DNA from: a virus
IMG/VR virus record: IMGVR_UViG_3300044878_000031
Coordinates: 48,173-112,172 of that record
Reading direction: 5' to 3' (one strand)
DNA length: 64,000 nt
The translations under genes and the position numbers were made by a program. The notes under the pieces were generated by a model, which worked only from the letters and a program-made list of their open reading frames with translations, had not been told where the DNA came from and did no database searches. This document shows, piece by piece, positions 1 through 64,000 of this stretch; positions within the stretch are counted from its first letter, which is position 1, and each line of letters opens with the position of its first letter.

Positions 1-26
1 TTAGATCCACTGGATTACGAGTTAGG

Positions 27-121
27 TGATCCTCTCAGCGTTTGTCACGCCAAGTTAAACATGAAGACCGGGAACGGCTATCCGCGAATTCGCAAGCCAA
101 TAGTTCTTCAACGTAAGGATC
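27..121 (-). ncRNA. candidate structured RNA (may extend past window edge)
   Basis: Nested stems GATCCT/AGGATC, TGAAGA/TCTTCA, GAAC/GTTC, GGCT/AGCC and GCGAATTCGC, directly downstream of tRNA-Tyr; no credible ORF. Confidence 0.45.
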
Positions 122-126
122 GTAAA

Positions 127-212
127 TGGTGGGTGAGGTAGGATTCGAACCTACGAAGCCATCGGCGTCAGATTTACAATCTGATAACTTTGAACCACTT
201 GTATACTCACCC
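127..212 (-). tRNA. tRNA-Tyr(GTA)
   Basis: Acceptor GGGTGAG/CTCACCC-A-CCA, anticodon arm TCAGA-TTGTAAA-TCTGA, long variable arm, T arm GTAGG-TTCGAAT-CCTAC. Confidence 0.95.
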
Positions 213-217
213 GGTAA

Positions 218-301
218 AGCTGACAATGTTAGGCATCGAAGCCCTGCTAGTTCCCGGACCGCACTAGCTTTCCATTAACGACGGCTGACGCGTTGTCAGC
301 T
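218..301 (-). ncRNA. candidate structured RNA with T-loop-like hairpin
   Basis: Closing stem AGCTGACAA/TTGTCAGCT, internal GCTAGT/ACTAGC stem and GGGC-TTCGAT-GCCT hairpin. Confidence 0.5.
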
Positions 302-344
302 ATGGCCCTCGCTAATGACTCCCCAGGAGTGCACTGCCACAAAA

Positions 345-483
345 TGGTCCTCCGCTGTCGGATCTACCGACGCGACCGCTTCAACTGACCCCCGGCGTAC
401 GGGACGTTTAGGTTACACTAGAACAACATTCCCACGCAGTAGCGTTCACAATGCGCACTCTAATGGCCTTGGTCTACAGAGGA
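345..483 (-). ncRNA. CCA-ended tRNA-like RNA with large internal domain
   Basis: TCCTCTG/CGGAGGA acceptor-like stem followed by CCA; T-arm-like GTCGG-TAGAT-CCGAC; GACC/GGTC encloses two G-U-containing hairpins. Confidence 0.55.
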
Positions 484-497
484 TGAAACTATGAATT

Positions 498-627
498 TGG
501 CCCCGAGGGGTGGACTCGAACCACCGACCTCCCGCTGGCAAGCGTGTTTAAACGTTCTCGCCACGTTAGTAGCTATCAACGTAACCGCATGTCTAACGAG
601 TGTTCTAACCGACTGAACTACCCAAGG
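498..627 (-). ncRNA. tRNA-like RNA with 60-nt structured anticodon loop
   Basis: D arm GTAGTTCAGTCGGTTAGAA, anticodon stem CTCGT/GCGGG, T arm GGTGG-TTCGAGT-CCACC, G discriminator and CCA; loop 536-595 is 60 nt instead of 7. Confidence 0.75.
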
Positions 628-629
628 GA

Positions 630-875
630 TTGAAAGACTAACCGCTACCCCGACCTACGGAATGCAATACTCACTGTGACCTCTGGAGGAAAAGAAAGAA
701 AACCCCAGAGCAACTCGGTATGCAATCGAGCCATGTAACACATTGAGTCGGGTCACGCTACTCCAACCGCAGAACACCGGAAGTCCGTCAAGTCCCAGTA
801 GATTCCCCTTTCGCCGTGAAGCTAGAGGTCGTGCTGGAATCCCTGCTATCGGTCAGTAACGTGTAGGTCTCTCAA
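630..875 (-). ncRNA. candidate ~245-nt multi-stem RNA
   Basis: Ends pair (TTGAGAG/CTTTCAA and ACTGACCG/CGGTTAGT); internal stems GATTCC/GGAATC, CTCTGG/CCAGAG, CTCGA/CCGAG, CCCGAC/GTCGGG. Confidence 0.55.
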
Positions 876-900
876 TAGATCACTGGAGTATGTAAATTAT
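871..900 (-). promoter_or_regulatory. putative middle-type promoter (ATCTATTGAG motif) for the RNA operon
   Basis: Same 10-mer at 4274-4283 (upstream of phuZ) and 56608-56617 (upstream of uvsX), each with an upstream A/T-rich element. Confidence 0.55.
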
Positions 901-913
901 TACGTAAACTCAG

Positions 914-941
914 GCAAAAAAAAAGGCCCGGTGAAGGGCCC
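914..941 (-). terminator. intrinsic terminator
   Basis: GGGCC/GGCCC-type hairpin followed by T9-GCC on the minus strand, downstream of 957..1370. Confidence 0.65.
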
Positions 942-956
942 CATTGGAAAAGGGTG

Positions 957-1370
957 TTACGGAATCTCTGGGAAGCCCACGATCTTCAGGACTAGGTTAC
1001 GCTTACGGCGATACCAACCAATGGATCTGGTAGGGTAGCCACGTTCCTCACTCTGCTTACGAATGGTCTCGTCATCTTCAAACAGCAGGGGGACTGGGAA
1101 GTATCTCCAGTGTTCTTGACTACCGTGCCTGACTAAGGCGTGGAGTGTACGCTTACTCCAATTGCCGGTGGTAATGCCTTCGATCAATTCTTGTTTGATT
1201 GCTTCGATGCACTCGGCTGCGTTGGAGGCGTTGAATAGATTGTTGTAGTGCGCAACAGTTGTACCTGACTCTTCGTCGTTAGCACGTTTCATGATGTATA
1301 GGACACCACCATTCTCATGCTTGGCAATGTTACCGTTAGCGTAAGTGTGAGTGTGGTATTCGCGGGTCAT
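957..1370 (-). CDS. hypothetical early protein
   Basis: ORF; start moved to MTREY (GAAGG RBS), downstream of a TATATTAC promoter. Confidence 0.75.
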   Translation of the reverse strand: MTREYHTHTYANGNIAKHENGGVLYIMKRANDEESGTTVAHYNNLFNASNAAECIEAIKQELIEGITTGNWSKRTLHALVRHGSQEHWRYFPVPLLFEDDETIRKQSEERGYPTRSIGWYRRKRNLVLKIVGFPEIP

Positions 1371-1426
1371 GGGTAATACCTTCTGAGGCCAATAGATTAG
1401 AGGGAGTTTGTAGCGTGTACACCAAA

Positions 1427-1451
1427 GTAATATATATCTGAAACTTCTTTG
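1427..1451 (-). promoter_or_regulatory. phiKZ-type early (virion RNAP) promoter
   Basis: AAAGAAGTTTCAGATATATATTAC; matches the TATATTAC core and four other copies. Confidence 0.75.
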
Positions 1452-1499
1452 ATTCAACCCCGAATAGAATGAAGGGTTATTTTACTTTGGGGTGTTCTA

Positions 1500-2117
1500 A
1501 TGAACCGTTTGCAGGAACTGGTACAGATCGGGGAACTCGATCTAACCTACAGTCCTGAGGGGCTGGAGATGATGGAGGAGGCTTCTGCTGAAGTCCCTTC
1601 CAAGACGATCTACATATTGCTTACCGATACCAAGACTCTGGTCAGTAAGGTTAGCCGTATGGTTACAGGTGATCCGTACAACCACGTGTCGCTGATGCTG
1701 TCTGATGACTTCGATGATGGTATCTATACCTTCAGTCTGGGGAACGGCGTCAACGGCATTAAGGGTGGCTTCATGGTGGAGGATCGTGCAAACCTGAAAG
1801 GGTCTCACTACTCCATGTACAAGATGGGAGTCACCTCTGACGCGTACGACAAGATCAAGACTCGAATCACTGACTACGTCAAGGGTATCGAGAAAACGTC
1901 ATACAACCATCTGGGGTTGTTTAACGCGATCTTCAAGAAGAACATCTTTAAGACCGAGGATGGCCAAACTTCGATCTGTTCTGAGTTCGTCGTTGAAGTC
2001 CTGAAGTTCTCCGGCGTAGAACTCTTCGCCAAAAGATTCGCCAGCTCTGTAAGACCTTACGAGTTGATCAAATCGAAACTGTTGAAGTTCCACCGTCGTG
2101 GCGTCATAAAACCCTAA
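1500..2117 (+). CDS. permuted papain-like (NlpC/P60, YiiX/YebB-type) enzyme
   Basis: His motif YNHVSL precedes Cys motif ICSEFV; N-terminal GLE is a possible prohead-protease site. Confidence 0.75.
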   Translation: MNRLQELVQIGELDLTYSPEGLEMMEEASAEVPSKTIYILLTDTKTLVSKVSRMVTGDPYNHVSLMLSDDFDDGIYTFSLGNGVNGIKGGFMVEDRANLKGSHYSMYKMGVTSDAYDKIKTRITDYVKGIEKTSYNHLGLFNAIFKKNIFKTEDGQTSICSEFVVEVLKFSGVELFAKRFASSVRPYELIKSKLLKFHRRGVIKP

Positions 2118-2121
2118 GTCT

Positions 2122-2164
2122 AGACCGGCTCACTTAGGTGGGTCGGTTTATGGCGGCATAAAAG
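2122..2164. terminator. bidirectional terminator-like element
   Basis: Hairpin AGACCGGCTCAC/GTGGGTCGGTTT followed by TATGGCG (+), overlapping TTTTATGCCG (-). Confidence 0.65.
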
Positions 2165-2742
2165 CGCGGCTCGAGGGAATCTCGAACCTACTCCAGAACT
2201 TTCACAGCCCGGTAGGGCAGGAGCGTCTGTTTCGCGTTGGAATCCCTGCGGCTTTGCTTTTATGTTTTCTTACTGTCAAACACGTTGGCTTTTTGTGGCT
2301 GTGATCGTCTTCTTTCCAAGGCCTTGGTAAGTGTTGCCTTAGATCCACACTAGCTCAGGTACACCCTTTACGTGCTCCGGCCTCACACTGAGGCTCTATC
2401 AACATTTGAATGCTCGTGAACCTCTAAGCGCTATAAGGTGGCCAAGAGGTATGCTTGCCCGGCCCTTTGCCGAGTGCATTACCACCGTGCCACTTATTGA
2501 TGGGCTTAGAAAGGCGCAAGGCTATTGATTGTGGTTTGCCGGAATCTCTCCCTATGTCGGGTATCAAACTGAACACGAGCAAGTGCGTCAGTCTGAAAAG
2601 TGCGAACACTCTAACCCAACTAGAAATCCCCAACCAAAGCCAGTTCTTCAACTCTTCTGTCACGGTGTGCGCGTTAACCGTTGGACTTTCAGTCATCAGA
2701 TTATACTGGAGGTCTCCTATGACTGGCACGCACCTCGAGCGT
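2165..2742 (-). ncRNA. candidate large (~580 nt) structured RNA
   Basis: Closing stem 2169-76/2733-40, many nested 6-8 bp helices and a possible pseudoknot; followed on - by TTTTATGCCG; strand tentative. Confidence 0.6.
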
Positions 2743-3034
2743 GGGTCAGCGGAATCCCCGCAGCGAGTCTCGGACTCGCAGTACGTAGATGAATGGAACA
2801 GTCCGGCAAGTCGTACCACACGTCCACGGCGCGATCGCGCCAGAGGTCGCTATGAACCAAGCCAGCATCAAACTGACGGGGCAGTAGCCCAATCTGCTCA
2901 GCGGTGACATGGTGTGGATTATGATAACCGCGATAGCTACCATCGTCTTCGACGACTTCGATACCGCGATCTATCAATGCTTGCGCGACTAACGAACCTA
3001 ACCCTAGACAGCCCCCAATGAGGAGAACTCTCAA
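2717..3034 (-). CDS. hypothetical protein with Rossmann-like N-terminus
   Basis: MRVLLIGGCLGLGSLVAQALIDRGIEV resembles a beta1-alpha1-beta2 nucleotide-binding motif; AAGGA RBS; 3' end overlaps the predicted RNA. Confidence 0.55.
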   Translation of the reverse strand: MRVLLIGGCLGLGSLVAQALIDRGIEVVEDDGSYRGYHNPHHVTAEQIGLLPRQFDAGLVHSDLWRDRAVDVWYDLPDCSIHLRTASPRLAAGIPLTHARGACQS

Positions 3035-3047
3035 GTGCAGTCCTTAC

Positions 3048-3242
3048 TCAGCCCAACCCTACTCCTGAAGGGCGGTTCTCGACCATGTGTTTAGCAGGAT
3101 CGTAAACCACCTTCTCGTAGCAGTTGTGCCAAGGCTTTCCTTGACAACACGTACAGTGGAACGGAGCAGCCGCTGGAGAGGTGAGTAACTCAATCACCCC
3201 GCACTTGTCACAGGCGTACTCCAACAGCGCTCCACCACTCAT
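3048..3242 (-). CDS. small Zn-ribbon protein
   Basis: CDKC...CTCC; TAATG-coupled to phuZ. Confidence 0.7.
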   Translation of the reverse strand: MSGGALLEYACDKCGVIELLTSPAAAPFHCTCCQGKPWHNCYEKVVYDPAKHMVENRPSGVGLG

Positions 3243-4216
3243 TACAGCACCAGGCCGTCGTCGGTGACGGTGTCCTTGGCATCGTTGATCAACTTCTGGG
3301 CAGCAGCGCGGCCTTCGCTACGCTGTTCGAAGTCGTTGATGGTCGATTGTAGGCGATCGAAGGTAGCACCCAGGTGTTGGGTGGATACCACGAAGTGCAG
3401 CTCCTGGATGTCTTTCACCGGATGTAGGAAGTAGCCAGTGCAGGAGTATTCCGGCACGGGGGTTTCCAGATGCGGCTGATTACGATCGGCGTACAGCGAG
3501 GCGATCGAGATCGGGTCAGCAATTTCAGACACGTCGCTGGCGCCAGCGAAGATGTCCAGCAGAACCAGTTGAGCTTCTACGCTGGTCGACTTGTTGATGT
3601 TCAGCCAGTTGTAGATGTCCTTGGTGTCCAGCTCGGCGTTCTGACGCGAGGCCAGGTAGCACAGGCAGGAGATTGCGAAGTCCAGTTGGTCGTCGACAAT
3701 CTTGCGAGTAGCTTCGCCGCCGTTGTGACGGTAGAACGCGACCAGCGGTTTGTCGATTTGCTTGGTGATAGCCGACAGGGACTTCACGGTGTTCAGGGTG
3801 TTGCGTGCAGTGATCGCAGCTTCGGACGAACCGGCGGAAACGATAACTACGGAGTGACCACGGTCAGCCAGCTCTTTTGCCAGCAGTGGGCCGATTACCG
3901 AACCCGAACCGCCCGACGCCGAGAAGACGACGATGTTGAAATCTTCAGGAGCCTGCTTGAGCAGGATCTGTTTGATGACTGCGGAGATCTGCGCGTGGTT
4001 CTCTTTACGCACTTTACCGGAGCCGTCGGTTTTCTCGAGGATGAATACGTCTTCTTCCTTGACCGTGTCGGTCAGGTTGGAACGACTGGTGTCCACGAAG
4101 CTTGGGAGCAGATCCGCGAAGCCCGGTGCGGATTGACGATTCAGGTAACGCAGGGCAACGTTCACGCCCAGACCACCACAACCGTACAGACGCACTTTAC
4201 CTTTACCTTGTTCCAT
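3242..4216 (-). CDS. phuZ: PhuZ tubulin-like spindle protein
   Basis: GCGGLG N-terminal motif, GSGKVR, tubulin signature SGGSGS, C-tail ...DDGLVL. Confidence 0.95.
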   Translation of the reverse strand: MEQGKGKVRLYGCGGLGVNVALRYLNRQSAPGFADLLPSFVDTSRSNLTDTVKEEDVFILEKTDGSGKVRKENHAQISAVIKQILLKQAPEDFNIVVFSASGGSGSVIGPLLAKELADRGHSVVIVSAGSSEAAITARNTLNTVKSLSAITKQIDKPLVAFYRHNGGEATRKIVDDQLDFAISCLCYLASRQNAELDTKDIYNWLNINKSTSVEAQLVLLDIFAGASDVSEIADPISIASLYADRNQPHLETPVPEYSCTGYFLHPVKDIQELHFVVSTQHLGATFDRLQSTINDFEQRSEGRAAAQKLINDAKDTVTDDGLVL

Positions 4217-4273
4217 TTTCTACATCCTAGATCAGTTAATTTCGACGGTAGGTTTTACAAGAGTCGCATTACT

Positions 4274-4304
4274 CTCAATAGATACTACCACGGAATCTTT
4301 TTTT
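4274..4304 (-). promoter_or_regulatory. putative promoter of phuZ
   Basis: AAAAAAAGATTCC...ATCTATTGAG. Confidence 0.55.
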
Positions 4305-4369
4305 ACAGATGCTCATAAGTATCGGGTACTTTATGACCGTAGGTCCACATCTATAACCTCGAGGCCTTT

Positions 4370-5185
4370 ATGAATCCTATTCAAAAAGCAATCTCGGACG
4401 TCAAAGCGAGTATCCCTCGGGAGATCCTCGAACGCACGTTCATGAAGCCGGACTCGATTGCCTACGGTACACGCAGCTCTTATAGCCCTACCTCGTTAGA
4501 CTTCCGTATTCGTACGGCGGTGATCGAGGGTAACGTTCTACCTGACTGTAACTTGGTCGGTGGTACTGAGGTGACTATTCCGTTGAGTTCAGTGATCCCA
4601 CAAATGGTTTCTGACTACAACGTGATCTACCGTGTGCCGAAGTCTCTCACCCAGAACCGCAGTATCCTGAGACTGTTACACCTGACCTTCGGTGATGGTG
4701 GTGTGGTCGGTAGTATGAACTTGGCTATCCAAGGTCGCTCTGCCATGATGGATGCTGCTCAGGGCGTTCTACAGGCTCACCTGCCGATTCCTATCGTCTC
4801 CACGGCGAACTTGGAACTGGTAGCAGAAAACACGGTCATGGTGAAAGACAACATTACCATGCCGGGCAACCCGTACTTACGTTGTGTGGTAGAGGGCGAC
4901 ACTGAACTCAACCACTTGCAACCGACTTCGTATAAAGCGTTTTCGAAGTTGGTGGTATTGGCGACTAAGGCGTACATCTTCAACAACATTGCGATCCCGA
5001 TGGACCAAGCAGCACTGTCGGGTGGTATGGCGTTAGGACGTATCCGTGAAATCGTCGATGGCTACTCGGATGCTTACGAGCAGTACGATACCTACTTCGA
5101 GGAAGTTTGGCGTAAGGTGGCGATCTTTAACGATCCAGAAGCCAACAAGCGTCACCTCAAGTTACTTACCGGGGGTCGCTGGTAA
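4370..5185 (+). CDS. conserved phiKZ-like hypothetical protein (likely virion-associated)
   Basis: 271-aa ORF, GAGG RBS, TATG upstream, divergent from phuZ. Confidence 0.75.
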   Translation: MNPIQKAISDVKASIPREILERTFMKPDSIAYGTRSSYSPTSLDFRIRTAVIEGNVLPDCNLVGGTEVTIPLSSVIPQMVSDYNVIYRVPKSLTQNRSILRLLHLTFGDGGVVGSMNLAIQGRSAMMDAAQGVLQAHLPIPIVSTANLELVAENTVMVKDNITMPGNPYLRCVVEGDTELNHLQPTSYKAFSKLVVLATKAYIFNNIAIPMDQAALSGGMALGRIREIVDGYSDAYEQYDTYFEEVWRKVAIFNDPEANKRHLKLLTGGRW

Positions 5186-5925
5186 TGTATCAGGAGGGCT
5201 CGGGTAGTACCTTTACACACAACGGGAAAGAGTATCCGCTCGATCCCTTTCTGAAACGTGCTGCCAAACTTCCAGTGAAGCAGCTTTATATCAGCAAACT
5301 GAAGTGGAACCTTGACGGACTGACGTTAGACCCTGTACGCGTGGCTCAGGCCGACCCTAGCGTGCCGATCTTGTTTACCATGGACCCGAAGTGGGGTTAC
5401 GTGATAATCGACGGTACGCATCGTTTGGCGAAGGCGGTGCAGGAAAAGCGTTATTCCATCCCAGGTCGTGAAATTCCCTACAGTTGGTTTGCTGAAGTTG
5501 GAACTGTCTCTATGGAAGATGATTCGAACCCTACCTACACCGTGGGCAAAGTTACTCGTGAGCAGGCTTTCGAGTGGTTGTCACAATACGATCAACGTCG
5601 TCCTGAGTTCCCAGTACAACCGGGTTCTGTGGACGGTGAAGAGCGTGTGTACGCTTTCGCTTGGCACGGGGACGAGATCGTAGGCTACGCTTGCCTGTTA
5701 AACGGACAGCGTTACCTGATCGACATGTTCGTGCCTGAGTCGGGACGTGGCAAAGGTGTAGGACGTCAGTTAGTAGATTCTTTGCTGGTTGACCTAGTGG
5801 TTGTGAAGAAGTACCAGACAGACATCATTGCTTTCCTGAAGGCTGTGGGGTTTACGCTGGAGAACGACTTCGTGAACACTAAGATCTATCGGAAGTACCA
5901 CGGACCTAAGGTCCACGCTTACTGA
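5185..5925 (+). CDS. ParB/Srx-like domain fused to GNAT acetyltransferase
   Basis: IIDGTHRL motif; acetyl-CoA motif MFVPESGRGKGVGRQL and F..A.GF; linker contains SME. Confidence 0.7.
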   Translation: MYQEGSGSTFTHNGKEYPLDPFLKRAAKLPVKQLYISKLKWNLDGLTLDPVRVAQADPSVPILFTMDPKWGYVIIDGTHRLAKAVQEKRYSIPGREIPYSWFAEVGTVSMEDDSNPTYTVGKVTREQAFEWLSQYDQRRPEFPVQPGSVDGEERVYAFAWHGDEIVGYACLLNGQRYLIDMFVPESGRGKGVGRQLVDSLLVDLVVVKKYQTDIIAFLKAVGFTLENDFVNTKIYRKYHGPKVHAY

Positions 5926-5962
5926 CGGCATAGAGGCTCCCGTGTGGGAGCCTCGTTATGCG
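5926..5962. terminator. bidirectional hairpin/TATGCCG element
   Basis: CGGCATA-GAGGCTCCC/GGGAGCCTC-GTTATGCG between convergent genes. Confidence 0.75.
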
Positions 5963-5963
5963 C

Positions 5964-6305
5964 TTAGCGACGGTAGTGTCGGCTGAAGTTGAAGTACGGG
6001 GAGTCCTTCAGTTGAATCACTTCATGGCCAGCAGCAGCAAAGGTAAAACGCCCTACGCTGGAGGACAGGACAATCGCAGACTTATCGCGGGGTTCAATGT
6101 TCCACGAAACCTTACGCACTTTGTCTTCGTAGCTAGGTGCTAGCGCTTCCCAGTGCTTACGAGCGTACTCCATGATGTTGCCAACCATCCGAGTCTTGAT
6201 CGGGTCTAGCAGACTGACTTGTTCCAGATCACGGGTTTCACAACGACCTATGCGTCCTGTCAAGTCTTCGATCAATTCCTGAAAGCGTTTTTGGTGATGA
6301 GACAT
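5964..6305 (-). CDS. hypothetical protein
   Basis: 113-aa ORF downstream of a GATATTAC promoter variant (6367-6374). Confidence 0.7.
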   Translation of the reverse strand: MSHHQKRFQELIEDLTGRIGRCETRDLEQVSLLDPIKTRMVGNIMEYARKHWEALAPSYEDKVRKVSWNIEPRDKSAIVLSSSVGRFTFAAAGHEVIQLKDSPYFNFSRHYRR

Positions 6306-6692
6306 TCTAAGGGTCTTCTGAGAGTTGGAGGATTGTTACTACATAGCGTAGTGCTATCACTGTAAAGTAATATCAGAATTTCGCCCCGATTTTTTATTTG
6401 TTGTTTAAAGCTCTCTGTTAGTAGTTTGTACGTGGTCTTGACGTACCTGTGGGGTACTAGCCCACTACACTCCTAGGTTAAGCAATTTCCCCAGGGAAAA
6501 AGGCTAGCATAGACTACGGAGTAGGCTTTGCTAACGCAGCCACTCACAAAGCAATATTGTTAAAGCTTCGCTTTGTTTCTATTGAACCCCCCAAACCCCC
6601 CTTTTCCTTCTTTTGCAAAACAACGTTATACTGACAAAAGATATGCCCTCTAAATTATTCTTTTACCTAAGCAGGGAGCAACCTCCCTGCGT

Positions 6693-7100
6693 TTAGAGGT
6701 AGAAGTAGTCAGACGTGTTACACTCACCACCATGATGCACAACAATCCGAGTCATCAGCAACTTGAAAGCAGCACTAGGTATCTCCATCAACGTATCGCC
6801 TAACCGAATGTAGTATCGGTCATACAGCAAACGTTTCAGTTGAGACATCACCGTGATTGAACAACGGTAGTGACATGGCTTAGCACGGATGTCATCCACG
6901 AAGGCTACCAGAGGCAGGTAATCGTAGACAAACAACCGAACTGGAACCAGCCCTTCCTTTGAATCAACACCCACTTCCCGCAAAGCTACGAATCCATCCA
7001 CAGAGCCCTCTAGGAGACGCTCTAACGAACGATCTATGCTTCCGAGTACACACCCCAAGATTTCAGCTATCGTCGTGTCAACGGCTACTGACTGCTCCAT
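6693..7100 (-). CDS. hypothetical protein
   Basis: ORF with GGAG RBS, followed by hairpin at 6670-6691. Confidence 0.7.
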   Translation of the reverse strand: MEQSVAVDTTIAEILGCVLGSIDRSLERLLEGSVDGFVALREVGVDSKEGLVPVRLFVYDYLPLVAFVDDIRAKPCHYRCSITVMSQLKRLLYDRYYIRLGDTLMEIPSAAFKLLMTRIVVHHGGECNTSDYFYL

Positions 7101-7148
7101 CGTAATCTCCGTGCATAAAGGAGGCTGCCCTAAAGCAACCCCCTTTGA

Positions 7149-7643
7149 TTAAGCGGCGCAGGCCACGTACAGCGCTGCGTCTTCGAGACTCGCTACTACC
7201 ACCGCACCAGAGTCAGCCACTTGAGTTAACAGGCGGCTACGTTCAGGAGTAGTAGGACGACCCACCACCACTGCACGCTCAGGATCACGCATGGCTTGTT
7301 CAGCACGCTCTACAGCGAACTGCGATAAACCTGGTTCTTCTGGCAAGACGTAGATCTGCGTCGCATCGGCGAGTGCTTTCATCACGTCCTCTACAGCTTG
7401 CACTTGGAACTGGAGAGTTTCCAGGGATGGGGTCGAGATTGCACCAACGTTCCAGACCTTAACATCCTTGTGGCATTCCATCATGATGGCTTCCCACTCA
7501 CCCGAACCAACGTCACCGTGAATGATCACGTTACGTTCGTTCTTGATCCCGTCTACGTCTGCCAACTCGTTATTAGGAGTGGCCACGTGATCAGGACTTT
7601 CATCTGCTTCATCAGAAGCATCGAAGTAATCACCGAGAGACAT
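7149..7643 (-). CDS. hypothetical protein, weakly nucleoside 2-deoxyribosyltransferase-like
   Basis: AAGGAG RBS; alpha/beta pattern (ALADATQIYVLP...E.A...PERAVVV); function is a weak guess. Confidence 0.6.
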   Translation of the reverse strand: MSLGDYFDASDEADESPDHVATPNNELADVDGIKNERNVIIHGDVGSGEWEAIMMECHKDVKVWNVGAISTPSLETLQFQVQAVEDVMKALADATQIYVLPEEPGLSQFAVERAEQAMRDPERAVVVGRPTTPERSRLLTQVADSGAVVVASLEDAALYVACAA

Positions 7644-7724
7644 ATCGAACTCCTTTAGTACAGTTGGGTCTCATAAGATCGCAAAAAAAAAAGAGGGAGT
7701 GTAACCTCCCTTCTTTTGTCGCCA

Positions 7725-8366
7725 TCAAACGCGTTGGCGTAGGATAGCTTTGCCGCGAGTAACTTGAATGAAGATGCCACGTTTACGGGAGTCAGGGTTT
7801 TCACCTTGATCGTCCAGCGTGACAGTCATCCCAGCTTCTTCACAGCGTTTCACGTTTACGGTGTTCAGCAAACCGTCACGTTGAATCAGACACTTGTGAA
7901 TCCGCTCACCCAGGAGTTTGAGTTCCCGGAGTTGCGGTTGAACATCTTGCGGGTAACCTTCCAGCAACACCACATGCTCATAGAAGATTGCGAAGTGGCG
8001 AATCATATCGCCTACCGGATCTTCAATAGTGGTGACTGGTTCGGACAGTGCCTCGTCTTCAAGGGGTGGGTTCCAGCGAGTGCGCAGTTCGTCAATCGCT
8101 TCCTGTGTCTTCTCAACGCCGTAACGTTCGGTCATGATATTGGCCAGCCCTGACATGATGCTGTCGCGAGTGAAGGTAATATCTGGGTTCTTCTCGAGGA
8201 ACGACTCGAGGAACGATTTACCGGGTACATAGGTTTCGTCAGACATGGTAATTCCTTTTGGGGGCTCTTCACCAGTATAGTGAGGAACCAACATGTGGGG
8301 AGTGTCCATGATGCAGGAGAAGTCACAGGAGATTTCGTCTTCGGAGACAGTAGTAGATTGGTTCAT
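7725..8366 (-). CDS. hypothetical early protein
   Basis: Last ORF of early operon; terminator at 7681-7716. Confidence 0.75.
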   Translation of the reverse strand: MNQSTTVSEDEISCDFSCIMDTPHMLVPHYTGEEPPKGITMSDETYVPGKSFLESFLEKNPDITFTRDSIMSGLANIMTERYGVEKTQEAIDELRTRWNPPLEDEALSEPVTTIEDPVGDMIRHFAIFYEHVVLLEGYPQDVQPQLRELKLLGERIHKCLIQRDGLLNTVNVKRCEEAGMTVTLDDQGENPDSRKRGIFIQVTRGKAILRQRV

Positions 8367-8367
8367 G

Positions 8368-8622
8368 TTACACTTCCGTTTTAACAGTTAGGTTTGGTTC
8401 AAGGGGTTCTTGGTAGTGCGCTCGGATTAGCACACCACGTTTGGGACCGTTCTGCCCGTCGATCCACTCGATCTCTTCAGCTCGGTAGACCGGTTGGATG
8501 TTGGTGTACATTCCAGCGTAGTGCTGGATCGATTCAAAGAACACCGGAAGCTCATCAGGGAACTGTGCCAGTAAGCCCCTGAGGTCCCGAACTCTTTGTT
8601 GCTTAATAAAGATGCCGGACAT
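8368..8622 (-). CDS. hypothetical protein, paralog of C-terminal domain of 8625..9113
   Basis: Tightly packed operon; shared L..LL....L.VFFE...NI...Y..EE...LI.R pattern. Confidence 0.75.
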   Translation of the reverse strand: MSGIFIKQQRVRDLRGLLAQFPDELPVFFESIQHYAGMYTNIQPVYRAEEIEWIDGQNGPKRGVLIRAHYQEPLEPNLTVKTEV

Positions 8623-8624
8623 AA

Positions 8625-9113
8625 CTAAGCCCCTTGACCTTCAGGATCTTCTGGGTCTACGGGATCAGGTGGGCACTGACGGATGATCAGGCAAGGGATG
8701 TCCTTACCAAAGAAGCCGTAGGTAGTTTCCTCGACTACGTAAGCAGCTTCGATGTTACCACAGACAGGTGCAACGCGTTCGAAGAAGACATCCAAGTTTC
8801 TATCCTTGGTTGCCAACAGATCGCACAGCGTACCTGCGTTGAGTTGACGTCCTTCCCGGTCTTCAGGATAGTTGTAGTCTTCGTCGGGCAAAGGCCAGAG
8901 GCAGGACTTAGGGAAGTTGTAGGTTTGATCAGTACCAGGTAGGCGAACCTTGTACATCCCAGACTTCAACCATTGCTCAACCACCACGATCTGACCCAGG
9001 AACGGTCGGGCATCAGCATCGATGCCGTGGTCACCAATGTTCTTTTGTTGGTAACGCTTTCCGATGTGGAGTTGGTTATTGCGGTAAAGTCTTTCCATCT
9101 TTTCGTTCTGCAC
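8625..9113 (-). CDS. hypothetical two-domain protein
   Basis: GGGAG RBS, GTG start; SH3/KOW-like N-terminal half plus domain paralogous to 8368..8622. Confidence 0.75.
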   Translation of the reverse strand: MQNEKMERLYRNNQLHIGKRYQQKNIGDHGIDADARPFLGQIVVVEQWLKSGMYKVRLPGTDQTYNFPKSCLWPLPDEDYNYPEDREGRQLNAGTLCDLLATKDRNLDVFFERVAPVCGNIEAAYVVEETTYGFFGKDIPCLIIRQCPPDPVDPEDPEGQGA

Positions 9114-9173
9114 AACTAGGCTCCCATAAAAAAGAAAACCACAGGAGCCCCGAAGGACTCCTGTAGCTATTAC

Positions 9174-10172
9174 TTACTTGCCGTCAACGCGAACCAGATC
9201 CCACAGGGTGTTCTTGTCGAAGTCGCTGTAGTCAGCGATGCGGTCAGCCATGTCGTCTTCTTTGTTCATGACGTTGCCGCCAACCGAGCAGGTGCTCAGT
9301 TCCACAGTACCGTCTTCGTTCAGCTCAACTGGGTTGATGCAGAACAGCTTGCCTTCCAGCAAAGCCACCACGTGTTCTTTGTGACCACGTTTGCCGAACA
9401 CTGCAACGTGCGACAGTTGGATGTTGTTACGGCCTCCGTTGTGACCATCTTTGATCAGGCCGCCAGCAGCCAGCACGCCTTCAACAACCTTGGCGTTGCG
9501 AGCACGAATCTTTTCGATCAGTGGGTTCATTGCGATTTCTTCCTTCTGAGGAGTTTGCTCTTCGGTGAGCGAGATCATGTTTTCAGCGAAGTCACCAGTG
9601 GCAACCTGACGAGCCAGGTTAGGGTAGTTCCACTCGGTAACAACATTCTGGTAGTTGGTGCTGAACACCGCGTACATGCCATTGTGGCGAACCAGAACGT
9701 GGGTGTGACCTTTCTCGTGTAGGAAAGGTTTGTAAGCATCAGCAGGAATCTTGTCCAGCAGGATGTGTTCTACAACAGCGTCGACCACAGCTTGATCGAT
9801 CACAACAGCTTTAGCAGCAATTTCCATTTCTTCAGCCTCGAGAGTTTTGAACGGGATAACACCGATGATCTTGCCACCGAAAGAATCCCAGTAGGCAGCA
9901 GCAGCTTCTTCGATCAGCGCGAACTTGTGACCATCAACGTGGCCAGCGAAGTGCGGGCTGGAAACACGGTAGCCACCTTCAGCACGAATTACAACTTCAC
10001 GCAGAGGAGCTTCTTTACCGTCTTCCAAGTACACCAGAGTCAGGCGACCATCCTTCACTTTGTACAGACCCAGGAAACCTTCCTGAACCAGTTGACCAGC
10101 GAAGTAGATACCATCGTTCTTGATGGCTTGAGTAGCAGCGCGTACAGCAACAACCGAAGTAATGGAGTTCAT
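9174..10172 (-). CDS. early multidomain protein; C-terminal 118 aa paralogous to 53963..54304
   Basis: AAGGA RBS, strongly biased codons, first gene after early promoter; internal RBS and ATG at 9530. Confidence 0.85.
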   Translation of the reverse strand: MNSITSVVAVRAATQAIKNDGIYFAGQLVQEGFLGLYKVKDGRLTLVYLEDGKEAPLREVVIRAEGGYRVSSPHFAGHVDGHKFALIEEAAAAYWDSFGGKIIGVIPFKTLEAEEMEIAAKAVVIDQAVVDAVVEHILLDKIPADAYKPFLHEKGHTHVLVRHNGMYAVFSTNYQNVVTEWNYPNLARQVATGDFAENMISLTEEQTPQKEEIAMNPLIEKIRARNAKVVEGVLAAGGLIKDGHNGGRNNIQLSHVAVFGKRGHKEHVVALLEGKLFCINPVELNEDGTVELSTCSVGGNVMNKEDDMADRIADYSDFDKNTLWDLVRVDGK

Positions 10173-10203
10173 ATTCGTATTCCTTCTGAGGATAAAGTAG
10201 TTT

Positions 10204-10270
10204 GATGAACAAGATTTTGTATCCTATTCACCAGAGTAATATAGACTTGAGATTTTTTTATTTCGACTTT
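10204..10270 (-). repeat. early promoter + 5' leader hairpin cassette, copy 1
   Basis: 60/67 identical to 54653-54719; contains TATATTAC. Confidence 0.85.
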
Positions 10271-10318
10271 TATGCCCTACGTATTTTGTGACTATAGTTT
10301 CTCCTGAGGAATGGCGAC

Positions 10319-11545
10319 ATGACCGCTAGCATTAAGGGGGTCTTCACCAGCGAGCTGAATGACCTAGAGCTTGACCCCAAGCTCGTTAAAAGACTGTCCC
10401 ATTTCAAACACGCTTTCATCAACAAGAACGATGACCACATCAACTTCTTTGGTGGGAACCTGTTAGGGGTGGAAGTGGTACGGTATCTGCAACAAGACCG
10501 TGACCAGTGGTTCAGTGAAGTTCTGGACGTGGATGACGTAACCCTGACTGAAGCGTTGTATTCCCTCGATGTCATTAACGAGGAGTTCAAACGTACTTCG
10601 GACGTGGTCAACTTAACCAGCGTCTATCTGTTACACGCTCTCTACAACTCCAAGAAGCTGACGGCTACGGAGAAAGAGAAAGCAATGATCGATGTGGTGT
10701 ACATGCTACAGGTGAAGTTTATCACCAGTATCTTTGCCCACTACTTTAAGTTCCCTGCGGACAAAGAGATTGCTCAGGCGGTCTACGAATCCCTCAGTTA
10801 CAAGTACGCCCTCAAACGTGCGGGTAGCTGGAACGCTTTGTTCACCGAACGTTCCAAGGACGTGATCAGCCACAACAGCATTCACTTCAAGACCATCAAA
10901 GACTTCAACGACGATGATGCGATCTTGTACATGATCACCGACATCCAGGGTCGTATCCGGGAAGTGGTCAAGAAGATGTACGCTGTGCTGATCCAGATGC
11001 GGGACAACAAAGACCGTATCCATTCGACCACCAGTGTGGCACTGTCGACTGACGGGGAAGCTATCCTCAAAGACCGGCAGCGTAGCTTCTCCACGTACAA
11101 GCGCTATATCCACAGTGTGATCCCAGACCGGGTGACGTTCATTCGTGACGAGGTTGTGTCTGTTATTACAGATGCCATGCACACTATGTCCCCGAAGCTA
11201 TTTCTGGACGTGCTGGAACACTGTAGCGCCAACTACGGCAAAGCAGGCCACCAAGAGATTGCTGATCTCTGTGACGAGACCTTGCTCCACGCCTTCGAGT
11301 TTCTATCCGCTAACCGAACCCTCCTGCGCAATCAGGGCGACCTCGGTAAGCTGTTGACTCGTCTGCGTTCGCTGTACATGGCTTCACGAATGGTTGACCC
11401 CACTCTGTTGAAGATGCGTGACCTCGCTGACAGTATCGTCCACAAGTCCAGTACGAGTAAGAACAAAGCAATGCAGGCCAGTCTGCGTACCGGTCTCGAA
11501 CTGTATATCGTGCTTCGGACTTTCACGATGAACTACTACTCTTGA
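10319..11545 (+). CDS. conserved virion structural protein (phiKZ gp32-like)
   Basis: 408 aa, GAGGA RBS, convergent with terminase; homology from synteny. Confidence 0.7.
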   Translation: MTASIKGVFTSELNDLELDPKLVKRLSHFKHAFINKNDDHINFFGGNLLGVEVVRYLQQDRDQWFSEVLDVDDVTLTEALYSLDVINEEFKRTSDVVNLTSVYLLHALYNSKKLTATEKEKAMIDVVYMLQVKFITSIFAHYFKFPADKEIAQAVYESLSYKYALKRAGSWNALFTERSKDVISHNSIHFKTIKDFNDDDAILYMITDIQGRIREVVKKMYAVLIQMRDNKDRIHSTTSVALSTDGEAILKDRQRSFSTYKRYIHSVIPDRVTFIRDEVVSVITDAMHTMSPKLFLDVLEHCSANYGKAGHQEIADLCDETLLHAFEFLSANRTLLRNQGDLGKLLTRLRSLYMASRMVDPTLLKMRDLADSIVHKSSTSKNKAMQASLRTGLELYIVLRTFTMNYYS

Positions 11546-11552
11546 GGCACTT

Positions 11553-11906
11553 ATGAAAGCATTGCTCCGCGCACTGGGCACCCAGTTCAATACTGAGAAG
11601 TCCCGGATGGAGATGATTGTAGAACGTCCACCATTCGAGGCGGATCTGCGTAAGATCATCAAAAGCACCAAACAGATGATCAAGACCACCACTCGGGTTA
11701 GCCGTTGGCAATGTCTCTGGTGGAGCGGTTACGAGGAAGAGGTAGTGACGGATTACTACATCGTTCACTTCCTAGTCCGGGGCGATGCTTTGTCTTACTC
11801 CAAACGCTACCACACGGAAGTGATTGACCAGCAGCATTTGGAGGCTCTGTACCAAGAGTCGATCTACAGCGTGAAAGGTCATCTGGCTCACGACGAGTTC
11901 CAGTAA
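11553..11906 (+). CDS. hypothetical protein
   Basis: GAGG RBS, ends at bidirectional terminator 11908-11947. Confidence 0.7.
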   Translation: MKALLRALGTQFNTEKSRMEMIVERPPFEADLRKIIKSTKQMIKTTTRVSRWQCLWWSGYEEEVVTDYYIVHFLVRGDALSYSKRYHTEVIDQQHLEALYQESIYSVKGHLAHDEFQ

Positions 11907-11907
11907 G

Positions 11908-11947
11908 GCGCATAAAGAGCCCACCCCAGCGGGTGGGCTCTATGCCG
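11908..11947. terminator. bidirectional hairpin/TATGCCG element
   Basis: GCGCATAA-AGAGCCCACCC/GGGTGGGCTCT-ATGCCG. Confidence 0.75.
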
Positions 11948-14161
11948 TTAGGCAGCCATGCGAACACCACCCCACGGATTGTTAGCCGCAGGACGTTGTT
12001 TGTTCCCCCACGAAATCCCTTTCGAGAAGAAGTCGTTCTGTTGCACACGGGCTTGCTTGTTGTTCCGCACCAGACGTTCATCCGAGGCACGCTTGATCAA
12101 GGCGTTCATGTTGTTCACCTCCTCAGTGTCCTCTTTGATACGGCTAGCCAAGAAGCGCAGACGTGCTTCAGTCCGGGTAACTTGGAAGGTATCCGAAGCT
12201 TCAGCCAACACAGCGTACAGTCCATCCATTTCCGTACGGTAGTCTTTCTGCACCCGCTTCTCGTGGATCTCTTCCAACGTGAGAGGTTTACTGTTATCGC
12301 TAACAGCCGACATCACAATGCTAGCGTCAATCCCGTACCAGTCAAGGTTCGTCCCCATCATCAACATCCAGTTAGCCAACAGCCACGCAACTACCGTGTC
12401 GTCGTGTCCTGAAGCATCGTGGTCGATACGTCCTCGCTTCACCACTAGGGCGCGAATCTCTGCGGAGAGTACCTTGTCTCTGACGAGGTGTCCGGCTTTC
12501 TTCGCCGATTGTTGCAACACAGTCGAGTACAGGGAGTTCCGTGCTTCCGCCGTGGTGTTGAACCCGAAGTACTTCTTCGTGCTGTCGTAGAACCCAGGAG
12601 AACGAGCACCGTGTGGACGTTGCAGTTCTTTGAACAGGTCTTGACGATCGGAAGCTTCGTCGACGATACGGTTGAAGATACGACGGAATGGATCGATGCC
12701 GTGTTTCGGCAGAGTCAGGAGCAGGGAGTCTACGATCATTTGACCGGTGGACTTCTTCTCTGGAATCAGCGTCATGTTCGGGTACTTCACCATCAGTTCG
12801 GCCAAAGCGTTCGAGAACCGGATCAAGTTGGTTTCGTTCACAGTGAAAGCACCGACTACCGACAGATCCTTCGCACTGATGATTACACCCGCGATGGCAT
12901 CTCGACCGATTGCTTCCGAGGTATCCAACCCCAGGATGAAACTGTCGTTGCGTTTGGCAGCAGCAAGTTCCACTTCGTCCAAGTACCAACGGATGATGTA
13001 CAGCTCTTTGGTGATCTCGGTGTGTTTGATCTCGACCACAGAATCGCGAATCTTTTCGTTGAGTGCGGGAGACAGTGGGGAACTCTGCGTACCCGATGTC
13101 CACACGTTGAAGAAGTCTCGGTCTGCTGCGTCGCCGAAGGAACTGGCCTGAGACATTGCCTCGTACAGCCATTCATCGGTGTAGCCCAATTGACGGTGAC
13201 TGAAGGTGGCGTTGATAATCAACTTACGTCCAGCGCAGTTCTTACGAACCATTTCCACCAGAGCATCACGGTCAACACAATCGTAGAACAGTTCAGTCCA
13301 CGTTGCACCACCATGAATCATGTCGTACATGAAGCGACCGTCACGGTCGTCTTTCTTACCAGCCGTTGTAGTAAAGATGTTGCCGTGTGGACGGCCGTGC
13401 ATCTTCGCTTCAGCACGAGCGGTAGTAGCAGCAGCCAGGGCCGCAGGCAGAGTAGTACCGATGTGGTTAATGAAGGGACCTTCGTCGATGTGCGCAATAG
13501 GTGCGGTAAGTCCCCGACCCAAGTTGTTCGCAGTAGACTCAGAGTTCTGAGAAACGCCAGTGGTGTAGTAGTTCTCGTGGTGCTTACAGGTAACTTCGAA
13601 TTGGTTGTCCGAGTCGTCACGGCTCCGAGGTACAATGTAGCCCGGCAGCAAGTCACGCAGCTTCTTGATACGCTCAACGTTCTTCTTACGGAGGGTATCG
13701 TCCTTTGTGATCATGTTGATGATGGAGTTACCAGCACCGATGAACAGCAGCCACAGCATGATACAGTCAGTAGACACCGACTTACCCGTCTGACGTGGTT
13801 GGATCAACGCAATGTCGATACTGTTCAGGAACGCCCAGGTAATCGCAATGTTACCCCGGTTGGCAATGTAGGAGATTGGGTTCGGACCAGCAACAGGAGG
13901 AATCCGAACAACCTCACGCAAGAAGTACCAAACGTTCCAGCGGCACTCCAGACCGATAGCGATCTTGGTGGCTTCAGAAAGAATCTCGCAGTGAGGGTCA
14001 ACACCCTTTAGGTCTTGGTTAATCAAGGCTAAAGGAAAATATCGGTTCTTAACCCCCATCTCTCCATAGAGCGAGACGAGGCGTAGAAACGATTCATTCT
14101 TCGTATCGAAGTCAGGCCTTGCAGTAAAGGCCCTCGTCCAATCATTGGCGAATAGAATCAT
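11948..14161 (-). CDS. terL: terminase large subunit
   Basis: Walker A QPRQTGKS, Walker B HIDEG, nuclease LGLDTSE and GHDD; start moved to MILFANDW (AGGA RBS). Confidence 0.95.
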   Translation of the reverse strand: MILFANDWTRAFTARPDFDTKNESFLRLVSLYGEMGVKNRYFPLALINQDLKGVDPHCEILSEATKIAIGLECRWNVWYFLREVVRIPPVAGPNPISYIANRGNIAITWAFLNSIDIALIQPRQTGKSVSTDCIMLWLLFIGAGNSIINMITKDDTLRKKNVERIKKLRDLLPGYIVPRSRDDSDNQFEVTCKHHENYYTTGVSQNSESTANNLGRGLTAPIAHIDEGPFINHIGTTLPAALAAATTARAEAKMHGRPHGNIFTTTAGKKDDRDGRFMYDMIHGGATWTELFYDCVDRDALVEMVRKNCAGRKLIINATFSHRQLGYTDEWLYEAMSQASSFGDAADRDFFNVWTSGTQSSPLSPALNEKIRDSVVEIKHTEITKELYIIRWYLDEVELAAAKRNDSFILGLDTSEAIGRDAIAGVIISAKDLSVVGAFTVNETNLIRFSNALAELMVKYPNMTLIPEKKSTGQMIVDSLLLTLPKHGIDPFRRIFNRIVDEASDRQDLFKELQRPHGARSPGFYDSTKKYFGFNTTAEARNSLYSTVLQQSAKKAGHLVRDKVLSAEIRALVVKRGRIDHDASGHDDTVVAWLLANWMLMMGTNLDWYGIDASIVMSAVSDNSKPLTLEEIHEKRVQKDYRTEMDGLYAVLAEASDTFQVTRTEARLRFLASRIKEDTEEVNNMNALIKRASDERLVRNNKQARVQQNDFFSKGISWGNKQRPAANNPWGGVRMAA

Positions 14162-14237
14162 AGGGAAAGTCCTAGAAAGAGTGGGTAGCTCATAACTTAG
14201 ACGGCATAAAGCCGGAGGTTGCCCTCCGGCCCTAACC

Positions 14238-15923
14238 TTACAGAGCAGTAACCTGCAATGTAACCATCCCGCCCATGCCCAACTGGAGGTCTCCCTCTTG
14301 TAGGCGTTTGACGAAACGAATGAACAACGGTTTCCCGTCCTTCGGTACTTCTGGAACTTGCAACTCCGTGTTCCAACGATCAATTGGGTAAGCGAATTCC
14401 TTACCGTTGATCATCAGCATGAAGTAGTTCGGTTCCGGTGCTTGGGTTTCGGATTGAGTATTCACCAACGGCTGAGCGTTGTAGAACACGTCCTTGATCC
14501 ACAAGTCTTTCAACAGGTAACCCGAATCAATCTTCAGGAGCCAGTTGTTGACGTTGATGAACTTAGCCCGTGCACGCAGACCTTTACCGTACAGCTCAGG
14601 TTGCCCCGAGTAGTACTCGATGTTCCATCCGTTGGTCTGGGTGTTACCCGGAGCCAGCAGTGCTACACCGATAGTCTGGGCGTGACGCCAGTCGGAGTAG
14701 TTGCTATCGATGTCGGACATGTTGATACCAACGTTGATACGCTGGATCGGACCGTACGACGTCGGGTCGAATGGGTTCGAGTTGAGTGCGAAGGTAACCT
14801 TGTCAGTCACTTCGAAGAACTCAGAACGGTTGAGGTTGAACAAGAACCAGCGCAGCTTGTAACCCATGGTGGCATCGATCCACTCTGGGAAACAGAACAA
14901 CTTGACAGAGTACGCACCGTTCATTCGTGTAGTGGTTGCCCAATACGGAACAGACATGTGCTTAGTGACGTTAGCCGAAGCCCCGTACACGTACTCTTCA
15001 GCCGACAGCTTGTACGACAGAGCCAACTCGACCTTCTGCCCCACGATGGTAGCAATGAAGTTCTGCAACCCGTACAGGTTGAACTTGGTTCCGTCGACTG
15101 GCATGATCTTGCGAGAGCCGTCGCTGTACGTCACCACACCACGAGCGTTGAGTGCGTCGATCGGCATGTTGATAGCGAACTTCAACAGACTGTCGTCGCC
15201 TTCCGAAATGAACGGAGACTCGAGGTGGATACTGGTGATAAACTTCTTCGACGCGTCCGTAGTACGGATGAACGCCGTGTTCATAACCAACAGCTTGGTG
15301 ATCGAAGTCACGTTACCCACGGCATCGTACAACACCGCAGTAACCACTTCATTGTCCGGCAGCTTCTGCAAGGTGTAACCAACCATCGGAGCTTTCACTG
15401 CGTAGTTGATTGCAGAGGGAACACCCGACTGTGGGTTGTTGGGGACTTGCACCAACTCCAGTGGAATGTTCTCACCGAGCAACGTACCGCCGTGATCGTA
15501 CATCGCAGAGATCACTTTGGATTCGTCACTGATGTCCGTACCCCAGAAGATCTTGACGCTCGACACAGTAGTACCGTAAACCCGCAAGCGAGAGTCGATA
15601 GCCAACACGTGAGGAGTAACCGAGGTATCGAGATACACACGGTAGGATTCATTCTGGTGTTCGTGACCCACACCCAACAGGATGTCTTCATCGGACACTT
15701 CAGAACCCGTCTTCGGAGGTTCGTACTCTTTGAGCTGACTCAAGCCAGTCAAGAGGTTAACGGCGATTACTTGCCAGAGACCAGTTACCCAGTCCCAGAC
15801 TTCGTCGTTAACGTTAGGGACGTAGCGCCCCGTACCGGTAGGACCGGTATAGATCTCATCTTTTCGCCACCGACGGTGACCCCGGTTAGGGTCTGTGATC
15901 GGGACGATAAACGTATCGCTCAT
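14238..15923 (-). CDS. virion structural protein (phiKZ gp26-like, probable baseplate)
   Basis: 561 aa, beta-rich, between terminase and sheath. Confidence 0.75.
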   Translation of the reverse strand: MSDTFIVPITDPNRGHRRWRKDEIYTGPTGTGRYVPNVNDEVWDWVTGLWQVIAVNLLTGLSQLKEYEPPKTGSEVSDEDILLGVGHEHQNESYRVYLDTSVTPHVLAIDSRLRVYGTTVSSVKIFWGTDISDESKVISAMYDHGGTLLGENIPLELVQVPNNPQSGVPSAINYAVKAPMVGYTLQKLPDNEVVTAVLYDAVGNVTSITKLLVMNTAFIRTTDASKKFITSIHLESPFISEGDDSLLKFAINMPIDALNARGVVTYSDGSRKIMPVDGTKFNLYGLQNFIATIVGQKVELALSYKLSAEEYVYGASANVTKHMSVPYWATTTRMNGAYSVKLFCFPEWIDATMGYKLRWFLFNLNRSEFFEVTDKVTFALNSNPFDPTSYGPIQRINVGINMSDIDSNYSDWRHAQTIGVALLAPGNTQTNGWNIEYYSGQPELYGKGLRARAKFINVNNWLLKIDSGYLLKDLWIKDVFYNAQPLVNTQSETQAPEPNYFMLMINGKEFAYPIDRWNTELQVPEVPKDGKPLFIRFVKRLQEGDLQLGMGGMVTLQVTAL

Positions 15924-15926
15924 GGT

Positions 15927-18497
15927 TTAAACCCATCCGTCTTTGATGGAGACGAAGTGACTGAGGTCAACTTTGCCTTCCAGGTATAGAGCTATCGCCC
16001 GTTTGAGGAAGTTGTACTGGTAGATGTCCAACTCCGTTTCGTACGACAGGTGGTGTGGATGGATACTTACGTACCGGGTGTCCACGTCACGCTTGCACGG
16101 ATCGAAATCGAGCAGGTACTCGTAGTCCTTCAACCACCGCTTGATGTCCGGGTCACCGTAGTAGGCTTTCATCTGGTCGTCCCAGATCAACCCACTCATC
16201 AAGTCAAACATCACCTTGCACGCAAACGGGCTGAACACCTCGTAACGTTCTTCGATCATGTTCGGGTTGGAGATCACTGGCTCCGGCAACTTCAACGTCA
16301 AGTAGTCAGAGATAGCCCTGTCAGTTACTTTAGACTTGGCTCGCAGTGAGTACGTGTTTTCGTCTACTAACCCACGCAGCGGCACTACCACGTCGTCGAT
16401 CTGGTACGGACTGCCGTTCTTCACTTCAGTCGTCAGATACACACCGCTGTGGTCTTCGGCAAACTTGAGCTTGTCCCGAGTCATAGTCCGACCACGCACC
16501 ACCATCCGCATGACTTTGTCGTCACGAATGTCGAAGCGACGGTTACGACTGAGCAACCCATTCTGCACAAAGCCAAACTCAGCAGGTGTTTCCAGAGTCA
16601 TGTCGTCCTGAGGGAAACCTGTAGCACGTCCGAAGATTTGCTGAGGCCCAGACTCGACCAGGAACTCACGGTTGGTCAGGGTTACGTACGGCCAGTTCAA
16701 GAAGTAGTCCAGCCCCTCAATGAGAGGATGTCCATTCAGGAACAATTCCAACTTGCCCATCGGCAGGTTCATTGGTTGCTCGTAGTAGTTCCCATCCGTA
16801 CGCTTCTCAGTCACTTTGATTGGGAAGTAGTACAGGCCATCCGGTGCCGTAATCGACAGGTTAAATGCCAAGAACTTACGGTCATCCCGCACAGCGGTGT
16901 ACCAGCGTACCCGATCCAGCGTCCACACCACTTCATTGTTAGCAATGACGTAGTCGACATTCGGCGTAGCTGTTACCCATTCAAAGGACGGCGTCCCAGC
17001 GACCATCGAGCACTTGTAGAACCGATAGTTGTACGTCGGGTTCAAAGTGCTACGAAGTTGATGGTAGATCGTATCCAACACGTTCGAACCAATCCCCACC
17101 AACGCTTCAATCAGCCGACACGCTTCATTACGAGGCGAGTAGAACTTACCTGACGTGTGAGGGTAGTAGCCCATCAAGACACCGTTAGCGTCATGCTCAT
17201 AGCACGTGGCATCTGTCTGTAACCCAATCGGCATTTCTGCAAAGCGGTCACGAGGCAGTACGGTGACTTTCTGTGGAGTGTCAGCTACCAGTTTACTGAT
17301 GGCGTTGTAGCCATAAGCATCCTGAACCATCTTCCGAGTAATGTCAGGACCTCGAGCCCCCATCACCTTCGGATACATCGCAGCCTCAAGGTTGTCGGCA
17401 CGCCACACAGCAACAGTGGACTCCAGACCCAACATCGCTTTCGGGATGTCTTTGACCTTGAGTTTGTACAGCTCTTTGATCCGAGAGTTCTCGTCAACCA
17501 GCGGACGTTTCCAACCAGCTTCCCGAATGCACAAACGCACTGTGATCTCAGCTAAGTCATGCCACCCATCGGTAGCAGCAACAAAGCCCGCCACATAAGG
17601 CACCACGATAGCGTAGTCCTTGTGCGTAACCATCCGCAGTGAATCCGGTTGGTTCTTGTGGTGATAGACCCCACGGTAACGACCGTTGGTTTCTTTCTTG
17701 ATCAGGTAGATGTCGATGTCGTCTCGGTAGTCAATCGTCACCTTTTGATCGTCAACGTAGTGGAGCAAGTATTTACGCTTGTTGTCCACCAGACTAACGA
17801 AGGTGTCGAGATCCTTGAGCGGTAAGTCCACTACACGACGGATCGTGGAGTCGTAGACGTACTCAACAATGTCACCCGGTATTACACGGTCAGGTTGGAA
17901 GTCATCCACCAAGTAACCGTTGATGTAAGCGTAGGTGTGGCCAAGCTTGGCCTTCCACACCAGATACTCACGTTGGAATGTCAACAGCTTCGCACGATCG
18001 TCGTCGTAGGTATAGCCGCTGATCTTGACCATGTTCACGTCTTTGTACGAACGCTCAGACGCAAAGAAGGCGTTGGAGTACACCCGGAAGTACAACGGGT
18101 TGTGGTACAGGCTACCAAAGATCTCGTTACGCTTAATGGCGATAACAATGTTGCGATCCCCCATTACCTGTAGGTACGCCATGTGGCGAGGGATTTGCAC
18201 ACCGTCAACGTTGTACAGATCCACAATCATCTTCGCCTGTTCACAGACAGTCGAGAATGGTGTCCACGTCTTCCACGAGTTGATCAACCCGAGAAGCTTA
18301 GGATGAATCTGTCCAATCCAATAAACGTTGAAGTCATCTTTGCGGTTTGGCAGATGGATTGTCTGCCATTCCACATCGACGGTACGAGAGACTCCGAACT
18401 TCCCAGTAATGTGGGCCATTCGGTAGATGTACTGGTAGTCCTGGTCAGGCGTACACCAGACGTTGTCTAGTGCGTGCTCAATCAGGTAATCAGACAT
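15927..18497 (-). CDS. virion structural protein (phiKZ gp27-like, probable baseplate)
   Basis: 856 aa, N-terminal NVWC.P.QD motif, synteny. Confidence 0.75.
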   Translation of the reverse strand: MSDYLIEHALDNVWCTPDQDYQYIYRMAHITGKFGVSRTVDVEWQTIHLPNRKDDFNVYWIGQIHPKLLGLINSWKTWTPFSTVCEQAKMIVDLYNVDGVQIPRHMAYLQVMGDRNIVIAIKRNEIFGSLYHNPLYFRVYSNAFFASERSYKDVNMVKISGYTYDDDRAKLLTFQREYLVWKAKLGHTYAYINGYLVDDFQPDRVIPGDIVEYVYDSTIRRVVDLPLKDLDTFVSLVDNKRKYLLHYVDDQKVTIDYRDDIDIYLIKKETNGRYRGVYHHKNQPDSLRMVTHKDYAIVVPYVAGFVAATDGWHDLAEITVRLCIREAGWKRPLVDENSRIKELYKLKVKDIPKAMLGLESTVAVWRADNLEAAMYPKVMGARGPDITRKMVQDAYGYNAISKLVADTPQKVTVLPRDRFAEMPIGLQTDATCYEHDANGVLMGYYPHTSGKFYSPRNEACRLIEALVGIGSNVLDTIYHQLRSTLNPTYNYRFYKCSMVAGTPSFEWVTATPNVDYVIANNEVVWTLDRVRWYTAVRDDRKFLAFNLSITAPDGLYYFPIKVTEKRTDGNYYEQPMNLPMGKLELFLNGHPLIEGLDYFLNWPYVTLTNREFLVESGPQQIFGRATGFPQDDMTLETPAEFGFVQNGLLSRNRRFDIRDDKVMRMVVRGRTMTRDKLKFAEDHSGVYLTTEVKNGSPYQIDDVVVPLRGLVDENTYSLRAKSKVTDRAISDYLTLKLPEPVISNPNMIEERYEVFSPFACKVMFDLMSGLIWDDQMKAYYGDPDIKRWLKDYEYLLDFDPCKRDVDTRYVSIHPHHLSYETELDIYQYNFLKRAIALYLEGKVDLSHFVSIKDGWV

Positions 18498-19407
18498 GTA
18501 AGGCCTCGATCAGACGTGAGAGGTTCAGGATGAAGGACTTGCCTGCACCACTGCGGTCCGCTTGCAGTACAACCTTAGCCACACCAGAGTTACGGTAGCT
18601 ACGATCGAGCAGGGACATATACACCATCGCCAAGAAGGTCGGCAGGTGTTCCAGTGCTACAGCCATGGTCTCTTTGTTGTTGAGACCGAACCAACCACCG
18701 CCCACCAGTGCGTACACCAGACGGACGTCCATATCGTTGGCACGTTTGCTGTTGAGGACTTCCTTCAGAACTTGCAGGTAGTCGTCAATGCTTTCCATGT
18801 GACGCAGAGCGCCAGCATGTTGGAAGATCACATCGGCTGGGATCTTGGTCGCACGAGCCACTTTCAGAGAGATGCGTTGCAGCTCACGCTCTTCGAACGG
18901 GCCTTCAGTCGGCTCTTGGAAATGGCAGATGTACCAGACCGCACTGACCATGGTGATCAGCATTTGTTCTTGTGGACTGAACATCAACTGACGTGTGATC
19001 TTCTCACCCAGGAAGCGAGAGAATACAGTCAGAGGTAAGTCGCCCAGGCCAGCCATATCAGCCAGACCGTTTTGTTTGGCGTACAGCGTCAGAGCACCAC
19101 GAACCACGTTGAAGGTGTATTCAGCGTAGTTGGACGGAGTCAGTGGCTCGCCTTTTGGACCACGGGCATAACCGCGACTATCGAGAACCACCAGCTCACT
19201 ACCCGACCGATCTTTGAAGAACAGTGGATGTGCGAACGGCGGTACTTCTTTGTTCTCAGGACGGATACCATACAGCCCTGGAACCATCTTCCCGTTCATC
19301 GCCATCGGCGCCAGATCGCCTTCAATATCAGCCAGGGACAGAGCCTTGGTAATCCCGCCCATCTGGTATCCAGCGCAGGTTTTAGTTTCGTACGGAGAAA
19401 TCTTCAT
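18490..19407 (-). CDS. virion structural protein (phiKZ gp28-like)
   Basis: 305 aa, divergent from sheath, synteny. Confidence 0.7.
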   Translation of the reverse strand: MKISPYETKTCAGYQMGGITKALSLADIEGDLAPMAMNGKMVPGLYGIRPENKEVPPFAHPLFFKDRSGSELVVLDSRGYARGPKGEPLTPSNYAEYTFNVVRGALTLYAKQNGLADMAGLGDLPLTVFSRFLGEKITRQLMFSPQEQMLITMVSAVWYICHFQEPTEGPFEERELQRISLKVARATKIPADVIFQHAGALRHMESIDDYLQVLKEVLNSKRANDMDVRLVYALVGGGWFGLNNKETMAVALEHLPTFLAMVYMSLLDRSYRNSGVAKVVLQADRSGAGKSFILNLSRLIEALHV

Positions 19408-19615
19408 TCGCTCAGGTCCCCTCGAAGGTTGTTGTAAAAGTTTACAAAACCGACATATGTACTTTCCAACATGGATAGTATGATGTATTACATCGGTTTA
19501 CGGCAACTATACCATTCAAGTCAATTCTCCCATGAAAGGACCATGGCCTTAAGTGACGAGAGACTGGTTTGGGTACCCAAGCGGTAATTTAGATAGATCT
19601 ATCACAGGAGCTGTT

Positions 19616-21676
19616 ATGATCAATATCAGAAACGGTGCTCCTCGTTCAATCCTGTTGGGCATCAAAGACGAGAGTGGTCGCGCTCCGGTAATCTCACCGG
19701 AACTGATCCCGTCTCACTTGCCGCACGTGTTCGTCTTTGCCGAACGCGGGCCGCTTCTGCCGCAACTGGTTGTCGGGGACAGCCTTCTCACCACGTACGG
19801 GGCTAAGTCTTTCGACTACCGTTCCAAGTTTGCAAACCACCAGACCGTGCTGGTCAACACCGTAAATGGTGAAGCCAACAGCATGATGGTTCAACGGTTG
19901 GTTCCAGACGACGCCAAGACTGCCACCCTGGTATTCTGGCTGGACACGGTTGCTGACGATGTCACCGATTACGAACGTAACACGGACCTCTCGTTCAAGC
20001 TCTCCGAGCTGAGCGTGAAGATTCCGAAGCAGACTAAGATCTCGGGCCACCGTGCTCGTTGGGTCGCAGAGCTGCTGCCGGAAGACACCGAGTTGGGCGC
20101 TCTCGATCCGAAGGTAGGTTCTATCACTGCCGAGAAAGACAGCACTCAGTCGCAGATGTATCCGATCCATGCGTTCAAGGTTTCTTCTCCAGGCGGCTTC
20201 GGCAACCTGGTAGGTATCCGCCTTTCTGCTCCGACTACCGAGTCGAGCACTCCGATCGACGATGTCACCGCAGAAGAAGCGAAAGCTCAACTGTACCGCA
20301 TCGCGTTCGTGGAACGTCCAGACGAGTTCAGCACCCCACTGGTCAAAGAGACCATCATGGGCGAGCAGTTCGTTGACTTCGCTTATAAGGAAGGTGTGAT
20401 CAACACCCGTACTGACAGCGTTGTTTCTGCCAACGACGTTCTGTTGCAGGCCTGGAATGCTCCGGCCATCAATGGTATCCCACCGACCATCGGTGTGATC
20501 GACCAAATGCACGTCTACCAGGAAAACATTGAGTTGCTCCTGGCCAAGTTCCAAGAGACCGAGTCCGAATACGACCTGATCTCTGCTGACGCGGAAGACC
20601 TGCACCTGTTCAACTTCATCGGTGCGACCACCCTGAACAACGTTCCGTACTACTCGTACGTTGTTGAAGGTCCGCAATCCGGTGGCGTACTGATGTCGGA
20701 AACGGCCACTCATTACGCTAAAGGCGGTGCAGACGGTACCCTGAGCTTCGAGAACTTCGACAAGCTCGTGGCTGCTGCTGTATCCAACTACGGCGACGTT
20801 GCTGGTTTCGATTTCCTCGATACCGCAATCTACCCGCAGTCCTGCATCTACGACACCGGCTTCACCTTGGATACCAAGAAGAAGCTGTTGACCGTTCTGG
20901 GCAAGCGTAAAGACATGTACGTTGTACTGTCGACCCAAGACGTATCGGCGAAGCAGAACACCCCATCGGAAGAGTCCAGCATCGCGATCTCCTTGCGTAC
21001 TGCTGCTCGCATGTATCCTGAATCCGAAGTCTTCGGTACGCCGGTTTGCCGTGCTATCGTTATCGGTCACTCGGGCTACCTGATCAACTCCAAGTGGACC
21101 AAACTGACCCCGCTGACCATCGAGTTCGCGGCTAAGTCTGCCCGCTACATGGGTGCAGGTAACGGCATCTGGAAGTCGGCTCAGTCCTTCTCCATCTCGC
21201 CGTCCAACCAGGTTACCATGTTCCGCAACGTAAACGCTTCCTTCAAGAAGGTTGAAGTGCGTTCGCAGGACTGGGACAACGGCCTGGTATGGGTACAGAA
21301 CTACGACCGTCGTAGCCTGTTCTTCCCAGCGTTCCAAACCGTTTACGATGACGATTCCTCGATCCTGAACAGCTTCTTCAACATGGCTATCGCCGTGGAG
21401 CTGGAAAAGATCGCAGACCGCGCCTGGCGTGATCTGACCGGCATCGACGGTCTGACGCCTGGTCAGTTCCGTGCACGTAGTGACCGTCTGATCACTGCTG
21501 CCGCTGCTGGCCGCTTTGATGGCCGCGTTCAGATTCAGGTTGAAACTGTTCTGACCGCTGCTGACACTCAACGTGGCTATAGCTGGAGCTGCAACATCAC
21601 CATGTATGGTAACAACATGATGACTGTCGGCACCTTCACTATCATCGCCCGCCGTCAAGAGGATCTGCAACAATGA
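19616..21676 (+). CDS. contractile tail sheath protein
   Basis: HLPHVFVFAERGP, YDTGF.L.TK motifs; high-expression codons; start moved to MINI (AGGAG RBS). Confidence 0.9.
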   Translation: MINIRNGAPRSILLGIKDESGRAPVISPELIPSHLPHVFVFAERGPLLPQLVVGDSLLTTYGAKSFDYRSKFANHQTVLVNTVNGEANSMMVQRLVPDDAKTATLVFWLDTVADDVTDYERNTDLSFKLSELSVKIPKQTKISGHRARWVAELLPEDTELGALDPKVGSITAEKDSTQSQMYPIHAFKVSSPGGFGNLVGIRLSAPTTESSTPIDDVTAEEAKAQLYRIAFVERPDEFSTPLVKETIMGEQFVDFAYKEGVINTRTDSVVSANDVLLQAWNAPAINGIPPTIGVIDQMHVYQENIELLLAKFQETESEYDLISADAEDLHLFNFIGATTLNNVPYYSYVVEGPQSGGVLMSETATHYAKGGADGTLSFENFDKLVAAAVSNYGDVAGFDFLDTAIYPQSCIYDTGFTLDTKKKLLTVLGKRKDMYVVLSTQDVSAKQNTPSEESSIAISLRTAARMYPESEVFGTPVCRAIVIGHSGYLINSKWTKLTPLTIEFAAKSARYMGAGNGIWKSAQSFSISPSNQVTMFRNVNASFKKVEVRSQDWDNGLVWVQNYDRRSLFFPAFQTVYDDDSSILNSFFNMAIAVELEKIADRAWRDLTGIDGLTPGQFRARSDRLITAAAAGRFDGRVQIQVETVLTAADTQRGYSWSCNITMYGNNMMTVGTFTIIARRQEDLQQ

Positions 21677-22530
21677 GTCGCTTAGCCGATACGGTCCTTG
21701 ACAACAAAGCGTACAACCAGTACGGTCGTTCCGCCATGGTCGACATCCGCAAGGGTGGTCAAAATGGCGTGGCTCCAGACTACGCAGCCTACGTAAGTAG
21801 CGCTGCTTACGTCCGCCGTAACGTTATCGCTATCCTCATCGAAGCCCCACGTGGGTTCCAAGATCTGGAGAACCCTGATTACTGGGTCTCCACTCTGAAG
21901 AACCTGGTGGAGCTGGCACCTAAGACTATCGAGGGTCTGTCTCAGACTCTGACTGTCGAGCACATCGAAAACCCATTCGGTGGTGCTGGTGAGGTTCAGC
22001 AGGACATCTCCAACGTTACGCGTCAGCGTTCTGCTCCACAGTTCACCTGGAACGAGAAGTACGGTAAAGCCGTTGCTTCCTTCCTGAACGGTTGGGTACT
22101 GAACCTGATCATGGACCCGGAGACCAAGTACCCGCGCGTTGTCAAGAACTCTGACAAGCCAACGGACTTGCTCCCTGACTACACCGGCATGACGGTGTTG
22201 TTCATCGAGCCGGACCCAACCCACACCAAGGTGATCACTGCCTGGCTGTCGACCAACATGCGCCCAACCGGCACTGTTGCGGAGATCTCCGGTAACCGTG
22301 ACATCACTGCGGCCCTGCAAGGCGCCGACTACTCCGTTGAGTTCACTGCACTGACCCAAATCGGTGAAGGCGTGAACAACTTCGCTCAGGAAATCTTGGA
22401 CAACATGACCCTGACCGGAGCCAACCCTAACCTGCAAGAAGCGTTCGTTCGTGAGATCGACGCCGACGTACAGGCTGGTGAGAGTGGTTATGGCAACCAG
22501 ATCGAGAAGATGGCTAACGCCACCGTCTAA
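21673..22530 (+). CDS. tail tube protein
   Basis: 285 aa directly after sheath; EKYG, LFIEPDP motifs. Confidence 0.85.
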   Translation: MSRLADTVLDNKAYNQYGRSAMVDIRKGGQNGVAPDYAAYVSSAAYVRRNVIAILIEAPRGFQDLENPDYWVSTLKNLVELAPKTIEGLSQTLTVEHIENPFGGAGEVQQDISNVTRQRSAPQFTWNEKYGKAVASFLNGWVLNLIMDPETKYPRVVKNSDKPTDLLPDYTGMTVLFIEPDPTHTKVITAWLSTNMRPTGTVAEISGNRDITAALQGADYSVEFTALTQIGEGVNNFAQEILDNMTLTGANPNLQEAFVREIDADVQAGESGYGNQIEKMANATV

Positions 22531-22540
22531 GTCTGATCGT

Positions 22541-22574
22541 AGGACGGGGGCCTTCGGGCTCCCGTTTTATGCCG
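22541..22574 (+). terminator. terminator with cUUCGg loop and TTTTATGCCG tail
   Basis: ACGGGGGCC-TTCG-GGCTCCCGT-TTTATGCCG. Confidence 0.85.
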
Positions 22575-22626
22575 TATCTGATGAGAGTTTTTAAGCTCAC
22601 GGGACTAACCTTCAAGGAATCTAATC

Positions 22627-23883
22627 ATGCTGCAACAATACATGGAGCCCGAAGCTCCTAAGGTGGGGAACTGGTCCCTCGAGTCGATGATCAGCCAAAT
22701 CGAATTCGGTGATGCCCGTCTCGACCGTTTCGAAAAGCTGTGCGCCACCATGGAAGCTGTGGACGACATCATCAATGACATCGAAACTCTGGTAGAGAAT
22801 GGCGACGCCAACCAAACTACCGCCCTGATGATCCGTGAACGTATCCAGGCTGTGGAAGAAGATACCGGTATGCGTGCCGAGATCCCTTCGCTGGAAGACC
22901 ACGGCGACGACATGATCGCTTACCACCAGATCTCCATGGAAGCGGTGTCTGGTTTCTGGAACCGTATCAAGCAAGTGTACGTGTCAGACTTCCAATCGTT
23001 CATCGACGGCTGGGCTACCCTGTTCACGGGCTACCGTCGTTGGGGCCTGAAGCAACAAGGTCGTATCCACGGTCTGCGTCAAGAGTGGGCTGACAAGAAG
23101 CCTAGTCTGAACGAACAGCGTCACAAAGGTTCTCTGGCTGGTCAAGCGGTGTTCATGCCGTTTACTGTGGATGGTCGTCTGTCCAAGCACCCAGTGAAAG
23201 ACATGACCGAGGACAACAAGACTGCACGTTACCTGTCCACGGACTATCCGAAAGCTCTGGCCATGTACGTTGAGAAAGTTCGTAGCATTCTCAACAGCGC
23301 CAAGTTCGATTCGGACGAGTCGTTCAAGAAGTCGTTGATCGACAAGCTGGCTATGCTGGAACACCCATCGACTATCCTGAAGTCCCCAATCATCGGTCAA
23401 GGTAGCGTCCTGCTACACAACACCGGTCTGGAGATCAAGAAAGGTCGTTCGGTGAAACCTGTGGCCAGTGAGCCTGGTTACAAGAAACTGGCTGACCTGT
23501 CCGTACAGACTCACGTCAAAGAGTTCATCTTCTCCTGGTCGATGCTCAACGCCGGTATCCTGGAAGACTTCTACCTGACTACTGATGAAGTCGACAAGTT
23601 GCTGGATCTGTCGGAGAACTACGCCAAGTACCTGGTTAACTGCGCTGAGACCTTCCGTCCGTTGCAGAAAGCCATGAAGGGTATGGCTGACTACGCCAAG
23701 AAGTCCAACGACGTAGATCACCTGAGCGACGTGAACCGCCGTGCCTTCCGTCAAGTCATCAGCTTCTGCCGTGGCCTGACCCGTTACGCCAAGACGCCTT
23801 ACCGCGTTGAGATCGGTCGTATCCAGTCGGTGTGTATTGCTTCGCGCATTATCGCCAGCCGGACTATCGCTACTGCAAAGTGA
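22627..23883 (+). CDS. internal head protein (propeptide-bearing paralog family)
   Basis: Acidic N-terminal region with SLE, SLE, SME protease-type sites followed by F..RIK helix. Confidence 0.75.
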   Translation: MLQQYMEPEAPKVGNWSLESMISQIEFGDARLDRFEKLCATMEAVDDIINDIETLVENGDANQTTALMIRERIQAVEEDTGMRAEIPSLEDHGDDMIAYHQISMEAVSGFWNRIKQVYVSDFQSFIDGWATLFTGYRRWGLKQQGRIHGLRQEWADKKPSLNEQRHKGSLAGQAVFMPFTVDGRLSKHPVKDMTEDNKTARYLSTDYPKALAMYVEKVRSILNSAKFDSDESFKKSLIDKLAMLEHPSTILKSPIIGQGSVLLHNTGLEIKKGRSVKPVASEPGYKKLADLSVQTHVKEFIFSWSMLNAGILEDFYLTTDEVDKLLDLSENYAKYLVNCAETFRPLQKAMKGMADYAKKSNDVDHLSDVNRRAFRQVISFCRGLTRYAKTPYRVEIGRIQSVCIASRIIASRTIATAK

Positions 23884-23934
23884 CGGCATAAAAGCAAAAA
23901 AAAGAGGGGGCCCGAAAGCCCTCTCTTTATGCCG
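23884..23934. terminator. bidirectional hairpin/TATGCCG element
   Basis: CGGCATAAAA...AAAGAGGGGGC/GCCCTCTCTTT-ATGCCG. Confidence 0.75.
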
Positions 23935-24310
23935 CTTGTTTCTGACGGTACTGCAACACCAAGTCGTGGATCGTGTTGAACAGGTCTAACTCGTTGAGGT
24001 AGTACTTGTCCAAGGAAAACGGATTGATGTAGTTGTTCTTGAAAGCGTAGTCGTAGAACTGTTGATAGCACTGTACCTTGTCAGGCCAACGATCACTGAA
24101 TGCGAGACACCACTGGAAGTAGAACACTACCAATGGGTTACTGCCACACACTTGATGCACACGCATGGGTCTCAACTCTTTAGCGAACTCTTTCGTTAAA
24201 GCTTCGTACTCATTGCGTTCGGTAATGGACTTCCCCCGAAGTTCCACTGCCTCGTAACTCAAGCCAATCATTACAGCCAACAACAATGTCCTATAACGTT
24301 CTACGTCCAT
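23927..24310 (-). CDS. hypothetical protein
   Basis: AGGA RBS, 127 aa. Confidence 0.7.
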   Translation of the reverse strand: MDVERYRTLLLAVMIGLSYEAVELRGKSITERNEYEALTKEFAKELRPMRVHQVCGSNPLVVFYFQWCLAFSDRWPDKVQCYQQFYDYAFKNNYINPFSLDKYYLNELDLFNTIHDLVLQYRQKQAA

Positions 24311-24334
24311 CTGTCCTGCCCCTAATGGTCCTAG

Positions 24335-24694
24335 TTATAACTCGCCCTTGTAGACGACCTCAGTGCCCCGCCACGCCCCGTAAGCAACTATCCGAGGCCA
24401 GAGTAGGTGTCGATGACAAAACACGCCAGCACGGCACATACAGGCCACAGCGACGCGATCCAATGTAATCACCCGCTCCCACTCTTCAGTGTGCTCGGAG
24501 ATCTTGTCATCCAATATCTGGAGGTAACGTTCTGTGTACTGTTCTTGTGTGAGACCTGAGTACTTGTACCCGTGGACGATGTCCTTGTTGGGTGAGAACG
24601 CTTGATTACCGTTACGCCATGTTGTATCGATCAGCTCAATACCAGCATCTCGGGCACGTCTCCACTGTCCCATTTGAATGGTGTAGATTTCCAT
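24335..24694 (-). CDS. DUF488-like protein
   Basis: IYT N-terminus, F.P...Y...Y.ERY, C.C....CHR motif. Confidence 0.7.
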   Translation of the reverse strand: MEIYTIQMGQWRRARDAGIELIDTTWRNGNQAFSPNKDIVHGYKYSGLTQEQYTERYLQILDDKISEHTEEWERVITLDRVAVACMCRAGVFCHRHLLWPRIVAYGAWRGTEVVYKGEL

Positions 24695-24762
24695 ACCTGA
24701 TCCCAAAAAAAAAGTGTCAGCATAAAAGCGGTAGGGTGTTACCCCTACCGCTCAGTTACTAC

Positions 24763-25245
24763 TTAGCCTTTGGCCAGTGCTTCACGGGCGCGCTCGTTGA
24801 TGCTGTCACGCACCTTCTTCAGCGAGCCTTTGTTGGCATGGGCGTTCACGCCGAACTTCATGCTGATGATGCCGTACTTGGTAACGACCGCGTTCGGATC
24901 ACGGGTTTCGCCTTCTTTCGGGATGCCGCCAGCAGGATAGTCCTTGCTGCGCTGGATGGTACCGGCCAGCGAGTCGGTGCCGCAACCGAACTCAACGCTC
25001 AGTTGTTCCAGCTTCTCGTCAGCCTTGAAGGCGTCGATGCCGACTTCGCCCAGAGCCAGGGCAGTAGCAGCAACCAGATCACCGACGTGGTTCTGGTAGG
25101 TTTTGACGGTTTCAGGGGTCAGCGTTTCCGGCAGGGTACGCTCGAAGAGACCGTCCTTGACTTCCACGATACCAGCTTCACCCAGGGTCAGATCAGCTTT
25201 GACGAGGGCAGCCAGATCCAGAACGTTCTTTTTGATGTCGGACAT
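24763..25245 (-). CDS. conserved highly expressed 160-aa protein (internal start of the longer ORF)
   Basis: AAGGAAATCGTGCAAATG RBS; abrupt switch to strongly biased codons at MSDIKK. Confidence 0.75.
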   Translation of the reverse strand: MSDIKKNVLDLAALVKADLTLGEAGIVEVKDGLFERTLPETLTPETVKTYQNHVGDLVAATALALGEVGIDAFKADEKLEQLSVEFGCGTDSLAGTIQRSKDYPAGGIPKEGETRDPNAVVTKYGIISMKFGVNAHANKGSLKKVRDSINERAREALAKG

Positions 25246-25671
25246 TTGCACGATTTCCTTGGTAATGAGTGTTGCAAGTTTATGGTGGGTATCTACATAC
25301 CCTTGTTGAGCACAGTAATCTTTTACTGGCCGATTGATGTTTCTCTCGAAACTTTCGCGGGCGGCTTCAGCAGCCCTTACCGCGATTTCTTTGATCTCTT
25401 CCTCAGTCAACTCCCGAGGTTTCGGGAAGAAGTCCGGGTAAAGCTTTTCACTTACGCGACCACCAGGATAGACAGCTCGGATTGTTTCGGCGATGCCTTC
25501 AACGATCTCTGCTTGTGTGTCCCAGTCGATGCACCCAAACCAACCGTCAAAACCTCCTCGGCCATTAAGTTCGGTGAGTACATCTTTTGCAGCCATGTTG
25601 GCAGGGTCACTTAAGTCGAGGGATTCAATCGGATCAAGATCTTCTTCCTCGTTGTAAGCTGGACTAGACAT
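24763..25671 (-). CDS. long in-frame isoform from the early promoter
   Basis: GGAG RBS before MSSPAY, TATATTAC at 25718-25725, no stop before MSDIKK. Confidence 0.6.
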   Translation of the reverse strand: MSSPAYNEEEDLDPIESLDLSDPANMAAKDVLTELNGRGGFDGWFGCIDWDTQAEIVEGIAETIRAVYPGGRVSEKLYPDFFPKPRELTEEEIKEIAVRAAEAARESFERNINRPVKDYCAQQGYVDTHHKLATLITKEIVQMSDIKKNVLDLAALVKADLTLGEAGIVEVKDGLFERTLPETLTPETVKTYQNHVGDLVAATALALGEVGIDAFKADEKLEQLSVEFGCGTDSLAGTIQRSKDYPAGGIPKEGETRDPNAVVTKYGIISMKFGVNAHANKGSLKKVRDSINERAREALAKG

Positions 25672-25717
25672 GATGACTCCATAGTCAACAAACGATTCTA
25701 GCTTGTATTGCACTAGA

Positions 25718-25740
25718 GTAATATATACCTCAGATTACTT
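25718..25740 (-). promoter_or_regulatory. early promoter
   Basis: AAGTAATCTGAGGTATATATTAC. Confidence 0.75.
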
Positions 25741-25748
25741 CGGATCGA

Positions 25749-25853
25749 CTATCGCCAACGTCCACCGGGACGGGTAGTAACCTTTGGCCAGTAGTCAAAG
25801 CCTTCTGGTTTCTCAACAGGAGGCTCTGGGGGTTTCTCTGGAGGCTTACTCAT
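25749..25853 (-). CDS. 34-aa proline-rich peptide (below ORF-track cutoff)
   Basis: MSKPPEKPPEPPVEKPEGFDYWPKVTTRPGGRWR; AAGGA RBS; fills the operon gap exactly. Confidence 0.5.
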   Translation of the reverse strand: MSKPPEKPPEPPVEKPEGFDYWPKVTTRPGGRWR

Positions 25854-25856
25854 GGG

Positions 25857-26216
25857 TCACGTGTCCTTAATGCCATTGAAGCGTGCACGTGGAACTGAGT
25901 GCAAAGGAGGTGGACGCTTCCTGACTGTAACAGTCTCAGGGATCTCCTCAGTACTCACCACATTGTTCTCCGCATCACAACGAATCAGTGTACGGGTCTT
26001 GGGGAAGATGTAAGCGCAAGGCCCACCCTTACCATCATCCAAACGAATACGGATCACCTCGTACGGTGTAGGGCCGATCCACAAGCCTGTGCCGTCGGTA
26101 CTGCCGGTGAAGTTCGGTGGATAAGCAAACCCACGTTCACGCATCACCAAACCGTAGTTGACCAACTCGTCCTTTACACGAAGCATCTCCAGTGAGACTT
26201 CTTCTGTATTATCCAT
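25857..26216 (-). CDS. hypothetical protein
   Basis: Overlaps upstream stop; GAGGAG RBS. Confidence 0.7.
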   Translation of the reverse strand: MDNTEEVSLEMLRVKDELVNYGLVMRERGFAYPPNFTGSTDGTGLWIGPTPYEVIRIRLDDGKGGPCAYIFPKTRTLIRCDAENNVVSTEEIPETVTVRKRPPPLHSVPRARFNGIKDT

Positions 26217-26424
26217 TCGCTGAACTCCTCATCAGTAACCAACCCAAGCCACGACGTACAGGTCGGAACCAGAGCACTAAGAACAAGAAGACGATTTGCA
26301 GGATTGTGATCACCAGACTGAGCTTGGCGAAACACAACACCAAGATGTCAACGGCGACGAAGCCTGCTAAGATGACAAACAAGAATTTTGAAATAGCTGT
26401 CTTGGTTTTGTTTTGGGTAGCCAC
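26209..26424 (-). CDS. small membrane protein (2 TM)
   Basis: Two hydrophobic helices; AAGGA RBS. Confidence 0.6.
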   Translation of the reverse strand: MATQNKTKTAISKFLFVILAGFVAVDILVLCFAKLSLVITILQIVFLFLVLWFRPVRRGLGWLLMRSSANG

Positions 26425-26644
26425 GGAGTTTCCTTTGTCTTCTGATTACGTGGATGATTGCCAAGCCAATGCCGAGCACGAGTACGTAGACCATCTGTGC
26501 CAACATGATAGCAGTGTCCCACAGTAGGTACTGGCAGAGCACGAAGGAGAGAACCACATAGCCAATCGACGTCAGGAGGAGGAACCATCCTACGTTGGAA
26601 ATCTCCAGCGTATAGGCCCAAGCATGTTTTAAGAAGTTACGCAT
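26348..26644 (-). CDS. small membrane protein (2-3 TM, basic C-terminus)
   Basis: GGGGGA RBS, first gene after early promoter. Confidence 0.65.
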   Translation of the reverse strand: MRNFLKHAWAYTLEISNVGWFLLLTSIGYVVLSFVLCQYLLWDTAIMLAQMVYVLVLGIGLAIIHVIRRQRKLRGYPKQNQDSYFKILVCHLSRLRRR

Positions 26645-26698
26645 GAATTCCCCCGAAAGATAAAAAGACTATTCTACAACTTTGTAGTTATCACCTAA

Positions 26699-26723
26699 GT
26701 AATATATACTTCAAATTCTTTTT
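26699..26723 (-). promoter_or_regulatory. early promoter
   Basis: AAAAAGAATTTGAAGTATATATTAC. Confidence 0.75.
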
Positions 26724-26792
26724 AACACGATTCGTTTTAAGCGGCATAAAAGCCCCTAGGGATACACACCCTAGGGGTCTTATGCGATCACG

Positions 26793-27506
26793 TCACCAGC
26801 GAGCGCTAGGAGGCTCCTGACGGGACAACAGATCAGCCGTGGAACCCTTGACCTTCTTCCATTCAGTGCTAGTCAGTTCTCGGAGGTTTTCAATCACCGC
26901 CTTATCCCAACCTTTCACCCAACGAGAGAATTCAAATGTCCAGTAGCCCTCAGTCAAGTACAACTCATGACTGAATCGAACTGTGGCACCCTTCGCAACT
27001 TCAAAGAACACCTCGATGGTTTTCTCACCGACAGCGTTACGCTGATACTCACGGACTGAGCGGTAGAAGTACTTGCCGATAATCTCAGCCGGGTACTGCC
27101 ACTTGTCAGGACCGTAAGGAACCAACCAACGTTCGTCAGTAAAGTCTGCATCGTAGAGGATCTTGACATTAGGCTTGACAGAGACCTCGTTACGGAAACC
27201 GTAAACGTACCAGCCGTCCCGCCAACCTTTGTTAGAACGCCCATACTCCCAATCGTTGCGATCCTGTTGATAACCCAAGATGCAACCAAAGATAGTAGTT
27301 GCTACACTGACCCGAGGAACCGAACGGTCTTCCTTAGGTGCAGAGCGCTGCGTCAACGCCGGGACAAACTTCTTGATCCCTGGGTTTACAGAAATGTGGT
27401 ACAACCATTCCTGCCCCAGTTCTTCAGGAGACACGATCGTACAGTTCTTACCGACACCATTACGGAACGAGTCGATGTACGACTTACAGGCTTCGACGTC
27501 TTCCAT
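26793..27506 (-). CDS. protease-adjacent protein, possible ADP-ribosyltransferase-like fold
   Basis: LYHIS...F.P, ED..VPRVSVA, D...TDE.W; ends PPSARW; fold is inferred. Confidence 0.6.
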   Translation of the reverse strand: MEDVEACKSYIDSFRNGVGKNCTIVSPEELGQEWLYHISVNPGIKKFVPALTQRSAPKEDRSVPRVSVATTIFGCILGYQQDRNDWEYGRSNKGWRDGWYVYGFRNEVSVKPNVKILYDADFTDERWLVPYGPDKWQYPAEIIGKYFYRSVREYQRNAVGEKTIEVFFEVAKGATVRFSHELYLTEGYWTFEFSRWVKGWDKAVIENLRELTSTEWKKVKGSTADLLSRQEPPSARW

Positions 27507-27515
27507 ACCGCCCCC

Positions 27516-28280
27516 TTACCAGCGAGCAGAAGGTGGTAACACCAAACCAGCCGAACCAGTCTTCTTCCAACCGAAGTCGACAAAGATGGACTTGGCGCTA
27601 ACACCGCCATTGGATTCCATCGACACACCAGCACCCACACCGATGTCCAGTCCTTCGACGTGGTCACGGGTGAACTCGGTTTCCTGGAACGATTCCAGAC
27701 CCGGAGCATTCCACTTACGTGCAATGTCAATACCCGGTTCGTTCACGTAGTCCCAAGTCACGATGGTACGAATGTGTTTAACCAGACGACCGCCTTCGAT
27801 CTTGTCATCCGTCAAAGACCGTACAGAGAAGCACACGCTCTCGTTCGGGTTCTCGAGGGACTCACCCAGGGCTTGACCTTTCGGACCGCTAGGCTTGACA
27901 TGACCGATCACAGCTACGACGCGATTACCCGACTTGTCTTTGATCGCGTTCTGCTCTAACCGGACATCTTTGAAGTGGCAACATACGTTGTCTTCGTAGA
28001 TAGTCGACACACGACGCAGGAAGCTGCGCATGTCTTGGTTAGGCAATTGTTTCGGGTGACCATACTCGCCACGGCAAGCACCGGTCTCAATCCGACGCAT
28101 CAGGTTCGACGATTGCTCGAACAATGACTTAGCCGAATTCATGGGGTAGAAAGCACCACCACTGTTGTAAGTGTCCAACCCACCCAGCACCAGCTCGTAG
28201 TAGCCGTCGCTATCAGGAGTCAACTTCCCTACTTTGTTGGTGCCGAGCAACGCGACACAACCATAACTCACACGTTCCAT
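27516..28280 (-). CDS. prohead protease (phiKZ gp175-like)
   Basis: GEYGHP (His), CFSVRS (Ser), TWDYVNEPG (Asp); GLE/SME autocleavage-type sites. Confidence 0.9.
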   Translation of the reverse strand: MERVSYGCVALLGTNKVGKLTPDSDGYYELVLGGLDTYNSGGAFYPMNSAKSLFEQSSNLMRRIETGACRGEYGHPKQLPNQDMRSFLRRVSTIYEDNVCCHFKDVRLEQNAIKDKSGNRVVAVIGHVKPSGPKGQALGESLENPNESVCFSVRSLTDDKIEGGRLVKHIRTIVTWDYVNEPGIDIARKWNAPGLESFQETEFTRDHVEGLDIGVGAGVSMESNGGVSAKSIFVDFGWKKTGSAGLVLPPSARW

Positions 28281-28285
28281 AGCAC

Positions 28286-29011
28286 TTACCTTCTCAAGAG
28301 TCCTTCGATGGGTTCTACGGTATCAGAAGGGTTAACCAGTGCTGAAGTCAAACCTTCCTCCCAGTACGCACCCACCAGTTTTGCAGTGGTGTTTGAAGCA
28401 CCGTACGTTACGCTTCGCAGCGGAATAAAGAACGGAGGGAACGTAGCCAAGTCTTTCTCGGTCTTAACTTTGTGCCGATAGAACTGGGTACGATCATCAG
28501 CCAGACGACTGATAGCAGCAACAATCATCTCCACGATGGCGTGGTTAGCACCCACCGAAACCCCTGCGTGGTGCCGAGCACTTTCGAAGATCTTGCCCAG
28601 TTCTTGGTAACCCATGAACCAAGGCACGTGTCCCTTACCTAACAGCTCGGAATAGATCCGGTAGATAAAGGTGTCGGTCTTCAGCAGGTTGATGTTGGCA
28701 ATCACCACACTACCGGGCTCGAATACGAACTCGATGTAGTCTTCGTCCTCGATCTTGATGTAGTTGGTGATGGTGGGTTCAATACGCATCATGGCGTTAG
28801 CCAACGACACACCGAAGTAAGTGTCGTCGACTGTGATTGCAAAGATACCGGAGATGCTAGTCTCGGTGCCTAAGAACGCCATCTGTTGTTCAGAAAAACG
28901 GGCAGGGATATAAATCTTACACCCCTTAGTTGTTACCAACGTCCCGTCTTCCATTTCCTTCAGATGCGCATGAACCTTGGAAGCATCACGCTTAAGCTTC
29001 TTCGGGTCCAT
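28286..29011 (-). CDS. virion RNAP small subunit (beta' C-terminal-like, phiKZ gp176-like)
   Basis: C-terminal IPLRSVTYGASNTTAKLVGAY; synteny with protease and betaN. Confidence 0.7.
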   Translation of the reverse strand: MDPKKLKRDASKVHAHLKEMEDGTLVTTKGCKIYIPARFSEQQMAFLGTETSISGIFAITVDDTYFGVSLANAMMRIEPTITNYIKIEDEDYIEFVFEPGSVVIANINLLKTDTFIYRIYSELLGKGHVPWFMGYQELGKIFESARHHAGVSVGANHAIVEMIVAAISRLADDRTQFYRHKVKTEKDLATFPPFFIPLRSVTYGASNTTAKLVGAYWEEGLTSALVNPSDTVEPIEGLLRR

Positions 29012-29021
29012 ACTTTACCTC

Positions 29022-30467
29022 TTAGTTGGTCGGGCTATCAACGGTGATCAGAGTAGCAACCCAAGTAGGGATGAACTCGATCAGGGCCAGCAGACCTACT
29101 TCACGGATTTCCAGCTCTGGGTTCTCCAGGGCTACAACGTCCATGGTGCTGAGGATGTCGAAGGCGTTGGTGTGCGGGAACATCACGTTGCAGATCACCT
29201 TACGCAAGGTGAGATACAGGTTGTCCTCGTACCAGTTGTTCGGCATCTCTTTCACGTAGGCGTGCAGAGCGCGGATGTAGATCGGACGCTCGGTGACCAA
29301 CAGGTCATCAGGCAGATCAGCGATCTGTTTCTCGACAGCACGTACCAGGCCGGTCTGGAAGTGGTTGGCCTTTTGCAGACGCAGGTTGGTAGCCATCACA
29401 CGTTCTTGCGATTGCCAAACCTTGATGTACTGATCCTTACGCTCCAGCAACATATCGAAGCTGTAGTTGCGGTCAGACACGAATGCACCGAACAGCACTT
29501 CCGGGGTACCGCCAGCTTCCAGGAACTTGTGGTAGATGTCGGAGTTCACGCGGATCTGAATCGGAGTGATACCGATGTCGTCTTCGCGGTACTGAGACCA
29601 GTCGTTGATCAGAGTCTTGCGCTTGGCACTGGACTCACGGCGTTCCAGAGCACGCACGACAGCACGACCGGATTGGGCCATGATCTCAGCGATGTACTCT
29701 TTATACGCAGCAGCACCAGCACGTACACCTTCAGGAGTCTGCTCGAGCAAACGAGCGGCCATCAGGTGGATCAGCAGGATCTGGTTCGGTTCGACGTACA
29801 GGTGGTTCAGGTGAGCCAGCAGAGAAGGCTGGTAGTCCTCGCCACGGGATACGAAGATCTTGTTGTAGATCGACTGTACGAGATCAGGAGCCTGGTCAGC
29901 GATGAAGCTTTCCAGTTCGCTGTTGAAACGAGCGATGCCAGTTTCGATCAACGCCATTGGCGAAGCGATACCGTCAGGCATTGGAACGGCGATGCTCAGA
30001 CGGACGTCCTTAACAGGGGTCTCGTTGAAGCGCTCAACCATACCGTGCAGGTAGTGGCTGTCCCAGATCGGGTTGAAGGCATCTTCCTTGATCGACAAGG
30101 CAGTGTTCTTCAGGGTCATGGCGTCATCAACGTACTGGTTGACGAACTCCAGAGCCGACTGGACACATGGGTTAACCTGGTTGCGAGCCAAGTCCATGTT
30201 CCACGCCACAGTCTTCTTCAGGACTTCGAGAACTTCGTCCATGACCATGTCGTGTTCGACGATGCCAGCAGCGTTCTTCGAGGAGGCACCAAACATGATG
30301 CGCTCTTCCAAGGTCATGTCCAGAGTCCCACGATCAGGGTTCGGGAGATAACCAGCACGGATCAGCGACGCCAGTGGAGTACCGTCGATGGCACGCAGAG
30401 CAATGCCTTTGGAGGCCAGCTTGTCAGCCAAGCTCGCCGAGGCAGTGAGGGAGTTGTAGTTCAACAT
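29022..30467 (-). CDS. virion head protein (phiKZ gp177-like)
   Basis: 481 aa, synteny. Confidence 0.7.
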   Translation of the reverse strand: MLNYNSLTASASLADKLASKGIALRAIDGTPLASLIRAGYLPNPDRGTLDMTLEERIMFGASSKNAAGIVEHDMVMDEVLEVLKKTVAWNMDLARNQVNPCVQSALEFVNQYVDDAMTLKNTALSIKEDAFNPIWDSHYLHGMVERFNETPVKDVRLSIAVPMPDGIASPMALIETGIARFNSELESFIADQAPDLVQSIYNKIFVSRGEDYQPSLLAHLNHLYVEPNQILLIHLMAARLLEQTPEGVRAGAAAYKEYIAEIMAQSGRAVVRALERRESSAKRKTLINDWSQYREDDIGITPIQIRVNSDIYHKFLEAGGTPEVLFGAFVSDRNYSFDMLLERKDQYIKVWQSQERVMATNLRLQKANHFQTGLVRAVEKQIADLPDDLLVTERPIYIRALHAYVKEMPNNWYEDNLYLTLRKVICNVMFPHTNAFDILSTMDVVALENPELEIREVGLLALIEFIPTWVATLITVDSPTN

Positions 30468-30469
30468 GG

Positions 30470-30664
30470 TTACACTACCCCGTGTTCTTTGGTGAGTTGG
30501 CGTTGAATGGTAGCTGCAACAGCAGCCTTCATGGTGGCAGGAGGAATCTTCTTACCGCCGACAGTGTTGGACACAGCCTCACCGGCTACAGCCAGGATCA
30601 GGTTAGTCGACAGCTCGATGGCGTTGCCTAACACGACCAAGTTTTGTTCGTTTGCATTTGACAT
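30470..30664 (-). CDS. small putative head protein
   Basis: 64 aa, operon-packed upstream of gp177-like gene. Confidence 0.7.
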   Translation of the reverse strand: MSNANEQNLVVLGNAIELSTNLILAVAGEAVSNTVGGKKIPPATMKAAVAATIQRQLTKEHGVV

Positions 30665-30715
30665 AACGGAATCCCGTCTTGAGAGTTAACGACGGGGAGC
30701 CGAAGCTCCCCTTAT

Positions 30716-33700
30716 TCAACCTTTTCTGTACGCCTCAACGACCTTCTTGCTCAACACTTTCAACAGCGTGGTTGTAGTGCCGATCAACTCAGGTGACAGT
30801 ACGATACGGTTCGAGATACTGGTGTAGGAGAAGAGTGCATCCAGATCCAAACCAGACTCAGTCCGGTTCACACCTGCCATCACTCGCCCAATGATGGTTT
30901 TAAGCTGGTTAGCGAATACACCTTTATCACCCACCCCGGTACCAACTTTGGTGGTGATGTATACACGGATCAGTAACGAGTCCATGTTGAGTGGATTACC
31001 TGCAACACGCAAGGCACCATCCACGCTACCAGTCAACTGCTTACGGTTCAAAGCCTTTTGGACTTTAGCCCGCTCACGGTCCCCCAGATCAGCAATGGCT
31101 CGAAGACTTGGCGACATGTCTTCTTTATCACCATTGTAGAACACCTCGATTCGTTCCACGATCCCGTTGTACTTCGCTTTAGGAGTTGGGCTCCCGAGCA
31201 GACGCAGGGTGTCGATCGAATCCTCATCGAACAAATCGGTGTTAGCCGTTACGGAGTCTTCAATAGTACATAAAATATCCTCACTCTCGACCGATTGCCC
31301 CTTGGTAACCAGACCGTGAATCTTCTGGTCAAACGTCAGGACCAAGTCACGAGGTTCCGTGATCGAGGTAGCCATCAGCTTAGCAACGCGCTCAGAGATA
31401 ACCGAGGAGTCTTCCAGTGTATCGGAACATTCCACAATAGCCGTACGCACTGTGATACCGGTCTTCATCGAAACCTGGGTAGGGTTCAACGAGCTAGGTT
31501 TGAAGTAGTGGGAGTTGTAAGAGATCACGTCCCCCGCTTTGAACTTCTGCCCAACCTTCATTCCGGTGATCACTTGGTGTGGGAATGTCTTACCAGCCAC
31601 CGTACCGAAACGACGACCCAGTTCTACACTCCGTTGTGAACCGTCTTTGTACTCGACTGTAATAGCCGTGTCAGAGACAGCTACCACCACACCGTCACCC
31701 TTCGCTGTGTAGGCGAAGAGATCATTAACCCGGTGAGGGATCACGTCACCATAACCGGTTTGTACTGCTTGTACTTCGTAGCCTTCTGCGAACATCGAGG
31801 AGTGATGTTGGATACCGATGAAGTTAACCCGTTTCGGGTCATCACGGTCAGCACAAGGAGACACCAACGCAGCGGTCGAGATCAACTTGGTAGGGCCGTC
31901 TTCACCTGGAGCGTACCGACGACTCAAACCACGCAGGGAGTTGAAGTTCGGGTCAGCAGTCAGGAACGTGGAGATTGCTACGTCACCCGAGTCCACTGTG
32001 GATTCAGAGATCACGCCCATGTCGTTAGGGTGGAACACACGGCTACGTTTTACCATCGAACGACGGGAACGTCCACCGACACCACCAAACGTCACAGCTT
32101 CCTGAGTCCGCAGACATTCAATCGGGTTCGACTCTTCCACCAGACCTTTCGACGGGTCTTCCTGAATAGCTTGCCAGATCGCGTGAGGAGCCATCTCTAC
32201 TTTGTTGCCAGCACTGCCACGACGAGCATTCTGCATCCGAGCAGAACGAACGATCTCAGCATACACCGCACCAGCCACACGTTCGTAACCTTTGATCCGC
32301 ATGTACTCCATGTCGGTCTCAGAAGGTGCCCAGTCTGTAATCAACAGTTCAGTTGCCCGAACTAACAGACCTTCCCATTCCGTGGGTTCTTTCATCTCTA
32401 CGAGCAAGTCGTAAGTGATAGGGTCAACGAACAGGTCTCGCAACAGATCGAGTTCACGCAGGTAGCGCACACCAATCTTGTTGGATTCCAGTACACTCAG
32501 GTACACGTCCTTGCGATCGAAGTCGTAGACGCTGTGGTGCTTGATTACTTTGGCGTAGGTGTTGAAACCTTCCATCAGCAAGGCAACCACTTTGTCGTCA
32601 CGGTGGAAGATCAACGTCTCGTCGTTAAAGCGAACAGTGTATTCACCGTCAGCCAACTTCAAACGTTCACCTGCCTGTTGCCGACGGAACACCGAAGGCT
32701 TGAGCGACTTGATCACACGTTCCAGACCGAAGTAGTAACCCAACGCAACACCCAGCGGAATGGCTTTGTTGAAGATCTTGATCTCCGCCATTTCCATTGG
32801 AGCGTTAGTCGTGTCCAACTCCAGCAGCTCTTCCAGCTTACCGAGAGGATCTAACCCACGGGCCTTCTGGACGTACAGGGTATCGAATTGGTCAACCAGC
32901 ACCAGCTCAGTACCTTTCTTACCAATTACCACCAAGCCTTTCTCTTCAGCAGCCTTGACAGCTTTCTCGCCGAACTCTTTCTCCCGGTGGGTGTACTCCA
33001 GGAAGAAGTCAATCCCCATCGCTTTGAAACGACGGAAACGGTGAGCCAGCACACTGTAGAGCTTAGGCACCGGTAACAGGTGGTCAAACACGTTAGACGG
33101 TTTGAGATCAGTTACGCGGTTGTCTTTCGGGTCCAGACCCATTGCTGTGATACGGTTGCACAGCCAGCCCGGATAGTTGTTTACAGCCCGTTCGCTTCGA
33201 TCAACGAAGACCTTGCCGTAATAGCTAGTGAGAGCGACACGCGTCGGAGAAACCTTGCGAATCGGGACGTCACCACGCTGCTTGCGTAGGCTATACCGTA
33301 CGCCGTTTGCCAGATAAGAACCATCAGCGTCAACCTTTGGAATTTTGAAACGAATCGTCGAACTGGCCCCGGTGGACGGAGTCAGTTTGATGGTGTGGAT
33401 TTCGTAGTGGTTAAGAACGTCTTCGACTTCCTCGACCTCATACGACGTAACCGCAATGCCAGCGTTCTGCAACGCCATCACCGAGTTGACCACGTCCTTA
33501 GGCATGATCTCTTCAATGTAACGTTTGTCGAACTCCAGCAACGAAGACTGCAACATCGACTTGTCGAAGACGAGCTTGTTGTCAGGGATCGTGTTCTTGC
33601 TGGTCATCTTCAGCGACTCTGGCGAGATCACCAGATGGTCAGCCAACATACCAGGACCGTACGGGTTCTTGATCTCTTTGTACGAGTTCGCCAACTTCAT

Positions 33701-34984
33701 CAGTCGACGGTATTCGGACGCAGACATCATCCCCGACTCAGCCAACTCGTTAGCCTTGTCAACAATCCCCTGATCCAGAGGCTTACGCTCACCACCGACT
33801 TTCACCAATGAAGGGACGCTGGTTTCGATAGCAGGTTCATCAACCGCATCGTTAACCTGATCGAGAGACTCTAGGTCTTTGTCGATCTCGTCATCCAGTT
33901 CACCAGCCTTCCGAGCTTCCTCCAAGTCTTCCTTGAGGTGACGTTCTTGCTCTTCTTTGAAGTCGATGTCACTGATGTAGTCTTCATCCACCCCAGTCAC
34001 TTCAGGACCAGATTCATCCAACCGTTTCTCAACAGTGGTCTGGCCTTTGTCGTTCTCAGGGTCTTCAGGAATCAGACCTTCCTCGTCGTCGTTTGGCTCT
34101 GGCTCTTCTTCCATCTCCAAGATCGTGTGGGATTCTTGCAGAGTGATCAGAGACTTGAGGAAACGCTTTTGCAGCACCAGAGGATCAACACCAGCGGTCT
34201 TCTTGCCGTCAGCATCAACAGCGGTACGCCACGAGTTCAGCAGCCCCAAGTTCACGCAGAACCATTTGTCTTGGCTCTGGAAGATGACGTTGATCTTCTC
34301 AAGGTTCTTAGCCTCAACGTGATTCAACGGGGACTCAGCACGGTTGTCACCCAACCACTGGAACATGTCCAGAATGTTGAAGGACTCATTACCACGCAGC
34401 TTGGACAGACTGGTACGGTCAATACGACGTTCCGCTAAACGCAGAGCAGTAAAGGCCGGAAGCATCTCCGGCAGAGTGATCCGTACGAACTGATGACGCT
34501 CAGGGTACTCGTTCACCAGATCGTTGATACGCTTCCACATCGTGACCCGGATGTTGATCCAGCGATAGTAGTTAGCGAAGAAGCTGGTGGTGTAACGCTT
34601 CACGAATTGCAGAGGTGCGAAGTTCTCACACACCCAGATCCGTGGGTTACCGAATGCCGAAGCAGGGTTTAACAGAGGGCGGAACTTCGAGCGTGTTTTA
34701 CGCTGGTAGTCACGTAGAGGCTTACCCACCACGAATGGAGTCTGACGCGGGTTACCGATCTCAGACTTCAGCTCAGTGATGTGCTCAATGTAAACAATCT
34801 TCTCAGCACGTTTGACCAGAGGGTCATCAATGCCGATACCAAAGTTTACGGTGTCTTCGGGAAAGTAGTTGATCACCGCCCCTTGTGGGAGCGCTAACTT
34901 ACCGATCCCGTACGTGATGGGTGCCGTGAAGTTTGGTAGGCGACGCACACCAAACGCACGATACCACATGGGGTAAAGAAGCAT
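30716..34984 (-). CDS. virion RNA polymerase beta subunit, N-terminal part (phiKZ gp178-like)
   Basis: GVISESTVDSGDV, DRDDPKR, TLEDS..IS, GDKGVFANQLK beta motifs. Confidence 0.93.
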   Translation of the reverse strand: MLLYPMWYRAFGVRRLPNFTAPITYGIGKLALPQGAVINYFPEDTVNFGIGIDDPLVKRAEKIVYIEHITELKSEIGNPRQTPFVVGKPLRDYQRKTRSKFRPLLNPASAFGNPRIWVCENFAPLQFVKRYTTSFFANYYRWINIRVTMWKRINDLVNEYPERHQFVRITLPEMLPAFTALRLAERRIDRTSLSKLRGNESFNILDMFQWLGDNRAESPLNHVEAKNLEKINVIFQSQDKWFCVNLGLLNSWRTAVDADGKKTAGVDPLVLQKRFLKSLITLQESHTILEMEEEPEPNDDEEGLIPEDPENDKGQTTVEKRLDESGPEVTGVDEDYISDIDFKEEQERHLKEDLEEARKAGELDDEIDKDLESLDQVNDAVDEPAIETSVPSLVKVGGERKPLDQGIVDKANELAESGMMSASEYRRLMKLANSYKEIKNPYGPGMLADHLVISPESLKMTSKNTIPDNKLVFDKSMLQSSLLEFDKRYIEEIMPKDVVNSVMALQNAGIAVTSYEVEEVEDVLNHYEIHTIKLTPSTGASSTIRFKIPKVDADGSYLANGVRYSLRKQRGDVPIRKVSPTRVALTSYYGKVFVDRSERAVNNYPGWLCNRITAMGLDPKDNRVTDLKPSNVFDHLLPVPKLYSVLAHRFRRFKAMGIDFFLEYTHREKEFGEKAVKAAEEKGLVVIGKKGTELVLVDQFDTLYVQKARGLDPLGKLEELLELDTTNAPMEMAEIKIFNKAIPLGVALGYYFGLERVIKSLKPSVFRRQQAGERLKLADGEYTVRFNDETLIFHRDDKVVALLMEGFNTYAKVIKHHSVYDFDRKDVYLSVLESNKIGVRYLRELDLLRDLFVDPITYDLLVEMKEPTEWEGLLVRATELLITDWAPSETDMEYMRIKGYERVAGAVYAEIVRSARMQNARRGSAGNKVEMAPHAIWQAIQEDPSKGLVEESNPIECLRTQEAVTFGGVGGRSRRSMVKRSRVFHPNDMGVISESTVDSGDVAISTFLTADPNFNSLRGLSRRYAPGEDGPTKLISTAALVSPCADRDDPKRVNFIGIQHHSSMFAEGYEVQAVQTGYGDVIPHRVNDLFAYTAKGDGVVVAVSDTAITVEYKDGSQRSVELGRRFGTVAGKTFPHQVITGMKVGQKFKAGDVISYNSHYFKPSSLNPTQVSMKTGITVRTAIVECSDTLEDSSVISERVAKLMATSITEPRDLVLTFDQKIHGLVTKGQSVESEDILCTIEDSVTANTDLFDEDSIDTLRLLGSPTPKAKYNGIVERIEVFYNGDKEDMSPSLRAIADLGDRERAKVQKALNRKQLTGSVDGALRVAGNPLNMDSLLIRVYITTKVGTGVGDKGVFANQLKTIIGRVMAGVNRTESGLDLDALFSYTSISNRIVLSPELIGTTTTLLKVLSKKVVEAYRKG

Positions 34985-34998
34985 AGGCTACTCCAGTG

Positions 34999-36168
34999 TC
35001 AATCTTTGTAAAGGAACAGGGACTCTTCCACGAGGTCGACAATCGACTTGGCGTAGTAGGTGCACAGAACACACAGCTTCTGCGACGGAGAGATCATGTC
35101 ATCAGCGGTGAAGTGATAGATGTCGTCCAACACACCGAGGTAGTAACCCGACAGACCAGCCGCACCAAAGTTGATGGTAGGGCGCAGGTACGACGCTACT
35201 TGAGCGTAACCACACGGACCAGCATCAATGATGTCAGCTACGTGGTTGAACTCTTTGTCGAGGACTTTGGCGTGGTCTTCCAACTTCAGAGCGATCTCCA
35301 GTAGCATCAGCATCTCTTTCGGAGCCAGTGCACGGAAGTCACGAATCTTCAGTTGGTTTTTGGGAACGTTAGCCCAACGAGCACGACGGTGTTGCTTGCT
35401 GGCAAACTTAGCCAACGATTCACGCACCTTCGGGTTCACAGCTTTAACGTCAACTGGATTCGGATCGAAGAAACGTTCTTCACCCGGCAGGATCTGCTTG
35501 AGGTCACGGTCGCTCAAGGAAGCAGTCGGAGCAGTGAACTTCGAGCAGAACTGTTCGAACTCCATCCGAATGGTGTCTTCCTTCAACGTCCGGTTCATCG
35601 CCGCTTCGTTGAGACGTTTGACAATGTCACCAATCTCTTTCCGTACAGCCTGACCCTTGACAATGAACTGTCCTTGGTAAGGCTTGAGCAGACCCGAGTA
35701 GCCAGAGAACAATGCCGTGATGTTGTAATCCAGCTTCCCGTTGATGCACAGACGCTTGAGAGTTTTCTCGTCAGTGATCTTGCCGTTAGGATTACCCTTG
35801 ATCTGTTCGATCCGAGGCTTGAGCTTGGACACCCGAGCTTTGATCTGGGTAGTGTTCTCACCCACAAAGAAACGACTCCGGTTCTGGAAGACCTTCTCGT
35901 AGGTTTTGTTCAGAGCACGCTTGACCCGATCGAGCATCGAGTTGATCGCTTCCATCGAGATCGTCCCACCGTCTTCCAAAGAAGCAGTAGGCTCACCCAA
36001 ACGACCATAGAAACCCAACACGTTAGCGTAGGCCACGAGGTCTACGTTGCGATCGTGTTTCAGATCAGTGCGCATACTTTCCAGAGAAGCCTTAGCTCCC
36101 TTCAAGTCACGCACTAACTCACGATAGTCCTTGGCGGACATCTGGTTAATGTCAAATTGCATGATCAA
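34999..36168 (-). CDS. internal head protein paralog
   Basis: ASLE, ASLE, ISME sites followed by L.RVK helix, same layout as 22627..23883. Confidence 0.65.
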   Translation of the reverse strand: MIMQFDINQMSAKDYRELVRDLKGAKASLESMRTDLKHDRNVDLVAYANVLGFYGRLGEPTASLEDGGTISMEAINSMLDRVKRALNKTYEKVFQNRSRFFVGENTTQIKARVSKLKPRIEQIKGNPNGKITDEKTLKRLCINGKLDYNITALFSGYSGLLKPYQGQFIVKGQAVRKEIGDIVKRLNEAAMNRTLKEDTIRMEFEQFCSKFTAPTASLSDRDLKQILPGEERFFDPNPVDVKAVNPKVRESLAKFASKQHRRARWANVPKNQLKIRDFRALAPKEMLMLLEIALKLEDHAKVLDKEFNHVADIIDAGPCGYAQVASYLRPTINFGAAGLSGYYLGVLDDIYHFTADDMISPSQKLCVLCTYYAKSIVDLVEESLFLYKD

Positions 36169-37823
36169 TCTCCGGTCATGTTTCTCAAAACGAGTTGAAC
36201 AGTTTGAACGTTGCAGCTCGCTTTGAACCCACCCCGAGGATCGAGGTAAGCCTCACGGCTATTCAACAGGTTGTCGATTTCATCAATCGACTCTTTGGTA
36301 TAAAGGATGGTGGACGACGCCGTGTCACCGTCGAAGTCGGCATCCAGACCTGCTAGGCGGGACGGGTGAATCACCTGACTGTCTACGAAGGCAAACGGTT
36401 CTTTGGTTGGGAACTCCAACGCTAAGTGGTCTTCACCAATGATGTTCCAGTTGGCATCCAGCTCGTAACGCATTTCACCTACGATACTGGTTTTGGTGTA
36501 GATGCTCGACGGGTAGGTCGAACCAATACCAATTACCGGGTAACGCGTAACAATGGTCTTCAGGGTGTTCCACTTCTGGTAACCGGACAGGTACAACAAC
36601 TCAACCAGACTGATTGGCTGTACGTACTTGCGATCCCACCCTTCAGGCAGTTCAGAGATGTCACCGAAGATCTTGTAGACGCCAGCAATGCTCGCCTTGA
36701 TCGGTTCAGGGAACGGACCTTTGTAGATCAGCCCGAGGTAACGTCCTTCCACCATGATTGGCTTGTGACGGTTCTCAACGATACGATACGACTCGATGAC
36801 CTTCTCCAAACCTTCCACAGTGATCCAACGGTCACGAGTGTCCGCAGGTAGATCCACTACTTCAGAACGCAGAGTCTTCGGGTCCACCAAACGCGAGGTA
36901 GTCGAGGAGTCACCCACAGAGAACACAGTACCCAACCAACCGGTACGCAACAAGTGAATGGTCAGAGGCAGTGCGCCTTTGATCACTTGGAACAGACCGA
37001 GGATAGTGTCAGTGTAATCTGGAGAGTTGATCCCGTCCAAGTCAGCAGTGGAAGTGTCCATTGCCGAAATAACGTTACGAGTACCGTTGAAGATACGACG
37101 GCTACCGAACTTCTCTTGGATGAAACCTTTCTTCCCGGTCACCATCGCAAGGATAGTGTCGTAGACATCGTTAAAGCCCTGTTGGAGGCTCTTGCGACTG
37201 TTATCGTACAAAGGGGAGGACTCAGCACCGTCAGCGCCTACGATGACCTTAGAGGCACCGAGGATACGACGATAGATGTCGTTGATCTCATCTTGAGTAC
37301 CACGACCACTGGCATCAATCTGGAAGTCACGCAGACCAGCAGGCATCACCAGAATCTTCGAGGTGGTTGCAATCGACTGGTACTTGTTGATCATCCTGAT
37401 CCGTTCAGTACGAACAGGAGACTTGGACTCACGGAACTTGATCTTCTTCCAATGTTTCAGGAAGAAGGCGTAACCAGTTTGACCAGTCAGTTCGTTAGCG
37501 AGGATGAAGTCACCCTCTTTGTCATCAAAGGTAGCGAACGCAGTGCCACCCATGATGTCACGATATAGACCCCGCAGTTGAACCAACGCACGGTAGATGG
37601 TGGGATGGAAAACGTTCAGGTGGATGTCGATGTACGAGAACTTAGTGTCCCGCAATTCGTCACCCACTCGACCGAACGTCAAGATACTAAACAGACCATC
37701 CTCGTGGAAGTTGCCAGTCACCCCGTCATAAACGTCGGGGGATTTCACTGGTCGCAGGAACTTCAGTTTCTCAGCGGTGAGATTGAGAATGGACACGTTA
37801 AAAGGTATTTGGCTATTCTTCAT
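36165..37823 (-). CDS. virion RNA polymerase beta' subunit, catalytic part (phiKZ gp180-like)
   Basis: DGLFS..TFG, GKKGFI...SRR...TRNVI, RYP, catalytic DADFDGD. Confidence 0.95.
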   Translation of the reverse strand: MKNSQIPFNVSILNLTAEKLKFLRPVKSPDVYDGVTGNFHEDGLFSILTFGRVGDELRDTKFSYIDIHLNVFHPTIYRALVQLRGLYRDIMGGTAFATFDDKEGDFILANELTGQTGYAFFLKHWKKIKFRESKSPVRTERIRMINKYQSIATTSKILVMPAGLRDFQIDASGRGTQDEINDIYRRILGASKVIVGADGAESSPLYDNSRKSLQQGFNDVYDTILAMVTGKKGFIQEKFGSRRIFNGTRNVISAMDTSTADLDGINSPDYTDTILGLFQVIKGALPLTIHLLRTGWLGTVFSVGDSSTTSRLVDPKTLRSEVVDLPADTRDRWITVEGLEKVIESYRIVENRHKPIMVEGRYLGLIYKGPFPEPIKASIAGVYKIFGDISELPEGWDRKYVQPISLVELLYLSGYQKWNTLKTIVTRYPVIGIGSTYPSSIYTKTSIVGEMRYELDANWNIIGEDHLALEFPTKEPFAFVDSQVIHPSRLAGLDADFDGDTASSTILYTKESIDEIDNLLNSREAYLDPRGGFKASCNVQTVQLVLRNMTGD

Positions 37824-37883
37824 GGCAACTCTCAGGAATTTATATGAATACCACTACTACACCCAAGAGCCGGGAGCATTACC

Positions 37884-40800
37884 ATGGCTAAGGATAAAAA
37901 CGAATTAGAGGATGATGACCTCGGGAGTTTTGACGATTTCGAGTTTGGTGATGATTTCGGAGATTTCGATACACCACCTGCACCCGACGATCGTAAACCC
38001 ATCACTAAGGTTGCAACCTCGTTCTTAGCTGGGGCTGCCGAAGAGCTAACCGACCCAACGCGCGTCAAGAAGATGACGTTGGATGCCCTACCAAAGGGCT
38101 ACGGCAAAGCGGCTGACCTGGTTGATAACGTAGCGGCAACTGGGCGCGATCTATACCATACGACCGCCGAGGAATTGAAGCCGGTAATCCGTGACGCCAA
38201 ACGCTTAGGTCGTCGCGCTTTACCGGCAGTAAAAGGCCTTCTGCCCGATCGTATCGCCAAGAAGCTGGAAGAGATCACCAAGGAAGAACCGTCCGGTCCT
38301 TCCGTCCAGCAGACTCGTGATTCTCAGATGCAGTCTGAGGTGTCTGACATCTTCAAACTCCAAATGGAGAATGATGCTCAGGCTCGGGAAGAGGACAACA
38401 TCGAGAAGCAGTCTCAGCGCAAGCAAGACACTGCACGCTTCAAGACCGAACTGCAAACCCTGAACTCGATCCTTTCGGGGATCAATCGTCAGGTAGCTTA
38501 CCAAGATCAGATTGCGTCGAAGTACCAACGCAAACACTTGGAGCTGGAATACCTCCAGTACTTTACTCTCCGCGACACCTTTGAGTTGCACAAGGCTTCT
38601 GCTAAAGAAACCAAACAACAACTCCAAGACATCGTCAAGAACACTGGCCTCCCTGAATTCGTCAAGTCCAACTTGTCAGAGCACAGCGGTCACTTGTTCC
38701 GTGAGAAGCTGTTGAGTGCTGCCTCGTCGAAGGTGAAAGACTTCGCTGGTCAGTTCCTTGGTAAGTACAAAGACAACATCGTCAAATCCATCAAAGGGAA
38801 CGTTGCTAGCTTTAAAGACTCTGCGATGCAGGGCCTGACGGCTGGCGATATGTTGTTGGATGCTCGTGAGATGCAAGCGGAGACCGGTGAGAAATCCGAT
38901 CCGTACAAGTCTGGCGGGAACATGGCGGGTAAGATGCTGGGTGGTTACGCTGGCGACAAGCTGGCTAAACTCCTACGTCCTCTGTTGGAAGCCAACCCCG
39001 GCATTGCGAAGATGGGTAACAAGTTGGAATACGGGGTGGATAACCTCCCAGCTTTGATCTCTGACTGGATGAAAGGTGACCAAGGTGAGAACACCGGTTC
39101 GCCGGGTTGGAACAAGTTCCTCCGTGCGTTCAAAGACCTGGCCCCAGTCAACGTCGTAGATAACAAAGTGGGTGAGTCGGACCTGATCAAGTCTCAGGAC
39201 GCTGTACCGTTCACACACTTGGCCCGTAAGTCGCTGACTGACATTATCCCTGGATACCTCTCTCGGATTCACCACGAGTTGGCGATCATCCGTACAGGTG
39301 ATCCATCTATCAAACGCTTGAGCTATGATCTCAAAGACGGTTCGTTTGCTACGATGGACAAGATCTCTAAGAGCTTGGCTGGTAGCTTGTTTGACCAGAC
39401 CAAGAACTTCGATGGTGTCAAGGACACGACTAACAAGTTAATTGACGAACTCGAATCTAAACAGGGTGAGAAGCTTTCACCTAAACTGCGGAAGGAACTC
39501 TACGATAAGTTCATTGGCGAAGCTGCTTCAGGACAAGGCCGTTTTGACGTTAAGAAGCTGGCGGATGTAGACACGTGGTCACACCTCAGTGACGACGAGG
39601 CTCTCAAGCTTTCCTACATGTTCAGTGATGACGTGGGGGAAGACCGACAGAACGAGATGTCGAAGCACTTCTTGAAGATCCGGGATCACGTTAACAACCC
39701 AACTGATGCGATCAAAGGAATGATCAACTCAGGTCAGCAAGAGTCTCTTCGGGACCTCGGCTTGATTACGGGTGAAGGTGAAAACCGTGAAGTCAGCCAA
39801 GAACGCATTATTGAAATATTAAGGCAAGGGGGCTTCGGTGAACCAACTGATAGCGGAACTAATCCTCTTGGTGGCCCTCCTCACAATCCTAACAACGGTC
39901 CTAATGGTGGAAATGGTCTTGGCGGTCTTCGGACTCCCAACCCTGCTCCTAAAGGCGCTTGGAAGGATGCAGAGAAAGTAGCGACTCCGAAGAACCCGAA
40001 CGAGTTCATGGAAACGATCGGGGAATACCAGATGCTCCTCCTCGAGGACATCCGCAAAGGAATCGCGAACCCTGCTGCCTTAGCTCAATACGCAGACGCT
40101 GCTCGCAACGATCCGAAAGCAAGTGAGGAAGAGTGCACTTGTGTTGACAAGATGATCGAAGCCTACAACGCCGGTAACGAGCAACTGGTGAAACAGCTCA
40201 GTGCAATGTACGAGGTGTTAATCTCCGGTCAGCTCCAAACCATGTCGATGAACATCCCGTTCGACCCTGAGAAATTGGGGATGCGTACGTTGGGTGGACA
40301 TCTGGGTGCTGGATTAGGGAAGTTGAAGGGTGCTGGCAAGTGGGGCTTTGGTAAAGTCTCTAGCTTCTACAAAGGAGCTATTGGTCTCCAAGGCAAGATC
40401 ATCAAGGGTGGCTTCAAAGGAGCATGGGCTGGCGCTAAAGGTGCTGGTAACCTACTCTTCGGTAAAGCCAAAGACAAGCTCAACGAATGGGGCGACGTCT
40501 ACATCAAAGGTCATGCTCGTCCGATCTTGACGTGGGCTCAACTCAAAGCGGGTGAGTACCTCAACGAAGACGGCACTCCTATTACGTCATGGAAAGACGT
40601 TAAGGGTCCGGTTAAGAACAAAGCGGGTCAGTACATCCTCACAGCCGAACAGTTCGCTCAAGGTCTGGTAGATGAACAAGCCCGTCCGATGTTCACCAAG
40701 CTGCTCGACTTCGGGAAGAACTTCGCTTCTCGAGTCACTGGTTTCATCACCTCTCCTTTCAAAGCGATTAAATCCGCAATGAAGAACACGTGGAACATGG

Positions 40801-43800
40801 CGAAGAATATCGTCGAACGTCCACGTGACATGTACATCCCCGGTAACCCTGTGCCAGTGCTGTTGGCTTCTGTCATGGCCGCTGGTGGTTATCGTAACGC
40901 TGATGGTTCTCCGATCCTTAAATGGACGGACATCAAAGGCACGGTGTACGACCTGGAGAACAACGTAGTGGTTTCTCTGGAAACCATGCGTCAAGGGTTG
41001 GTGGACATCGCAGGTAAGAAACTCCAGACACTCAAGGGTGCTATCTGGGGCGGTGTTAAGTCTCTGGTCGGTGGTGCATTCAGCATGGGTCGTAAAGTGC
41101 TGGGTAGTGCCAAGTCGATGCTAGGCAAAGGCATCGGTGCGTTGAAGAAGGGTGCCTCTGGTCTGATGGGAATGGCCAAAGGTAAACTCAAAGGCATGAA
41201 GATGCCTGGGTTCGGTGGTAGCTCCGAGATGATGGAAGTCATCGGTGAGTACCAGATCCTGTTACTCGAAGAGATTCGAGACGGTATCCGTGACCTCAAA
41301 CCTCGGACTGTTCGCGGTGACGTGGATGGTGACGGTGTACGGGAAGGTTCATCGGCGTTCTTGAGTGCACGTCGCAAGAAGACTCGTGAGGAACGGGAAG
41401 CCAAACAGAAGGCCAAGGACGACGAACGCAAAGGGAAACAACCAGAGAAGAAAAGCGGTCTGATGGGCATCTTGATGTCCATGGCGGGTATGTTGGGAGC
41501 GATCCCAGTAGCTCTGCAAAAGATGGCAACTGCTCTGAGTATCAAGAAGGCGGCTGGCTTAGCAGGTGATCTGTTAGGTTCCGCTGGTGACATGGCTGGT
41601 CGTGGTCGTCGGGGTGGTGCCCTGCGTACCGGTGGTCGTCTGTTGGGTCGTGCGGCAATGGGTGCTGGTCGCTTAGCGATGGGCGTCGGTCGTTTCGCAC
41701 TGGGTGGTACTGGTACGTTGATTCGTGGTGCTTGGGCGTTAGGCTCTGCTGCGATTGGTGTGCTCGGTGCTCCGATTGTTCTGGGTGCTGCTGCTGTAGC
41801 TGCTGTAGGCTATCTGGCTTACAAAGGTTACAAGGCGTACAAGAAGTCACAGAACTCTGACCTGCTCAAGTACCGTATTGCACAGTACGGTATCGACATC
41901 GAAGACGAAGACCAAGCTGGCAAGATTTTCGAGTTAGAAGCTATCGTTGCTCCGGCAGTGAAGTTCAACTCTACCCAGCCAAAAATCGAATGGAAAGAGA
42001 TCAAGGTCGAACGCATCAAGGAACTGTTCGGTCTGAAGGATGACGACAAAGAAGGCATTGATCGCTTCGGTCGTTGGTTCGAAACTCGTTTCGGTCCAGT
42101 CCTGATCTCTCACTTGAAAATGCTCCAGAAGTATTCAACCAGCACCAAGCTGGAAGAAGCTGACGAAGCGGTGAAGATTGAAGACAAACTGAAGTTCTTG
42201 GAAGGCGTGCAAGTTGACGACCCTGAAAAGACTTACGGTGATCTGACGTCTCCGTTCGATGAAGACAATCTGAAACTCGATGCTGAAGGAGTGAAGAAAG
42301 TCTACGACGCTGTGGTTGCTCACATTAAGGAGAACCTCCCTGAGAAGGGTAAAGGTACTGCTGAAGAACCGAAGACTGCGGCTAAGGATGCTGCTGCCTC
42401 TGTTGCTGCTGCGGGAGCTGCTGCCGCTACAATGAAACAGAAAGGCTTCATGGATGGAGTCAAAGACGCCCTAGCTAATACTTGGGTGGCTAAAACTGGT
42501 GGCATGATTGCTGCTGGTGCTTCGGCAATCTTTGGGGTGTTGGCTAAACCTTACGTGGGTATGTTCAACTGGATCAAAGAGAAGATCTTTGGTAAGGACT
42601 TCAAAGTTCCGTCTATCCTCAATCGAGAGATTGACCCGTTAACCAGTATTCGTTACCGGTTGTACGGTGTGCACTCGATGGAGTACGCTCGTGTTTCTCC
42701 GATCTCCAAATTGGAAGAGGTGGTCATTGAAGACATCTCCTACAACGGACAGAAGAAAGCACAATTTGACGGTGACGCAGAGGACGTGTGGAAAGAAGTA
42801 GCGGGGATGTTTACCACTACTCCAGACTCCGAAGAAGTCATGAAACGTTGGACAGATTGGTTCAGTAACCGTTTCCTCCCGGTGCTGATCAATTACCTCA
42901 CCGCTGTTCGCAGCTTCAAGAACAACGGTAACCCGTTCGAAGCTTACGACATGCTCCGTGCCTCTCAGAGTTTGGAGGTTGCTCGGTTCATGAACTCGGC
43001 TAACGCTGAGGAAGACACTAAGTCTGAGAACAACCGTTCTGTTTGGGGAGTCTCAACCTCTCCGTTCGATGACTATCCGCTCAACACGGATGCCAAGTCT
43101 ATTGAACCGTTCATGTCTGTCTTGCAGCAGGATGCTAACCAAGAGATTCTGAACGAGAAAGTCAAAACAGGACAGGCTGCTAAGACGCAGTCAATGGTCA
43201 ACAAGGCATTGGGTACTAACGGTTCTAACGGACCGGTTGGTATGATGGCAATGGATCGTGGTAACGCTGTTCGGTCTGGTGGTAGCAGTGCATTGTTGAA
43301 AGCAATGTACGGTTCGATGCAGACGGCTGGTGGAGACGCCGGTTACATGAACGGTGGTCTGGCGGTGGAACACCCAGGTAACGGGACTGGCGGTAGTGTC
43401 AATGACCTGCCAAAGATCACCGGTGCTGATGGTCAGTACTCTTCCTACAAAGACATGATCGTTGCTGTATCGAAGATGGTGGGTGTCGATCCTGGATTGA
43501 TGGCTACCATGGCAGCCTTGGAGTCTAACTTCCAAGGGTCGGTTAAAGCCTCCTCGTCGTCAGCGTCTGGTCTCTACCAGTTCATTGACGCTACGTGGAA
43601 AACGATGTTAGGTAAGTACGGTGCGAAGTATGGACTCGATCCTAACACACCTCCAACTGATCCTCGTGCTAACGCCTTGATTGGTGCAGAGTACATCCGG
43701 GAGAACGCGGAGAAGTTAGAGAAAGGTCTCGGTCGCAAACCTACGGACACTGACATCTACTTGGCACACTTCTTGGGTCCTAACGGGGCTCTGAAGTTCC

Positions 43801-45218
43801 TGTCGAGTAATGGCTCGGCTAACGCTGCTACGATCATGCCGAAAGCCGCTAACGCTAACAAGTCGATCTTCTTTGCTGACGGACGTCCTCGGACCATCAG
43901 TCAGGTTTACGCAGAGATTGACCGTCGTGTTAAAGTCAAGCGTGACATGTACGCTGGTGATGCTCGTTCGGCTATGGGCATGGCTCCGGGTACTGCCAAC
44001 ACACCAACTCCTGCTATCCCAGGGGTAACTGCAAGTGCTGGTCTGGGGATGTCGGCTGCGGCCAATGATCCAGGTACTGCTAGCGGTGGTGGTGCTAGTG
44101 TGCCTTCGATGGGTACTGGTACTGTTGGTATCATGGCTCCTTCTAGTGCTCCGTCTCCTTCGGGTGGTGGTTCGTCTAAAGGGCCAATCGGGATCATGGC
44201 ACCGGCTGCTAACCAAGGGCCTGTGAGTGCGTCACAGCAAGCTTTGGCAACCAACCCGAATCTGAGTTCAGCAGAATCCGCAGGCAACGCTACCCTGCAA
44301 CGTGAGAAGTCAACAGACGGTGGTACATTCGGTAAGCTCACGCTGCCAGATGGCACTACGTTCAACACCTTGGAATTACCATGGCGTAACAATGAGTCTG
44401 GTAAGTCCTGCATCCCTCCAGGGACGTACAAAGTCGAGACGCGGAACTCTCCGAAGTTCGGTCCTGGCACGTACGAGGTGAAAGGTGTACCTGGTCGTAC
44501 TGCGATCCTGATCCACTCCGGGAACTACGCCGGTAATGTGGATAAAGGTCAAAAGTCGAACGTCGAAGGTTGCATCTTGTTGGGCTTCTCTCGCTCAACG
44601 CAATCTGGTCAGCCGATGATTCAAGAATCACGGGCAGCCATGCAAGCGTTCACAGAGAAGATGGCCGGGAGACCGTTCGTCCTAACTGTGGTCAGTGCGG
44701 AAGGTGACACCGTTGCTCCGGCAGCACCAGCTAGCAATACTGGGGTGTCTCCGTTGGCGCAGTCGGTTGGTGCAACAATGCCAACCACCACTACGCCATC
44801 CACGTCGGCTCCTACGCCGTACGTTGCACCGGTGAGTCAGAGCGTCGCTGGACCGAACTACTCGGGTGGCGGTGGAGAACCTTCACTGGGTGCTCCTGAA
44901 GCAACACTGCTTCGTAAACAACAGGCGGAACGTGAAGCACAAGCGACTCAGCTCCAGAGCATGAACGCTGATGCAACACTGAACCAAAACGTTGGGTCTA
45001 TTACAGACTGGCTGAGCAAGCAGTTGGAAGTGCAAGAGAAGATGGCTGCGTCGTTGGAAAGCATCGACAAGAACATCGCAGGACTGGCTACTGGGGAAGC
45101 AGCGAAAGCCGCAGAACCTGCTAAGCCGGAAGCGCCAGCACCTACCAACCGTGGAGCACGCCCTGCTGAAGTAGCTGTACGCACTACTCCGATTAGCATG
45201 AAACGGATGAGGGCATAA
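37884..45218 (+). CDS. tape measure protein with lytic transglycosylase and DUF5675-like domains (phiKZ gp181-like)
   Basis: 2444 aa; SLT motifs ALES, ASGLYQFIDATW, YLAHFLG (~43455-43925); TLELPW..N, SCIP.GTY, ILIHSGN, EGCILLG (~44295-44695). Confidence 0.9.
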   Translation: MAKDKNELEDDDLGSFDDFEFGDDFGDFDTPPAPDDRKPITKVATSFLAGAAEELTDPTRVKKMTLDALPKGYGKAADLVDNVAATGRDLYHTTAEELKPVIRDAKRLGRRALPAVKGLLPDRIAKKLEEITKEEPSGPSVQQTRDSQMQSEVSDIFKLQMENDAQAREEDNIEKQSQRKQDTARFKTELQTLNSILSGINRQVAYQDQIASKYQRKHLELEYLQYFTLRDTFELHKASAKETKQQLQDIVKNTGLPEFVKSNLSEHSGHLFREKLLSAASSKVKDFAGQFLGKYKDNIVKSIKGNVASFKDSAMQGLTAGDMLLDAREMQAETGEKSDPYKSGGNMAGKMLGGYAGDKLAKLLRPLLEANPGIAKMGNKLEYGVDNLPALISDWMKGDQGENTGSPGWNKFLRAFKDLAPVNVVDNKVGESDLIKSQDAVPFTHLARKSLTDIIPGYLSRIHHELAIIRTGDPSIKRLSYDLKDGSFATMDKISKSLAGSLFDQTKNFDGVKDTTNKLIDELESKQGEKLSPKLRKELYDKFIGEAASGQGRFDVKKLADVDTWSHLSDDEALKLSYMFSDDVGEDRQNEMSKHFLKIRDHVNNPTDAIKGMINSGQQESLRDLGLITGEGENREVSQERIIEILRQGGFGEPTDSGTNPLGGPPHNPNNGPNGGNGLGGLRTPNPAPKGAWKDAEKVATPKNPNEFMETIGEYQMLLLEDIRKGIANPAALAQYADAARNDPKASEEECTCVDKMIEAYNAGNEQLVKQLSAMYEVLISGQLQTMSMNIPFDPEKLGMRTLGGHLGAGLGKLKGAGKWGFGKVSSFYKGAIGLQGKIIKGGFKGAWAGAKGAGNLLFGKAKDKLNEWGDVYIKGHARPILTWAQLKAGEYLNEDGTPITSWKDVKGPVKNKAGQYILTAEQFAQGLVDEQARPMFTKLLDFGKNFASRVTGFITSPFKAIKSAMKNTWNMAKNIVERPRDMYIPGNPVPVLLASVMAAGGYRNADGSPILKWTDIKGTVYDLENNVVVSLETMRQGLVDIAGKKLQTLKGAIWGGVKSLVGGAFSMGRKVLGSAKSMLGKGIGALKKGASGLMGMAKGKLKGMKMPGFGGSSEMMEVIGEYQILLLEEIRDGIRDLKPRTVRGDVDGDGVREGSSAFLSARRKKTREEREAKQKAKDDERKGKQPEKKSGLMGILMSMAGMLGAIPVALQKMATALSIKKAAGLAGDLLGSAGDMAGRGRRGGALRTGGRLLGRAAMGAGRLAMGVGRFALGGTGTLIRGAWALGSAAIGVLGAPIVLGAAAVAAVGYLAYKGYKAYKKSQNSDLLKYRIAQYGIDIEDEDQAGKIFELEAIVAPAVKFNSTQPKIEWKEIKVERIKELFGLKDDDKEGIDRFGRWFETRFGPVLISHLKMLQKYSTSTKLEEADEAVKIEDKLKFLEGVQVDDPEKTYGDLTSPFDEDNLKLDAEGVKKVYDAVVAHIKENLPEKGKGTAEEPKTAAKDAAASVAAAGAAAATMKQKGFMDGVKDALANTWVAKTGGMIAAGASAIFGVLAKPYVGMFNWIKEKIFGKDFKVPSILNREIDPLTSIRYRLYGVHSMEYARVSPISKLEEVVIEDISYNGQKKAQFDGDAEDVWKEVAGMFTTTPDSEEVMKRWTDWFSNRFLPVLINYLTAVRSFKNNGNPFEAYDMLRASQSLEVARFMNSANAEEDTKSENNRSVWGVSTSPFDDYPLNTDAKSIEPFMSVLQQDANQEILNEKVKTGQAAKTQSMVNKALGTNGSNGPVGMMAMDRGNAVRSGGSSALLKAMYGSMQTAGGDAGYMNGGLAVEHPGNGTGGSVNDLPKITGADGQYSSYKDMIVAVSKMVGVDPGLMATMAALESNFQGSVKASSSSASGLYQFIDATWKTMLGKYGAKYGLDPNTPPTDPRANALIGAEYIRENAEKLEKGLGRKPTDTDIYLAHFLGPNGALKFLSSNGSANAATIMPKAANANKSIFFADGRPRTISQVYAEIDRRVKVKRDMYAGDARSAMGMAPGTANTPTPAIPGVTASAGLGMSAAANDPGTASGGGASVPSMGTGTVGIMAPSSAPSPSGGGSSKGPIGIMAPAANQGPVSASQQALATNPNLSSAESAGNATLQREKSTDGGTFGKLTLPDGTTFNTLELPWRNNESGKSCIPPGTYKVETRNSPKFGPGTYEVKGVPGRTAILIHSGNYAGNVDKGQKSNVEGCILLGFSRSTQSGQPMIQESRAAMQAFTEKMAGRPFVLTVVSAEGDTVAPAAPASNTGVSPLAQSVGATMPTTTTPSTSAPTPYVAPVSQSVAGPNYSGGGGEPSLGAPEATLLRKQQAEREAQATQLQSMNADATLNQNVGSITDWLSKQLEVQEKMAASLESIDKNIAGLATGEAAKAAEPAKPEAPAPTNRGARPAEVAVRTTPISMKRMRA

Positions 45219-45261
45219 ACGGAGAGGGGGCAACCCCTCTCCTTTCTCTAGAGGTCAGACC

Positions 45262-47217
45262 ATGGCTGATGTTAAGGATACAGACTGGATCAGACAATCG
45301 TTTATGTTGCCTCGCAAGACTATTGCGAACGCGGACTCTATCCGACGGACTCTAACTGATGCTCGGTTCAAGTTTACCGATACGACGTTAGGGGGCAACT
45401 TTGCGATTAACCCTCCACCACAGTTTACTCGTTATGCCGACTTGGTTGTTCCAAGTTTGTACAGCAAGTCAACCGGTATGGGTCGCTACTACAGTGAGGC
45501 CATTGACGACAACGCACAATTGATCCACATGCGTTTTGGTGTCCCGGAGTTTAACTCCCTCACGAACTTCTTCTTCAACTTCTACAACCCACAAGCTGCT
45601 ACATTGGCACGAACCGGTCGGGCTAACCCCCTGTCGTTCGCGTTGGGTAAATTGCTCGGTACGGTACTCACCCTGCCAGTCCAACTGTTTATCACAGCGG
45701 GCTCGGCACTGAACTTTTTCTTAGGTCGTCCTACGTCGAAGTACTACTACCTGAAACCAGCAATGCCTCTGTACTGGAACGCAGTGAACACCATTGCGAA
45801 CGGTATCGCGGTGAACATGGGTCTCACTCCTCGTAGCTTCCAAGACGAAGAGAAGAAGTCCATGCCTGGGACTATTGAGAACCAACAAGAACAAAACAAG
45901 TACTACCACGCACTCAACCCAGAGATCTGGCACGAGTCTGGTCAGATTGACGTCTACTCGTTGGCTACCCGAGCACAGCGCTTGGCGAACAGTCAACGAG
46001 AGAAGATGGAGGAGATCCTCGAAACCCGAGAGTCTCCAGAAGCCATCCGTAACGCGATCTTGCAGTATCGTCAAACTCCTCAGTTGAACGACAACCGTAT
46101 CCACAAAGACTTCGAAGCGTACCTAGCTGCTTATCAGGGCTTGAACGAACGGCAGTCGGATACTGACGATGGCTCGGCTGAGAAGACAGGCGATAAACGT
46201 GAGTACAAGAAGTCGCTGTTGGACTTCATGGAAGCAGAACACAACGACGGTGCCCAATGGGTTACGTTCAACGTGGAGCACACTGGTACAGCAGCAGAGA
46301 GCTTTAACAGCTCGACGCGTGAATCAGACATCTCCTCGAAACTGAACGGTCTGTCGGCTACTGGTCGTTCGGCGCGCTTCTCCACGGCGGATGGTCAAAC
46401 CGGTATCAACCCACTCGATAGTGTGATGTCGATGGTGGGTAGCTTTATCGACGGTGCTCTGGAATCTGTGAAGCTCTCAGGCTTGATGGCGTTCTCGGGT
46501 ATGGCGATTGCTGACATTCCAAAGATGTGGGAATCGTCGTCTGCTCAGATGCCACGGATGGACTACACCATTAAGTTGCGTACTCCATACGGGAACAAGT
46601 TCTCCCGGTTCTGTGACCTCTACGTTCCACTGTCGATGTTACTCGCAGCAGCCTTGCCGCTGTCCACGGGTAAACAATCGTACACCAGTCCGTTCCTCGT
46701 AGAACTCTACTCTAAAGGTCGGGGTCAAACTCGTCTGGGGATGTTGGAGTCCTTAAGTATCACTCGGGGTGCTGGTAACCTCGGTTGGACACAGGACGGT
46801 GAAGCACTCGGTATTGACGTGACGTTCTCGGTGGTGGATCTGTCTACCATCATGCACATGCCAATCAACGCAGGCTTCTCTCTCAACGATGCTGCGGCTA
46901 TCGGTGTGGGTACTGCAACTGCGCTGTTAGGTGGTGGCGGTGTGAAAGCTGTAGCTGCTGGTGCTTCGATGGTGGCCGGTACTGACTTTGCTAAGGGTGT
47001 GTTTGCTGAGGACACTATGTTCTCGGACTACCTGGCAATCCTCAGTAGTATGTCACTGACGGAACAAACGTACACCTATCAAAAGCTCAGGCTCAACCTA
47101 GCTCGACAGATGGGTTCCATGAATACGTTCTTCTCGAAGTCTCACTTCTCGAACTGGTTCATGAACACGGCTCCTGCACGACTGATCTCTGGTTTTGCAA
47201 CGGGCACTGGTCTTTAG
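45262..47217 (+). CDS. tail/baseplate hub protein (phiKZ gp182-like)
   Basis: KFTDTTLGGNFAINPPPQFTRYAD, SYTSPF; follows tape measure. Confidence 0.8.
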   Translation: MADVKDTDWIRQSFMLPRKTIANADSIRRTLTDARFKFTDTTLGGNFAINPPPQFTRYADLVVPSLYSKSTGMGRYYSEAIDDNAQLIHMRFGVPEFNSLTNFFFNFYNPQAATLARTGRANPLSFALGKLLGTVLTLPVQLFITAGSALNFFLGRPTSKYYYLKPAMPLYWNAVNTIANGIAVNMGLTPRSFQDEEKKSMPGTIENQQEQNKYYHALNPEIWHESGQIDVYSLATRAQRLANSQREKMEEILETRESPEAIRNAILQYRQTPQLNDNRIHKDFEAYLAAYQGLNERQSDTDDGSAEKTGDKREYKKSLLDFMEAEHNDGAQWVTFNVEHTGTAAESFNSSTRESDISSKLNGLSATGRSARFSTADGQTGINPLDSVMSMVGSFIDGALESVKLSGLMAFSGMAIADIPKMWESSSAQMPRMDYTIKLRTPYGNKFSRFCDLYVPLSMLLAAALPLSTGKQSYTSPFLVELYSKGRGQTRLGMLESLSITRGAGNLGWTQDGEALGIDVTFSVVDLSTIMHMPINAGFSLNDAAAIGVGTATALLGGGGVKAVAAGASMVAGTDFAKGVFAEDTMFSDYLAILSSMSLTEQTYTYQKLRLNLARQMGSMNTFFSKSHFSNWFMNTAPARLISGFATGTGL

Positions 47218-47220
47218 AGA

Positions 47221-47257
47221 CGGCATAGGGGAGGGCACTGGCCCTCCCTTTATGTCG
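47221..47257. terminator. bidirectional hairpin/TATGCCG element
   Basis: CGGCATA-GGGGAGGGC/GCCCTCCCTT-TATGTCG. Confidence 0.75.
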
Positions 47258-47258
47258 C

Positions 47259-48263
47259 TTAGATATTGGCGAGGGGATACCACTGCTTCACCAGCGAAGA
47301 CAACTGGGCGGAACGGTACTGCGGTGCAATGAGCATCGGCAACTTGAATTGCTCCAGTTGACCTAACAGGACAGTAGCGTGTGGCGAGGCGTAGGTGAAC
47401 ATCTCGAGGTTGTCGATTTGCTCCCCATTGCGATCGTACTTAGCCCAATTAGGGTTGATGTGATTTAAGACGTCTAGCAGCTCCGTGGTGCGCTCTGCGT
47501 ACTGGGCCGGTGTGGTATTGTCGGCGAACTTGTAAAACATCAGGATGCGCTTGCAGGCGTCTGGCATCGCACCTAATACACCCCCTGACGTCAGACCTTC
47601 TCCCATCAGCTTCAAAGCAGAGATATTGCTGGTCAAAACAGCAACAGGATACTTCTCACGGTAGGCGTAGTACTTAACCGAACTGTGACTGGTGGACTTC
47701 ACCGCTTCATCAATCAGGTCTGTAGCACCAGAACGAATAGCGTAGTCGATGATCGTAGAAGCCATGGCTGCTTCTGCTGCCAAGTCGAACACCGAGAACA
47801 TGTCAGACTTACCCGTCAGTTCGCGAGCCAGCCCTGCTAACCCACGTACGTCATCAAGGTTGCCAGACATATACGCTTTCACGCCAGTCTTGGTTGCCCC
47901 CATGATACTGGACACTGTACCTTTCGAAACCCCGAACTTCTCAAAGGTATCGAACATGGTGTTCTGCATACCGCCAGTCAGTGTCTTGATCAGACCGGTA
48001 CTACCCATGCTCTTACCAACACGCAGGAGTACGTCAGTCTTCGACAGTCGCCCACTGCTGAAGGCTTGAACGTCTTTCATCAACGACTTCATGATCGCAG
48101 GATTCTTACGCAGAGTCGCTGCTGCATCAGTACTGAAGTTCTTCAGGACGTCAGGGATATTGTTGAGGGTGACGTTCTGTTTCTGTTTGTAGTGGTCAAC
48201 CGTGAGGAGTGCATCCACCGGTCCCGACTTAAACAGGGAAGTCGCTACTTTACTTGCGGACAT
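47259..48263 (-). CDS. putative virion structural protein
   Basis: GGGAG RBS before MSASK; N-terminal F.SGP.D.L..VD.Y. Confidence 0.7.
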   Translation of the reverse strand: MSASKVATSLFKSGPVDALLTVDHYKQKQNVTLNNIPDVLKNFSTDAAATLRKNPAIMKSLMKDVQAFSSGRLSKTDVLLRVGKSMGSTGLIKTLTGGMQNTMFDTFEKFGVSKGTVSSIMGATKTGVKAYMSGNLDDVRGLAGLARELTGKSDMFSVFDLAAEAAMASTIIDYAIRSGATDLIDEAVKSTSHSSVKYYAYREKYPVAVLTSNISALKLMGEGLTSGGVLGAMPDACKRILMFYKFADNTTPAQYAERTTELLDVLNHINPNWAKYDRNGEQIDNLEMFTYASPHATVLLGQLEQFKLPMLIAPQYRSAQLSSLVKQWYPLANI

Positions 48264-48318
48264 GTTTGGGCTCCCACGAGGCAAAAAAAAAAAGAAGGGT
48301 GTGACCCCTTCTTTCTAG

Positions 48319-48819
48319 TTAAGACTTCCTGAGGAAGGCACGGATCTCTTCGAGGTCTGTAACCAGTCTCCCAGGTCGTTTCGGGGCCACCACCTTACAG
48401 TTGTCTGCGTTGGGGTCCCCATAGTAATAGTAGTGGGTCAGGGGCAGGTCGCTCTCCATAAACATCTTGAAGAGCTTAGGGTTCTGTGTCACCTTTGCAA
48501 TCAACCCTAACCGCATGTGGTAATCGAAATCGTGGTTGAGCACCATGTGGGTTCGACTTAACTCGACGCCACGTTGTTTAGCTTCCACGCCCCAGAGTTG
48601 GCGAAACTCGTCAAACCGTTTCACTTCTCCAGTGGCTTTGTTTTCTTCACCTACCTTTAGGTAATAGTGCAACCCTTCACCCGAAAGGAATTCACCCAGG
48701 ATTGGATGTTTGAACGGTGTCATGGCGAAGTTAGTTAATGCTCTGCCTAGACTCGTACGACCTTTCGAATAGATGTTACAGTGCGTAACACCATCCATCA
48801 TTGGAATCAATTCGATCAT
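48319..48819 (-). CDS. NADAR / T4 gp30.3-like protein
   Basis: NIYSKG...LG..LTNF...PF.....F.S.EG...YLK; start moved to MIELIP. Confidence 0.7.
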   Translation of the reverse strand: MIELIPMMDGVTHCNIYSKGRTSLGRALTNFAMTPFKHPILGEFLSGEGLHYYLKVGEENKATGEVKRFDEFRQLWGVEAKQRGVELSRTHMVLNHDFDYHMRLGLIAKVTQNPKLFKMFMESDLPLTHYYYYGDPNADNCKVVAPKRPGRLVTDLEEIRAFLRKS

Positions 48820-48868
48820 TACATTCTTTTCGGCATAACACCCGCCCCACGACAGGGCGGATGTTGGG

Positions 48869-49342
48869 TTACTTTTTGATGCCGGGTTCCAAAGCTTCCA
48901 GAGCTTTGACCAGCTTCTCGACGGTGACTCCAGTGTGGTGCACTGGAATCTGGGTATCTTCATCTTCAGAGGTTGCTTTGTCCGAGACATGGATGACGGC
49001 CGTGTACTCGGTCTTGACGCCTCCGCGCCACTCAAACTCTAAACGCAAACGTACCTTGTAAGGATTCAAGAATCGAATCGCTTTCTCGAACACACCCCAT
49101 GTCATCGTGGGACGCAAGAGTTCCTTAGAAAGGTTTCCTCGTGCCGACGACATGTCTCGTGAGTTCTGTGGGATACGGTTCCTCGGGTCTTTCAGATAAC
49201 GTAACATGTTCCTGTTCCACAGGTTCATGCCGATCTTCTGTTCTGCGAGGATCTGTCTGAATAACTTACTGAGAGTCCCAGAAGCTTCTTCAGACCTTTT
49301 GGTTGGTGAGCTGAGTACCTGATTGAGATCCTTGTTCTGCAT
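48869..49342 (-). CDS. conserved hypothetical protein
   Basis: L..LFRQIL, RGNL.KEL....MTW..F; GAGG RBS. Confidence 0.7.
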   Translation of the reverse strand: MQNKDLNQVLSSPTKRSEEASGTLSKLFRQILAEQKIGMNLWNRNMLRYLKDPRNRIPQNSRDMSSARGNLSKELLRPTMTWGVFEKAIRFLNPYKVRLRLEFEWRGGVKTEYTAVIHVSDKATSEDEDTQIPVHHTGVTVEKLVKALEALEPGIKK

Positions 49343-49934
49343 ACTGTTGGGCCTCAAGGAAAGCTAAAACTACCGCTTCAGCTTCCCCCATCAAGTGGGT
49401 GAATTGGCGGACATAGTAATCAATGTTTCCTTTTGGATCGGCACTTTCAAACAACATGGCTGTCTGGATATACTCCAGTTGTAATGACAACGCATTATAA
49501 ACCTCCGTAGGTTCTAGTTGATGTCCACGGTCCGTAGACAGATAATCATCCAACACGACTTGCCGCAAATTGCCGGGTAGGTTACGACTCTTTTGGATCT
49601 TCTCGTGAACCAGTGTTCGATCGCGCACTAGACGTGAACACTCATTCAGCAACAGCAGCAAGGCATGTGCTGTTACATGCACTACGTGGACATTGATGCT
49701 AAGGCCGACCAATGGTGTGTACTGGCGCAGTTTCTTAACGTCAACAAGCTTGGCCAACGCAATGCAGTAACGGACGTCTTTCTCAAGAGTTCCGTCCACG
49801 GTGTGGCGTAGCTGCACCGATTCGATTTGTTCCTGCAACGTAGGATTCTTTCGTACCCCACTGAACAGTTTTCTCAAACTAGCTTCAATGGAATAATATA
49901 CATTTGTAATCTTTTTGATCGAGGTTCGGAACAT
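49290..49934 (-). CDS. hypothetical protein (start uncertain)
   Basis: Long ORF filling the region; true start may lie ~60 nt downstream. Confidence 0.6.
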   Translation of the reverse strand: MFRTSIKKITNVYYSIEASLRKLFSGVRKNPTLQEQIESVQLRHTVDGTLEKDVRYCIALAKLVDVKKLRQYTPLVGLSINVHVVHVTAHALLLLLNECSRLVRDRTLVHEKIQKSRNLPGNLRQVVLDDYLSTDRGHQLEPTEVYNALSLQLEYIQTAMLFESADPKGNIDYYVRQFTHLMGEAEAVVLAFLEAQQYAEQGSQSGTQLTNQKV

Positions 49935-50346
49935 GTCTGATGACCTTCTAACAGACGACAATATTTTACGGTTCACCCAGGGCCAGCGCAAGAAGCTCGA
50001 AGCACACCTGTTAGTGAACGGGTGGCCTAAAGATTCGGAAGGGCAAATCCAGTTGATGTCCTTATGGAACGATATGGATCGTCAGGCCCTAGGCAACAAG
50101 CGGATCGGTGCAGCCGAGAAGATGGCTGGTGCGGACCGGATGGTAGCCGGGGTTATTGCCGACGTTATCAAACAGTTTGGTTCCAACCTTCCGTACACGC
50201 GTCCTGAAGGTGGTGGCCTTACGTTTGACCATGCCCCTGAAGGAGCAGAGAAACTCCCGAGAGTCAGCCCAGTACCAGGGGAAATGAGCATCGGGTTGGA
50301 GTCACAGAACTTCGAAAACTTTGTCAAGAAGTTTGAAGACGAATAA
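49933..50346 (+). CDS. conserved hypothetical protein
   Basis: GAGG RBS before MSDDL. Confidence 0.7.
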   Translation: MSDDLLTDDNILRFTQGQRKKLEAHLLVNGWPKDSEGQIQLMSLWNDMDRQALGNKRIGAAEKMAGADRMVAGVIADVIKQFGSNLPYTRPEGGGLTFDHAPEGAEKLPRVSPVPGEMSIGLESQNFENFVKKFEDE

Positions 50347-50384
50347 CTCCATACTATCGAGTTACTCTGTAATTTATAATGCTG

Positions 50385-50419
50385 GGCATAGGGGAGGGCG
50401 AACCCTCCCTTTTATGCCG
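50385..50419. terminator. bidirectional hairpin/TATGCCG element
   Basis: GGGCATA-GGGGAGGG/CCCTCCCT-TTTATGCCG. Confidence 0.75.
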
Positions 50420-51127
50420 TCAGTTCACTGGGCAGAACCAAGCCATCTTCAACAGGTGCAACGTCATGTACGGAGACGAGGTGTGTTCCAGTAACTCGAA
50501 GGGAGACACAACCCCAACACCTTCCACGGTGATGTCTTCTTCCACGAAGTCCTTGACGTACGACATCGCTGGTGCAAACACAGTCACACGAGGAATACCC
50601 TTCTTGTCGAAGTTCTCGTGTTGCTTGGTCATCCAGTAGTTGTAGTCGTAGGTAGCGTACGCAGCGAAGTCAGCATCCAGAAACTCTGGGGTGATCATCT
50701 CTGGTGGCAACCAAGCTTTGAACAGCTTCGCTTGGTGGTTCACAAACACCGAGATATTCGTGAGGTACGCTTCGGTCTCAGCGTCAGTCAACTCGTACGG
50801 CCAGAAGTTGATCGTCAGTTTGAGATCAGTAACCAACGGGGAGTTCATGGCCTGTTCCCCCAACTGACTGAAGATGTGAGTCAACAGTAAATTGAAGTTG
50901 GTAGCCAGAGCCCCACGTAGGACTGTACGATCACGCTCACGCCATTGAGACTGGAACTCAACGTTAGTGACCATACCCTCGGTGTACTTCTCGAAGTCGT
51001 CGCTCAGACGTTCCCAGTAGGCCGGGATCATCATCTTGACAGCAGCACCTGGGTTACACAGACTGAGCGAAGGTAGACGTGTGTCTAACAGTGCATCCAA
51101 GTCTACGAGGATATGTTGTTCACTCAC
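50420..51127 (-). CDS. conserved protein with HAD-like DxD N-terminal motif
   Basis: ILVDLDALLDTR, INFWPY. Confidence 0.7.
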   Translation of the reverse strand: MSEQHILVDLDALLDTRLPSLSLCNPGAAVKMMIPAYWERLSDDFEKYTEGMVTNVEFQSQWRERDRTVLRGALATNFNLLLTHIFSQLGEQAMNSPLVTDLKLTINFWPYELTDAETEAYLTNISVFVNHQAKLFKAWLPPEMITPEFLDADFAAYATYDYNYWMTKQHENFDKKGIPRVTVFAPAMSYVKDFVEEDITVEGVGVVSPFELLEHTSSPYMTLHLLKMAWFCPVN

Positions 51128-51593
51128 CTGTAGCCTCCGGGCGTGCTCCGCCTAACGCTTTGTCCAAGTCCACGAACTCCAGAGCCATCAACATAGCCAG
51201 CCACGGGTAATGGGTCATTTGAGCATACAGGAAGTCACGACTACCCATGCGTTCCAACAACTCGCTACCCACCGGCTCGTCCAACTCAATGGAAGCTTCG
51301 TAGGACAGCGTGACAGCGTGAGACAGACGAGTGATCATCTCGTCCCAGCCTTGCTCTCCAACGAGGAAATGGAACTCCTGAGTCAGGCCCAGAATGAAGT
51401 CAGTCTGTACTTCGTTAGCCCGGATGTGTTCCCAGATCTCTTTGACCTGAACGTCAGCCGCTACTTGGTTGAAGCGGATGTCACTTTGGACAAAAAATAA
51501 AATCTCGAGTACATCGGCTTTTGCTTCGTCAGACAGCAACGAAGTAAAGCGACGCAGAATCGCGTGCTGGAGAATGTCGAGTTGTGGTTGCAT
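51120..51593 (-). CDS. hypothetical protein
   Basis: AAGGA RBS, operon with betaC. Confidence 0.75.
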   Translation of the reverse strand: MQPQLDILQHAILRRFTSLLSDEAKADVLEILFFVQSDIRFNQVAADVQVKEIWEHIRANEVQTDFILGLTQEFHFLVGEQGWDEMITRLSHAVTLSYEASIELDEPVGSELLERMGSRDFLYAQMTHYPWLAMLMALEFVDLDKALGGARPEATGE

Positions 51594-51602
51594 GGAGATT
51601 CC

Positions 51603-52274
51603 TTATTTGTCGAGCGTGTTGTCCAGGTGAATAGTTTTCAGCAACGTCGACAAGGTAGTCACCGATTTAACTTTAGTGCCGAACTGTGACAGGTACTCCA
51701 TGTTCACAGTGCCGTGTTCAATGATTGCACGGTTCATCGCGTTGAACGCTTTGGAGTCACCACCACGGAACTTGATCAGCTCTGTGATAGTGGCATCCAT
51801 CCCCTGAGCAAACAACACCTGAAGTTCTGGGAAGGAGATCTTCGACCCTTTAGAAGGACCGGTAGACTGACCCGACAACTCGTCGATGTGTTTGTTGTTC
51901 TCAGGGATAGTGGATTTGCTTTGCAGCAACTGAACCTGACGGCGCAGCGGTAACTCGATCACCAGATACTTTACAGGAGTCTTGTAGACCTCACCAGTGG
52001 TAGGGTCTGTCAGAATCAGGTGTTCGAAGAACTCGTGTCCCAATTCCTTGGCGATTGCCAGATTGCGCTCGAGATTCAGTTTGTACTTAGACAGGTTCGG
52101 TGTGTTGATGAAGAGCGTTTCCTCACCCGACTCCAACTTGTCCATGAAGGCACCAAACTCTTTATCTGACATAGCAGCCAGACTGGTGCGGTAGAACTCT
52201 GTGTTTGGACTGCCCGGCAGAATCTTGTCGATGTACTTCAAGATCATGTCAGTTGCAGCTTTACGGTTAGCCAT
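51603..52274 (-). CDS. virion RNA polymerase beta subunit, C-terminal part (phiKZ gp149-like)
   Basis: LSGQSTGPSKGSKISFPE and EL.K.RGGD, analogous to beta GGQRFGEME; start moved to MANRK. Confidence 0.85.
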   Translation of the reverse strand: MANRKAATDMILKYIDKILPGSPNTEFYRTSLAAMSDKEFGAFMDKLESGEETLFINTPNLSKYKLNLERNLAIAKELGHEFFEHLILTDPTTGEVYKTPVKYLVIELPLRRQVQLLQSKSTIPENNKHIDELSGQSTGPSKGSKISFPELQVLFAQGMDATITELIKFRGGDSKAFNAMNRAIIEHGTVNMEYLSQFGTKVKSVTTLSTLLKTIHLDNTLDK

Positions 52275-52303
52275 GATGGTCGTCCTAATCAATACCCATA
52301 GGA

Positions 52304-52903
52304 TCAGGTAGTGAGGGCGAACTTCAAATAGGACACACCGTGACTCCAAGCCATTTGCGAGAACACAGAACGCTGTGCGTCAGGACTGAAGAAGGAACTG
52401 CGAGAAGAGAACTCAACAGCATGAGTGGTTTGTTTGAAAGCGTATTCCATAGCTTCCATAGCCAACTCAGGATCACGCGGCAGGTGATAGCTGGAGTGCG
52501 GTAGGCGACGTTTAACGATCACGTAAGCCATGGCCTTGGTGAACTCAGGATCACCTAGGAAACTCACTGTAGCGCCTACACGAGGGTCTTCTGGATTCCA
52601 ACCCAAGTCCATCAGCAAACGAAGTACAGTATTCTCAATGGTTAACATCTCACCGGTGAAGTGAGGACAGTAAACCATCAAGTGCACCACGTTATAGAGC
52701 CCTTGAGTCTGACGGAGGACTTCATCAGAGGGGATAGGTTCGCCACCACGAATGTGAGACAGGACGTCATTACGACGGTCAGTAGTCATACACTCAATGG
52801 CTGCAACTGTGTACGCCTTGAACAACTCGTTAGCCGCATCGTTGTTGTAGACGGTCGACAACGGAGGGTAGAAGCGACTGACGTCTTCCTGTATCTGGTT
52901 CAT
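52304..52903 (-). CDS. hypothetical protein
   Basis: 199-aa ORF in operon. Confidence 0.7.
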   Translation of the reverse strand: MNQIQEDVSRFYPPLSTVYNNDAANELFKAYTVAAIECMTTDRRNDVLSHIRGGEPIPSDEVLRQTQGLYNVVHLMVYCPHFTGEMLTIENTVLRLLMDLGWNPEDPRVGATVSFLGDPEFTKAMAYVIVKRRLPHSSYHLPRDPELAMEAMEYAFKQTTHAVEFSSRSSFFSPDAQRSVFSQMAWSHGVSYLKFALTT

Positions 52904-52907
52904 GGTG

Positions 52908-53213
52908 TTACTTCCAATCAGGTAACCCGTAGGTCACAATAGTCGGAGCAACGTGTTTGCTGAACAAACGTAACCAATCTTTCTCGGTGACGTTATCCAT
53001 CAAGCATTCACGTTCGTTGGTAGTGGAGCAAGGGAGCAGACCCAACTGAGTCCTGAGATAACGATTGAGTTCAAACAACTCGACGGCTGGGTTCGAATGG
53101 GCTTTATAGAACCGAGCGAACTTGACAGCAGCATCGGGACTGAGCTTGTGGAGAACATTGGAAACTGAATCGACTAAAGACATGACAACACCTGTAAAGT
53201 TGTATTTGGACAC
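52908..53213 (-). CDS. conserved hypothetical protein
   Basis: LNRYLR.QLG....TT.ERE; start uncertain. Confidence 0.65.
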   Translation of the reverse strand: MSKYNFTGVVMSLVDSVSNVLHKLSPDAAVKFARFYKAHSNPAVELFELNRYLRTQLGLLPCSTTNERECLMDNVTEKDWLRLFSKHVAPTIVTYGLPDWK

Positions 53214-53302
53214 ATTGCCTATATAGTTCTTGTCCTCCCTAAAGAAATACTAAAGTACAAAAAAATAACCCCAGCAGAACCGGGGTTAAAAGGTGGCGGT
53301 GC

Positions 53303-53689
53303 TCAGCCGCATTTAATGTCGTGTTGCAACTGTTTGATTTCATTGCCGAGTGCTTGATAGTAGTTCGAGTAGTTGACGGCAATGCGAGTAAGCCTGTTGA
53401 GCTGGTGACGATAGCGTAGATCTTGAGCTAGGTATCCCTCAAGGTCAACTTGAATTTCGAGGGCGATGTTTGCCCAGTAGATCATCATGAAGAGATCGTG
53501 ACGCAGGATTGCTGCTAACCCCATGGTCAACAGCGTATCCATGTTCTCATCAGTGTAAGGACAGTTGTTGCGCTGTTGTTGGACAGAGTCGGTCAAGCCT
53601 TTGAGTCGTAGGAACTTCTCTTTGGCTTTACGCATCTCCATGAGTTTACCAGGGAGCAGAACTTGTGCAGCAATAGATTTACGAGACAT
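53303..53689 (-). CDS. hypothetical early protein
   Basis: GGAG RBS within hairpin. Confidence 0.75.
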   Translation of the reverse strand: MSRKSIAAQVLLPGKLMEMRKAKEKFLRLKGLTDSVQQQRNNCPYTDENMDTLLTMGLAAILRHDLFMMIYWANIALEIQVDLEGYLAQDLRYRHQLNRLTRIAVNYSNYYQALGNEIKQLQHDIKCG

Positions 53690-53716
53690 CTTTGTTCTCC
53701 ATAGAACAGTAGCTTA

Positions 53717-53920
53717 TTAAGCGGTGAAGCGACCACGCACACAACGGGCTTCGGAAGCCAGTGCGCGATCCAGTGCAGCAGTTTCCGTGTCCAACATGCT
53801 CAGCAGTACACGGCGGATGCTTTCAGTAGCAGCAACAGCCAGCTCAGCTTTAACCATTGCAACTTTAGCTTTGGCGGCGTCAACGTTGTGGAGGCGGCCA
53901 GTGTGAGTGATAGTAGTCAT
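53717..53920 (-). CDS. small helical early protein
   Basis: GGAG RBS within hairpin. Confidence 0.7.
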   Translation of the reverse strand: MTTITHTGRLHNVDAAKAKVAMVKAELAVAATESIRRVLLSMLDTETAALDRALASEARCVRGRFTA

Positions 53921-53962
53921 TTTGTGTTCTCCATAGAACGAAGTTTAGATTGTTTGTCATGC

Positions 53963-54304
53963 TTAGTGGATCACCGGAACCAAGTCCCAGACCTTGTTGT
54001 CATCCCAGTCTTTGTACAGCTCGACCCGGATAGGCATAGGTAGGTTTTCTGCGTTCAGTTTATTGCCCACTGCTTCACGCGACAGGACCAGCTTGTTGTC
54101 GACGAATTCGATCTTGCACAGGTTTACAGCTTTGCCGTCGATCAGGCCTACAACAGTTTCCCACTCGCCTTCGTGACCGAAGCGAGCTACGTGAGTCAGT
54201 TTTACAGGGCGGCGAGTTGCAGCGTCGATCACTTCACCGTGGTTCAGCAGGAAGGCTTCGATGATCGAGTTGTTACGAGCACGAATGATTTCGATATTGT
54301 TCAT
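53963..54304 (-). CDS. early protein, paralog of C-terminal domain of 9174..10172
   Basis: IRARN, L.HVA.FG, GK, Y.D.D.N..WDLV shared. Confidence 0.8.
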   Translation of the reverse strand: MNNIEIIRARNNSIIEAFLLNHGEVIDAATRRPVKLTHVARFGHEGEWETVVGLIDGKAVNLCKIEFVDNKLVLSREAVGNKLNAENLPMPIRVELYKDWDDNKVWDLVPVIH

Positions 54305-54331
54305 GGTGGTTCTCCCAATGGTATTTTAAGT

Positions 54332-54622
54332 TTATGCAGCAATTGCGCGATCCCACATCTGGTACATCTCGATGGTCTTCTTGTGACCGGTGAGAGTATC
54401 CAACCGACGCTCCTGATCCCGCTTGATGCGAGTCAGGTCGTAGGCGAGGGATTCGGTGTATTCGTCTTTCACGCCTTTGAGACTGTCGAGGGTATCAACG
54501 ATCTCGGCGTACTGTACGTTCTCAGTATTGACCATGCGGTCATGTTCTTTCTGAGCTTGTTCCAACAGTTCCAGAGAAGATTCCCAGAGAGCGTTGGTTA
54601 CGATGATCCAGAACTGATTCAT
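54332..54622 (-). CDS. coiled-coil early protein
   Basis: First gene after early promoter; AGGA RBS. Confidence 0.75.
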   Translation of the reverse strand: MNQFWIIVTNALWESSLELLEQAQKEHDRMVNTENVQYAEIVDTLDSLKGVKDEYTESLAYDLTRIKRDQERRLDTLTGHKKTIEMYQMWDRAIAA

Positions 54623-54652
54623 ACTGCTTTCCTACTGAGGTCGGATAGATTA

Positions 54653-54719
54653 GATGAACAAGATTTAGTATCCTATTCACTGGAGTAATATGTATCTGAG
54701 ATTTTTTTATTTCGACTTT
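54653..54719 (-). repeat. early promoter + 5' leader hairpin cassette, copy 2
   Basis: 60/67 identical to 10204-10270; CATATTAC core. Confidence 0.85.
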
Positions 54720-54757
54720 GCGGCATAAAAGCCTAGGGGACCGAAATCCCCTAGGAC

Positions 54758-55009
54758 TTAGCGTTGTCGGAAGTAGAACGCTTGGTAGATGCCTTCACCA
54801 CCGTACCAGACCAAACAACCTGTGGTCCGATCCTGCTTGATGAACTTCCACCGTTGTCCCGTACGCTTACAGATACCACCGTTCCAGGTCCACCGCTCGT
54901 CAACCCAGACCGCTACCACAATCAATAACATCAGACCCAGCAACACAGGGCCCAAATGCTTTATCACGTCTAACAACCAGCTAAGGATTACAATTGGCTC
55001 CGCTACCAT
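54758..55009 (-). CDS. small membrane-anchored protein
   Basis: One TM segment, then WNGGIC..TG..W motif. Confidence 0.65.
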   Translation of the reverse strand: MVAEPIVILSWLLDVIKHLGPVLLGLMLLIVVAVWVDERWTWNGGICKRTGQRWKFIKQDRTTGCLVWYGGEGIYQAFYFRQR

Positions 55010-55169
55010 ATCGAGTTACCCTTGTAGCGAGTTTAAGAAGTCCATTCAAACCAATGTTCGTACCGCGCAGTTTAGTTTGTTGGATGTTGGCACGACGGTC
55101 TTCTGTGACGATTTCGAAACACTTGTCACGGAGATCCATGCGTTTCTGTGTACCTGAACGTAGATCCAT
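54981..55169 (-). CDS. small hypothetical protein
   Basis: TAATG-coupled to uvsX stop (MDLRSG...). Confidence 0.55.
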   Translation of the reverse strand: MDLRSGTQKRMDLRDKCFEIVTEDRRANIQQTKLRGTNIGLNGLLKLATRVTRYGSGANCNP

Positions 55170-56569
55170 TACGCAGCCTTCTTCGTCGGTGTGTACCAGT
55201 AAGGCGTGTACTCGCCCTTGGCCATGCGCAGCAGATCGAGAGTGGACAAGAAGTTCTTCGGATTGTTGTTCTCCTCGAAGTCCCAGTAGCCACGAGTGTC
55301 CAGGATCTCGTCCCAGTCGTAGCCCAGCTCTTTGATCTTGGCGTACAGGTCTTTCGGGTCCATCAGGTAGCCACGGGCTTGAATGAAGCCGAGGTTTTCC
55401 ATCTGGCACATCTCAGACGTGATTTCCATTGCTCGTTGCAAACGAGGGTTATCACGAATCTTCCCACGGACCGTAGTACGCTGCATAGCGATGTCAGGAC
55501 ACAGTTCCATGAAGTACGCACGATCGTGACCACCAATCCCGTACTTGAAGAACTTGCAGTAGTTGAACTCAGTCATCCCTACCAGCAGACCTTCACGCTG
55601 AGAGTAGATCACTTCGAACGGCATCCCGGTAGGACCGGACTTGGCCCGCAGGTTCTGGAGAACCAACAAGTTCAGGTCGGTGTCACCTTTCAGATCGTCC
55701 TCAGGGCTCGCTGGGAACTCTGGCCCTTTGGTGGTCTGGTTCTGGAGTACCGACACGCTGTTACAGTACCACAGGTTGTTCGTGAGGAAGGTGAACTTCT
55801 CAGGAACGTTCTTGAAGACGTTCTTGCCTTTGAGGAAAGCAAGCTTCTTCGGATCTGGAGCGTACTGGTCAAGCTGGTGTTTGTCACCGACGTGAGCAGT
55901 TGCAATCACGAGGTTGTTAGCACCGGCAGTCAGGTTCGGCATCTGCATCAACATCTGCGTCTTCGCAGCAGCAGAGCGCAGGGCGTCAGTGTTGGCACCC
56001 GAGTCACCGATCTCGTTCTTGTCGTAGATACCTTCGACGGAGTCAGTGATGAACATACTGAGGGAATCGATCTCGAACAAGTGCGGCATGATGCACTTGA
56101 TGAACTCGCCCTTGTTGTCGATGAAAGGCATGGTCTTCAACAGAGACTTCTGCTCTTTCTTCTTCATGTTCGACATGTCGCGGAATTTGTCGAACCACTT
56201 GTTACCCGACACCATAGTCGAGTCAGTGAGAACCAGCTTCTTCAGCTCAGCCAGATCTTCACCCATCAGTTCAGGGAACTGCATGGCCAACTGGTACAGG
56301 CGCTCCAACGTCATCGAAGTTTCGGTGTCGTAGAAGTTAGCACGAGCCAGATAGCGAGCCATGATCCGCAGAATCATGAAGTGGGCAATCAGTGACTTAC
56401 CCATGTTGCCCCGACCAGCGATACCTGTGAACGGAGCCAATCCACCACACAGGATCATTTCCCCACGCTTGCCTTTATAGTAGCGTCCGGTGGGGATGTC
56501 GAACAGGCAGCCCAAGTTAAAGAAAGGGCGCAGGCGCGGAGCCTGTTCGAAAAAGTCGTCTAATTCCAT
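55169..56569 (-). CDS. uvsX: UvsX/RecA-like recombinase (phiKZ gp152-like)
   Basis: Walker A GRGNMGKS, YDTE, Walker B EIDS, R.KSGP.G. Confidence 0.9.
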   Translation of the reverse strand: MELDDFFEQAPRLRPFFNLGCLFDIPTGRYYKGKRGEMILCGGLAPFTGIAGRGNMGKSLIAHFMILRIMARYLARANFYDTETSMTLERLYQLAMQFPELMGEDLAELKKLVLTDSTMVSGNKWFDKFRDMSNMKKKEQKSLLKTMPFIDNKGEFIKCIMPHLFEIDSLSMFITDSVEGIYDKNEIGDSGANTDALRSAAAKTQMLMQMPNLTAGANNLVIATAHVGDKHQLDQYAPDPKKLAFLKGKNVFKNVPEKFTFLTNNLWYCNSVSVLQNQTTKGPEFPASPEDDLKGDTDLNLLVLQNLRAKSGPTGMPFEVIYSQREGLLVGMTEFNYCKFFKYGIGGHDRAYFMELCPDIAMQRTTVRGKIRDNPRLQRAMEITSEMCQMENLGFIQARGYLMDPKDLYAKIKELGYDWDEILDTRGYWDFEENNNPKNFLSTLDLLRMAKGEYTPYWYTPTKKAA

Positions 56570-56607
56570 GTTTTACTCACTAATGTGAAATTGTGGATAC
56601 GGTTAAA

Positions 56608-56640
56608 CTCAATAGATACGTCCCGTGAGTTTAATTTTAT
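56608..56640 (-). promoter_or_regulatory. putative promoter of uvsX
   Basis: ATAAAATTAAA...ATCTATTGAG. Confidence 0.55.
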
Positions 56641-56682
56641 GTGTCTTTGCTCTAACGAGCTTTCCCCACCTAAGGTGACCCA

Positions 56683-57492
56683 ATGCAAATCTCTCTCGAA
56701 CAACAGGCTAGTGTCCTGTCGATGGAAGCGTTCAACCTGCGCGCTTCTCTGTCGGCACTGACCAAGGTCTTCCCGCAATACGCTCGTGGTATCAGTGACA
56801 CCATCACTTCGTACCTAGCTAACGACCAGATGACTATCCCGTTGGTACGAGCGCAGTTCAAAACCAAGAACGGTCTGAAGGTCGATTACTCGGCTCACCG
56901 TAAAACTACTATCTTCGGTCCTCAGGGTCTGAAGGTTACGTACCTCGAGTACCTGAAGGCGATTGCAGAGTCTGTAGACCTCGCCAAGAACGTTTACGAT
57001 GGCCAGTTGATCCCATTCAACAATTGGGTCGGCGGCCTCTTGGGTAGCCCTGAGCAGCTTTCCAGCATCGCTGTCAAAGACGTGCTGAAGTTCGGTGAAG
57101 ACGATCTGGACAAAGCCCGTGCCAAACTGGAGAAGTGCGTTAACCGTGCCAACTCCCAAACCAAGCACGAGTACGGCAAGCTGGTTAAGCAGAACTCTGA
57201 CTGGGACGAGATCCTCAATCAGACCAACTCCTTGATCGTCTCCTTCCAGATGACCAACCGCACCAAGCTGTTGAACGAAGTGGAGATCCTCAACGATCAA
57301 CTGCTGCGTCTGGCTGAGCGCATCAAAGAAGACCCGGACACCTACAAGGCTTCCGGTGTGACCATCGCTGAGCTGGCTAAACGCTGCTTGGTAGTGGCTC
57401 GTTGCGTGGAGTTCTACTCGATCACTGGCTACCTGTTGACCGAGTTGTCCAACACTGTACAAGAGTCCTTCAACGCGATGGAACGCTTGTAA
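56683..57492 (+). CDS. virion head protein (phiKZ gp153-like)
   Basis: N-terminal SLE/SME sites; P.GL...Y..Y; divergent from uvsX. Confidence 0.75.
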   Translation: MQISLEQQASVLSMEAFNLRASLSALTKVFPQYARGISDTITSYLANDQMTIPLVRAQFKTKNGLKVDYSAHRKTTIFGPQGLKVTYLEYLKAIAESVDLAKNVYDGQLIPFNNWVGGLLGSPEQLSSIAVKDVLKFGEDDLDKARAKLEKCVNRANSQTKHEYGKLVKQNSDWDEILNQTNSLIVSFQMTNRTKLLNEVEILNDQLLRLAERIKEDPDTYKASGVTIAELAKRCLVVARCVEFYSITGYLLTELSNTVQESFNAMERL

Positions 57493-57493
57493 G

Positions 57494-57546
57494 CGTCATA
57501 AAGACTGACTACCCGGCTAAGGCTAGGTAGTCAGTCTGTTATGCTG
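57494..57546. terminator. bidirectional hairpin/TATG element
   Basis: CGTCATAA-AGACTGACTACC/GGTAGTCAGTCT-GTTATGCTG. Confidence 0.75.
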
Positions 57547-57552
57547 GCGATT

Positions 57553-57960
57553 TTATACCAACCCCAGTTTTGCCGTTTGCATGACAGTCCGTGCGTCTTC
57601 CAACATTTTCTCGGTGTCGGAGTATTGCAACCATGACGGCATTGCTGTAACCACCTTCAACGAGCACGCTTCGAGCGAACCGTTTGCGACAGTCTGATCC
57701 AAGTCACAATCACCCCAGATACGTTTGGAGAACAGGACAGGGATCTCCAGAGCTTCCGTACAAGAAGCCAAAGACATCTTCTCATTCAGAGCCTCTAGCT
57801 CTTTCAGTTCGTTGTGAGAGAGGTGCTTAAGGCCTGCAAAGAGACTAACTACGAAGAGCAGTCTCTTCCCATACCGTGGCAACCCCACTCGTAAAAGGCG
57901 AGTTAGCAAACGCTTGTTAGCGCCAGCCACTACCTTCGTAAGGGAGGTAATAGGGTTCAT
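57553..57960 (-). CDS. conserved hypothetical protein
   Basis: 135-aa ORF after RNase H. Confidence 0.7.
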   Translation of the reverse strand: MNPITSLTKVVAGANKRLLTRLLRVGLPRYGKRLLFVVSLFAGLKHLSHNELKELEALNEKMSLASCTEALEIPVLFSKRIWGDCDLDQTVANGSLEACSLKVVTAMPSWLQYSDTEKMLEDARTVMQTAKLGLV

Positions 57961-57974
57961 AGGACGTTCTCAAT

Positions 57975-59522
57975 TCAACTGGTCAGGAGACAGATGTTGG
58001 AATAAATACCAGCCCAAATACCAATGTCATCATCCGTTTTGATGATGGTAGCGTAACGGAATGCCGTGTCGCTCTCACGCCATGTGATCAGAAACACTTT
58101 CGGATTCAACGGTGCCAATGCAGACAACGTGTTGCGGTTGGCAATGTCAATCCCGAGAGTGATCGGCAGTTTGAACTGGCCCGATTTCACACCTGTGTGG
58201 TAGTCTGCTTCAATCTCCAGCCGCTTCGTCATGCTGTTGATCGCGGGGAGGAGTTTGGTTACAGGCTTCTTCTTCGTGGTATTTACCTCATAGAGTAGAC
58301 CTGTAATGTCTTTCTGAAGGAAGGTCTGACCTATAGGAACACAGATCGCCTTATCACTAATGAAGTCATTCAGCATGTTCTCCATTACAGTCATCGACTG
58401 CATGACACGGAAAGCAATGCGTGGTGGCTTCAAGTCCTTGGTGAGCAGCAGATCACCGTGTGTGAACAGATCCATTTTACCCCAGTTGTTACACTGGAGG
58501 AATTGATCCCCGTACTTTTCCAAATCAGTGTAGGTCTTACCACCGAGGATGTTGTTCAGGCTGCCGAGCACCAGACTATTGAAACCACCAGTGTCCAGAG
58601 AATCCTGATACTTCGTCAACATCTCCATTACCGGATTGCGTTCCTTGAGGAATAGCACCGAGAACGAGGCATCACTGATCTTCTTGCCACAGAAGTCACT
58701 TTCAGAACCGTGGTCACCGAGGTAGTAGATCACCCGACCATCTGGAGCAATCTGAGTCCCGCCCACATTGGTATTGAAGTACCAGTACGGATGAGAGATC
58801 ATGCGGTTGTAATCCGCTTTGACGGTCCAGTAACCTTTAGCTTCGGCCCACTCGACTTCACGCACCTTCAACTGTTTACGTCCAGCCACAATCGCAGCAG
58901 ACGCCAAACCGTCGACGATGTCATTACCTACATCACCACTGTGTCCACGTACCCAACGGGTATTGATCACAGTCCCACGACCCACCAGAATCTCTTCCGC
59001 AGCCAAGACCTTTTGCCACAGGGCAGAGTTTGCTACTGGCGAGGTGTCCGGTTTCACCCAGTTGTTGCGCTGCCACTTCTGTGCCCAGTTCAACAACCCG
59101 TTCAGGGCATACTTGCTGTCTACCACCAACAGGACAGAGGCTACCTTTTGTTCGATCGCCGCAGTAAGGGCTTCGAGCAGTGCAGTAACTTCGGCTTCGT
59201 TATTGGTGGATTCAGGGATCAGCGAACCATACCCCGAGACATAACGTAAGGGCTGTACACCGACGATTTTGTCATCGGTATAACGTTCAACTTCTGGATC
59301 ACGGTCCGCTGAACGATAGTCTCGGAAATACATATCCGCCCCACCATCTTCGGCTTTGATATAACCGAAGTTGGAAACCAGAGCAGGTGCACCAGTTCCT
59401 TGTTTGGCTTTCTCGGTCGTATAGACATAGCCGTGGATTGCCCAACCACCAATGCCCCGAGACGGTCTGCAACCACCATCGGTATAGATGACGGCGTGTA
59501 CCGTTTGCTCTGTGTTACTCAT
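57975..59522 (-). CDS. RNase HI with C-terminal extension (phiKZ gp155-like)
   Basis: YTDGGC, TNNEAE, DSKY, WVRGHSG..GND..D. Confidence 0.92.
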   Translation of the reverse strand: MSNTEQTVHAVIYTDGGCRPSRGIGGWAIHGYVYTTEKAKQGTGAPALVSNFGYIKAEDGGADMYFRDYRSADRDPEVERYTDDKIVGVQPLRYVSGYGSLIPESTNNEAEVTALLEALTAAIEQKVASVLLVVDSKYALNGLLNWAQKWQRNNWVKPDTSPVANSALWQKVLAAEEILVGRGTVINTRWVRGHSGDVGNDIVDGLASAAIVAGRKQLKVREVEWAEAKGYWTVKADYNRMISHPYWYFNTNVGGTQIAPDGRVIYYLGDHGSESDFCGKKISDASFSVLFLKERNPVMEMLTKYQDSLDTGGFNSLVLGSLNNILGGKTYTDLEKYGDQFLQCNNWGKMDLFTHGDLLLTKDLKPPRIAFRVMQSMTVMENMLNDFISDKAICVPIGQTFLQKDITGLLYEVNTTKKKPVTKLLPAINSMTKRLEIEADYHTGVKSGQFKLPITLGIDIANRNTLSALAPLNPKVFLITWRESDTAFRYATIIKTDDDIGIWAGIYSNICLLTS

Positions 59523-59576
59523 CGAAGATACCTAAAAGATGGCTTTACTCAAGAGATTACTGCTGAGAATAATCTC

Positions 59577-60002
59577 TTACTTCTTCTTGCCGTTACGAGT
59601 TCTCTCGTATTCTAAACTGATCTGGAGGTCAGTCACACGCTGTTCCAACGAAGCGAGGTTAGCCTTCGAGGTAGCGAGATCGACTTCCAACTGATGACCA
59701 TTGTCTCGAGACTCGTCAAACTTTCCAACCAGTACCGCGTGATCAGTGATCAGTTGTTGATACTTGCTGGTGGTCTCACGAGACTCACGTAACAGACGAT
59801 CGTAAAGGCGTGCGTATTCCTGTGAGTTCTGTGCGTTGCCGATAGTTAACAACAGCAACACCAGGGATGCACACAACAGGGTCACAATACTTTTGTTGCT
59901 GCGAACAGCGTCTTGGAAATCTTTGTTCTTGAAAAAGATCTCCTTGAGGAATGGCCACAACTTCAAAAGAAACTTGAATAAAAGAACAGTGTTTCCGATC
60001 AT
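59577..60002 (-). CDS. membrane-anchored coiled-coil protein
   Basis: TM segment followed by long heptad repeat; GGAG RBS. Confidence 0.7.
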   Translation of the reverse strand: MIGNTVLLFKFLLKLWPFLKEIFFKNKDFQDAVRSNKSIVTLLCASLVLLLLTIGNAQNSQEYARLYDRLLRESRETTSKYQQLITDHAVLVGKFDESRDNGHQLEVDLATSKANLASLEQRVTDLQISLEYERTRNGKKK

Positions 60003-60080
60003 CTGGGTCTTGCTCCGTTCAAACCCCAAGAATGGTATAGGTAATTCATTTACTTACACCCTCCCCACGTAGAGGTCTCT

Positions 60081-61406
60081 ATGTATAATCTCAAAGGGTT
60101 TATGGTCTTTGCGCCATTAGCCGACAACGCAGTCAACGTTATTGCACCCTTAGGGGAGCTGTCGACTCATTGTGCCACGTTCTCGAGAGAGACGGGGCAA
60201 TATATCAGCACTGATTACAAGGATTCTAAACTCATTAGTTTCCTGAGTCAAGATGTTGCGACTAACGGTACTAAGACCTTATTAAAAGTTCCTGCTGCAC
60301 ACCAAGCCGCAGCGTTGAACTTAGGTCAATGGATTTACGCCAAAGCCATCGCCAGTGAAATTCGTGATGATCGTCCTGCCTTCGAAGCCGCACTGACCAG
60401 TCAGTTCGGTACTCTGATGCAAGACCTGGCTTGTGGTGAACTGGTTACAGACGGTGTCCGTTGGATGCCTGAGTGGATCAGCTATAAGCTGGTAGGTCAG
60501 CCTGACAACCGTGTGCGTATCTGGTTCGCCGACGATTCGTTCCGCCGTCAATACGACGAATACGAACTTGCCTTCGTTGCCCCCATCGCGATCCTGGATG
60601 ACTTCTTCCGTGACCCTAACGAAGTTAAGGCTCTGGTTGAAGCGTACACCCTGAGTGCTGCCCTAGAGAAAGGCGACACTGTTAAAGGGCGTAAACCTGA
60701 AACGGTGATGATCAACAAGATCTACAAGTACTTCGCACAGAAGGCGCCGTTCATCTCGCTCGACACCAACTGGCTGATCATTGTTTGGGGACCTGCCGGG
60801 AATAACCCGGACATCATCAAGCAAGAACTGGCCAAGTGGATTCTGGCTAACTCACAACATACCGAAGAAGAATGGATGGACATCTTTCCAGACATCTTCA
60901 CTTCGACTGAGTTCATTGCCACCCCATTCTGGGACAACATTGCCATCGAGCAAAAGGCAATCCTGACCGGTGTGTATTCGCCAACGATGTTGCTGACTGA
61001 CATCCGTTCCAAGTCCTTGAAAACCATCAAGGGTAAGAACTACACCACAGCTCACATTGACCAGAACTTGGTAGTCTCCAGCTTCCAGTACTCGTCTATC
61101 TGCGCTTCGATCTGCGGTGGTCCTTACAACCGTGGCGGTGTGAAACGTTTCGACGAACAATGGCCGAAGTACATCAACGTTTCGACTGGTTCGCCTGATG
61201 CTAACCGGATGGATCTGGCTACGCAGAACTGGCTGGACTTCTTCGTTCGTATGTTGATGGTAGCCGAGAACGCCACACTGTACTCCGACATCCCGATTGG
61301 CATGTCTCGAGTGACTCGTAACGGGATCGTCTACATTGCTTCGACCTTCGAAGACATTCTGTATCTGGTCGTGACCAAGTACACGATGATGGACGTCAAC
61401 ATCTGA
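60081..61406 (+). CDS. virion structural protein (phiKZ gp157-like)
   Basis: MY.LKGF, GELST, WFAD.SF..QYDEYE; synteny. Confidence 0.75.
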   Translation: MYNLKGFMVFAPLADNAVNVIAPLGELSTHCATFSRETGQYISTDYKDSKLISFLSQDVATNGTKTLLKVPAAHQAAALNLGQWIYAKAIASEIRDDRPAFEAALTSQFGTLMQDLACGELVTDGVRWMPEWISYKLVGQPDNRVRIWFADDSFRRQYDEYELAFVAPIAILDDFFRDPNEVKALVEAYTLSAALEKGDTVKGRKPETVMINKIYKYFAQKAPFISLDTNWLIIVWGPAGNNPDIIKQELAKWILANSQHTEEEWMDIFPDIFTSTEFIATPFWDNIAIEQKAILTGVYSPTMLLTDIRSKSLKTIKGKNYTTAHIDQNLVVSSFQYSSICASICGGPYNRGGVKRFDEQWPKYINVSTGSPDANRMDLATQNWLDFFVRMLMVAENATLYSDIPIGMSRVTRNGIVYIASTFEDILYLVVTKYTMMDVNI

Positions 61407-61414
61407 GGTGAGTC

Positions 61415-62026
61415 ATGGCAGGGATTACTCCTCCGTTACTGACCCGTGGTCGGTACACTCTCGTACAGCCGTTTGTAGCACTACCCACTGTGCTGTATAC
61501 CTGTGCGGCAGTTCGTACCCTCCTTGAGTGTCAGGTGGCTGGTGAAGACATTCTTAATGAGGTCTACACCAAAGCTGGACTGGTCAAGGCTGATTACGAT
61601 CGGGACTTCAAAGCTGGGACTAAGATCGTTACGTTGTTGGCTGATGACGCCACTCCGATCTACGTACCGGACTCTTACATTGAATCGTACCCCATGTACG
61701 ACCAACGTAAGTACACCCACACGATCCTGTCGATTGACTTAGGGGCTCTCCCAGACTTCTTGAACCTGGCTAACCTGCAACTGGAAATCTCTGCTCTCAC
61801 GTCAGACGTGGTGGGTAAGGAATCGAAGGTCACAGTACACCGGGCTGCATCGTCTGGACTGATTACTCCTGAGCAACACGAGGTCGCTGAGGTGGCACGT
61901 TTGGCAGCTATCACTCGCCGTACGACGTACCGTGCGGAAGTGTTGAAACTCCAGCGTGAGAAGACCGCACTGATCGAGCAAAACCAAGTGCTGATGGATC
62001 TGTTAAAAGCCAACGGCATAATGTGA
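61415..62026 (+). CDS. conserved hypothetical (probably virion) protein
   Basis: GAGGT RBS; YVPDSYI.SYP, DLGALP; C-terminal coiled coil. Confidence 0.75.
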   Translation: MAGITPPLLTRGRYTLVQPFVALPTVLYTCAAVRTLLECQVAGEDILNEVYTKAGLVKADYDRDFKAGTKIVTLLADDATPIYVPDSYIESYPMYDQRKYTHTILSIDLGALPDFLNLANLQLEISALTSDVVGKESKVTVHRAASSGLITPEQHEVAEVARLAAITRRTTYRAEVLKLQREKTALIEQNQVLMDLLKANGIM

Positions 62027-62066
62027 CAGCATAGAGAGGGACCTTCGGGCCCCTCTCTTTATGCCG
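62027..62066. terminator. bidirectional hairpin/TATGCCG element
   Basis: CAGCATA-GAGAGGG.CC-TTCG-GG.CCCTCTC-TTTATGCCG. Confidence 0.75.
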
Positions 62067-62069
62067 GTT

Positions 62070-62576
62070 TCAATCGAAGCGGAAGATCGTGATCCAACGA
62101 CTGTAAGCGTATTCTTGTGCAAACAGTATTTCGTGCAACCGTAACGGAAACACTGAACCAATCGCCAGAGTTAGATTTCGAGTGAGGAACTTCTCGATCT
62201 CTTTCCGACGAGCTTCTCGACGGTTGTTCTGGATGGGGAACAACTGCAAGATGCAATAGATAGCAATCGTGGTTTGATCGTCAAAGTCACGAGCGCTAAA
62301 GTCACTCCAGCTTAGCAACAGGAAGTTGTGCGCTTGGACGAGCTGTTGCTCCATGGTCGCAGGGTTGGAGAATAACTCACGAACCCCGGCTTCAGTAAAC
62401 AACAACACCAGCGCGTTAGCCAAGCCGGTCATGTTTAACGGTTCAGTCGTCGCAGCGTTAGCCGCAAACTCCAATTCCCGATACGGTGCAAACAGATCTG
62501 CCATCACACGAGTAGTAGAAGCGTGACGTCGAGTCAACACTTCTCGATTCCGCTTCACGTATTCGAAAGTACTCAT
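62070..62576 (-). CDS. hypothetical protein
   Basis: ATGA overlap with upstream gene; GGGAG RBS. Confidence 0.65.
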   Translation of the reverse strand: MSTFEYVKRNREVLTRRHASTTRVMADLFAPYRELEFAANAATTEPLNMTGLANALVLLFTEAGVRELFSNPATMEQQLVQAHNFLLLSWSDFSARDFDDQTTIAIYCILQLFPIQNNRREARRKEIEKFLTRNLTLAIGSVFPLRLHEILFAQEYAYSRWITIFRFD

Positions 62577-62944
62577 GAGACGGTAATCTCCCAACGAAGA
62601 TCCTGGGCTTCCCAACGGGAGAACCATCCCAGTCGATTGACTTCAAGGTCTGCACCTCCAAAGTCAAACGCTGCAACAGCACTCCCGAGTTGACCTCTGA
62701 ACAGACAGACTGCTAAGCGATCCCATTCGTCCACGGTGCACGGTAGTACTTTGATGCCTCGCAGTGGCGTCGGGGAGAAGCAATAGTTATACGCCTCCAA
62801 GATGTCACAGTCAGGCAGGGCACAAACAACCCCGTTACGTTTCGGTAAGTAAAAGATCGGCTCACCACTAATCAGATCTTGTTGATCCAACTTGAAGTCA
62901 CCCACACCAATTACTACACCTGTCGAATGTAGATCACTCATCAT
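62573..62944 (-). CDS. hypothetical protein
   Basis: AGGA RBS, 123 aa. Confidence 0.65.
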   Translation of the reverse strand: MMSDLHSTGVVIGVGDFKLDQQDLISGEPIFYLPKRNGVVCALPDCDILEAYNYCFSPTPLRGIKVLPCTVDEWDRLAVCLFRGQLGSAVAAFDFGGADLEVNRLGWFSRWEAQDLRWEITVS

Positions 62945-62956
62945 TACGCTGTCCTA

Positions 62957-63673
62957 TCAAACGTCGTTGGAACCCGGTTCTTCTTCTTCATCAGATCCGT
63001 CCCCGGAATCGTCATCGTCGGAGTCGGTATCGTTATCGGAGCTGTCGTCGTCGGAGGACTCTTCTTCTTCCTCTTCGGTATCCGTACTATCGCCACCGTC
63101 TCCGCCGTCACCACCGGATTGGTCATCGGAACCATCGCCATCACCGGCGCTGGAATCGTCAGAGCTGCTATCGTCAGAAGTGTCGCCAGCTTCATCGCCA
63201 GCGGCCGCGTTGTTGCTCGAGTTGTCGTCATAGCCGGAATTACCGTCGCTGTTGCCACCCTCACCACCCTGACCTTCAGGGATACCGTTGGAGGCTTCGT
63301 TAACGCCCTCAGGACGTGGATTTTTGTCCTCGTCATTGAGAATCAATTGGCCGCCTTGCATGGCCGCTTCCATGTGCTTGATGATCATGTTCTTCGCTTC
63401 GCCCACAGCTACCGGATCACCGATACCAGCCAGCGGGATACCACGGTCACGCAGCAGTTCAACAGCCGCCAGGATCTCGTTGATCTCCTTGATGGCTTTG
63501 AGTACGAGTGGTTGACCGGTTGGGTCTTCCTCACCGTCTTCAGTGGAAACGGCAGGGGAAGCGACAGGTTCGTCGACAGCCTTAGGTCCCATAGCGGCCA
63601 GTTGGGCAAAAACGGCTACGAGTTCACCGGCTTCCTGAGCGCCCTTTACGAACAGACTTTGAATGAGGTTCAT
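62957..63673 (-). CDS. protein with long acidic D/S/G/E disordered tail
   Basis: Start moved to MNLIQ (AAGG RBS); STE site; ~90-aa low-complexity acidic C-terminus. Confidence 0.7.
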   Translation of the reverse strand: MNLIQSLFVKGAQEAGELVAVFAQLAAMGPKAVDEPVASPAVSTEDGEEDPTGQPLVLKAIKEINEILAAVELLRDRGIPLAGIGDPVAVGEAKNMIIKHMEAAMQGGQLILNDEDKNPRPEGVNEASNGIPEGQGGEGGNSDGNSGYDDNSSNNAAAGDEAGDTSDDSSSDDSSAGDGDGSDDQSGGDGGDGGDSTDTEEEEEESSDDDSSDNDTDSDDDDSGDGSDEEEEPGSNDV

Positions 63674-63800
63674 CAGAGAACTACCTTTACAGTTGGTTAC
63701 TTGAGTACCGCACCGCCCATCGTGGGTGGCGTTGAGCGGCGTTGACGCTCCTTTCACCATATACGTGAAGGGGGAGTTATCAAACCATACGGGACTCTTT

Positions 63801-64000
63801 TCACTCAATTGTAACGTGTTGGTTGTACTTCATCGGGACAGAGATGTTGCTCGAATCCATCACCATAACCTCAGCCTGAGTGAAAGCACCGTGGCTAGAA
63901 GCGTAGTGAGAGATCATGAACACCTGACTGAACCCCTTGGTTTCCACCAAGTCTTTTACGAAGTTCATCACAGCCAACTTGTGAGCCTCATCGAAGAAGT
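63801..64000 (-). CDS. sbcC: SbcC/Rad50-like ATPase, C-terminal fragment
   Basis: FDEAHK (D-loop region) and QVFMISH (H-switch); runs off window. Confidence 0.8.
   Translation of the reverse strand, partial: FFDEAHKLAVMNFVKDLVETKGFSQVFMISHYASSHGAFTQAEVMVMDSSNISVPMKYNQHVTIE

What the first reader, a model, noticed from the sequence alone, without database searches (positions are those of the whole stretch)
345..483. Second CCA-ended tRNA mimic with acceptor and T-like arm but a foreign ~95-nt core
Seen: 5' TCCTCTG pairs with 3' CGGAGGA-CCA, and a 5-bp arm GTCGG-TAGAT-CCGAC sits at the T-arm position. GACC/GGTC closes a domain with a long G-U-rich hairpin (TAGAGTG/TGTTCTA, GCATT/AATGT, ACGC/GCGT) and TCCCG/CGGGG. 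There is no TTCG T-loop, so tRNA finders will probably miss it. Inference: a minihelix-like handle, as in tmRNA or viral tRNA-like structures, attached to a novel domain.
Basis: partly seen in the sequence, partly recalled or inferred. Interest (0 to 1): 0.75.

Follow-up and report, generated by a model that had tools for sequence, protein, structure and literature searches.

The report
Stripped-down tRNA handle carrying conserved RNA
This is a real, conserved ~138-base RNA gene in the tRNA operon of an uncultured phiKZ-like jumbo phage: a cut-down tRNA "handle" carrying a folded 93-base domain where the anticodon arm should be, so it cannot decode, and it belongs to the poorly understood tRNA look-alike RNAs first seen in phage T4.

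Summary
Folding energy alone does not set it apart from shuffled sequence (z = -1.25).

Comparison with relatives settles the matter. I found 13 further distinct homologs in syntenic tRNA arrays of related uncultured phages.
- The 93-nt core is conserved. It folds as a three-way junction, with 95% of cells paired against 28-39% when partners are slid. 22 of 32 pairs show compensatory changes.
- The tRNA part around the core varies. Seven homologs have a full D arm and a canonical T arm. This copy, its two near-identical copies and one divergent relative have no D arm and a 5-bp/5-nt hairpin. A third group has a 4-bp hairpin.

So the element is a tRNA-derived carrier with a non-decoding cargo. 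It is not an intron-bearing tRNA, tmRNA, YrlA or a pseudogene.

It is probably cut out of the polycistronic transcript by tRNA-processing enzymes. That step and its function are inferred, not shown.

The closest known are the T4 stable RNAs rnaC and rnaD, whose roles are unknown. R1, the covariance model I built from the core, finds no match in the T4 tRNA region, so there is no detectable homology.

This scan has already noted the same kind of RNA, with other cargos, in at least 63 other genomes. I class it as a new variant of a known kind, of moderate interest.

The parts
483..497 (-). 15-nt spacer / presumed 5' leader between the CCA of the upstream insert-bearing tRNA-like RNA (498-500) and the element
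   Evidence: Sequence. The leader ending in ...TAGTTTCA is conserved in the L007, L008 and L015 lineages. Cleavage here by RNase P is inferred, not shown.
476..482 (-). Acceptor stem, 5' strand (7 nt); pairs with 349-355
   Evidence: 7 pairs, two of them G-U. The same 7-bp + N73 + 3-nt tail layout is seen in L022 and in the D-arm-bearing homologs. Acceptor sequences differ between lineages but stay paired.
475..475 (-). Single A linker; the D arm is absent here
   Evidence: Homologs L003-L006, L015/L016 and L021 have a 2-3-nt linker, a 4-bp D stem, an 8-9-nt D loop and N26 at this point.
471..474 (-). Anticodon-stem equivalent, 5' strand; pairs with 374-377
   Evidence: In A4, all five pairs of this helix have at least one compensatory change across the family. 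The RNAfold centroid agrees.
378..470 (-). 93-nt conserved cargo core: a three-way junction with a long hairpin (Px, Pa, Pb, Pc) and a second hairpin (Pd)
   Evidence: Alignments A3 and A4, model R1. 94.9% of cells are paired against 28-39% when partners are slid. 22 of 32 pairs have double changes, and 0 of 500 shuffles reach the observed covariation score.
410..469 (-). Long hairpin: Px 469-467/412-410, Pa 465-460/421-416, Pb 456-450/430-423, Pc 445-442/437-434, apical loop 441-438
   Evidence: Coordinates, pair counts. The apical loop varies between relatives (UUCG, GCAA or a 4-6-nt loop), so it is not sequence-specific.
431..449 (-). 4x3 internal loop that encloses Pc: 5' side RUGA (449-446) and 3' side GGR (433-431), with nearly invariant bases
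   Evidence: UGA and GUGG are invariant in the 12 sequences of A3. In A4, GA and GTGG are invariant and the U is at least 75% conserved. This is the best candidate for a recognition site, which is an inference.
383..408 (-). Second hairpin Pd: 408-406/385-383 and 404-401/392-389, with a variable loop
   Evidence: Three of the 8 pairs have compensatory changes and four never vary.
374..377 (-). Anticodon-stem equivalent, 3' strand
357..371 (-). 5-bp hairpin with a 5-nt loop at the T-arm position; not a T loop
   Evidence: Near-identical hairpin in L022 with a compensatory closing pair. Canonical 5-bp/7-nt T arms in type i relatives. A 4-bp/6-nt hairpin with compensatory changes in L007, L008, L023 and L025.
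349..355 (-). Acceptor stem, 3' strand (A356 is a 1-nt linker)
345..348 (-). Discriminator A348 and encoded CCA (347-345)
   Evidence: Sequence. CCA is encoded in 9 of the 14 homologs; the other tails are TCA, ATC, CCC and ACC.
869..881 (-). Context: conserved motif at the head of the RNA island, a possible phage promoter or 5'-end element
   Evidence: Exact match here and a 1-mismatch copy at 4272-4284(-), just upstream of phuZ. Five matches at <=2 mismatches against 1.15 expected. Conserved in relatives.
923..942 (-). Context: intrinsic terminator of the upstream ORF. No terminator-like site lies within 1-900, which fits one polycistronic RNA

Best explanation
The element is a gene for a non-decoding, tRNA-derived carrier RNA.

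How it is made (inferred):
- It is transcribed as part of the minus-strand polycistronic tRNA operon of a phiKZ-like (PhuZ-encoding) jumbo phage.
- Its acceptor stem, discriminator and encoded CCA let the host tRNA-maturation machinery release it. RNase P would cut at the 5' side of C482, and 3' trimming would stop at CCA 345.
- The product would be a stable RNA of about 138 nt.

What the working part is:
- It is the 93-nt cargo that sits where the anticodon arm would be. This is a three-way junction with a long hairpin that carries a nearly invariant 4x3 internal loop (RUGA / GGR), plus a second hairpin.
- The cargo most likely acts in trans as a binding platform or decoy for a host or phage protein.
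- In this copy the carrier has been pared down to acceptor stem, connecting stem and a short hairpin, with no D arm and no T loop. The tRNA elbow is therefore dispensable for the function.

Shown here: gene family, fold, conservation pattern, non-decoding nature and operon context.
Inferred: processing by RNase P and 3' enzymes, stability, trans action and the partner.
For: 1. Context. The element lies inside a minus-strand array of 10 canonical tRNAs plus insert-bearing ones. It follows a terminator and a conserved head motif, and no terminator lies inside the island. The phage is phiKZ-like, with PhuZ and a split RNAP beta.

2. Homologs. They occupy the same syntenic slot in every related contig that reaches that far: six from IMG/VR and eleven of thirteen metagenome loci, giving 14 distinct sequences. 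There is one copy per genome.

3. Core fold.
- On A3, 95.3% of cells are paired against 27-40% when partners are slid, and 13 pairs have double changes.
- On A4, which adds a divergent member found by the model (L022, 45.7 bits), 94.9% are paired and 22 of 32 pairs have double changes. The covariation score is 0.483 against 0.209 for shuffles, reached by 0 of 500.
- The MFE fold of L022 taken alone gives the same architecture.

4. The scaffold varies while the core is kept. There are three scaffold types, and all their helices are maintained by compensatory changes.

5. Modularity.
- The same reduced scaffold occurs in two different clades of the neighbour-protein tree, each next to full-scaffold relatives.
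- The L003 scaffold is 23/27 and 33/36 identical to that of this phage's other carrier RNA (498-627), which holds a different insert.

6. No decoding loop.
- The connecting stem opens straight into the junction.
- ARAGORN in intron mode assigns inconsistent anticodons to the homologs: Ser-cga, Gln-ttg and Gly-ccc.
- The GUY that would be read as part of an anticodon loop covaries as a pair with AAC/GAC.

7. No conserved ORF on either strand.

8. Precedent. T4 rnaC (139 nt) sits in the T4 tRNA cluster and has a canonical T arm plus 5'/3' pairing around two foreign hairpins.
Against: - There is no expression or end-mapping data.
- The single-sequence folding energy is unremarkable: z = -1.25 for this copy, and -0.7 and -0.6 for L007 and L008.
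- This copy lacks the T loop and D loop elbow that bacterial RNase P normally uses. Efficient processing is therefore an assumption. Minihelix substrates are known to be cleaved, which I state from general knowledge and did not test.
- No partner protein was identified. The adjacent conserved 137-aa ORF has no family or fold match.
- The 14 sequences come from one phage clade, so some covariation counts reflect shared descent.
Confidence: 0.6

Rival explanations
1. It is a functional tRNA gene interrupted by an intron. The core would be removed and the exons ligated to give a decoding tRNA, as proposed for the oversized tRNA genes of Lak megaphages.
For: ARAGORN in intron mode calls several homologs as tRNAs with 63-85-nt introns. 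Devoto et al. report conserved "introns" in phage tRNAs (PMC6784885). Type i homologs have complete acceptor, D and T arms.
Against: - This copy, L022 and the L007 group lack the D arm and T loop, yet they keep the core. The conservation pattern is the reverse of that expected for exon and intron.
- There is no 7-nt loop with U33 on either side of the insert.
- The anticodons called differ between homologs.
- At 88-93 nt the core is far too short for a group I intron, and no Rfam intron hit was found.
- No RtcB ligase is found in five genomes of the clade.
Confidence: 0.06
2. It is a cis-acting structural spacer of the polycistronic pre-tRNA. It would be a folded "punctuation" unit that guides or times processing of the neighbouring RNAs, with no function once released.
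For: It is wedged between two other processed units with only 15-nt and ~4-nt spacers.
Against: A mere spacer would not need a nearly invariant internal loop and junction kept across lineages whose flanking units differ. In L003, L004, L006 and L022 the upstream tRNA-like unit is replaced by a small ORF, yet the element is kept. It also has its own acceptor stem and CCA end.
Confidence: 0.12
3. It is an aminoacylatable tRNA mimic that acts on the ribosome or on EF-Tu, in the manner of tmRNA or a viral TLS.
For: It has an acceptor stem, a discriminator and an encoded CCA. The overall layout (acceptor, T-position hairpin, a large domain in place of the anticodon arm) resembles the tRNA-like domain of tmRNA.
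Against: - No G3-U70 in any of the 14 acceptors.
- No tag reading frame.
- ARAGORN's tmRNA search is negative.
- The T loop and D region, which tmRNA retains, are missing here.
- CCA is not conserved in 5 of the 14 homologs.
Confidence: 0.07
4. It is a Y-RNA-like (YrlA-type) RNA that tethers a Ro/Rsr-type protein or another RNA-surveillance factor.
For: YrlA RNAs also contain a tRNA-like module and occur in some phages (my knowledge of Chen et al. 2014). Weak sub-threshold YrlA hits lie near the elements in L015 and L005.
Against: - Those hits score 23-25 bits against a gathering score of 69, and they mostly cover the neighbouring unit.
- There is no YrlA hit on this copy at E<=10.
- No TROVE/Ro gene is found. 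The single hit in G003 lies on the non-coding strand and has three stops.
- In YrlA the 5' and 3' ends form the Ro-binding stem, not an acceptor with CCA.
Confidence: 0.04
5. It is a decaying tRNA pseudogene, or chance pairing in spacer DNA.
For: The folding energy is not better than that of shuffles. The D arm and T loop are lost.
Against: It is conserved in all relatives, with 22 of 32 pairs showing compensatory change. The reduced scaffold itself keeps every helix, including a compensatory change between this copy and L022.
Confidence: 0.02

Closest known systems
Bacteriophage T4 stable RNAs rnaC (species 1, 139 nt) and rnaD (species 2, 119 nt)
   Same: Both are encoded inside a phage tRNA gene cluster on the tRNA strand, directly abutting tRNAs, and are of similar size. 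rnaC has paired 5' and 3' ends stacked on a canonical T arm, with two foreign hairpins in place of the D and anticodon arms. Their function is still unknown (PMC3014915; PMC9697503).
   Different: No sequence or structure homology: the best R1 score in the T4 tRNA region is 10.6 bits. The cargo differs. This copy has lost even the T loop, and the phage lineage is different (phiKZ-like versus Straboviridae).
Oversized phage tRNA genes reported as tRNAs with conserved "enigmatic introns" (Lak megaphages, Devoto et al. 2019, PMC6784885)
   Same: tRNA-shaped genes in huge-phage tRNA sets with a conserved insert in the anticodon region.
   Different: Here the insert is conserved while the tRNA body is dispensable, which argues against an intron. 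The paper offers no covariation or scaffold-loss evidence, and there is no sequence relation.
tmRNA tRNA-like domain
   Same: An acceptor stem with a CCA end plus a hairpin at the T position, with the rest of the RNA emerging where the anticodon stem would be.
   Different: No G3-U70, no tag ORF, no pseudoknot ring, no T loop, about 138 nt rather than about 360 nt, and ARAGORN is negative.
YrlA / bacterial Y RNA-like (Rfam RF02553)
   Same: A non-coding RNA that embeds a tRNA-like module, also found in some phages.
   Different: The topology differs, because in YrlA the ends form the Ro-binding stem. There is no Rfam hit and no Ro gene.
Engineered tRNA scaffolds for recombinant RNA (Ponchon and Dardel; cited from my own knowledge)
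   Same: The cargo is inserted in place of the anticodon loop, so that cellular tRNA enzymes process and stabilise it.
   Different: That scaffold is a laboratory design that keeps the full tRNA body. Here the arrangement is natural, and the body is reduced in two different ways.

Membership tests
tRNA (Rfam RF00005 / ARAGORN) | Cloverleaf with a D arm and a T arm bearing a 7-nt T loop | tested here: not met
   No D arm, and a 5-nt loop at the T position. No RF00005 hit at E<=10 and no ARAGORN call, even in intron mode.
tRNA (Rfam RF00005 / ARAGORN) | 7-nt anticodon loop with U33 and a conserved anticodon | tested here: not met
   The connecting stem opens into a 93-nt three-way junction. Homologs receive inconsistent anticodon calls.
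tRNA (Rfam RF00005 / ARAGORN) | 7-bp acceptor stem, discriminator base and CCA end | tested here: met
   482-476 pairs with 355-349, followed by A348 and CCA 347-345.
tRNA gene with group I intron | Intron of 200 nt or more with a conserved catalytic core, inserted in the anticodon loop | tested here: not met
   The insert is 88-93 nt, with no Rfam intron hit.
tmRNA | G3-U70 alanine identity pair in the acceptor | tested here: not met
   Absent from all 14 acceptors.
tmRNA | mRNA-like region with a tag peptide ORF | tested here: not met
   The core is almost fully paired. No consistent open frame exists, and ARAGORN's tmRNA search is negative.
YrlA (RF02553) | Match to the covariance model at the gathering score, with a Ro-binding terminal stem | tested here: not met
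   No hit on the window at E<=10. Nearby sub-threshold hits in relatives score 23-25 bits against a gathering score of 69.
YrlA (RF02553) | Associated Ro/Rsr (TROVE) protein gene | tested here: not met
   None in 5 genomes of the clade apart from a spurious antisense hit with stops. The host genome is unknown.
Phage tRNA-cluster stable RNAs (the T4 rnaC/rnaD kind) | Encoded within a phage tRNA gene cluster on the same strand, abutting tRNAs | tested here: met
   T4 layout.
Phage tRNA-cluster stable RNAs (the T4 rnaC/rnaD kind) | About 120-140 nt, with tRNA-like paired termini, a T-position hairpin and non-tRNA hairpins | tested here: met
Phage tRNA-cluster stable RNAs (the T4 rnaC/rnaD kind) | Accumulates as a discrete stable RNA released by tRNA-processing enzymes | not testable with these tools
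Phage tRNA-cluster stable RNAs (the T4 rnaC/rnaD kind) | Sequence or structure homology to rnaC or rnaD | tested here: not met
   R1 scores at most 10.6 bits in the T4 tRNA region.
Viral 3' tRNA-like structures (TLS) | 3'-terminal element of a +ssRNA virus genome with a pseudoknotted acceptor, aminoacylated | tested here: not met
   This is an internal gene of a dsDNA phage with an ordinary acceptor helix. Aminoacylation cannot be tested here.

The most novel reading that the evidence does not exclude
This phage clade may run a modular carrier-and-cargo system. Interchangeable structured RNA effectors would be mounted on tRNA-derived handles that recombine between genes and between phages. The handle would serve only as a ticket to host processing and stability, or, in a nucleus-forming phage, to exit from the phage nucleus along with tRNAs. 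The natural reductions seen here would then define the minimal ticket as acceptor stem plus connecting stem plus any short hairpin. The conserved RUGA/GGR loop and junction of this cargo would bind and neutralise or redirect a specific host protein, for example an RNA-targeting defence or a translation or RNA-decay factor.
Probability: 0.25. Interest if true: 0.8.

Novelty: new variant of a known kind. Interest (0 to 1): 0.5.

Why it matters
Phage tRNA clusters have been known since the 1970s to hold tRNA look-alikes (T4 species 1 and 2) whose roles are still unknown. Huge-phage surveys have called similar genes "tRNAs with introns".

This family offers a natural deletion series. The same cargo sits on a full tRNA body, on a body without D arm and T loop, and on an even smaller one. 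That argues directly that the insert is the functional part and the tRNA part is only a handle. It also shows how little of the tRNA is needed.

The family provides a covariation-backed model (R1, alignments A3 and A4) for a new RNA family. It also gives a concrete set of three scaffolds to test for RNase P processing and stability. If the cargo has a specific protein partner, the result would open a class of phage RNA effectors. It could also supply compact natural RNA-expression scaffolds.

Tried and rejected
- **Thermodynamic significance.** z = -1.25 for this copy, -0.71 for L007, -0.57 for L008 and -2.19 for L022. This is not informative.
- **Rfam.** I ran the gathering and E<=10 searches on the window, and E<=1 on four relatives. 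Only canonical tRNAs and noise came up.
- **Isolated phages.** blastn matched only tRNA-Tyr, and tblastn with the neighbour ORF found nothing.
- **Pattern scans.**
  - An exact 27-mer of the 3' part found nothing in IMG/VR.
  - A degenerate core pattern found only the same clade in IMG/VR, and nothing in one genome per 185,579 prokaryote species.
- **R1 in other phages.** The five closest isolates (LucasX, RTH11, Xoo-sp14, RP12, FLC9) gave nothing significant, with a best E of 0.3. The T4 tRNA region gave nothing.
- **Ro and RtcB.** The only TROVE hit is antisense to the genes and has three stops, so I judge it spurious. RtcB is absent.
- **Pseudoknots.** A column-pair screen of A4 gave no contiguous run.
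- **Coding potential.** No conserved frame.
- **Neighbouring 137-aa ORF as a possible partner.** No Pfam or PHROG family was found. The AlphaFold model has pLDDT 72.8, and there is no PDB fold match at E<=0.001.
- **Informal resemblance checks by eye.** I compared the element with CRISPR repeat mimics, k-turn, sarcin-ricin, hammerhead and the tetraloop receptor. None fitted. These were not tool tests.
I redid it using positions only.

Full report
**1. What is at the coordinates**

All positions are on the minus strand of the window.
- Window 483-345 starts 15 nt after the CCA of an insert-bearing tRNA-like gene. Rfam calls that gene a tRNA at 501-627, with 60 nt in place of the anticodon loop.
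- The element ends in an encoded CCA at 347-345.
- ARAGORN finds only tRNA-Tyr (127-212) in the window.
- Rfam has no hit on the element, even at E<=10.
- RNAfold gives -48.7 kcal/mol, with z = -1.25 and 25 of 200 shuffles folding as well. Folding energy alone therefore does not set it apart from chance.

**2. Genomic context**

- The window is part of a 112-kb IMG/VR contig estimated at 41% complete.
- It encodes PhuZ tubulin, split multisubunit RNA polymerase beta subunits and a phiKZ-type tail sheath. It is therefore a phiKZ-like jumbo phage.
- Its tail sheath is at most 48% identical to that of any isolate; the closest is Xanthomonas phage LucasX.
- The element lies at the promoter-proximal end of a minus-strand array. 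The array holds ten canonical tRNA genes plus several oversized ones.
- The array follows the intrinsic terminator of an upstream ORF (942-923), and there is no terminator-like site inside 1-900.
- The island begins with a motif at 869-881 that recurs, with one mismatch, just upstream of phuZ.
- This arrangement fits a single polycistronic RNA that has to be cut into units.

**3. Homologs**

- The upstream 137-aa ORF retrieved six syntenic IMG/VR loci. An alignment of it retrieved 13 metagenome loci.
- MAFFT of the RNA islands showed the element in the same slot in all six IMG/VR loci. BLAST located it in eleven of the thirteen metagenome loci. The other two are short contigs: L017 ends at the upstream ORF, and the L022 copy was found later by the model.
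- I aligned the core together with its closing stem (A3). I derived a structure from RNAalifold and by inspection, then built covariance model R1.
- R1 recovered every copy, and also a divergent one in L022 (45.7 bits, E about 1e-9) that was not used to build the model.
- There is exactly one copy per genome.
- A degenerate core pattern found no other carriers in IMG/VR, and none in one genome of each of 185,579 prokaryote species.
- R1 finds nothing significant in the five closest isolated phages or in the T4 tRNA region.
- The family therefore appears confined to one uncultured clade.

**4. The fold**

On A3:
- 95.3% of cells form standard pairs, against 27-40% when the 3' partners are slid by 1-3 columns.
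- 13 of 33 pairs show changes on both sides.

On A4 (13 distinct rows, including L022):
- 94.9% of cells are paired, and 22 of 32 pairs have compensatory changes.
- The covariation score is 0.483, against 0.209 for column shuffles; 0 of 500 shuffles reach it.

These sequences are related and A4 is fitted to the model, so the counts are generous. Two independent checks still support the fold. The slid controls keep relatedness and collapse. The MFE fold of L022 taken alone reproduces the architecture.

In window coordinates:

| Feature | Positions |
|---|---|
| Connecting stem | 474-471 / 377-374 |
| Px | 469-467 / 412-410 |
| Pa | 465-460 / 421-416 |
| Pb | 456-450 / 430-423 |
| 4x3 internal loop | RUGA at 449-446, GGR at 433-431 |
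| Pc | 445-442 / 437-434 |
| Pd | 408-406 / 385-383 and 404-401 / 392-389 |

- The apical loops vary (UUCG, GCAA or others), so they are not sequence-specific.
- The internal loop and the junction purines are invariant or nearly so.
- The homology-derived structure of this copy costs -44.0 kcal/mol, or -47.0 when refolded under that constraint, against an MFE of -48.7.

**5. The tRNA part**

A position-based parse of all 14 sequences shows three carriers for the same cargo.

| Type | Members | Body |
|---|---|---|
| i | L003, L004, L005, L006, L015, L016, L021 | 7-bp acceptor, 2-3-nt linker, 4-bp D stem with 8-9-nt D loop, N26, 5-6-bp connecting stem, variable loop, 5-bp T stem with a canonical 7-nt T loop, discriminator, tail |
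| ii | this copy, L014/L026, L022 | 7-bp acceptor, one A, 4-5-bp connecting stem, GC, 5-bp hairpin with 5-nt loop, one A, acceptor, A, CCA (ACC in L022) |
| iii | L007, L008, L023, L025 | 6-bp acceptor running directly into the connecting stem, then a 4-bp hairpin with a 6-nt loop |

- Every helix is maintained, often through compensatory changes. Examples are the hairpin closing pair between this copy and L022, the type iii hairpin, and the acceptor of L004 against L021.
- By this comparison the acceptor of this copy is 482-476 with 355-349, followed by discriminator A348 and CCA.
- The partner of GACC is the GGTC at 377-374.

**6. Which part is under selection**

- The core is kept in all lineages: 61-70 of 93 positions are identical to this copy.
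- The D arm and T loop are lost in two different ways.
- On a tree of the neighbouring protein, the type ii carrier occurs in two separate clades, each alongside type i relatives.
- The type i carrier of L003 is 23/27 and 33/36 identical to the carrier of this phage's other oversized gene (498-627), which holds an unrelated insert.
- Carrier and cargo therefore behave as separable modules. The cargo is the conserved, functional part.
- This is the opposite of what an intron in a working tRNA would show.
- ARAGORN's intron mode gives the homologs discordant anticodons: Ser-cga, Gln-ttg and Gly-ccc.
- The bases it reads as part of an anticodon loop covary as a helix.
- No reading frame is conserved on either strand.

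**7. Mechanism**

Shown here:
- a conserved, structured, non-decoding RNA gene;
- it is embedded in a phage tRNA operon;
- it has an acceptor-like terminus with a discriminator and a usually encoded CCA.

Inferred:
- release by RNase P on the 5' side and by tRNA 3'-end processing;
- stability conferred by the paired termini;
- trans action of the cargo, most likely as a protein-binding platform centred on the invariant internal loop and junction.

I also could not identify a partner:
- There is no TROVE/Ro gene. The single hit is antisense to the genes and has stops.
- There is no RtcB.
- The conserved upstream ORF has no family or fold match.

**8. Comparison with the known**

- The nearest known kind is T4 rnaC (139 nt) and rnaD (119 nt), annotated as small stable RNAs next to tRNA-Arg.
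- Folding rnaC shows paired termini stacked on a canonical T arm, with two foreign hairpins.
- Their roles remain unknown (PMC3014915; PMC9697503).
- There is no homology to this family.
- Devoto et al. described conserved "introns" in Lak phage tRNAs (PMC6784885). The present family argues that at least some such inserts are cargo, not introns.
- tmRNA, YrlA, viral TLS and group I intron tRNAs each fail defining features (see Membership tests).
- Earlier notes of this scan report the same kind of RNA, with different cargos, in at least 63 other genomes. The kind is therefore not new to the scan.
- What this case adds is the natural scaffold-reduction series within one cargo family, and its occurrence in a phiKZ-like phage.

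**9. Verdict**

- This is a new RNA family, absent from Rfam, that is a new variant of a known but unexplained kind.
- Its function is unknown, and processing is inferred.
- Interest is moderate.

Noticed in passing
window 498-627 (-): An upstream oversized tRNA-like gene with complete acceptor, D and T arms and about 60 nt in place of the anticodon loop (Rfam tRNA 35.9 bits). Its insert is conserved in L007 and L008. Its carrier is nearly identical to the carrier that holds the R1 cargo in L003 (23/27 and 33/36 identical).
   Followed up: partly
window 218-341 (-): A very strongly conserved RNA unit between the element and tRNA-Tyr. A 23-nt stretch is exact, allowing R at one position, in five IMG/VR contigs. 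In L004 it contains a T-arm-like GGTTCGATCC. It is probably a third carrier-type RNA.
   Followed up: partly
window 630-880 (-): The first unit of the island, about 250 nt and conserved in all relatives, with a pyrimidine-rich loop. It starts at the motif also found upstream of phuZ (869-881 and 4272-4284). No Rfam match.
   Followed up: partly
window 23-32 (-), within the unit at about 27-121: The unit downstream of tRNA-Tyr carries GGATCACCT. GGATCACC is conserved in relatives and resembles the 3' end of 16S rRNA just before the anti-Shine-Dalgarno (stated from my own knowledge). It could be chance.
   Followed up: no
L003, L004, L005, L006: about 4480-4640 of each locus; L022: 1011-1163: In these relatives a small hydrophobic ORF of about 50 aa, beginning MMRAVF, lies upstream of the element. 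In L003, L004, L006 and L022 it takes the place of the 498-627 tRNA-like unit of this phage. The element is kept all the same.
   Followed up: no
window 960-1370 (-): A conserved 137-aa ORF with an invariant basic C-terminal motif (GWYRRKRN) always precedes the RNA island. It has no Pfam or PHROG family, and its AlphaFold model (pLDDT 72.8) has no PDB fold match.
   Followed up: yes
G003:C1:190175-190561 (L029 4176-4562, +): A TROVE (Ro) profile hit of 25 bits lies 4-8 kb from the RNA island of the L007 genome. It is antisense to the ORFs there and has three stops, so I judged it spurious.
   Followed up: yes
G000:C1:45820-45898 (before the window start): ARAGORN calls a tRNA with an undetermined or odd anticodon loop. 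Earlier notes describe an elongated anticodon helix capped by UUCG. It is another non-decoding tRNA-shaped gene in the same array.
   Followed up: no

Follow-up and report, generated by a model that had tools for sequence, protein, structure and literature searches.

Genomic setting of the locus

The window analysed here is a stretch of 64,000 nucleotides (positions 48,173 to 112,172) of the IMG/VR virus record IMGVR_UViG_3300044878_000031, a 112-kb contig with an estimated completeness of 41%. The contig encodes PhuZ, a tubulin, together with a large terminase and virion proteins of the phiKZ-like jumbo phages. On the basis of PhuZ and these phiKZ-like genes, we take the window phage to be a nucleus-forming jumbo phage. 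Its nearest cultured relatives by PhuZ are the Xanthomonas phages LucasX (46%) and RTH11 (42%).

The gene under study lies at window positions 498–627 on the minus strand. Within the RNA array of the minus strand to which it belongs, it is the second unit; this array begins past a predicted intrinsic terminator (923–942, minus strand) belonging to the upstream gene (957–1457, minus strand). The array is tiled with other structured RNAs and continues into ten further tRNA genes upstream of the window. Its promoter probably lies just past the terminator, within 880–922 (minus strand); a sigma-70 scan of this segment gave no promoter match. The same segment contains a T run followed by an A/T-rich motif, both conserved in the related phage locus L012.

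Other units of the array also have unusual features. An RNA block at 218–301 (minus strand), lying between the tRNA-Tyr gene and the neighbour of the 498–627 gene, is almost base-for-base identical in the phage loci L001, L002, L003, L012 and L014, although the adjacent protein is only 53–65% identical among those phages; the block is far more conserved than the surrounding tRNAs and matches no Rfam family. A second tRNA-derived unit, at 345–483 (minus strand), has a deleted D arm and a shortened T loop with its insert retained, and its counterparts in two relatives (L001:13911-14068 and L016:7209-7365) have a full tRNA body with an insert of 81–86 bases in the anticodon arm. This combination of an eroded body and a kept insert is the opposite of the pattern at 498–627. 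Two further units of the array lie outside the window on the source contig: a 'tRNA-Ala(AGC)' whose predicted acceptor stem is 8 bp long and whose anticodon stem is poor (C1:45607-45686, minus strand), and a 69-base 'tRNA-Val(CAC)' with a 4-bp T stem (C1:46503-46571, minus strand).

Anatomy of the 498–627 gene

The gene encodes a tRNA-shaped RNA of 130 nt in which a folded rod replaces the anticodon loop, as delineated by the Rfam tRNA model and by a family model, R1. The Rfam model (RF00005) matches window positions 501–627 (minus strand) with 35.9 bits, against a gathering score of 29, covers model positions 1–71, and places 60 bases where an anticodon loop of 7 bases is expected. The first-pass annotation, made from the sequence alone, had described a tRNA body with a folded 60-nt insert in place of the anticodon loop, and this description holds, with the gene placed on the minus strand. 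The parts that it listed are likewise present on direct reading of the sequence. The D arm (602–618), with a 4-bp stem and a 9-nt loop, is recognized by Rfam and ARAGORN and is paired throughout the family. The anticodon stem is formed by CUCGU (596–600) and GCGGG (531–535), both placed by Rfam and by the consensus structure, with pair counts also defining the 3' strand. It is followed by a variable loop, AGGUC (526–530), which is invariant in the family, and by a T arm (509–525) with a 5-bp stem and a 7-nt T loop, defined by pair counts. The RNA ends in a discriminator base G73 (501) and an encoded CCA (500–498). The acceptor stem, whose 5' strand (621–627) pairs with 502–508 according to sequence reading and pair changes within the family, is as weak as had been reported, having two wobble pairs (U3-G70 and G5-U68) and one mismatch (U4/C69).

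Beyond the anticodon stem, the sequence folds into a rod of about 65 bases that extends this stem through four helices. Helix 4 (586–591 with 539–544) is supported by the minimum free energy structure and by consensus pairs with covariation, and helices 5 to 7 by covariation. Helix 5 (P0) pairs GUU (583–585) with AAC (546–548), and helix 6 (P1) pairs 578–582 with 552–556. A conserved 3-nt bulge, UUN (UUA here, 549–551), lies on the 3' strand between P0 and P1. Beyond P1, an internal loop with invariant bases has NNUA on its 5' side (GAUA here, 574–577) facing GAN (GAG here, 557–559), and the rod is capped by helix 7 (P2), a hairpin with a variable loop (560–573). The alignments identify a vestigial anticodon loop, UAGACAU (589–595), that is partly paired within the rod.

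Standard gene finding does not recover this RNA. With default settings, ARAGORN missed the gene and called only the neighbouring tRNA-Tyr (127–212); with its intron option, it reported a 'tRNA-Ala(UGC)' with a 53-nt intron. The alanine assignment was rejected, as it places a pyrimidine at position 37, relies on a loop that is unconserved in L003, where one additional base is present, and comes with a stem that has no G3:U70 pair. UAGACAU is the only 7-mer in the loop position, with A33 in place of U33. Compared with a decoding tRNA, the window copy has a cloverleaf body above the Rfam gathering score, and it lacks the combination of a 7-nt loop, U33, a purine at position 37 and a 5-bp stem. 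It does have every helix and every invariant base that define the family, namely the tRNA body together with the four-helix rod, the UUN bulge and the NNUA/GAN loop. R1 scores it at 129.5 bits (E 8e-35), the window sequence being part of the R1 training set; a near-identical independent copy in L015 scores 129.2 bits. Open reading frames that cross the gene do not exceed 41 codons, and neither ARAGORN nor Rfam finds a tmRNA in the window.

Two slots and one rod per genome

Relatives were located through three anchors: the near-invariant neighbouring RNA block, PhuZ, and the protein gene just upstream. This yielded nine further phage contigs with a matching array layout, all from uncultured PhuZ-encoding jumbo phages of soil and compost. 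In four of them the gene occupies the same slot as in the window, 5' of tRNA-Tyr (class 'a'): L015:1074-1203, L003:7736-7866, L014:3923-4056 and L021:6802-6934. In the other five (L001, L012, L016, L017 and L018) a paralog lies beside tRNA-Ser(UGA), and slot 'a' is empty or changed (class 'b'). The two classes align across the insert as well as the body, and G73-CCA is retained in all class 'a' copies. The insert is conserved between phages whose neighbouring protein is only 53–57% identical.

R1 finds exactly one full-length member, at 118–130 bits, in each of the seven phage records that were searched whole, one of which is 100% complete; the other loci likewise contain one full-length member. 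The next best matches, at 65–69 bits, are the ordinary tRNA-Asp genes of these phages; among ordinary tRNAs, theirs is also the D arm nearest to that of the 498–627 gene. Where a slot does not hold a full rod, the unit is either missing or consists of an intact tRNA body whose arm is shorter, closed and non-decoding. In the window phage itself, the slot beside tRNA-Ser(UGA), which holds the full rod in five relatives, contains a perfect tRNA body in which the anticodon arm is a stem of 8 bp with a UUCG tetraloop at its tip (C1:45817-45898, minus strand, equivalent to L022:9818-9899, outside the window). Tracts L001:13793-13894 and L021:11059-11157 encode tRNA bodies with rods of 41 and 38 bases, respectively. 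A short hydrophobic reading frame beginning ATGATGCG (L012:3240-3390, minus strand; also in L002 and L001) occupies the position of the class 'a' gene of the window phage, and L001 carries both this reading frame and the short-rod tRNA shape.

The neighbouring-protein tree places L003, L014 and L021, all of class 'a', in one clade and the five class 'b' phages in another, with the window phage, also of class 'a', as sister to the 'b' clade. This placement fits two old paralogs of which only one has kept the rod module, which is the simplest reading of the distribution. Body and rod also differ in their affinities. The bodies of L016 and L017 are identical at 69 of 70 positions and their rods at 36 of 62, while the rod of L021 matches that of L014 (94%) and its body that of L003 (93%). 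This mosaic suggests that bodies and rods have been exchanged as cassettes through recombination.

Pattern and blastn searches brought no additional members. An exact pattern from the D arm of the window copy had no matches in IMG/VR; a gapped insert pattern recovered the true L003 copy and seven chance matches in coding DNA; and the matches to a degenerate pattern spanning the D arm and anticodon stem were all ordinary tRNAs of 77 nt from other phages. Against GenBank phages, blastn of the gene aligned only with pieces of the T arm of unrelated tRNAs. The family was not encountered in literature searches, and reviews of jumbo phages cover tRNAs and non-coding RNAs of phages with nothing comparable among them.

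Conservation of the rod structure

RNAalifold applied to the nine distinct sequences of the family produced a consensus of 38 pairs, comprising the cloverleaf and the four-helix extension, with compensatory changes in 22 of the 38; since the nine sequences come from one phage clade, their kinship inflates some of the covariation measures. On the model-fitted alignment, 95.6% of cells are paired, compared to 36–48% when partners are slid by one to three columns, and none of 500 shuffles matched the observed covariation. In the body, both sides have changed in five of the six modelled acceptor pairs (helix 1) and in four of the five pairs of the T arm (helix 8). The T arm and the D arm (helix 2) are both paired in 100% of cells and the anticodon stem (helix 3) in 95.6%. 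Every rod helix also contains pairs in which both sides have changed: P0 appears as GUU/AAC, GCU/AGC and ACU/AGU; P1 (578–582/552–556; 97.8% paired) has such changes in four of its five pairs, both between and within classes; and the P2 hairpin (560–573) has them in three of six, with a loop that varies in length and sequence.

The unpaired positions of the rod are conserved as well. The UU of the UUN bulge and the UA and GA of the 4×3 internal loop are invariant in all nine sequences. We presume that the NNUA/GAN loop is akin to the UAA/GAN or loop-E type motifs, and that the U-rich bulge resembles those that bind peptides. The invariant unpaired bases and the constant four-helix layout in both classes indicate that selection acts on the rod itself and, as judged from the pattern of substitutions, body and rod are both under purifying selection.

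These pairings revise one detail of the first-pass annotation. The hairpin GTTACGTT/AACGTGGC that it proposed can be drawn in the window copy but is not conserved, as relatives are without the first AACGU; the covarying partner of ACGUU (582–578) is the second AACGU (556–552), and 573–569/564–560 forms a separate hairpin. Its '60-nt loop' is correct in that 60 bases separate the two strands of the anticodon stem, but the covariation-supported pairing means that this 'loop' is really the anticodon stem extended into a rod.

A single-sequence fold of the whole RNA is no better than that of shuffled sequences (z −0.24), so the support for the structure is comparative rather than thermodynamic; the arm alone has a z of −2.28. 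In all four class 'a' copies compared, the rod fold is favoured over a forced anticodon stem-loop by 5.2–8.8 kcal/mol, with the GAC triplet buried. In the window copy, the closing pairs of the UAGACAU loop compete with the rod fold, which is more stable by 5.5 kcal/mol.

Several known elements were also considered. The extra sequence was not accepted as a giant variable arm, given that the rod fold is favoured and family-wide. Comparison by eye with a K-turn, a hammerhead core, a twister-like core, a bulge-helix-bulge motif, the terminal inverted repeats of a small transposon, and CRISPR repeats or tags produced no fit, the partial matches falling in helices that lose them by covariation in relatives.

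The covariation also bears on whether the gene is simply a tRNA pseudogene, decaying after a chance insertion, which was one of the options raised in the first-pass annotation. The weak acceptor stem of the window copy, its omission by default ARAGORN and the unexceptional whole-RNA folding energy speak for such a remnant. Decay does not account for compensatory changes in every helix of body and insert, for an insert that persists between phages with diverged neighbouring proteins, or for one copy per genome. The pseudogene is therefore rejected as far as sequence comparison allows, and we regard it as extremely improbable. The annotation had further reasoned that relatives with an ordinary tRNA at this position and an unconserved insert would point to decay. 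No relative has an uninterrupted, insert-free gene in slot 'a', and the insert is conserved.

The intron alternative

A different explanation for the extra sequence is that the gene encodes a tRNA-Val(GAC) interrupted by an intron of 53–56 bases, located inside the 3' strand of the anticodon stem and removed by host enzymes or by self-processing. The case for it comes mainly from L003 and L014, in which CUCGU is followed by CUGACAU and then GCGG, with a second (G/U)CGGG preceding AGGUC. A deletion between these repeats would rebuild a canonical anticodon arm, which is the best argument for an intron. The ARAGORN intron mode reads L003, L014 and L013 as tRNA-Val(GAC) with introns of 53–56 nt, and the cloverleaf is intact with an encoded CCA. 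Furthermore, tRNAs with conserved inserts in the Lak phages have been reported as introns, with no mechanism given (PMC6784885).

Known machinery and signals for such removal were not found in the sequences searched. The first-pass annotation had judged the insert too short for a group I intron, and at 53–60 nt it is; no group I intron (Intron_gpI), other intron or ribozyme family of Rfam matches window positions 1–1500 at E-values up to 10. A bulge-helix-bulge motif is absent from the putative junctions in both the minimum free energy and the consensus structures. The consensus has a sole 3-nt bulge, followed by a 5-bp helix and the 4×3 internal loop, and cutting there would rebuild no tRNA. 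Neither the tRNA splicing endonuclease EndA (PF01974) nor RtcB nor an Rnl2-type ligase was detected in five related phage genomes, one of them 100% complete; a search of the phage genomes for Rnl1 was blank, as was its control.

The sequences themselves also argue against excision. Class 'b' copies carry the rod and have no canonical loop in any register found, and the 'b' clade, which has no slot 'a' gene, has no Val(GAC) gene in those parts of the array that were scanned. In the window and L021 copies, UA replaces CU at positions 32–33 (UAGACAU), so that the near-universal U33 is lost and one rod pair is gained. No insert-free allele was found in any relative, the rod fold is energetically preferred to the near stem-loop, and the occurrence of one rod per genome, in either slot, is a better fit to a needed module. 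The earlier proposal of a small intron of a new type thus stands in so far as a clean deletion restores the tRNA-Val(GAC) arm in L003 and L014, and is opposed by the second class, by the loss of U33 and by the splicing enzymes not found in the five genomes. Overall, an interrupted tRNA-Val(GAC) gene is quite unlikely. Slightly more doubtful still is its most specific form, in which the rod would be a new type of small tRNA intron in viruses of bacteria, excised between the GCGG and CGGG repeats, with the rod structure as the recognition element and tRNA-Val(GAC) made only after its removal. If the rod were excised, a new splicing route in bacteria would follow.

Proposed role as a non-decoding RNA on a tRNA carrier

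We consider it probable that the gene belongs to a family of non-decoding tRNA-shaped RNAs, present as a single copy in the window phage, in which the rod is a payload on a tRNA carrier. The conserved rod replaces the codon-reading loop; hence, the 498–627 RNA almost certainly does not decode. Among the options of the first-pass annotation, it is the non-decoding tRNA mimic that the comparison favours, with body and insert both maintained by compensatory change, GAC buried in the rod, and A33 in the window copy.

The RNA would be transcribed together with the phage tRNA array. Its tRNA body would allow 5' processing by RNase P and trimming of the 3' end to the encoded CCA, and may confer tRNA-like stability. 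The anticodon arm, lengthened into the rod, would swallow the former anticodon (GAC) and preclude codon reading, and the rod would offer a putative docking site for a partner of phage or host origin, most likely a protein. Retention of the rod RNA in every genome examined would imply an important RNA-protein or RNA-RNA interaction.

Two features count against a carrier of this kind. The textbook loop of L003 and L014 (C32, U33, GAC, A37 and U38, then GCGG) would not be expected in a pure scaffold, except as a vestige, and we read the CUGACAU-type loop as a relic of the tRNA from which the family may have descended. In addition, the G73-CCA end and sound cloverleaf of class 'a' copies are as in a working tRNA.

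Alternatively, the tRNA body might be the working part, either as a decoy or sponge for some host factor that holds tRNAs by the acceptor or elbow (for example, a defence nuclease, a toxin or a modification enzyme) or as a 'punctuation mark' for RNase P, with the rod serving to keep the RNA off the ribosome. Intact, closed, non-decoding bodies with differing arms in the second slot (the UUCG-capped stem of this phage, and the short rods of L021 and L001) agree with such a role. The body/rod mosaic would fit fast turnover of one part, and the array is full of other folded RNAs. A working body leaves unexplained, however, why unpaired rod bases are invariant, why the rod layout is constant in both classes, and why exactly one full rod is kept per genome. 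Moreover, known anticodon nucleases read the anticodon loop, which this RNA is without. We consider a working body unlikely, although it is the more credible of the departures from the rod-payload reading discussed here.

Clusters of phage tRNAs are usually read as supplies for codon usage or anti-defence. With the rod as payload, a single-copy tRNA shape in such a cluster would have given up decoding for a structured module. Default tRNA finders miss genes of this kind, and the GenBank record of Xanthomonas phage RTH11 has zero RNA features annotated across its tRNA region.

Comparison with known systems

The nearest published observation is that of the 'tRNA introns' of the Lak megaphages, compared here through the text of the paper: conserved inserts, one of them tRNA-like, that were taken to be introns, with no mechanism put forward (Devoto et al. 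2019, PMC6784885). In both cases, conserved extra sequence lies in the anticodon region of genes in phage tRNA clusters, is seen only with intron-tolerant finders, and has no known means of removal. The Lak phages differ in having Prevotella hosts and an alternative genetic code. For the rod-bearing RNAs, covariation, a second class that has no loop and the occurrence of one copy in each genome favour a retained module over an intron. They may offer another way of reading the oversized tRNA genes that have been reported as intron-bearing in other giant phages.

The bacterial Y RNA YrlA (RF02553) is also non-decoding and also combines a tRNA-like body (acceptor, D and T arms) with a long helical stem. 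Its topology is the reverse: YrlA ends in the long stem and has a closed acceptor, whereas the 498–627 RNA ends in the acceptor with CCA and has a closed rod. RF02553 does not match window positions 1–1500 at E-values up to 10. No gene for Ro/TROVE was found in five genomes, the single hit (G001) being antisense to real open reading frames and containing three stops. A Ro/Y RNA system was discarded, given the missing YrlA match and the spurious TROVE hit.

YrlA-like matches do occur in cultured relatives, at 44.2 bits in RTH11 (L037:2380-2459) and 32.3 bits in Salmonella phage SA002 (L030:739-856), both below the gathering score of 69. The RTH11 match is the inner part of a tRNA shape at L037:2350-2499 (OQ790161.1 75849-75998), whose anticodon arm contains a permuted tRNA-like body (T arm, closed acceptor and D arm). 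In SA002 (MN445183.1), a PhuZ-encoding jumbo phage, the match is full-length, and the same locus also has a tRNA-like gene of 182 bases (L030:1501-1682) in which T and D arms are nested.

The rnaC and rnaD RNAs of phage T4 (species 1 and 2) are likewise small stable RNAs at the end of a phage tRNA cluster, and rnaC includes both a T arm and a stem that resembles an acceptor. They are not homologous to the 498–627 RNA and have another shape. The Rfam tRNA model matches neither, and R1 scores the 3' part of rnaC at only 12 bits and has no match in rnaD.

Group I introns, such as that of cyanobacterial tRNA-Leu(UAA), need about 200 nt or more and a P1–P9 core, and archaeal tRNA introns need a bulge-helix-bulge motif and EndA. 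Both resemble the present case in that a tRNA gene, normal in other respects, has additional sequence within its anticodon arm. The insert here differs from the former in its length and in having no Rfam match, and from the latter in that neither the motif nor the enzyme was found.

The design has its closest parallel in the engineered 'tRNA scaffold' attributed to Ponchon and Dardel (2007), in which a foreign RNA reportedly replaces the anticodon loop and the tRNA body is said to give processing and nuclease resistance in bacteria. That scaffold is a laboratory construct. The 498–627 family would be its natural counterpart, a maintained version with a conserved payload and, on present comparative evidence, the gene extends the known range of tRNA-like RNAs by a form whose structure is well supported.

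Follow-up and report, generated by a model that had tools for sequence, protein, structure and literature searches.

Genomic setting of the RNA

The window analysed here is a stretch of 64,000 nucleotides that covers bases 48173-112172 of the 112-kb IMG/VR record IMGVR_UViG_3300044878_000031, a record that is around 41% complete. The source is an uncultured nucleus-forming (chimalli-type) jumbo phage, whose PhuZ has its top GenBank match in Xanthomonas phage LucasX (46% identity) and whose nuclear-shell protein and split RNA polymerase subunits are encoded just beyond the window edge. On the minus strand, phuZ is followed by a zinc-ribbon ORF, a 105-aa ORF and then the RNA that is the subject of this work, with the following coordinates.

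3242-4216, minus strand: phuZ
3048-3242, minus strand: 64-aa zinc-ribbon ORF
2717-3034, minus strand: 105-aa ORF
2157-2716, minus strand: the whole candidate RNA, around 560 nt, with full-length homology in seven other contigs, covariation and no Rfam family
1500-2117, plus strand: convergent 205-aa gene beyond the 3' end of the RNA, next to which lies a 166-aa gene
from about 900 downwards: island of tRNAs and tRNA-like RNAs, past the 166-aa gene

The 105-aa ORF is a real and fast-evolving gene, 45% identical to its counterpart in the divergent contig L029 (E 7e-27). For this reason, the RNA proper is placed at or after 2716 and not at 2742, where an earlier note on this DNA had set its 5' boundary; the overlap with the ORF, which the same note had listed as a caveat, is thus real. 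The large structured RNA that it proposed is nevertheless borne out at this place as a long, ORF-poor and strongly paired stretch in the minus sense, which spans from just past the stop codon of the 105-aa gene (2717-2719) to the U-run of the terminator tail. We infer the ends of the RNA, as well as its abundance and stability.

The tRNA-type gene nearest to the RNA ends at 627, around 1.5 kb away, and two protein genes intervene. ARAGORN, run on positions 1-6000, found tRNA-Tyr alone and no tmRNA, and Rfam 15 at gathering thresholds returned two tRNAs and nothing else over the whole window. None of the neighbouring genes that were inspected suggests a partner for the RNA.

Homologs and distribution

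The RNA is found at the same locus in seven other uncultured chimallivirus contigs, which together with the window copy give eight sequences in two subclades, and all eight copies sit between the small post-phuZ ORFs and the convergent gene. In a related IMG/VR contig reached via PhuZ, BLAST identified a 78%-identical copy at the same position, and exact-motif scans added three further IMG/VR contigs and the GenBank contig RCUJ01000104.1, which belongs to a metagenome collection. A PhuZ-profile search gave 19 phuZ loci, which were then scanned with a covariance model of the 5' core; the divergent copies L029 and L028 scored 100.8 and 96.1 bits, respectively, and the close copies around 204 bits. 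The alignment used throughout (A9) holds the eight sequences, namely six close relatives and the divergent pair L028/L029.

A search of protein databases with the translation of an open frame internal to the RNA (discussed below) returned more members, which are mis-called as proteins (P0003-P0008) and were left out of A9. They include two compost-metagenome entries and several Logan assemblies, with one variant present on 78 contigs, the longest of 241 kb; another is a 263-nt contig within a Klebsiella pneumoniae assembly. Pieces of the RNA are thus annotated as "hypothetical proteins" in public databases (MNY58489.1 and MNL46351.1, both from compost contigs, and WP_227644228.1). On the practical side, these are probably spurious gene calls.

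Beyond these members, the whole genomes of Xanthomonas phages LucasX and RTH11, which are the closest relatives in culture, gave no match by BLAST or with three covariance models, nor did a covariance model match any of 13 more distant phuZ loci or of three complete IMG/VR chimallivirus genomes. No match was found among GenBank phages by blastn, in either near or distant mode, or by tblastn with the pseudo-ORF. As far as these tools see, the RNA family would be confined to phages with a PhuZ at least around 63% identical to that of the window. Three further leads were discarded: the 21 matches of an 18-nt invariant motif in bacterial genomes are at chance level; L052, which was the only motif match with a weak covariance-model score, and the viral contig L044 are both AT-rich coding sequence; and the 1477-aa apparent homolog P0009 is a repeat-protein artefact.

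Evidence for a conserved fold on the minus strand

Alignment A9 was screened for stacks kept in at least seven of the eight sequences, these were ranked by covariation, and a combined model was then scored. The model comprises eleven helices and 67 pairs, in which 98.9% of the cells are paired (530/536), the corresponding values being 91.9% for shuffles and 35-49% for slid partners. Changes on both sides are present in 19 of the 67 pairs, as opposed to 8.3±2.0 in shuffles (0/500) and 2-4 with slid partners; these statistics come from only eight sequences in two subclades and are somewhat optimistic, since one and the same alignment served first to choose the helices and then to score them. Sounder evidence comes from the detail of the individual helices and from the slid-partner control, which limits selection bias but leaves some of it. 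Covariation among homologs, which the earlier note had named as a check on its proposal, is thus present.

The fold is strand-specific, with minus as the sense strand, as judged from the G-U cells and from the asymmetry of the folding z-scores. Indeed, the MFE z-score is -2.61 on the minus strand and -0.07 on the plus strand, and the supported pairs, which include 72 G-U cells, are formed in 530 of 536 cells on the minus strand compared with 461 when read as plus. The G-U evidence for the strand, previously described as mixed, therefore favours minus. In parallel, compensatory substitutions on one strand, the generic mark of a structured non-coding RNA, were found, and a UUCG tetraloop is accompanied by compensatory changes in its stem.

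The same observations bear on whether the conserved element could act as DNA, for example as a replication origin, a packaging site or a partition site used together with PhuZ. Its place near phuZ and the high nucleotide identity within the close clade would fit such an element. However, the compensated stems hold many G-U pairs that are mismatches on the other strand, just one strand folds, a UUCG tetraloop is present, iterons or repeat arrays are absent, and transcription signals lie on both sides, so that a DNA-level function in place of an RNA appears extremely improbable.

In the comparison with G001, the RNA core is 87-97% identical, as against mostly 50-85% for the flanking genes. In the comparison with L029, the whole RNA is 59% identical, domain A 73% and domain B around 40% (the domains are described below), the helices are retained, and conservation of the RNA does not exceed that of phuZ (66%). 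Character states form a mosaic in the close clade and the types of the 3' module are swapped, which means that identity there does not necessarily reflect purifying selection alone; the extreme close-clade identity probably stems from constraint together with recombination among phages that co-circulate. What endures as evidence of function is the conserved fold.

Architecture of the RNA

The elements of the fold, all on the minus strand, are listed from the 5' side to the 3' side.

2727-2743, minus strand: hairpin CACGC-UCGAGGU-GCGUG, within the last codons of the 105-aa gene, with one compensatory pair (C-G/U-A); probably outside the RNA proper
2664-2684, minus strand: 5' hairpin ACGG...CCGU, whose loop ACGCGCA is invariant in the eight sequences
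2277-2647, minus strand: core of around 370 nt, closed by the long-range helix P2 (~2637-2647 with ~2277-2291)
2541-2630, minus strand: domain A, a three-way junction, with 100% of cells paired and eight pairs changed on both sides
2622-2630/2541-2549, minus strand: helix Pa of domain A
2615-2620/2556-2561, minus strand: helix Pb of domain A
2598-2611, minus strand: helix Pc of domain A, the UUCG hairpin
2588-2595/2565-2572, minus strand: helix Pd of domain A
2412-2580, minus strand: pseudoknot between the Pd loop GCUCGUG (2574-2580) and CACGAGC (2412-2418), downstream of domain B
2514-2544, minus strand: linker between domains A and B, UUCCGGCAAACNACAAUCA...CCUUGCGC, nearly invariant and unchanged in all eight sequences including the divergent pair
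2422-2513, minus strand: domain B, a long bent hairpin with its base at 2503-2510/2423-2429
2480-2483/2448-2451 and 2470-2474/2458-2462, minus strand: inner stems of domain B, with four pairs showing double changes
2380-2394, minus strand: hairpin GCCUC-AGUGU-GAGGC
2292-2379, minus strand: variable periphery, with small hairpins inserted or deleted among the aligned members
2157-2264, minus strand: 3' module of around 108 nt, closed by an A-tract/U-tract helix, CAUAAAAG/CUUUUAUG

The loop of the 5' hairpin, whose structure is included in covariance model R3, is complementary to the invariant UGCGC at 2515-2519, which makes the two a candidate for a putative tertiary pairing. Helix P2 is kept in all eight copies with differing sequences, with 11 perfect pairs in three of them and as GAUGUGGUUC/GAGCU-U-ACGUC in L028 and L029. 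Both the 11-bp closing helix AGAACUGGCUU/AAGCCAGUUCU and the GCUCGUG/CACGAGC pairing were confirmed in G001, G002 and G004.

The fold drawn in the earlier note comes to 79.9% paired when scored on A9, and about half of its helices hold. Among those that hold, the helix 2411-18/2574-81, formerly the outermost layer of a four-deep nest, forms seven of its eight pairs in all eight sequences, and the last pair of this 7-bp helix changes from G-C to U-G to C-G; it crosses Pa, Pb and Pd and is thus a pseudoknot, not a nested helix. The helix 2380-85/2389-94 is 95.8% paired, with double changes in two pairs, and the helix 2423-29/2504-10 at the base of domain B holds in the six close relatives and is represented in the divergent pair by an analogous CUUUC/GAAAG stem. 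Domain B as a whole was compared via independent folds, because model R1, which was built from near-identical sequences, could not align this domain of L029; when the two subclades were folded separately by MFE, the same long hairpin emerged at a sequence identity of only around 40%.

Other parts of the earlier drawing fare less well. The proposed closing helix 2169-76/2733-40 is possible and 93.8% paired, but it shows no covariation and carries an uncompensated A->U mismatch in four of the eight sequences, and its 5' arm falls inside the end of a real protein gene. The hairpin 2690-96/2719-25 is weak (70.8% paired), the helix 2202-09/2297-2304 is not conserved (58.6%), and the loop pseudoknot 2706-11/2191-96 is weak and unsupported (62-75%).

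The interior of the 3' module consists of an invariant stem, GCCGCAGGGA/UCCCUCGAGC, and a variable tip. Its closing helix reads CAUAGAAG/CUUCUAUG in G001 and G003, which are not sisters, and thus shows a compensatory change. The tip occurs in two types that do not follow the phylogeny, one being shared by G001 and L028 and the other by their sisters. Resemblance of the module to a tRNA or a tmRNA was considered and dismissed, as the GGUUCGAGAUUCC stretch forms no T arm and lacks conservation in both G001 and L028. A repeated motif, GCRGGGAUUCC, was dropped as well, its four matches against 1.35 expected not being significant.

The internal open frame

One open reading frame lies inside the fold and deserves separate consideration.

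2427-2663, minus strand: open frame of 79 codons with a GTG start, inside the fold, judged non-coding

The RNA could in principle have a dual function, with the 72-81-codon GTG frame (VTEELKNWLWLG...) being translated into a small hydrophobic peptide. In line with this, the frame is open in all eight members, the divergent pair included, the N-terminal half of the translation is hydrophobic, and L029 and L028 are separated by five synonymous changes and one non-synonymous change, out of only six differences. On the contrary, the variable sites of the six close members fall on codon positions 1, 2 and 3 in the numbers 10, 17 and 7, and thus mostly on position 2. The pN/pS ratio is 0.65-0.78 between the subclades and 1.1-1.9 within the close clade, values that are not below those of two off-frames. 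The position of the stop varies (73, 75, 79, 72 and 81 codons), and over the C-terminal third the two subclades show no relatedness. The GTG lies inside a helix, and the 20 nt upstream of it (…acgcgcacacc) contain no purine-rich motif or Shine-Dalgarno sequence. Moreover, a V->E substitution in the presumed membrane segment corresponds to one side of a base-pair change in a stem, and the other side compensates for it fully. Since antisense frames of 72-106 codons are open too, long open frames are best regarded as a property of the RNA sequence. The internal frame is therefore judged to be without a coding signature, protein coding is not supported, and a translated peptide appears very improbable. 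As for the RNA itself, that it is a real structured non-coding RNA and represents a new family is highly probable.

Transcript ends and signals

Signals for transcription are found at both ends of the RNA.

2154-2188, minus strand: terminator-like hairpin GGUUCGAG-AUUCC-CUCGAGCC (2188-2168) with the tail CUUUUAUGCCG (2164-2154)
2700-2729, minus strand: sigma-70-like GTGCCA-18-TATAAT in an AT-rich segment that immediately precedes the conserved RNA

The 3' end of the RNA carries the elements of a phage intrinsic terminator, a GC-rich hairpin followed by CUUUUAUGCCG. This 11-mer has 10 matches in the window at up to one mismatch, compared with 1.3 expected, and the TTTTATGCCG end signal, which the earlier note had placed directly after its closing stem, is on these numbers a genome-wide signal. 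Most copies of the tail lie directly 3' of a GC-rich hairpin; they usually follow a stop codon, and the complementary CGGCAUAAAAG is often found opposite. The CUUUUAUGCCG signal is the phage's own transcript-punctuation mark. The 11-mer also contains TATG, and TATG is the late-promoter core of phiKZ-type phages; by this sequence, the end signal may also act as a point of restart.

At the 5' side, GTGCCA-18-TATAAT is a possible promoter of the RNA's own, and its box appears in the alignment as TATAAT, TATATT, TATCA or GATTAT, being only partly conserved. Another candidate promoter word, TACTCCAGTGA, is not enriched.

These signals are central to the idea that the element acts purely in cis, as a 3' UTR or an elaborate terminator of the phuZ operon, whose tasks would be to keep the mRNA stable or to punctuate convergent transcription and which would have no role in trans. 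The RNA does lie directly after the last gene of the operon, a canonical hairpin with CUUUUAUGCCG stands at its end and faces a convergent gene, the A-tract/U-tract closing helix of the 3' module resembles bidirectional terminators, and the promoter box of its own is only semi-conserved. However, a hairpin of 20-30 nt suffices at the other transcript ends of the window, and a stabiliser would need far less than the 370-nt core that both subclades retain, in which a three-way junction and a pseudoknot are combined with unpaired linkers that do not vary. A role in cis alone is thus regarded as unlikely.

Searches against known RNA families

Rfam 15, with 4227 models that include ROOL, GOLLD, OLE, RNase P, tmRNA and group I/II introns, was searched with permissive filters at E<=10. 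No match was found in positions 2130-2760 of the window or in the divergent copy L029, and in G001 there were merely two chance-level eukaryotic matches. In particular, the GOLLD, ROOL and OLE models gave no match at this threshold on the window copy, G001 or L029, and the same applies at E<=10 to RNase P RNA, tmRNA, group I/II introns and known self-cleaving ribozymes. The family search that the earlier note had named as a check thus yields no relevant family in the three copies. Its further suggestion of a new large non-coding RNA class outside ROOL and GOLLD is upheld by the lack of an Rfam match, the covarying homologs, the missing coding signature and the terminator at the end; "class" is to be taken narrowly, since the family is detected in one chimallivirus clade only.

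The Rfam results also weigh on a catalytic or mobile RNA, such as a degenerate intron or a ribozyme that has so far escaped recognition and might, for example, process the tRNA-like island. The invariant joining region, the pseudoknot and the closed core of RNase-P-like size are what such an RNA might show, the tRNAs and tRNA-like RNAs packed into the island 1-2 kb away must be processed, and the mosaic distribution hints at horizontal exchange. Besides the absence of any ribozyme or intron model match at E<=10, however, there is no split host gene, as the ORF on the upstream side has a normal end and the one downstream is a convergent gene; a homing-endonuclease gene is absent; and a hammerhead-like CUGAUGA...GAAA was rejected, as it occurs in the window copy only. 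A ribozyme or an intron is accordingly considered very unlikely.

Possible role and significance

The most likely role, tentatively held and put at well below an even chance, would be that of a trans-acting scaffold or of an RNA that works by assembly. The RNA would be produced either with the phuZ operon transcript, whose 3' end it would form, or by transcription from the AT-rich promoter-like box near 2700. It could then act in trans, either as a scaffold or decoy for a protein or as a self-assembling "ornate" RNA of the GOLLD/ROOL sort, and the invariant unpaired stretches UUCCGGCAAACNACAAUCA, CCUUGCGC and ACGCGCA might serve as contact sites. An antisense target of at least 14 nt was not found in the 112-kb record (~41% complete), where only chance-level 11-13-mers occur. 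When the conserved single-stranded segments were compared with 109 gene leaders, there was no outlier, and the chimallin leader ranked from 4th to 95th. A duplexfold target search with the whole RNA was uninformative.

The position after phuZ was also considered at more distant loci. In a crude check, the post-phuZ stretch at three of 13 distant phuZ loci (L030, L033 and L042) measured 490-860 nt with no ORF of 90 aa or more and, relative to mononucleotide shuffles, folded with z-scores of -3.6 to -5.9. Since the three covariance models do not match at these loci, the stretches are taken as a recurrence of position, and homology is not claimed. It is conceivable, and in our view rather doubtful, that the RNA described here is one lineage's version of a general chimallivirus trait, in which a large structured RNA right after phuZ, its sequence diverged past recognition between lineages, would serve the programme of the phage nucleus or spindle, for instance within a ribonucleoprotein particle or by self-assembly.

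Structured RNAs longer than 500 nt are uncommon, and most of those that are well understood, among them the ribosome, RNase P and self-splicing introns, carry out fundamental chemistry. GOLLD, ROOL and OLE, to our knowledge, are still functional puzzles. The new RNA family falls in nucleus-forming jumbo phages, which are intensively studied for their eukaryote-like cell biology, and its fixed place after phuZ may indicate that the biology of such phages has an RNA layer. No such RNA was reported in the literature that was searched.

Comparison with known large and phage-encoded RNAs

Among phage-encoded RNAs, the stable RNAs species 1 and 2 of phage T4 belong to a tRNA cluster, measure around 120-140 nt and are processed from a tRNA precursor. 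The post-phuZ RNA resembles them in being encoded by a phage and in having no known function. It differs from them in being four times larger and in lying outside the tRNA island, whereas the T4 RNAs are co-located with the phage tRNA genes.

The likeness to GOLLD and ROOL is closer in several respects. The post-phuZ RNA shares with them the size class of around 550-800 nt and the phage- or prophage-borne setting (PMC5737381; PMC12286853). All of them likewise combine several domains, long-range helices and pseudoknots in an intricate fold, which in the present case is a predicted one, and lack an associated protein and a known function. In addition, the palindromes GCGC and CUCGAG in conserved loops hint at homo-oligomers in the style of GOLLD and ROOL, although they are only suggestive. 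On the other side, no sequence or structure match to either model was obtained at E<=10. GOLLD and ROOL are often found near tRNA genes (PMC5737381; cryo-EM in PMC12286853), whereas the RNA described here is placed after phuZ, two protein genes away from the tRNA island. The hosts and habitats also differ, GOLLD and ROOL being associated with Lactobacillales and the rumen, in contrast to a nucleus-forming jumbo phage from a compost-type habitat. The RNA family is new, and its general kind is known, namely that of large phage RNAs such as GOLLD and ROOL.

Recurring words in the window and the tip of the 3' module

With at most one mismatch allowed, the 11-mer CTTTTATGCCG has 10 matches in the window against 1.3 expected, the listed sites being as follows:

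Window 2154-2164, 10267-10277, 22564-22574, 23884-23894, 24718-24728, 26742-26752, 50409-50419 and 54721-54731: CTTTTATGCCG

A GC-rich hairpin lies immediately 5' of the 11-mer at most sites, usually with a stop codon before it, and at convergent gene pairs the opposite flank carries the complement, CGGCATAAAAG. The 11-mer appears to serve this phage as its own terminator tail and, since it includes TATG, it may double as a restart promoter. A second word, GC(A/G)GGGATTCC, recurs at three places, its enrichment not being significant (4 matches vs 1.35 expected):

Window 836-846, minus strand: start of the island of tRNAs and tRNA-like RNAs
Window 2239-2249, minus strand: within the 3' module, the last part of the RNA
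Window 2751-2761, minus strand: shortly upstream of the RNA

At its tip the 3' module takes one of two versions that are unrelated to each other, GGGAUUCC...GAGAUUCCCUCGAGC or GGGACUCUUCAGG...CCUAAGNGG..CCUCGAGC, as seen at these sites:

Window 2157-2264: 3' module of the phage studied here
L002, ~7975-8084: locus of another relative
L028, ~11950-12034: member of a divergent subclade

Because the versions are shared between subclades and not within them, the sequences suggest that 3' modules have been exchanged by recombination.

Neighbouring genes and database records

Two further genes on the RNA's strand are of note:

Window 501-627, minus strand: tRNA-shaped gene
Window 2717-3034, minus strand: 105-aa gene, 3' of phuZ

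The former, in which a 60-nt insert replaces the anticodon loop, is assigned to tRNA by Rfam (35.9 bits) and receives no tRNA call from ARAGORN. The 105-aa gene, which belongs to no family in Pfam or PHROG, evolves very fast: against the close relative G001, DNA identity is 32-47% and BLASTP aligns just 31 residues, while against the more distant L029 protein identity is 45%.

An open frame inside the RNA has itself been translated into three database entries annotated as hypothetical proteins (MNY58489.1, MNL46351.1 and WP_227644228.1), for which the gene calls are probably spurious. Two of the three derive from compost metagenomes, and one from a 263-nt contig of a Klebsiella pneumoniae assembly, probably through contamination or phage carry-over.

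Comparison with distant chimalliviruses

Three more distant chimallivirus loci have an ORF-poor stretch immediately 3' of phuZ:

L030, 10964-11824
L033, 10967-11485
L042, 10961-11446

None of the three contains an ORF of at least 90 aa or matches the models of the RNA, and all fold strongly, with z-scores of -3.6 to -5.9 against mononucleotide shuffles.
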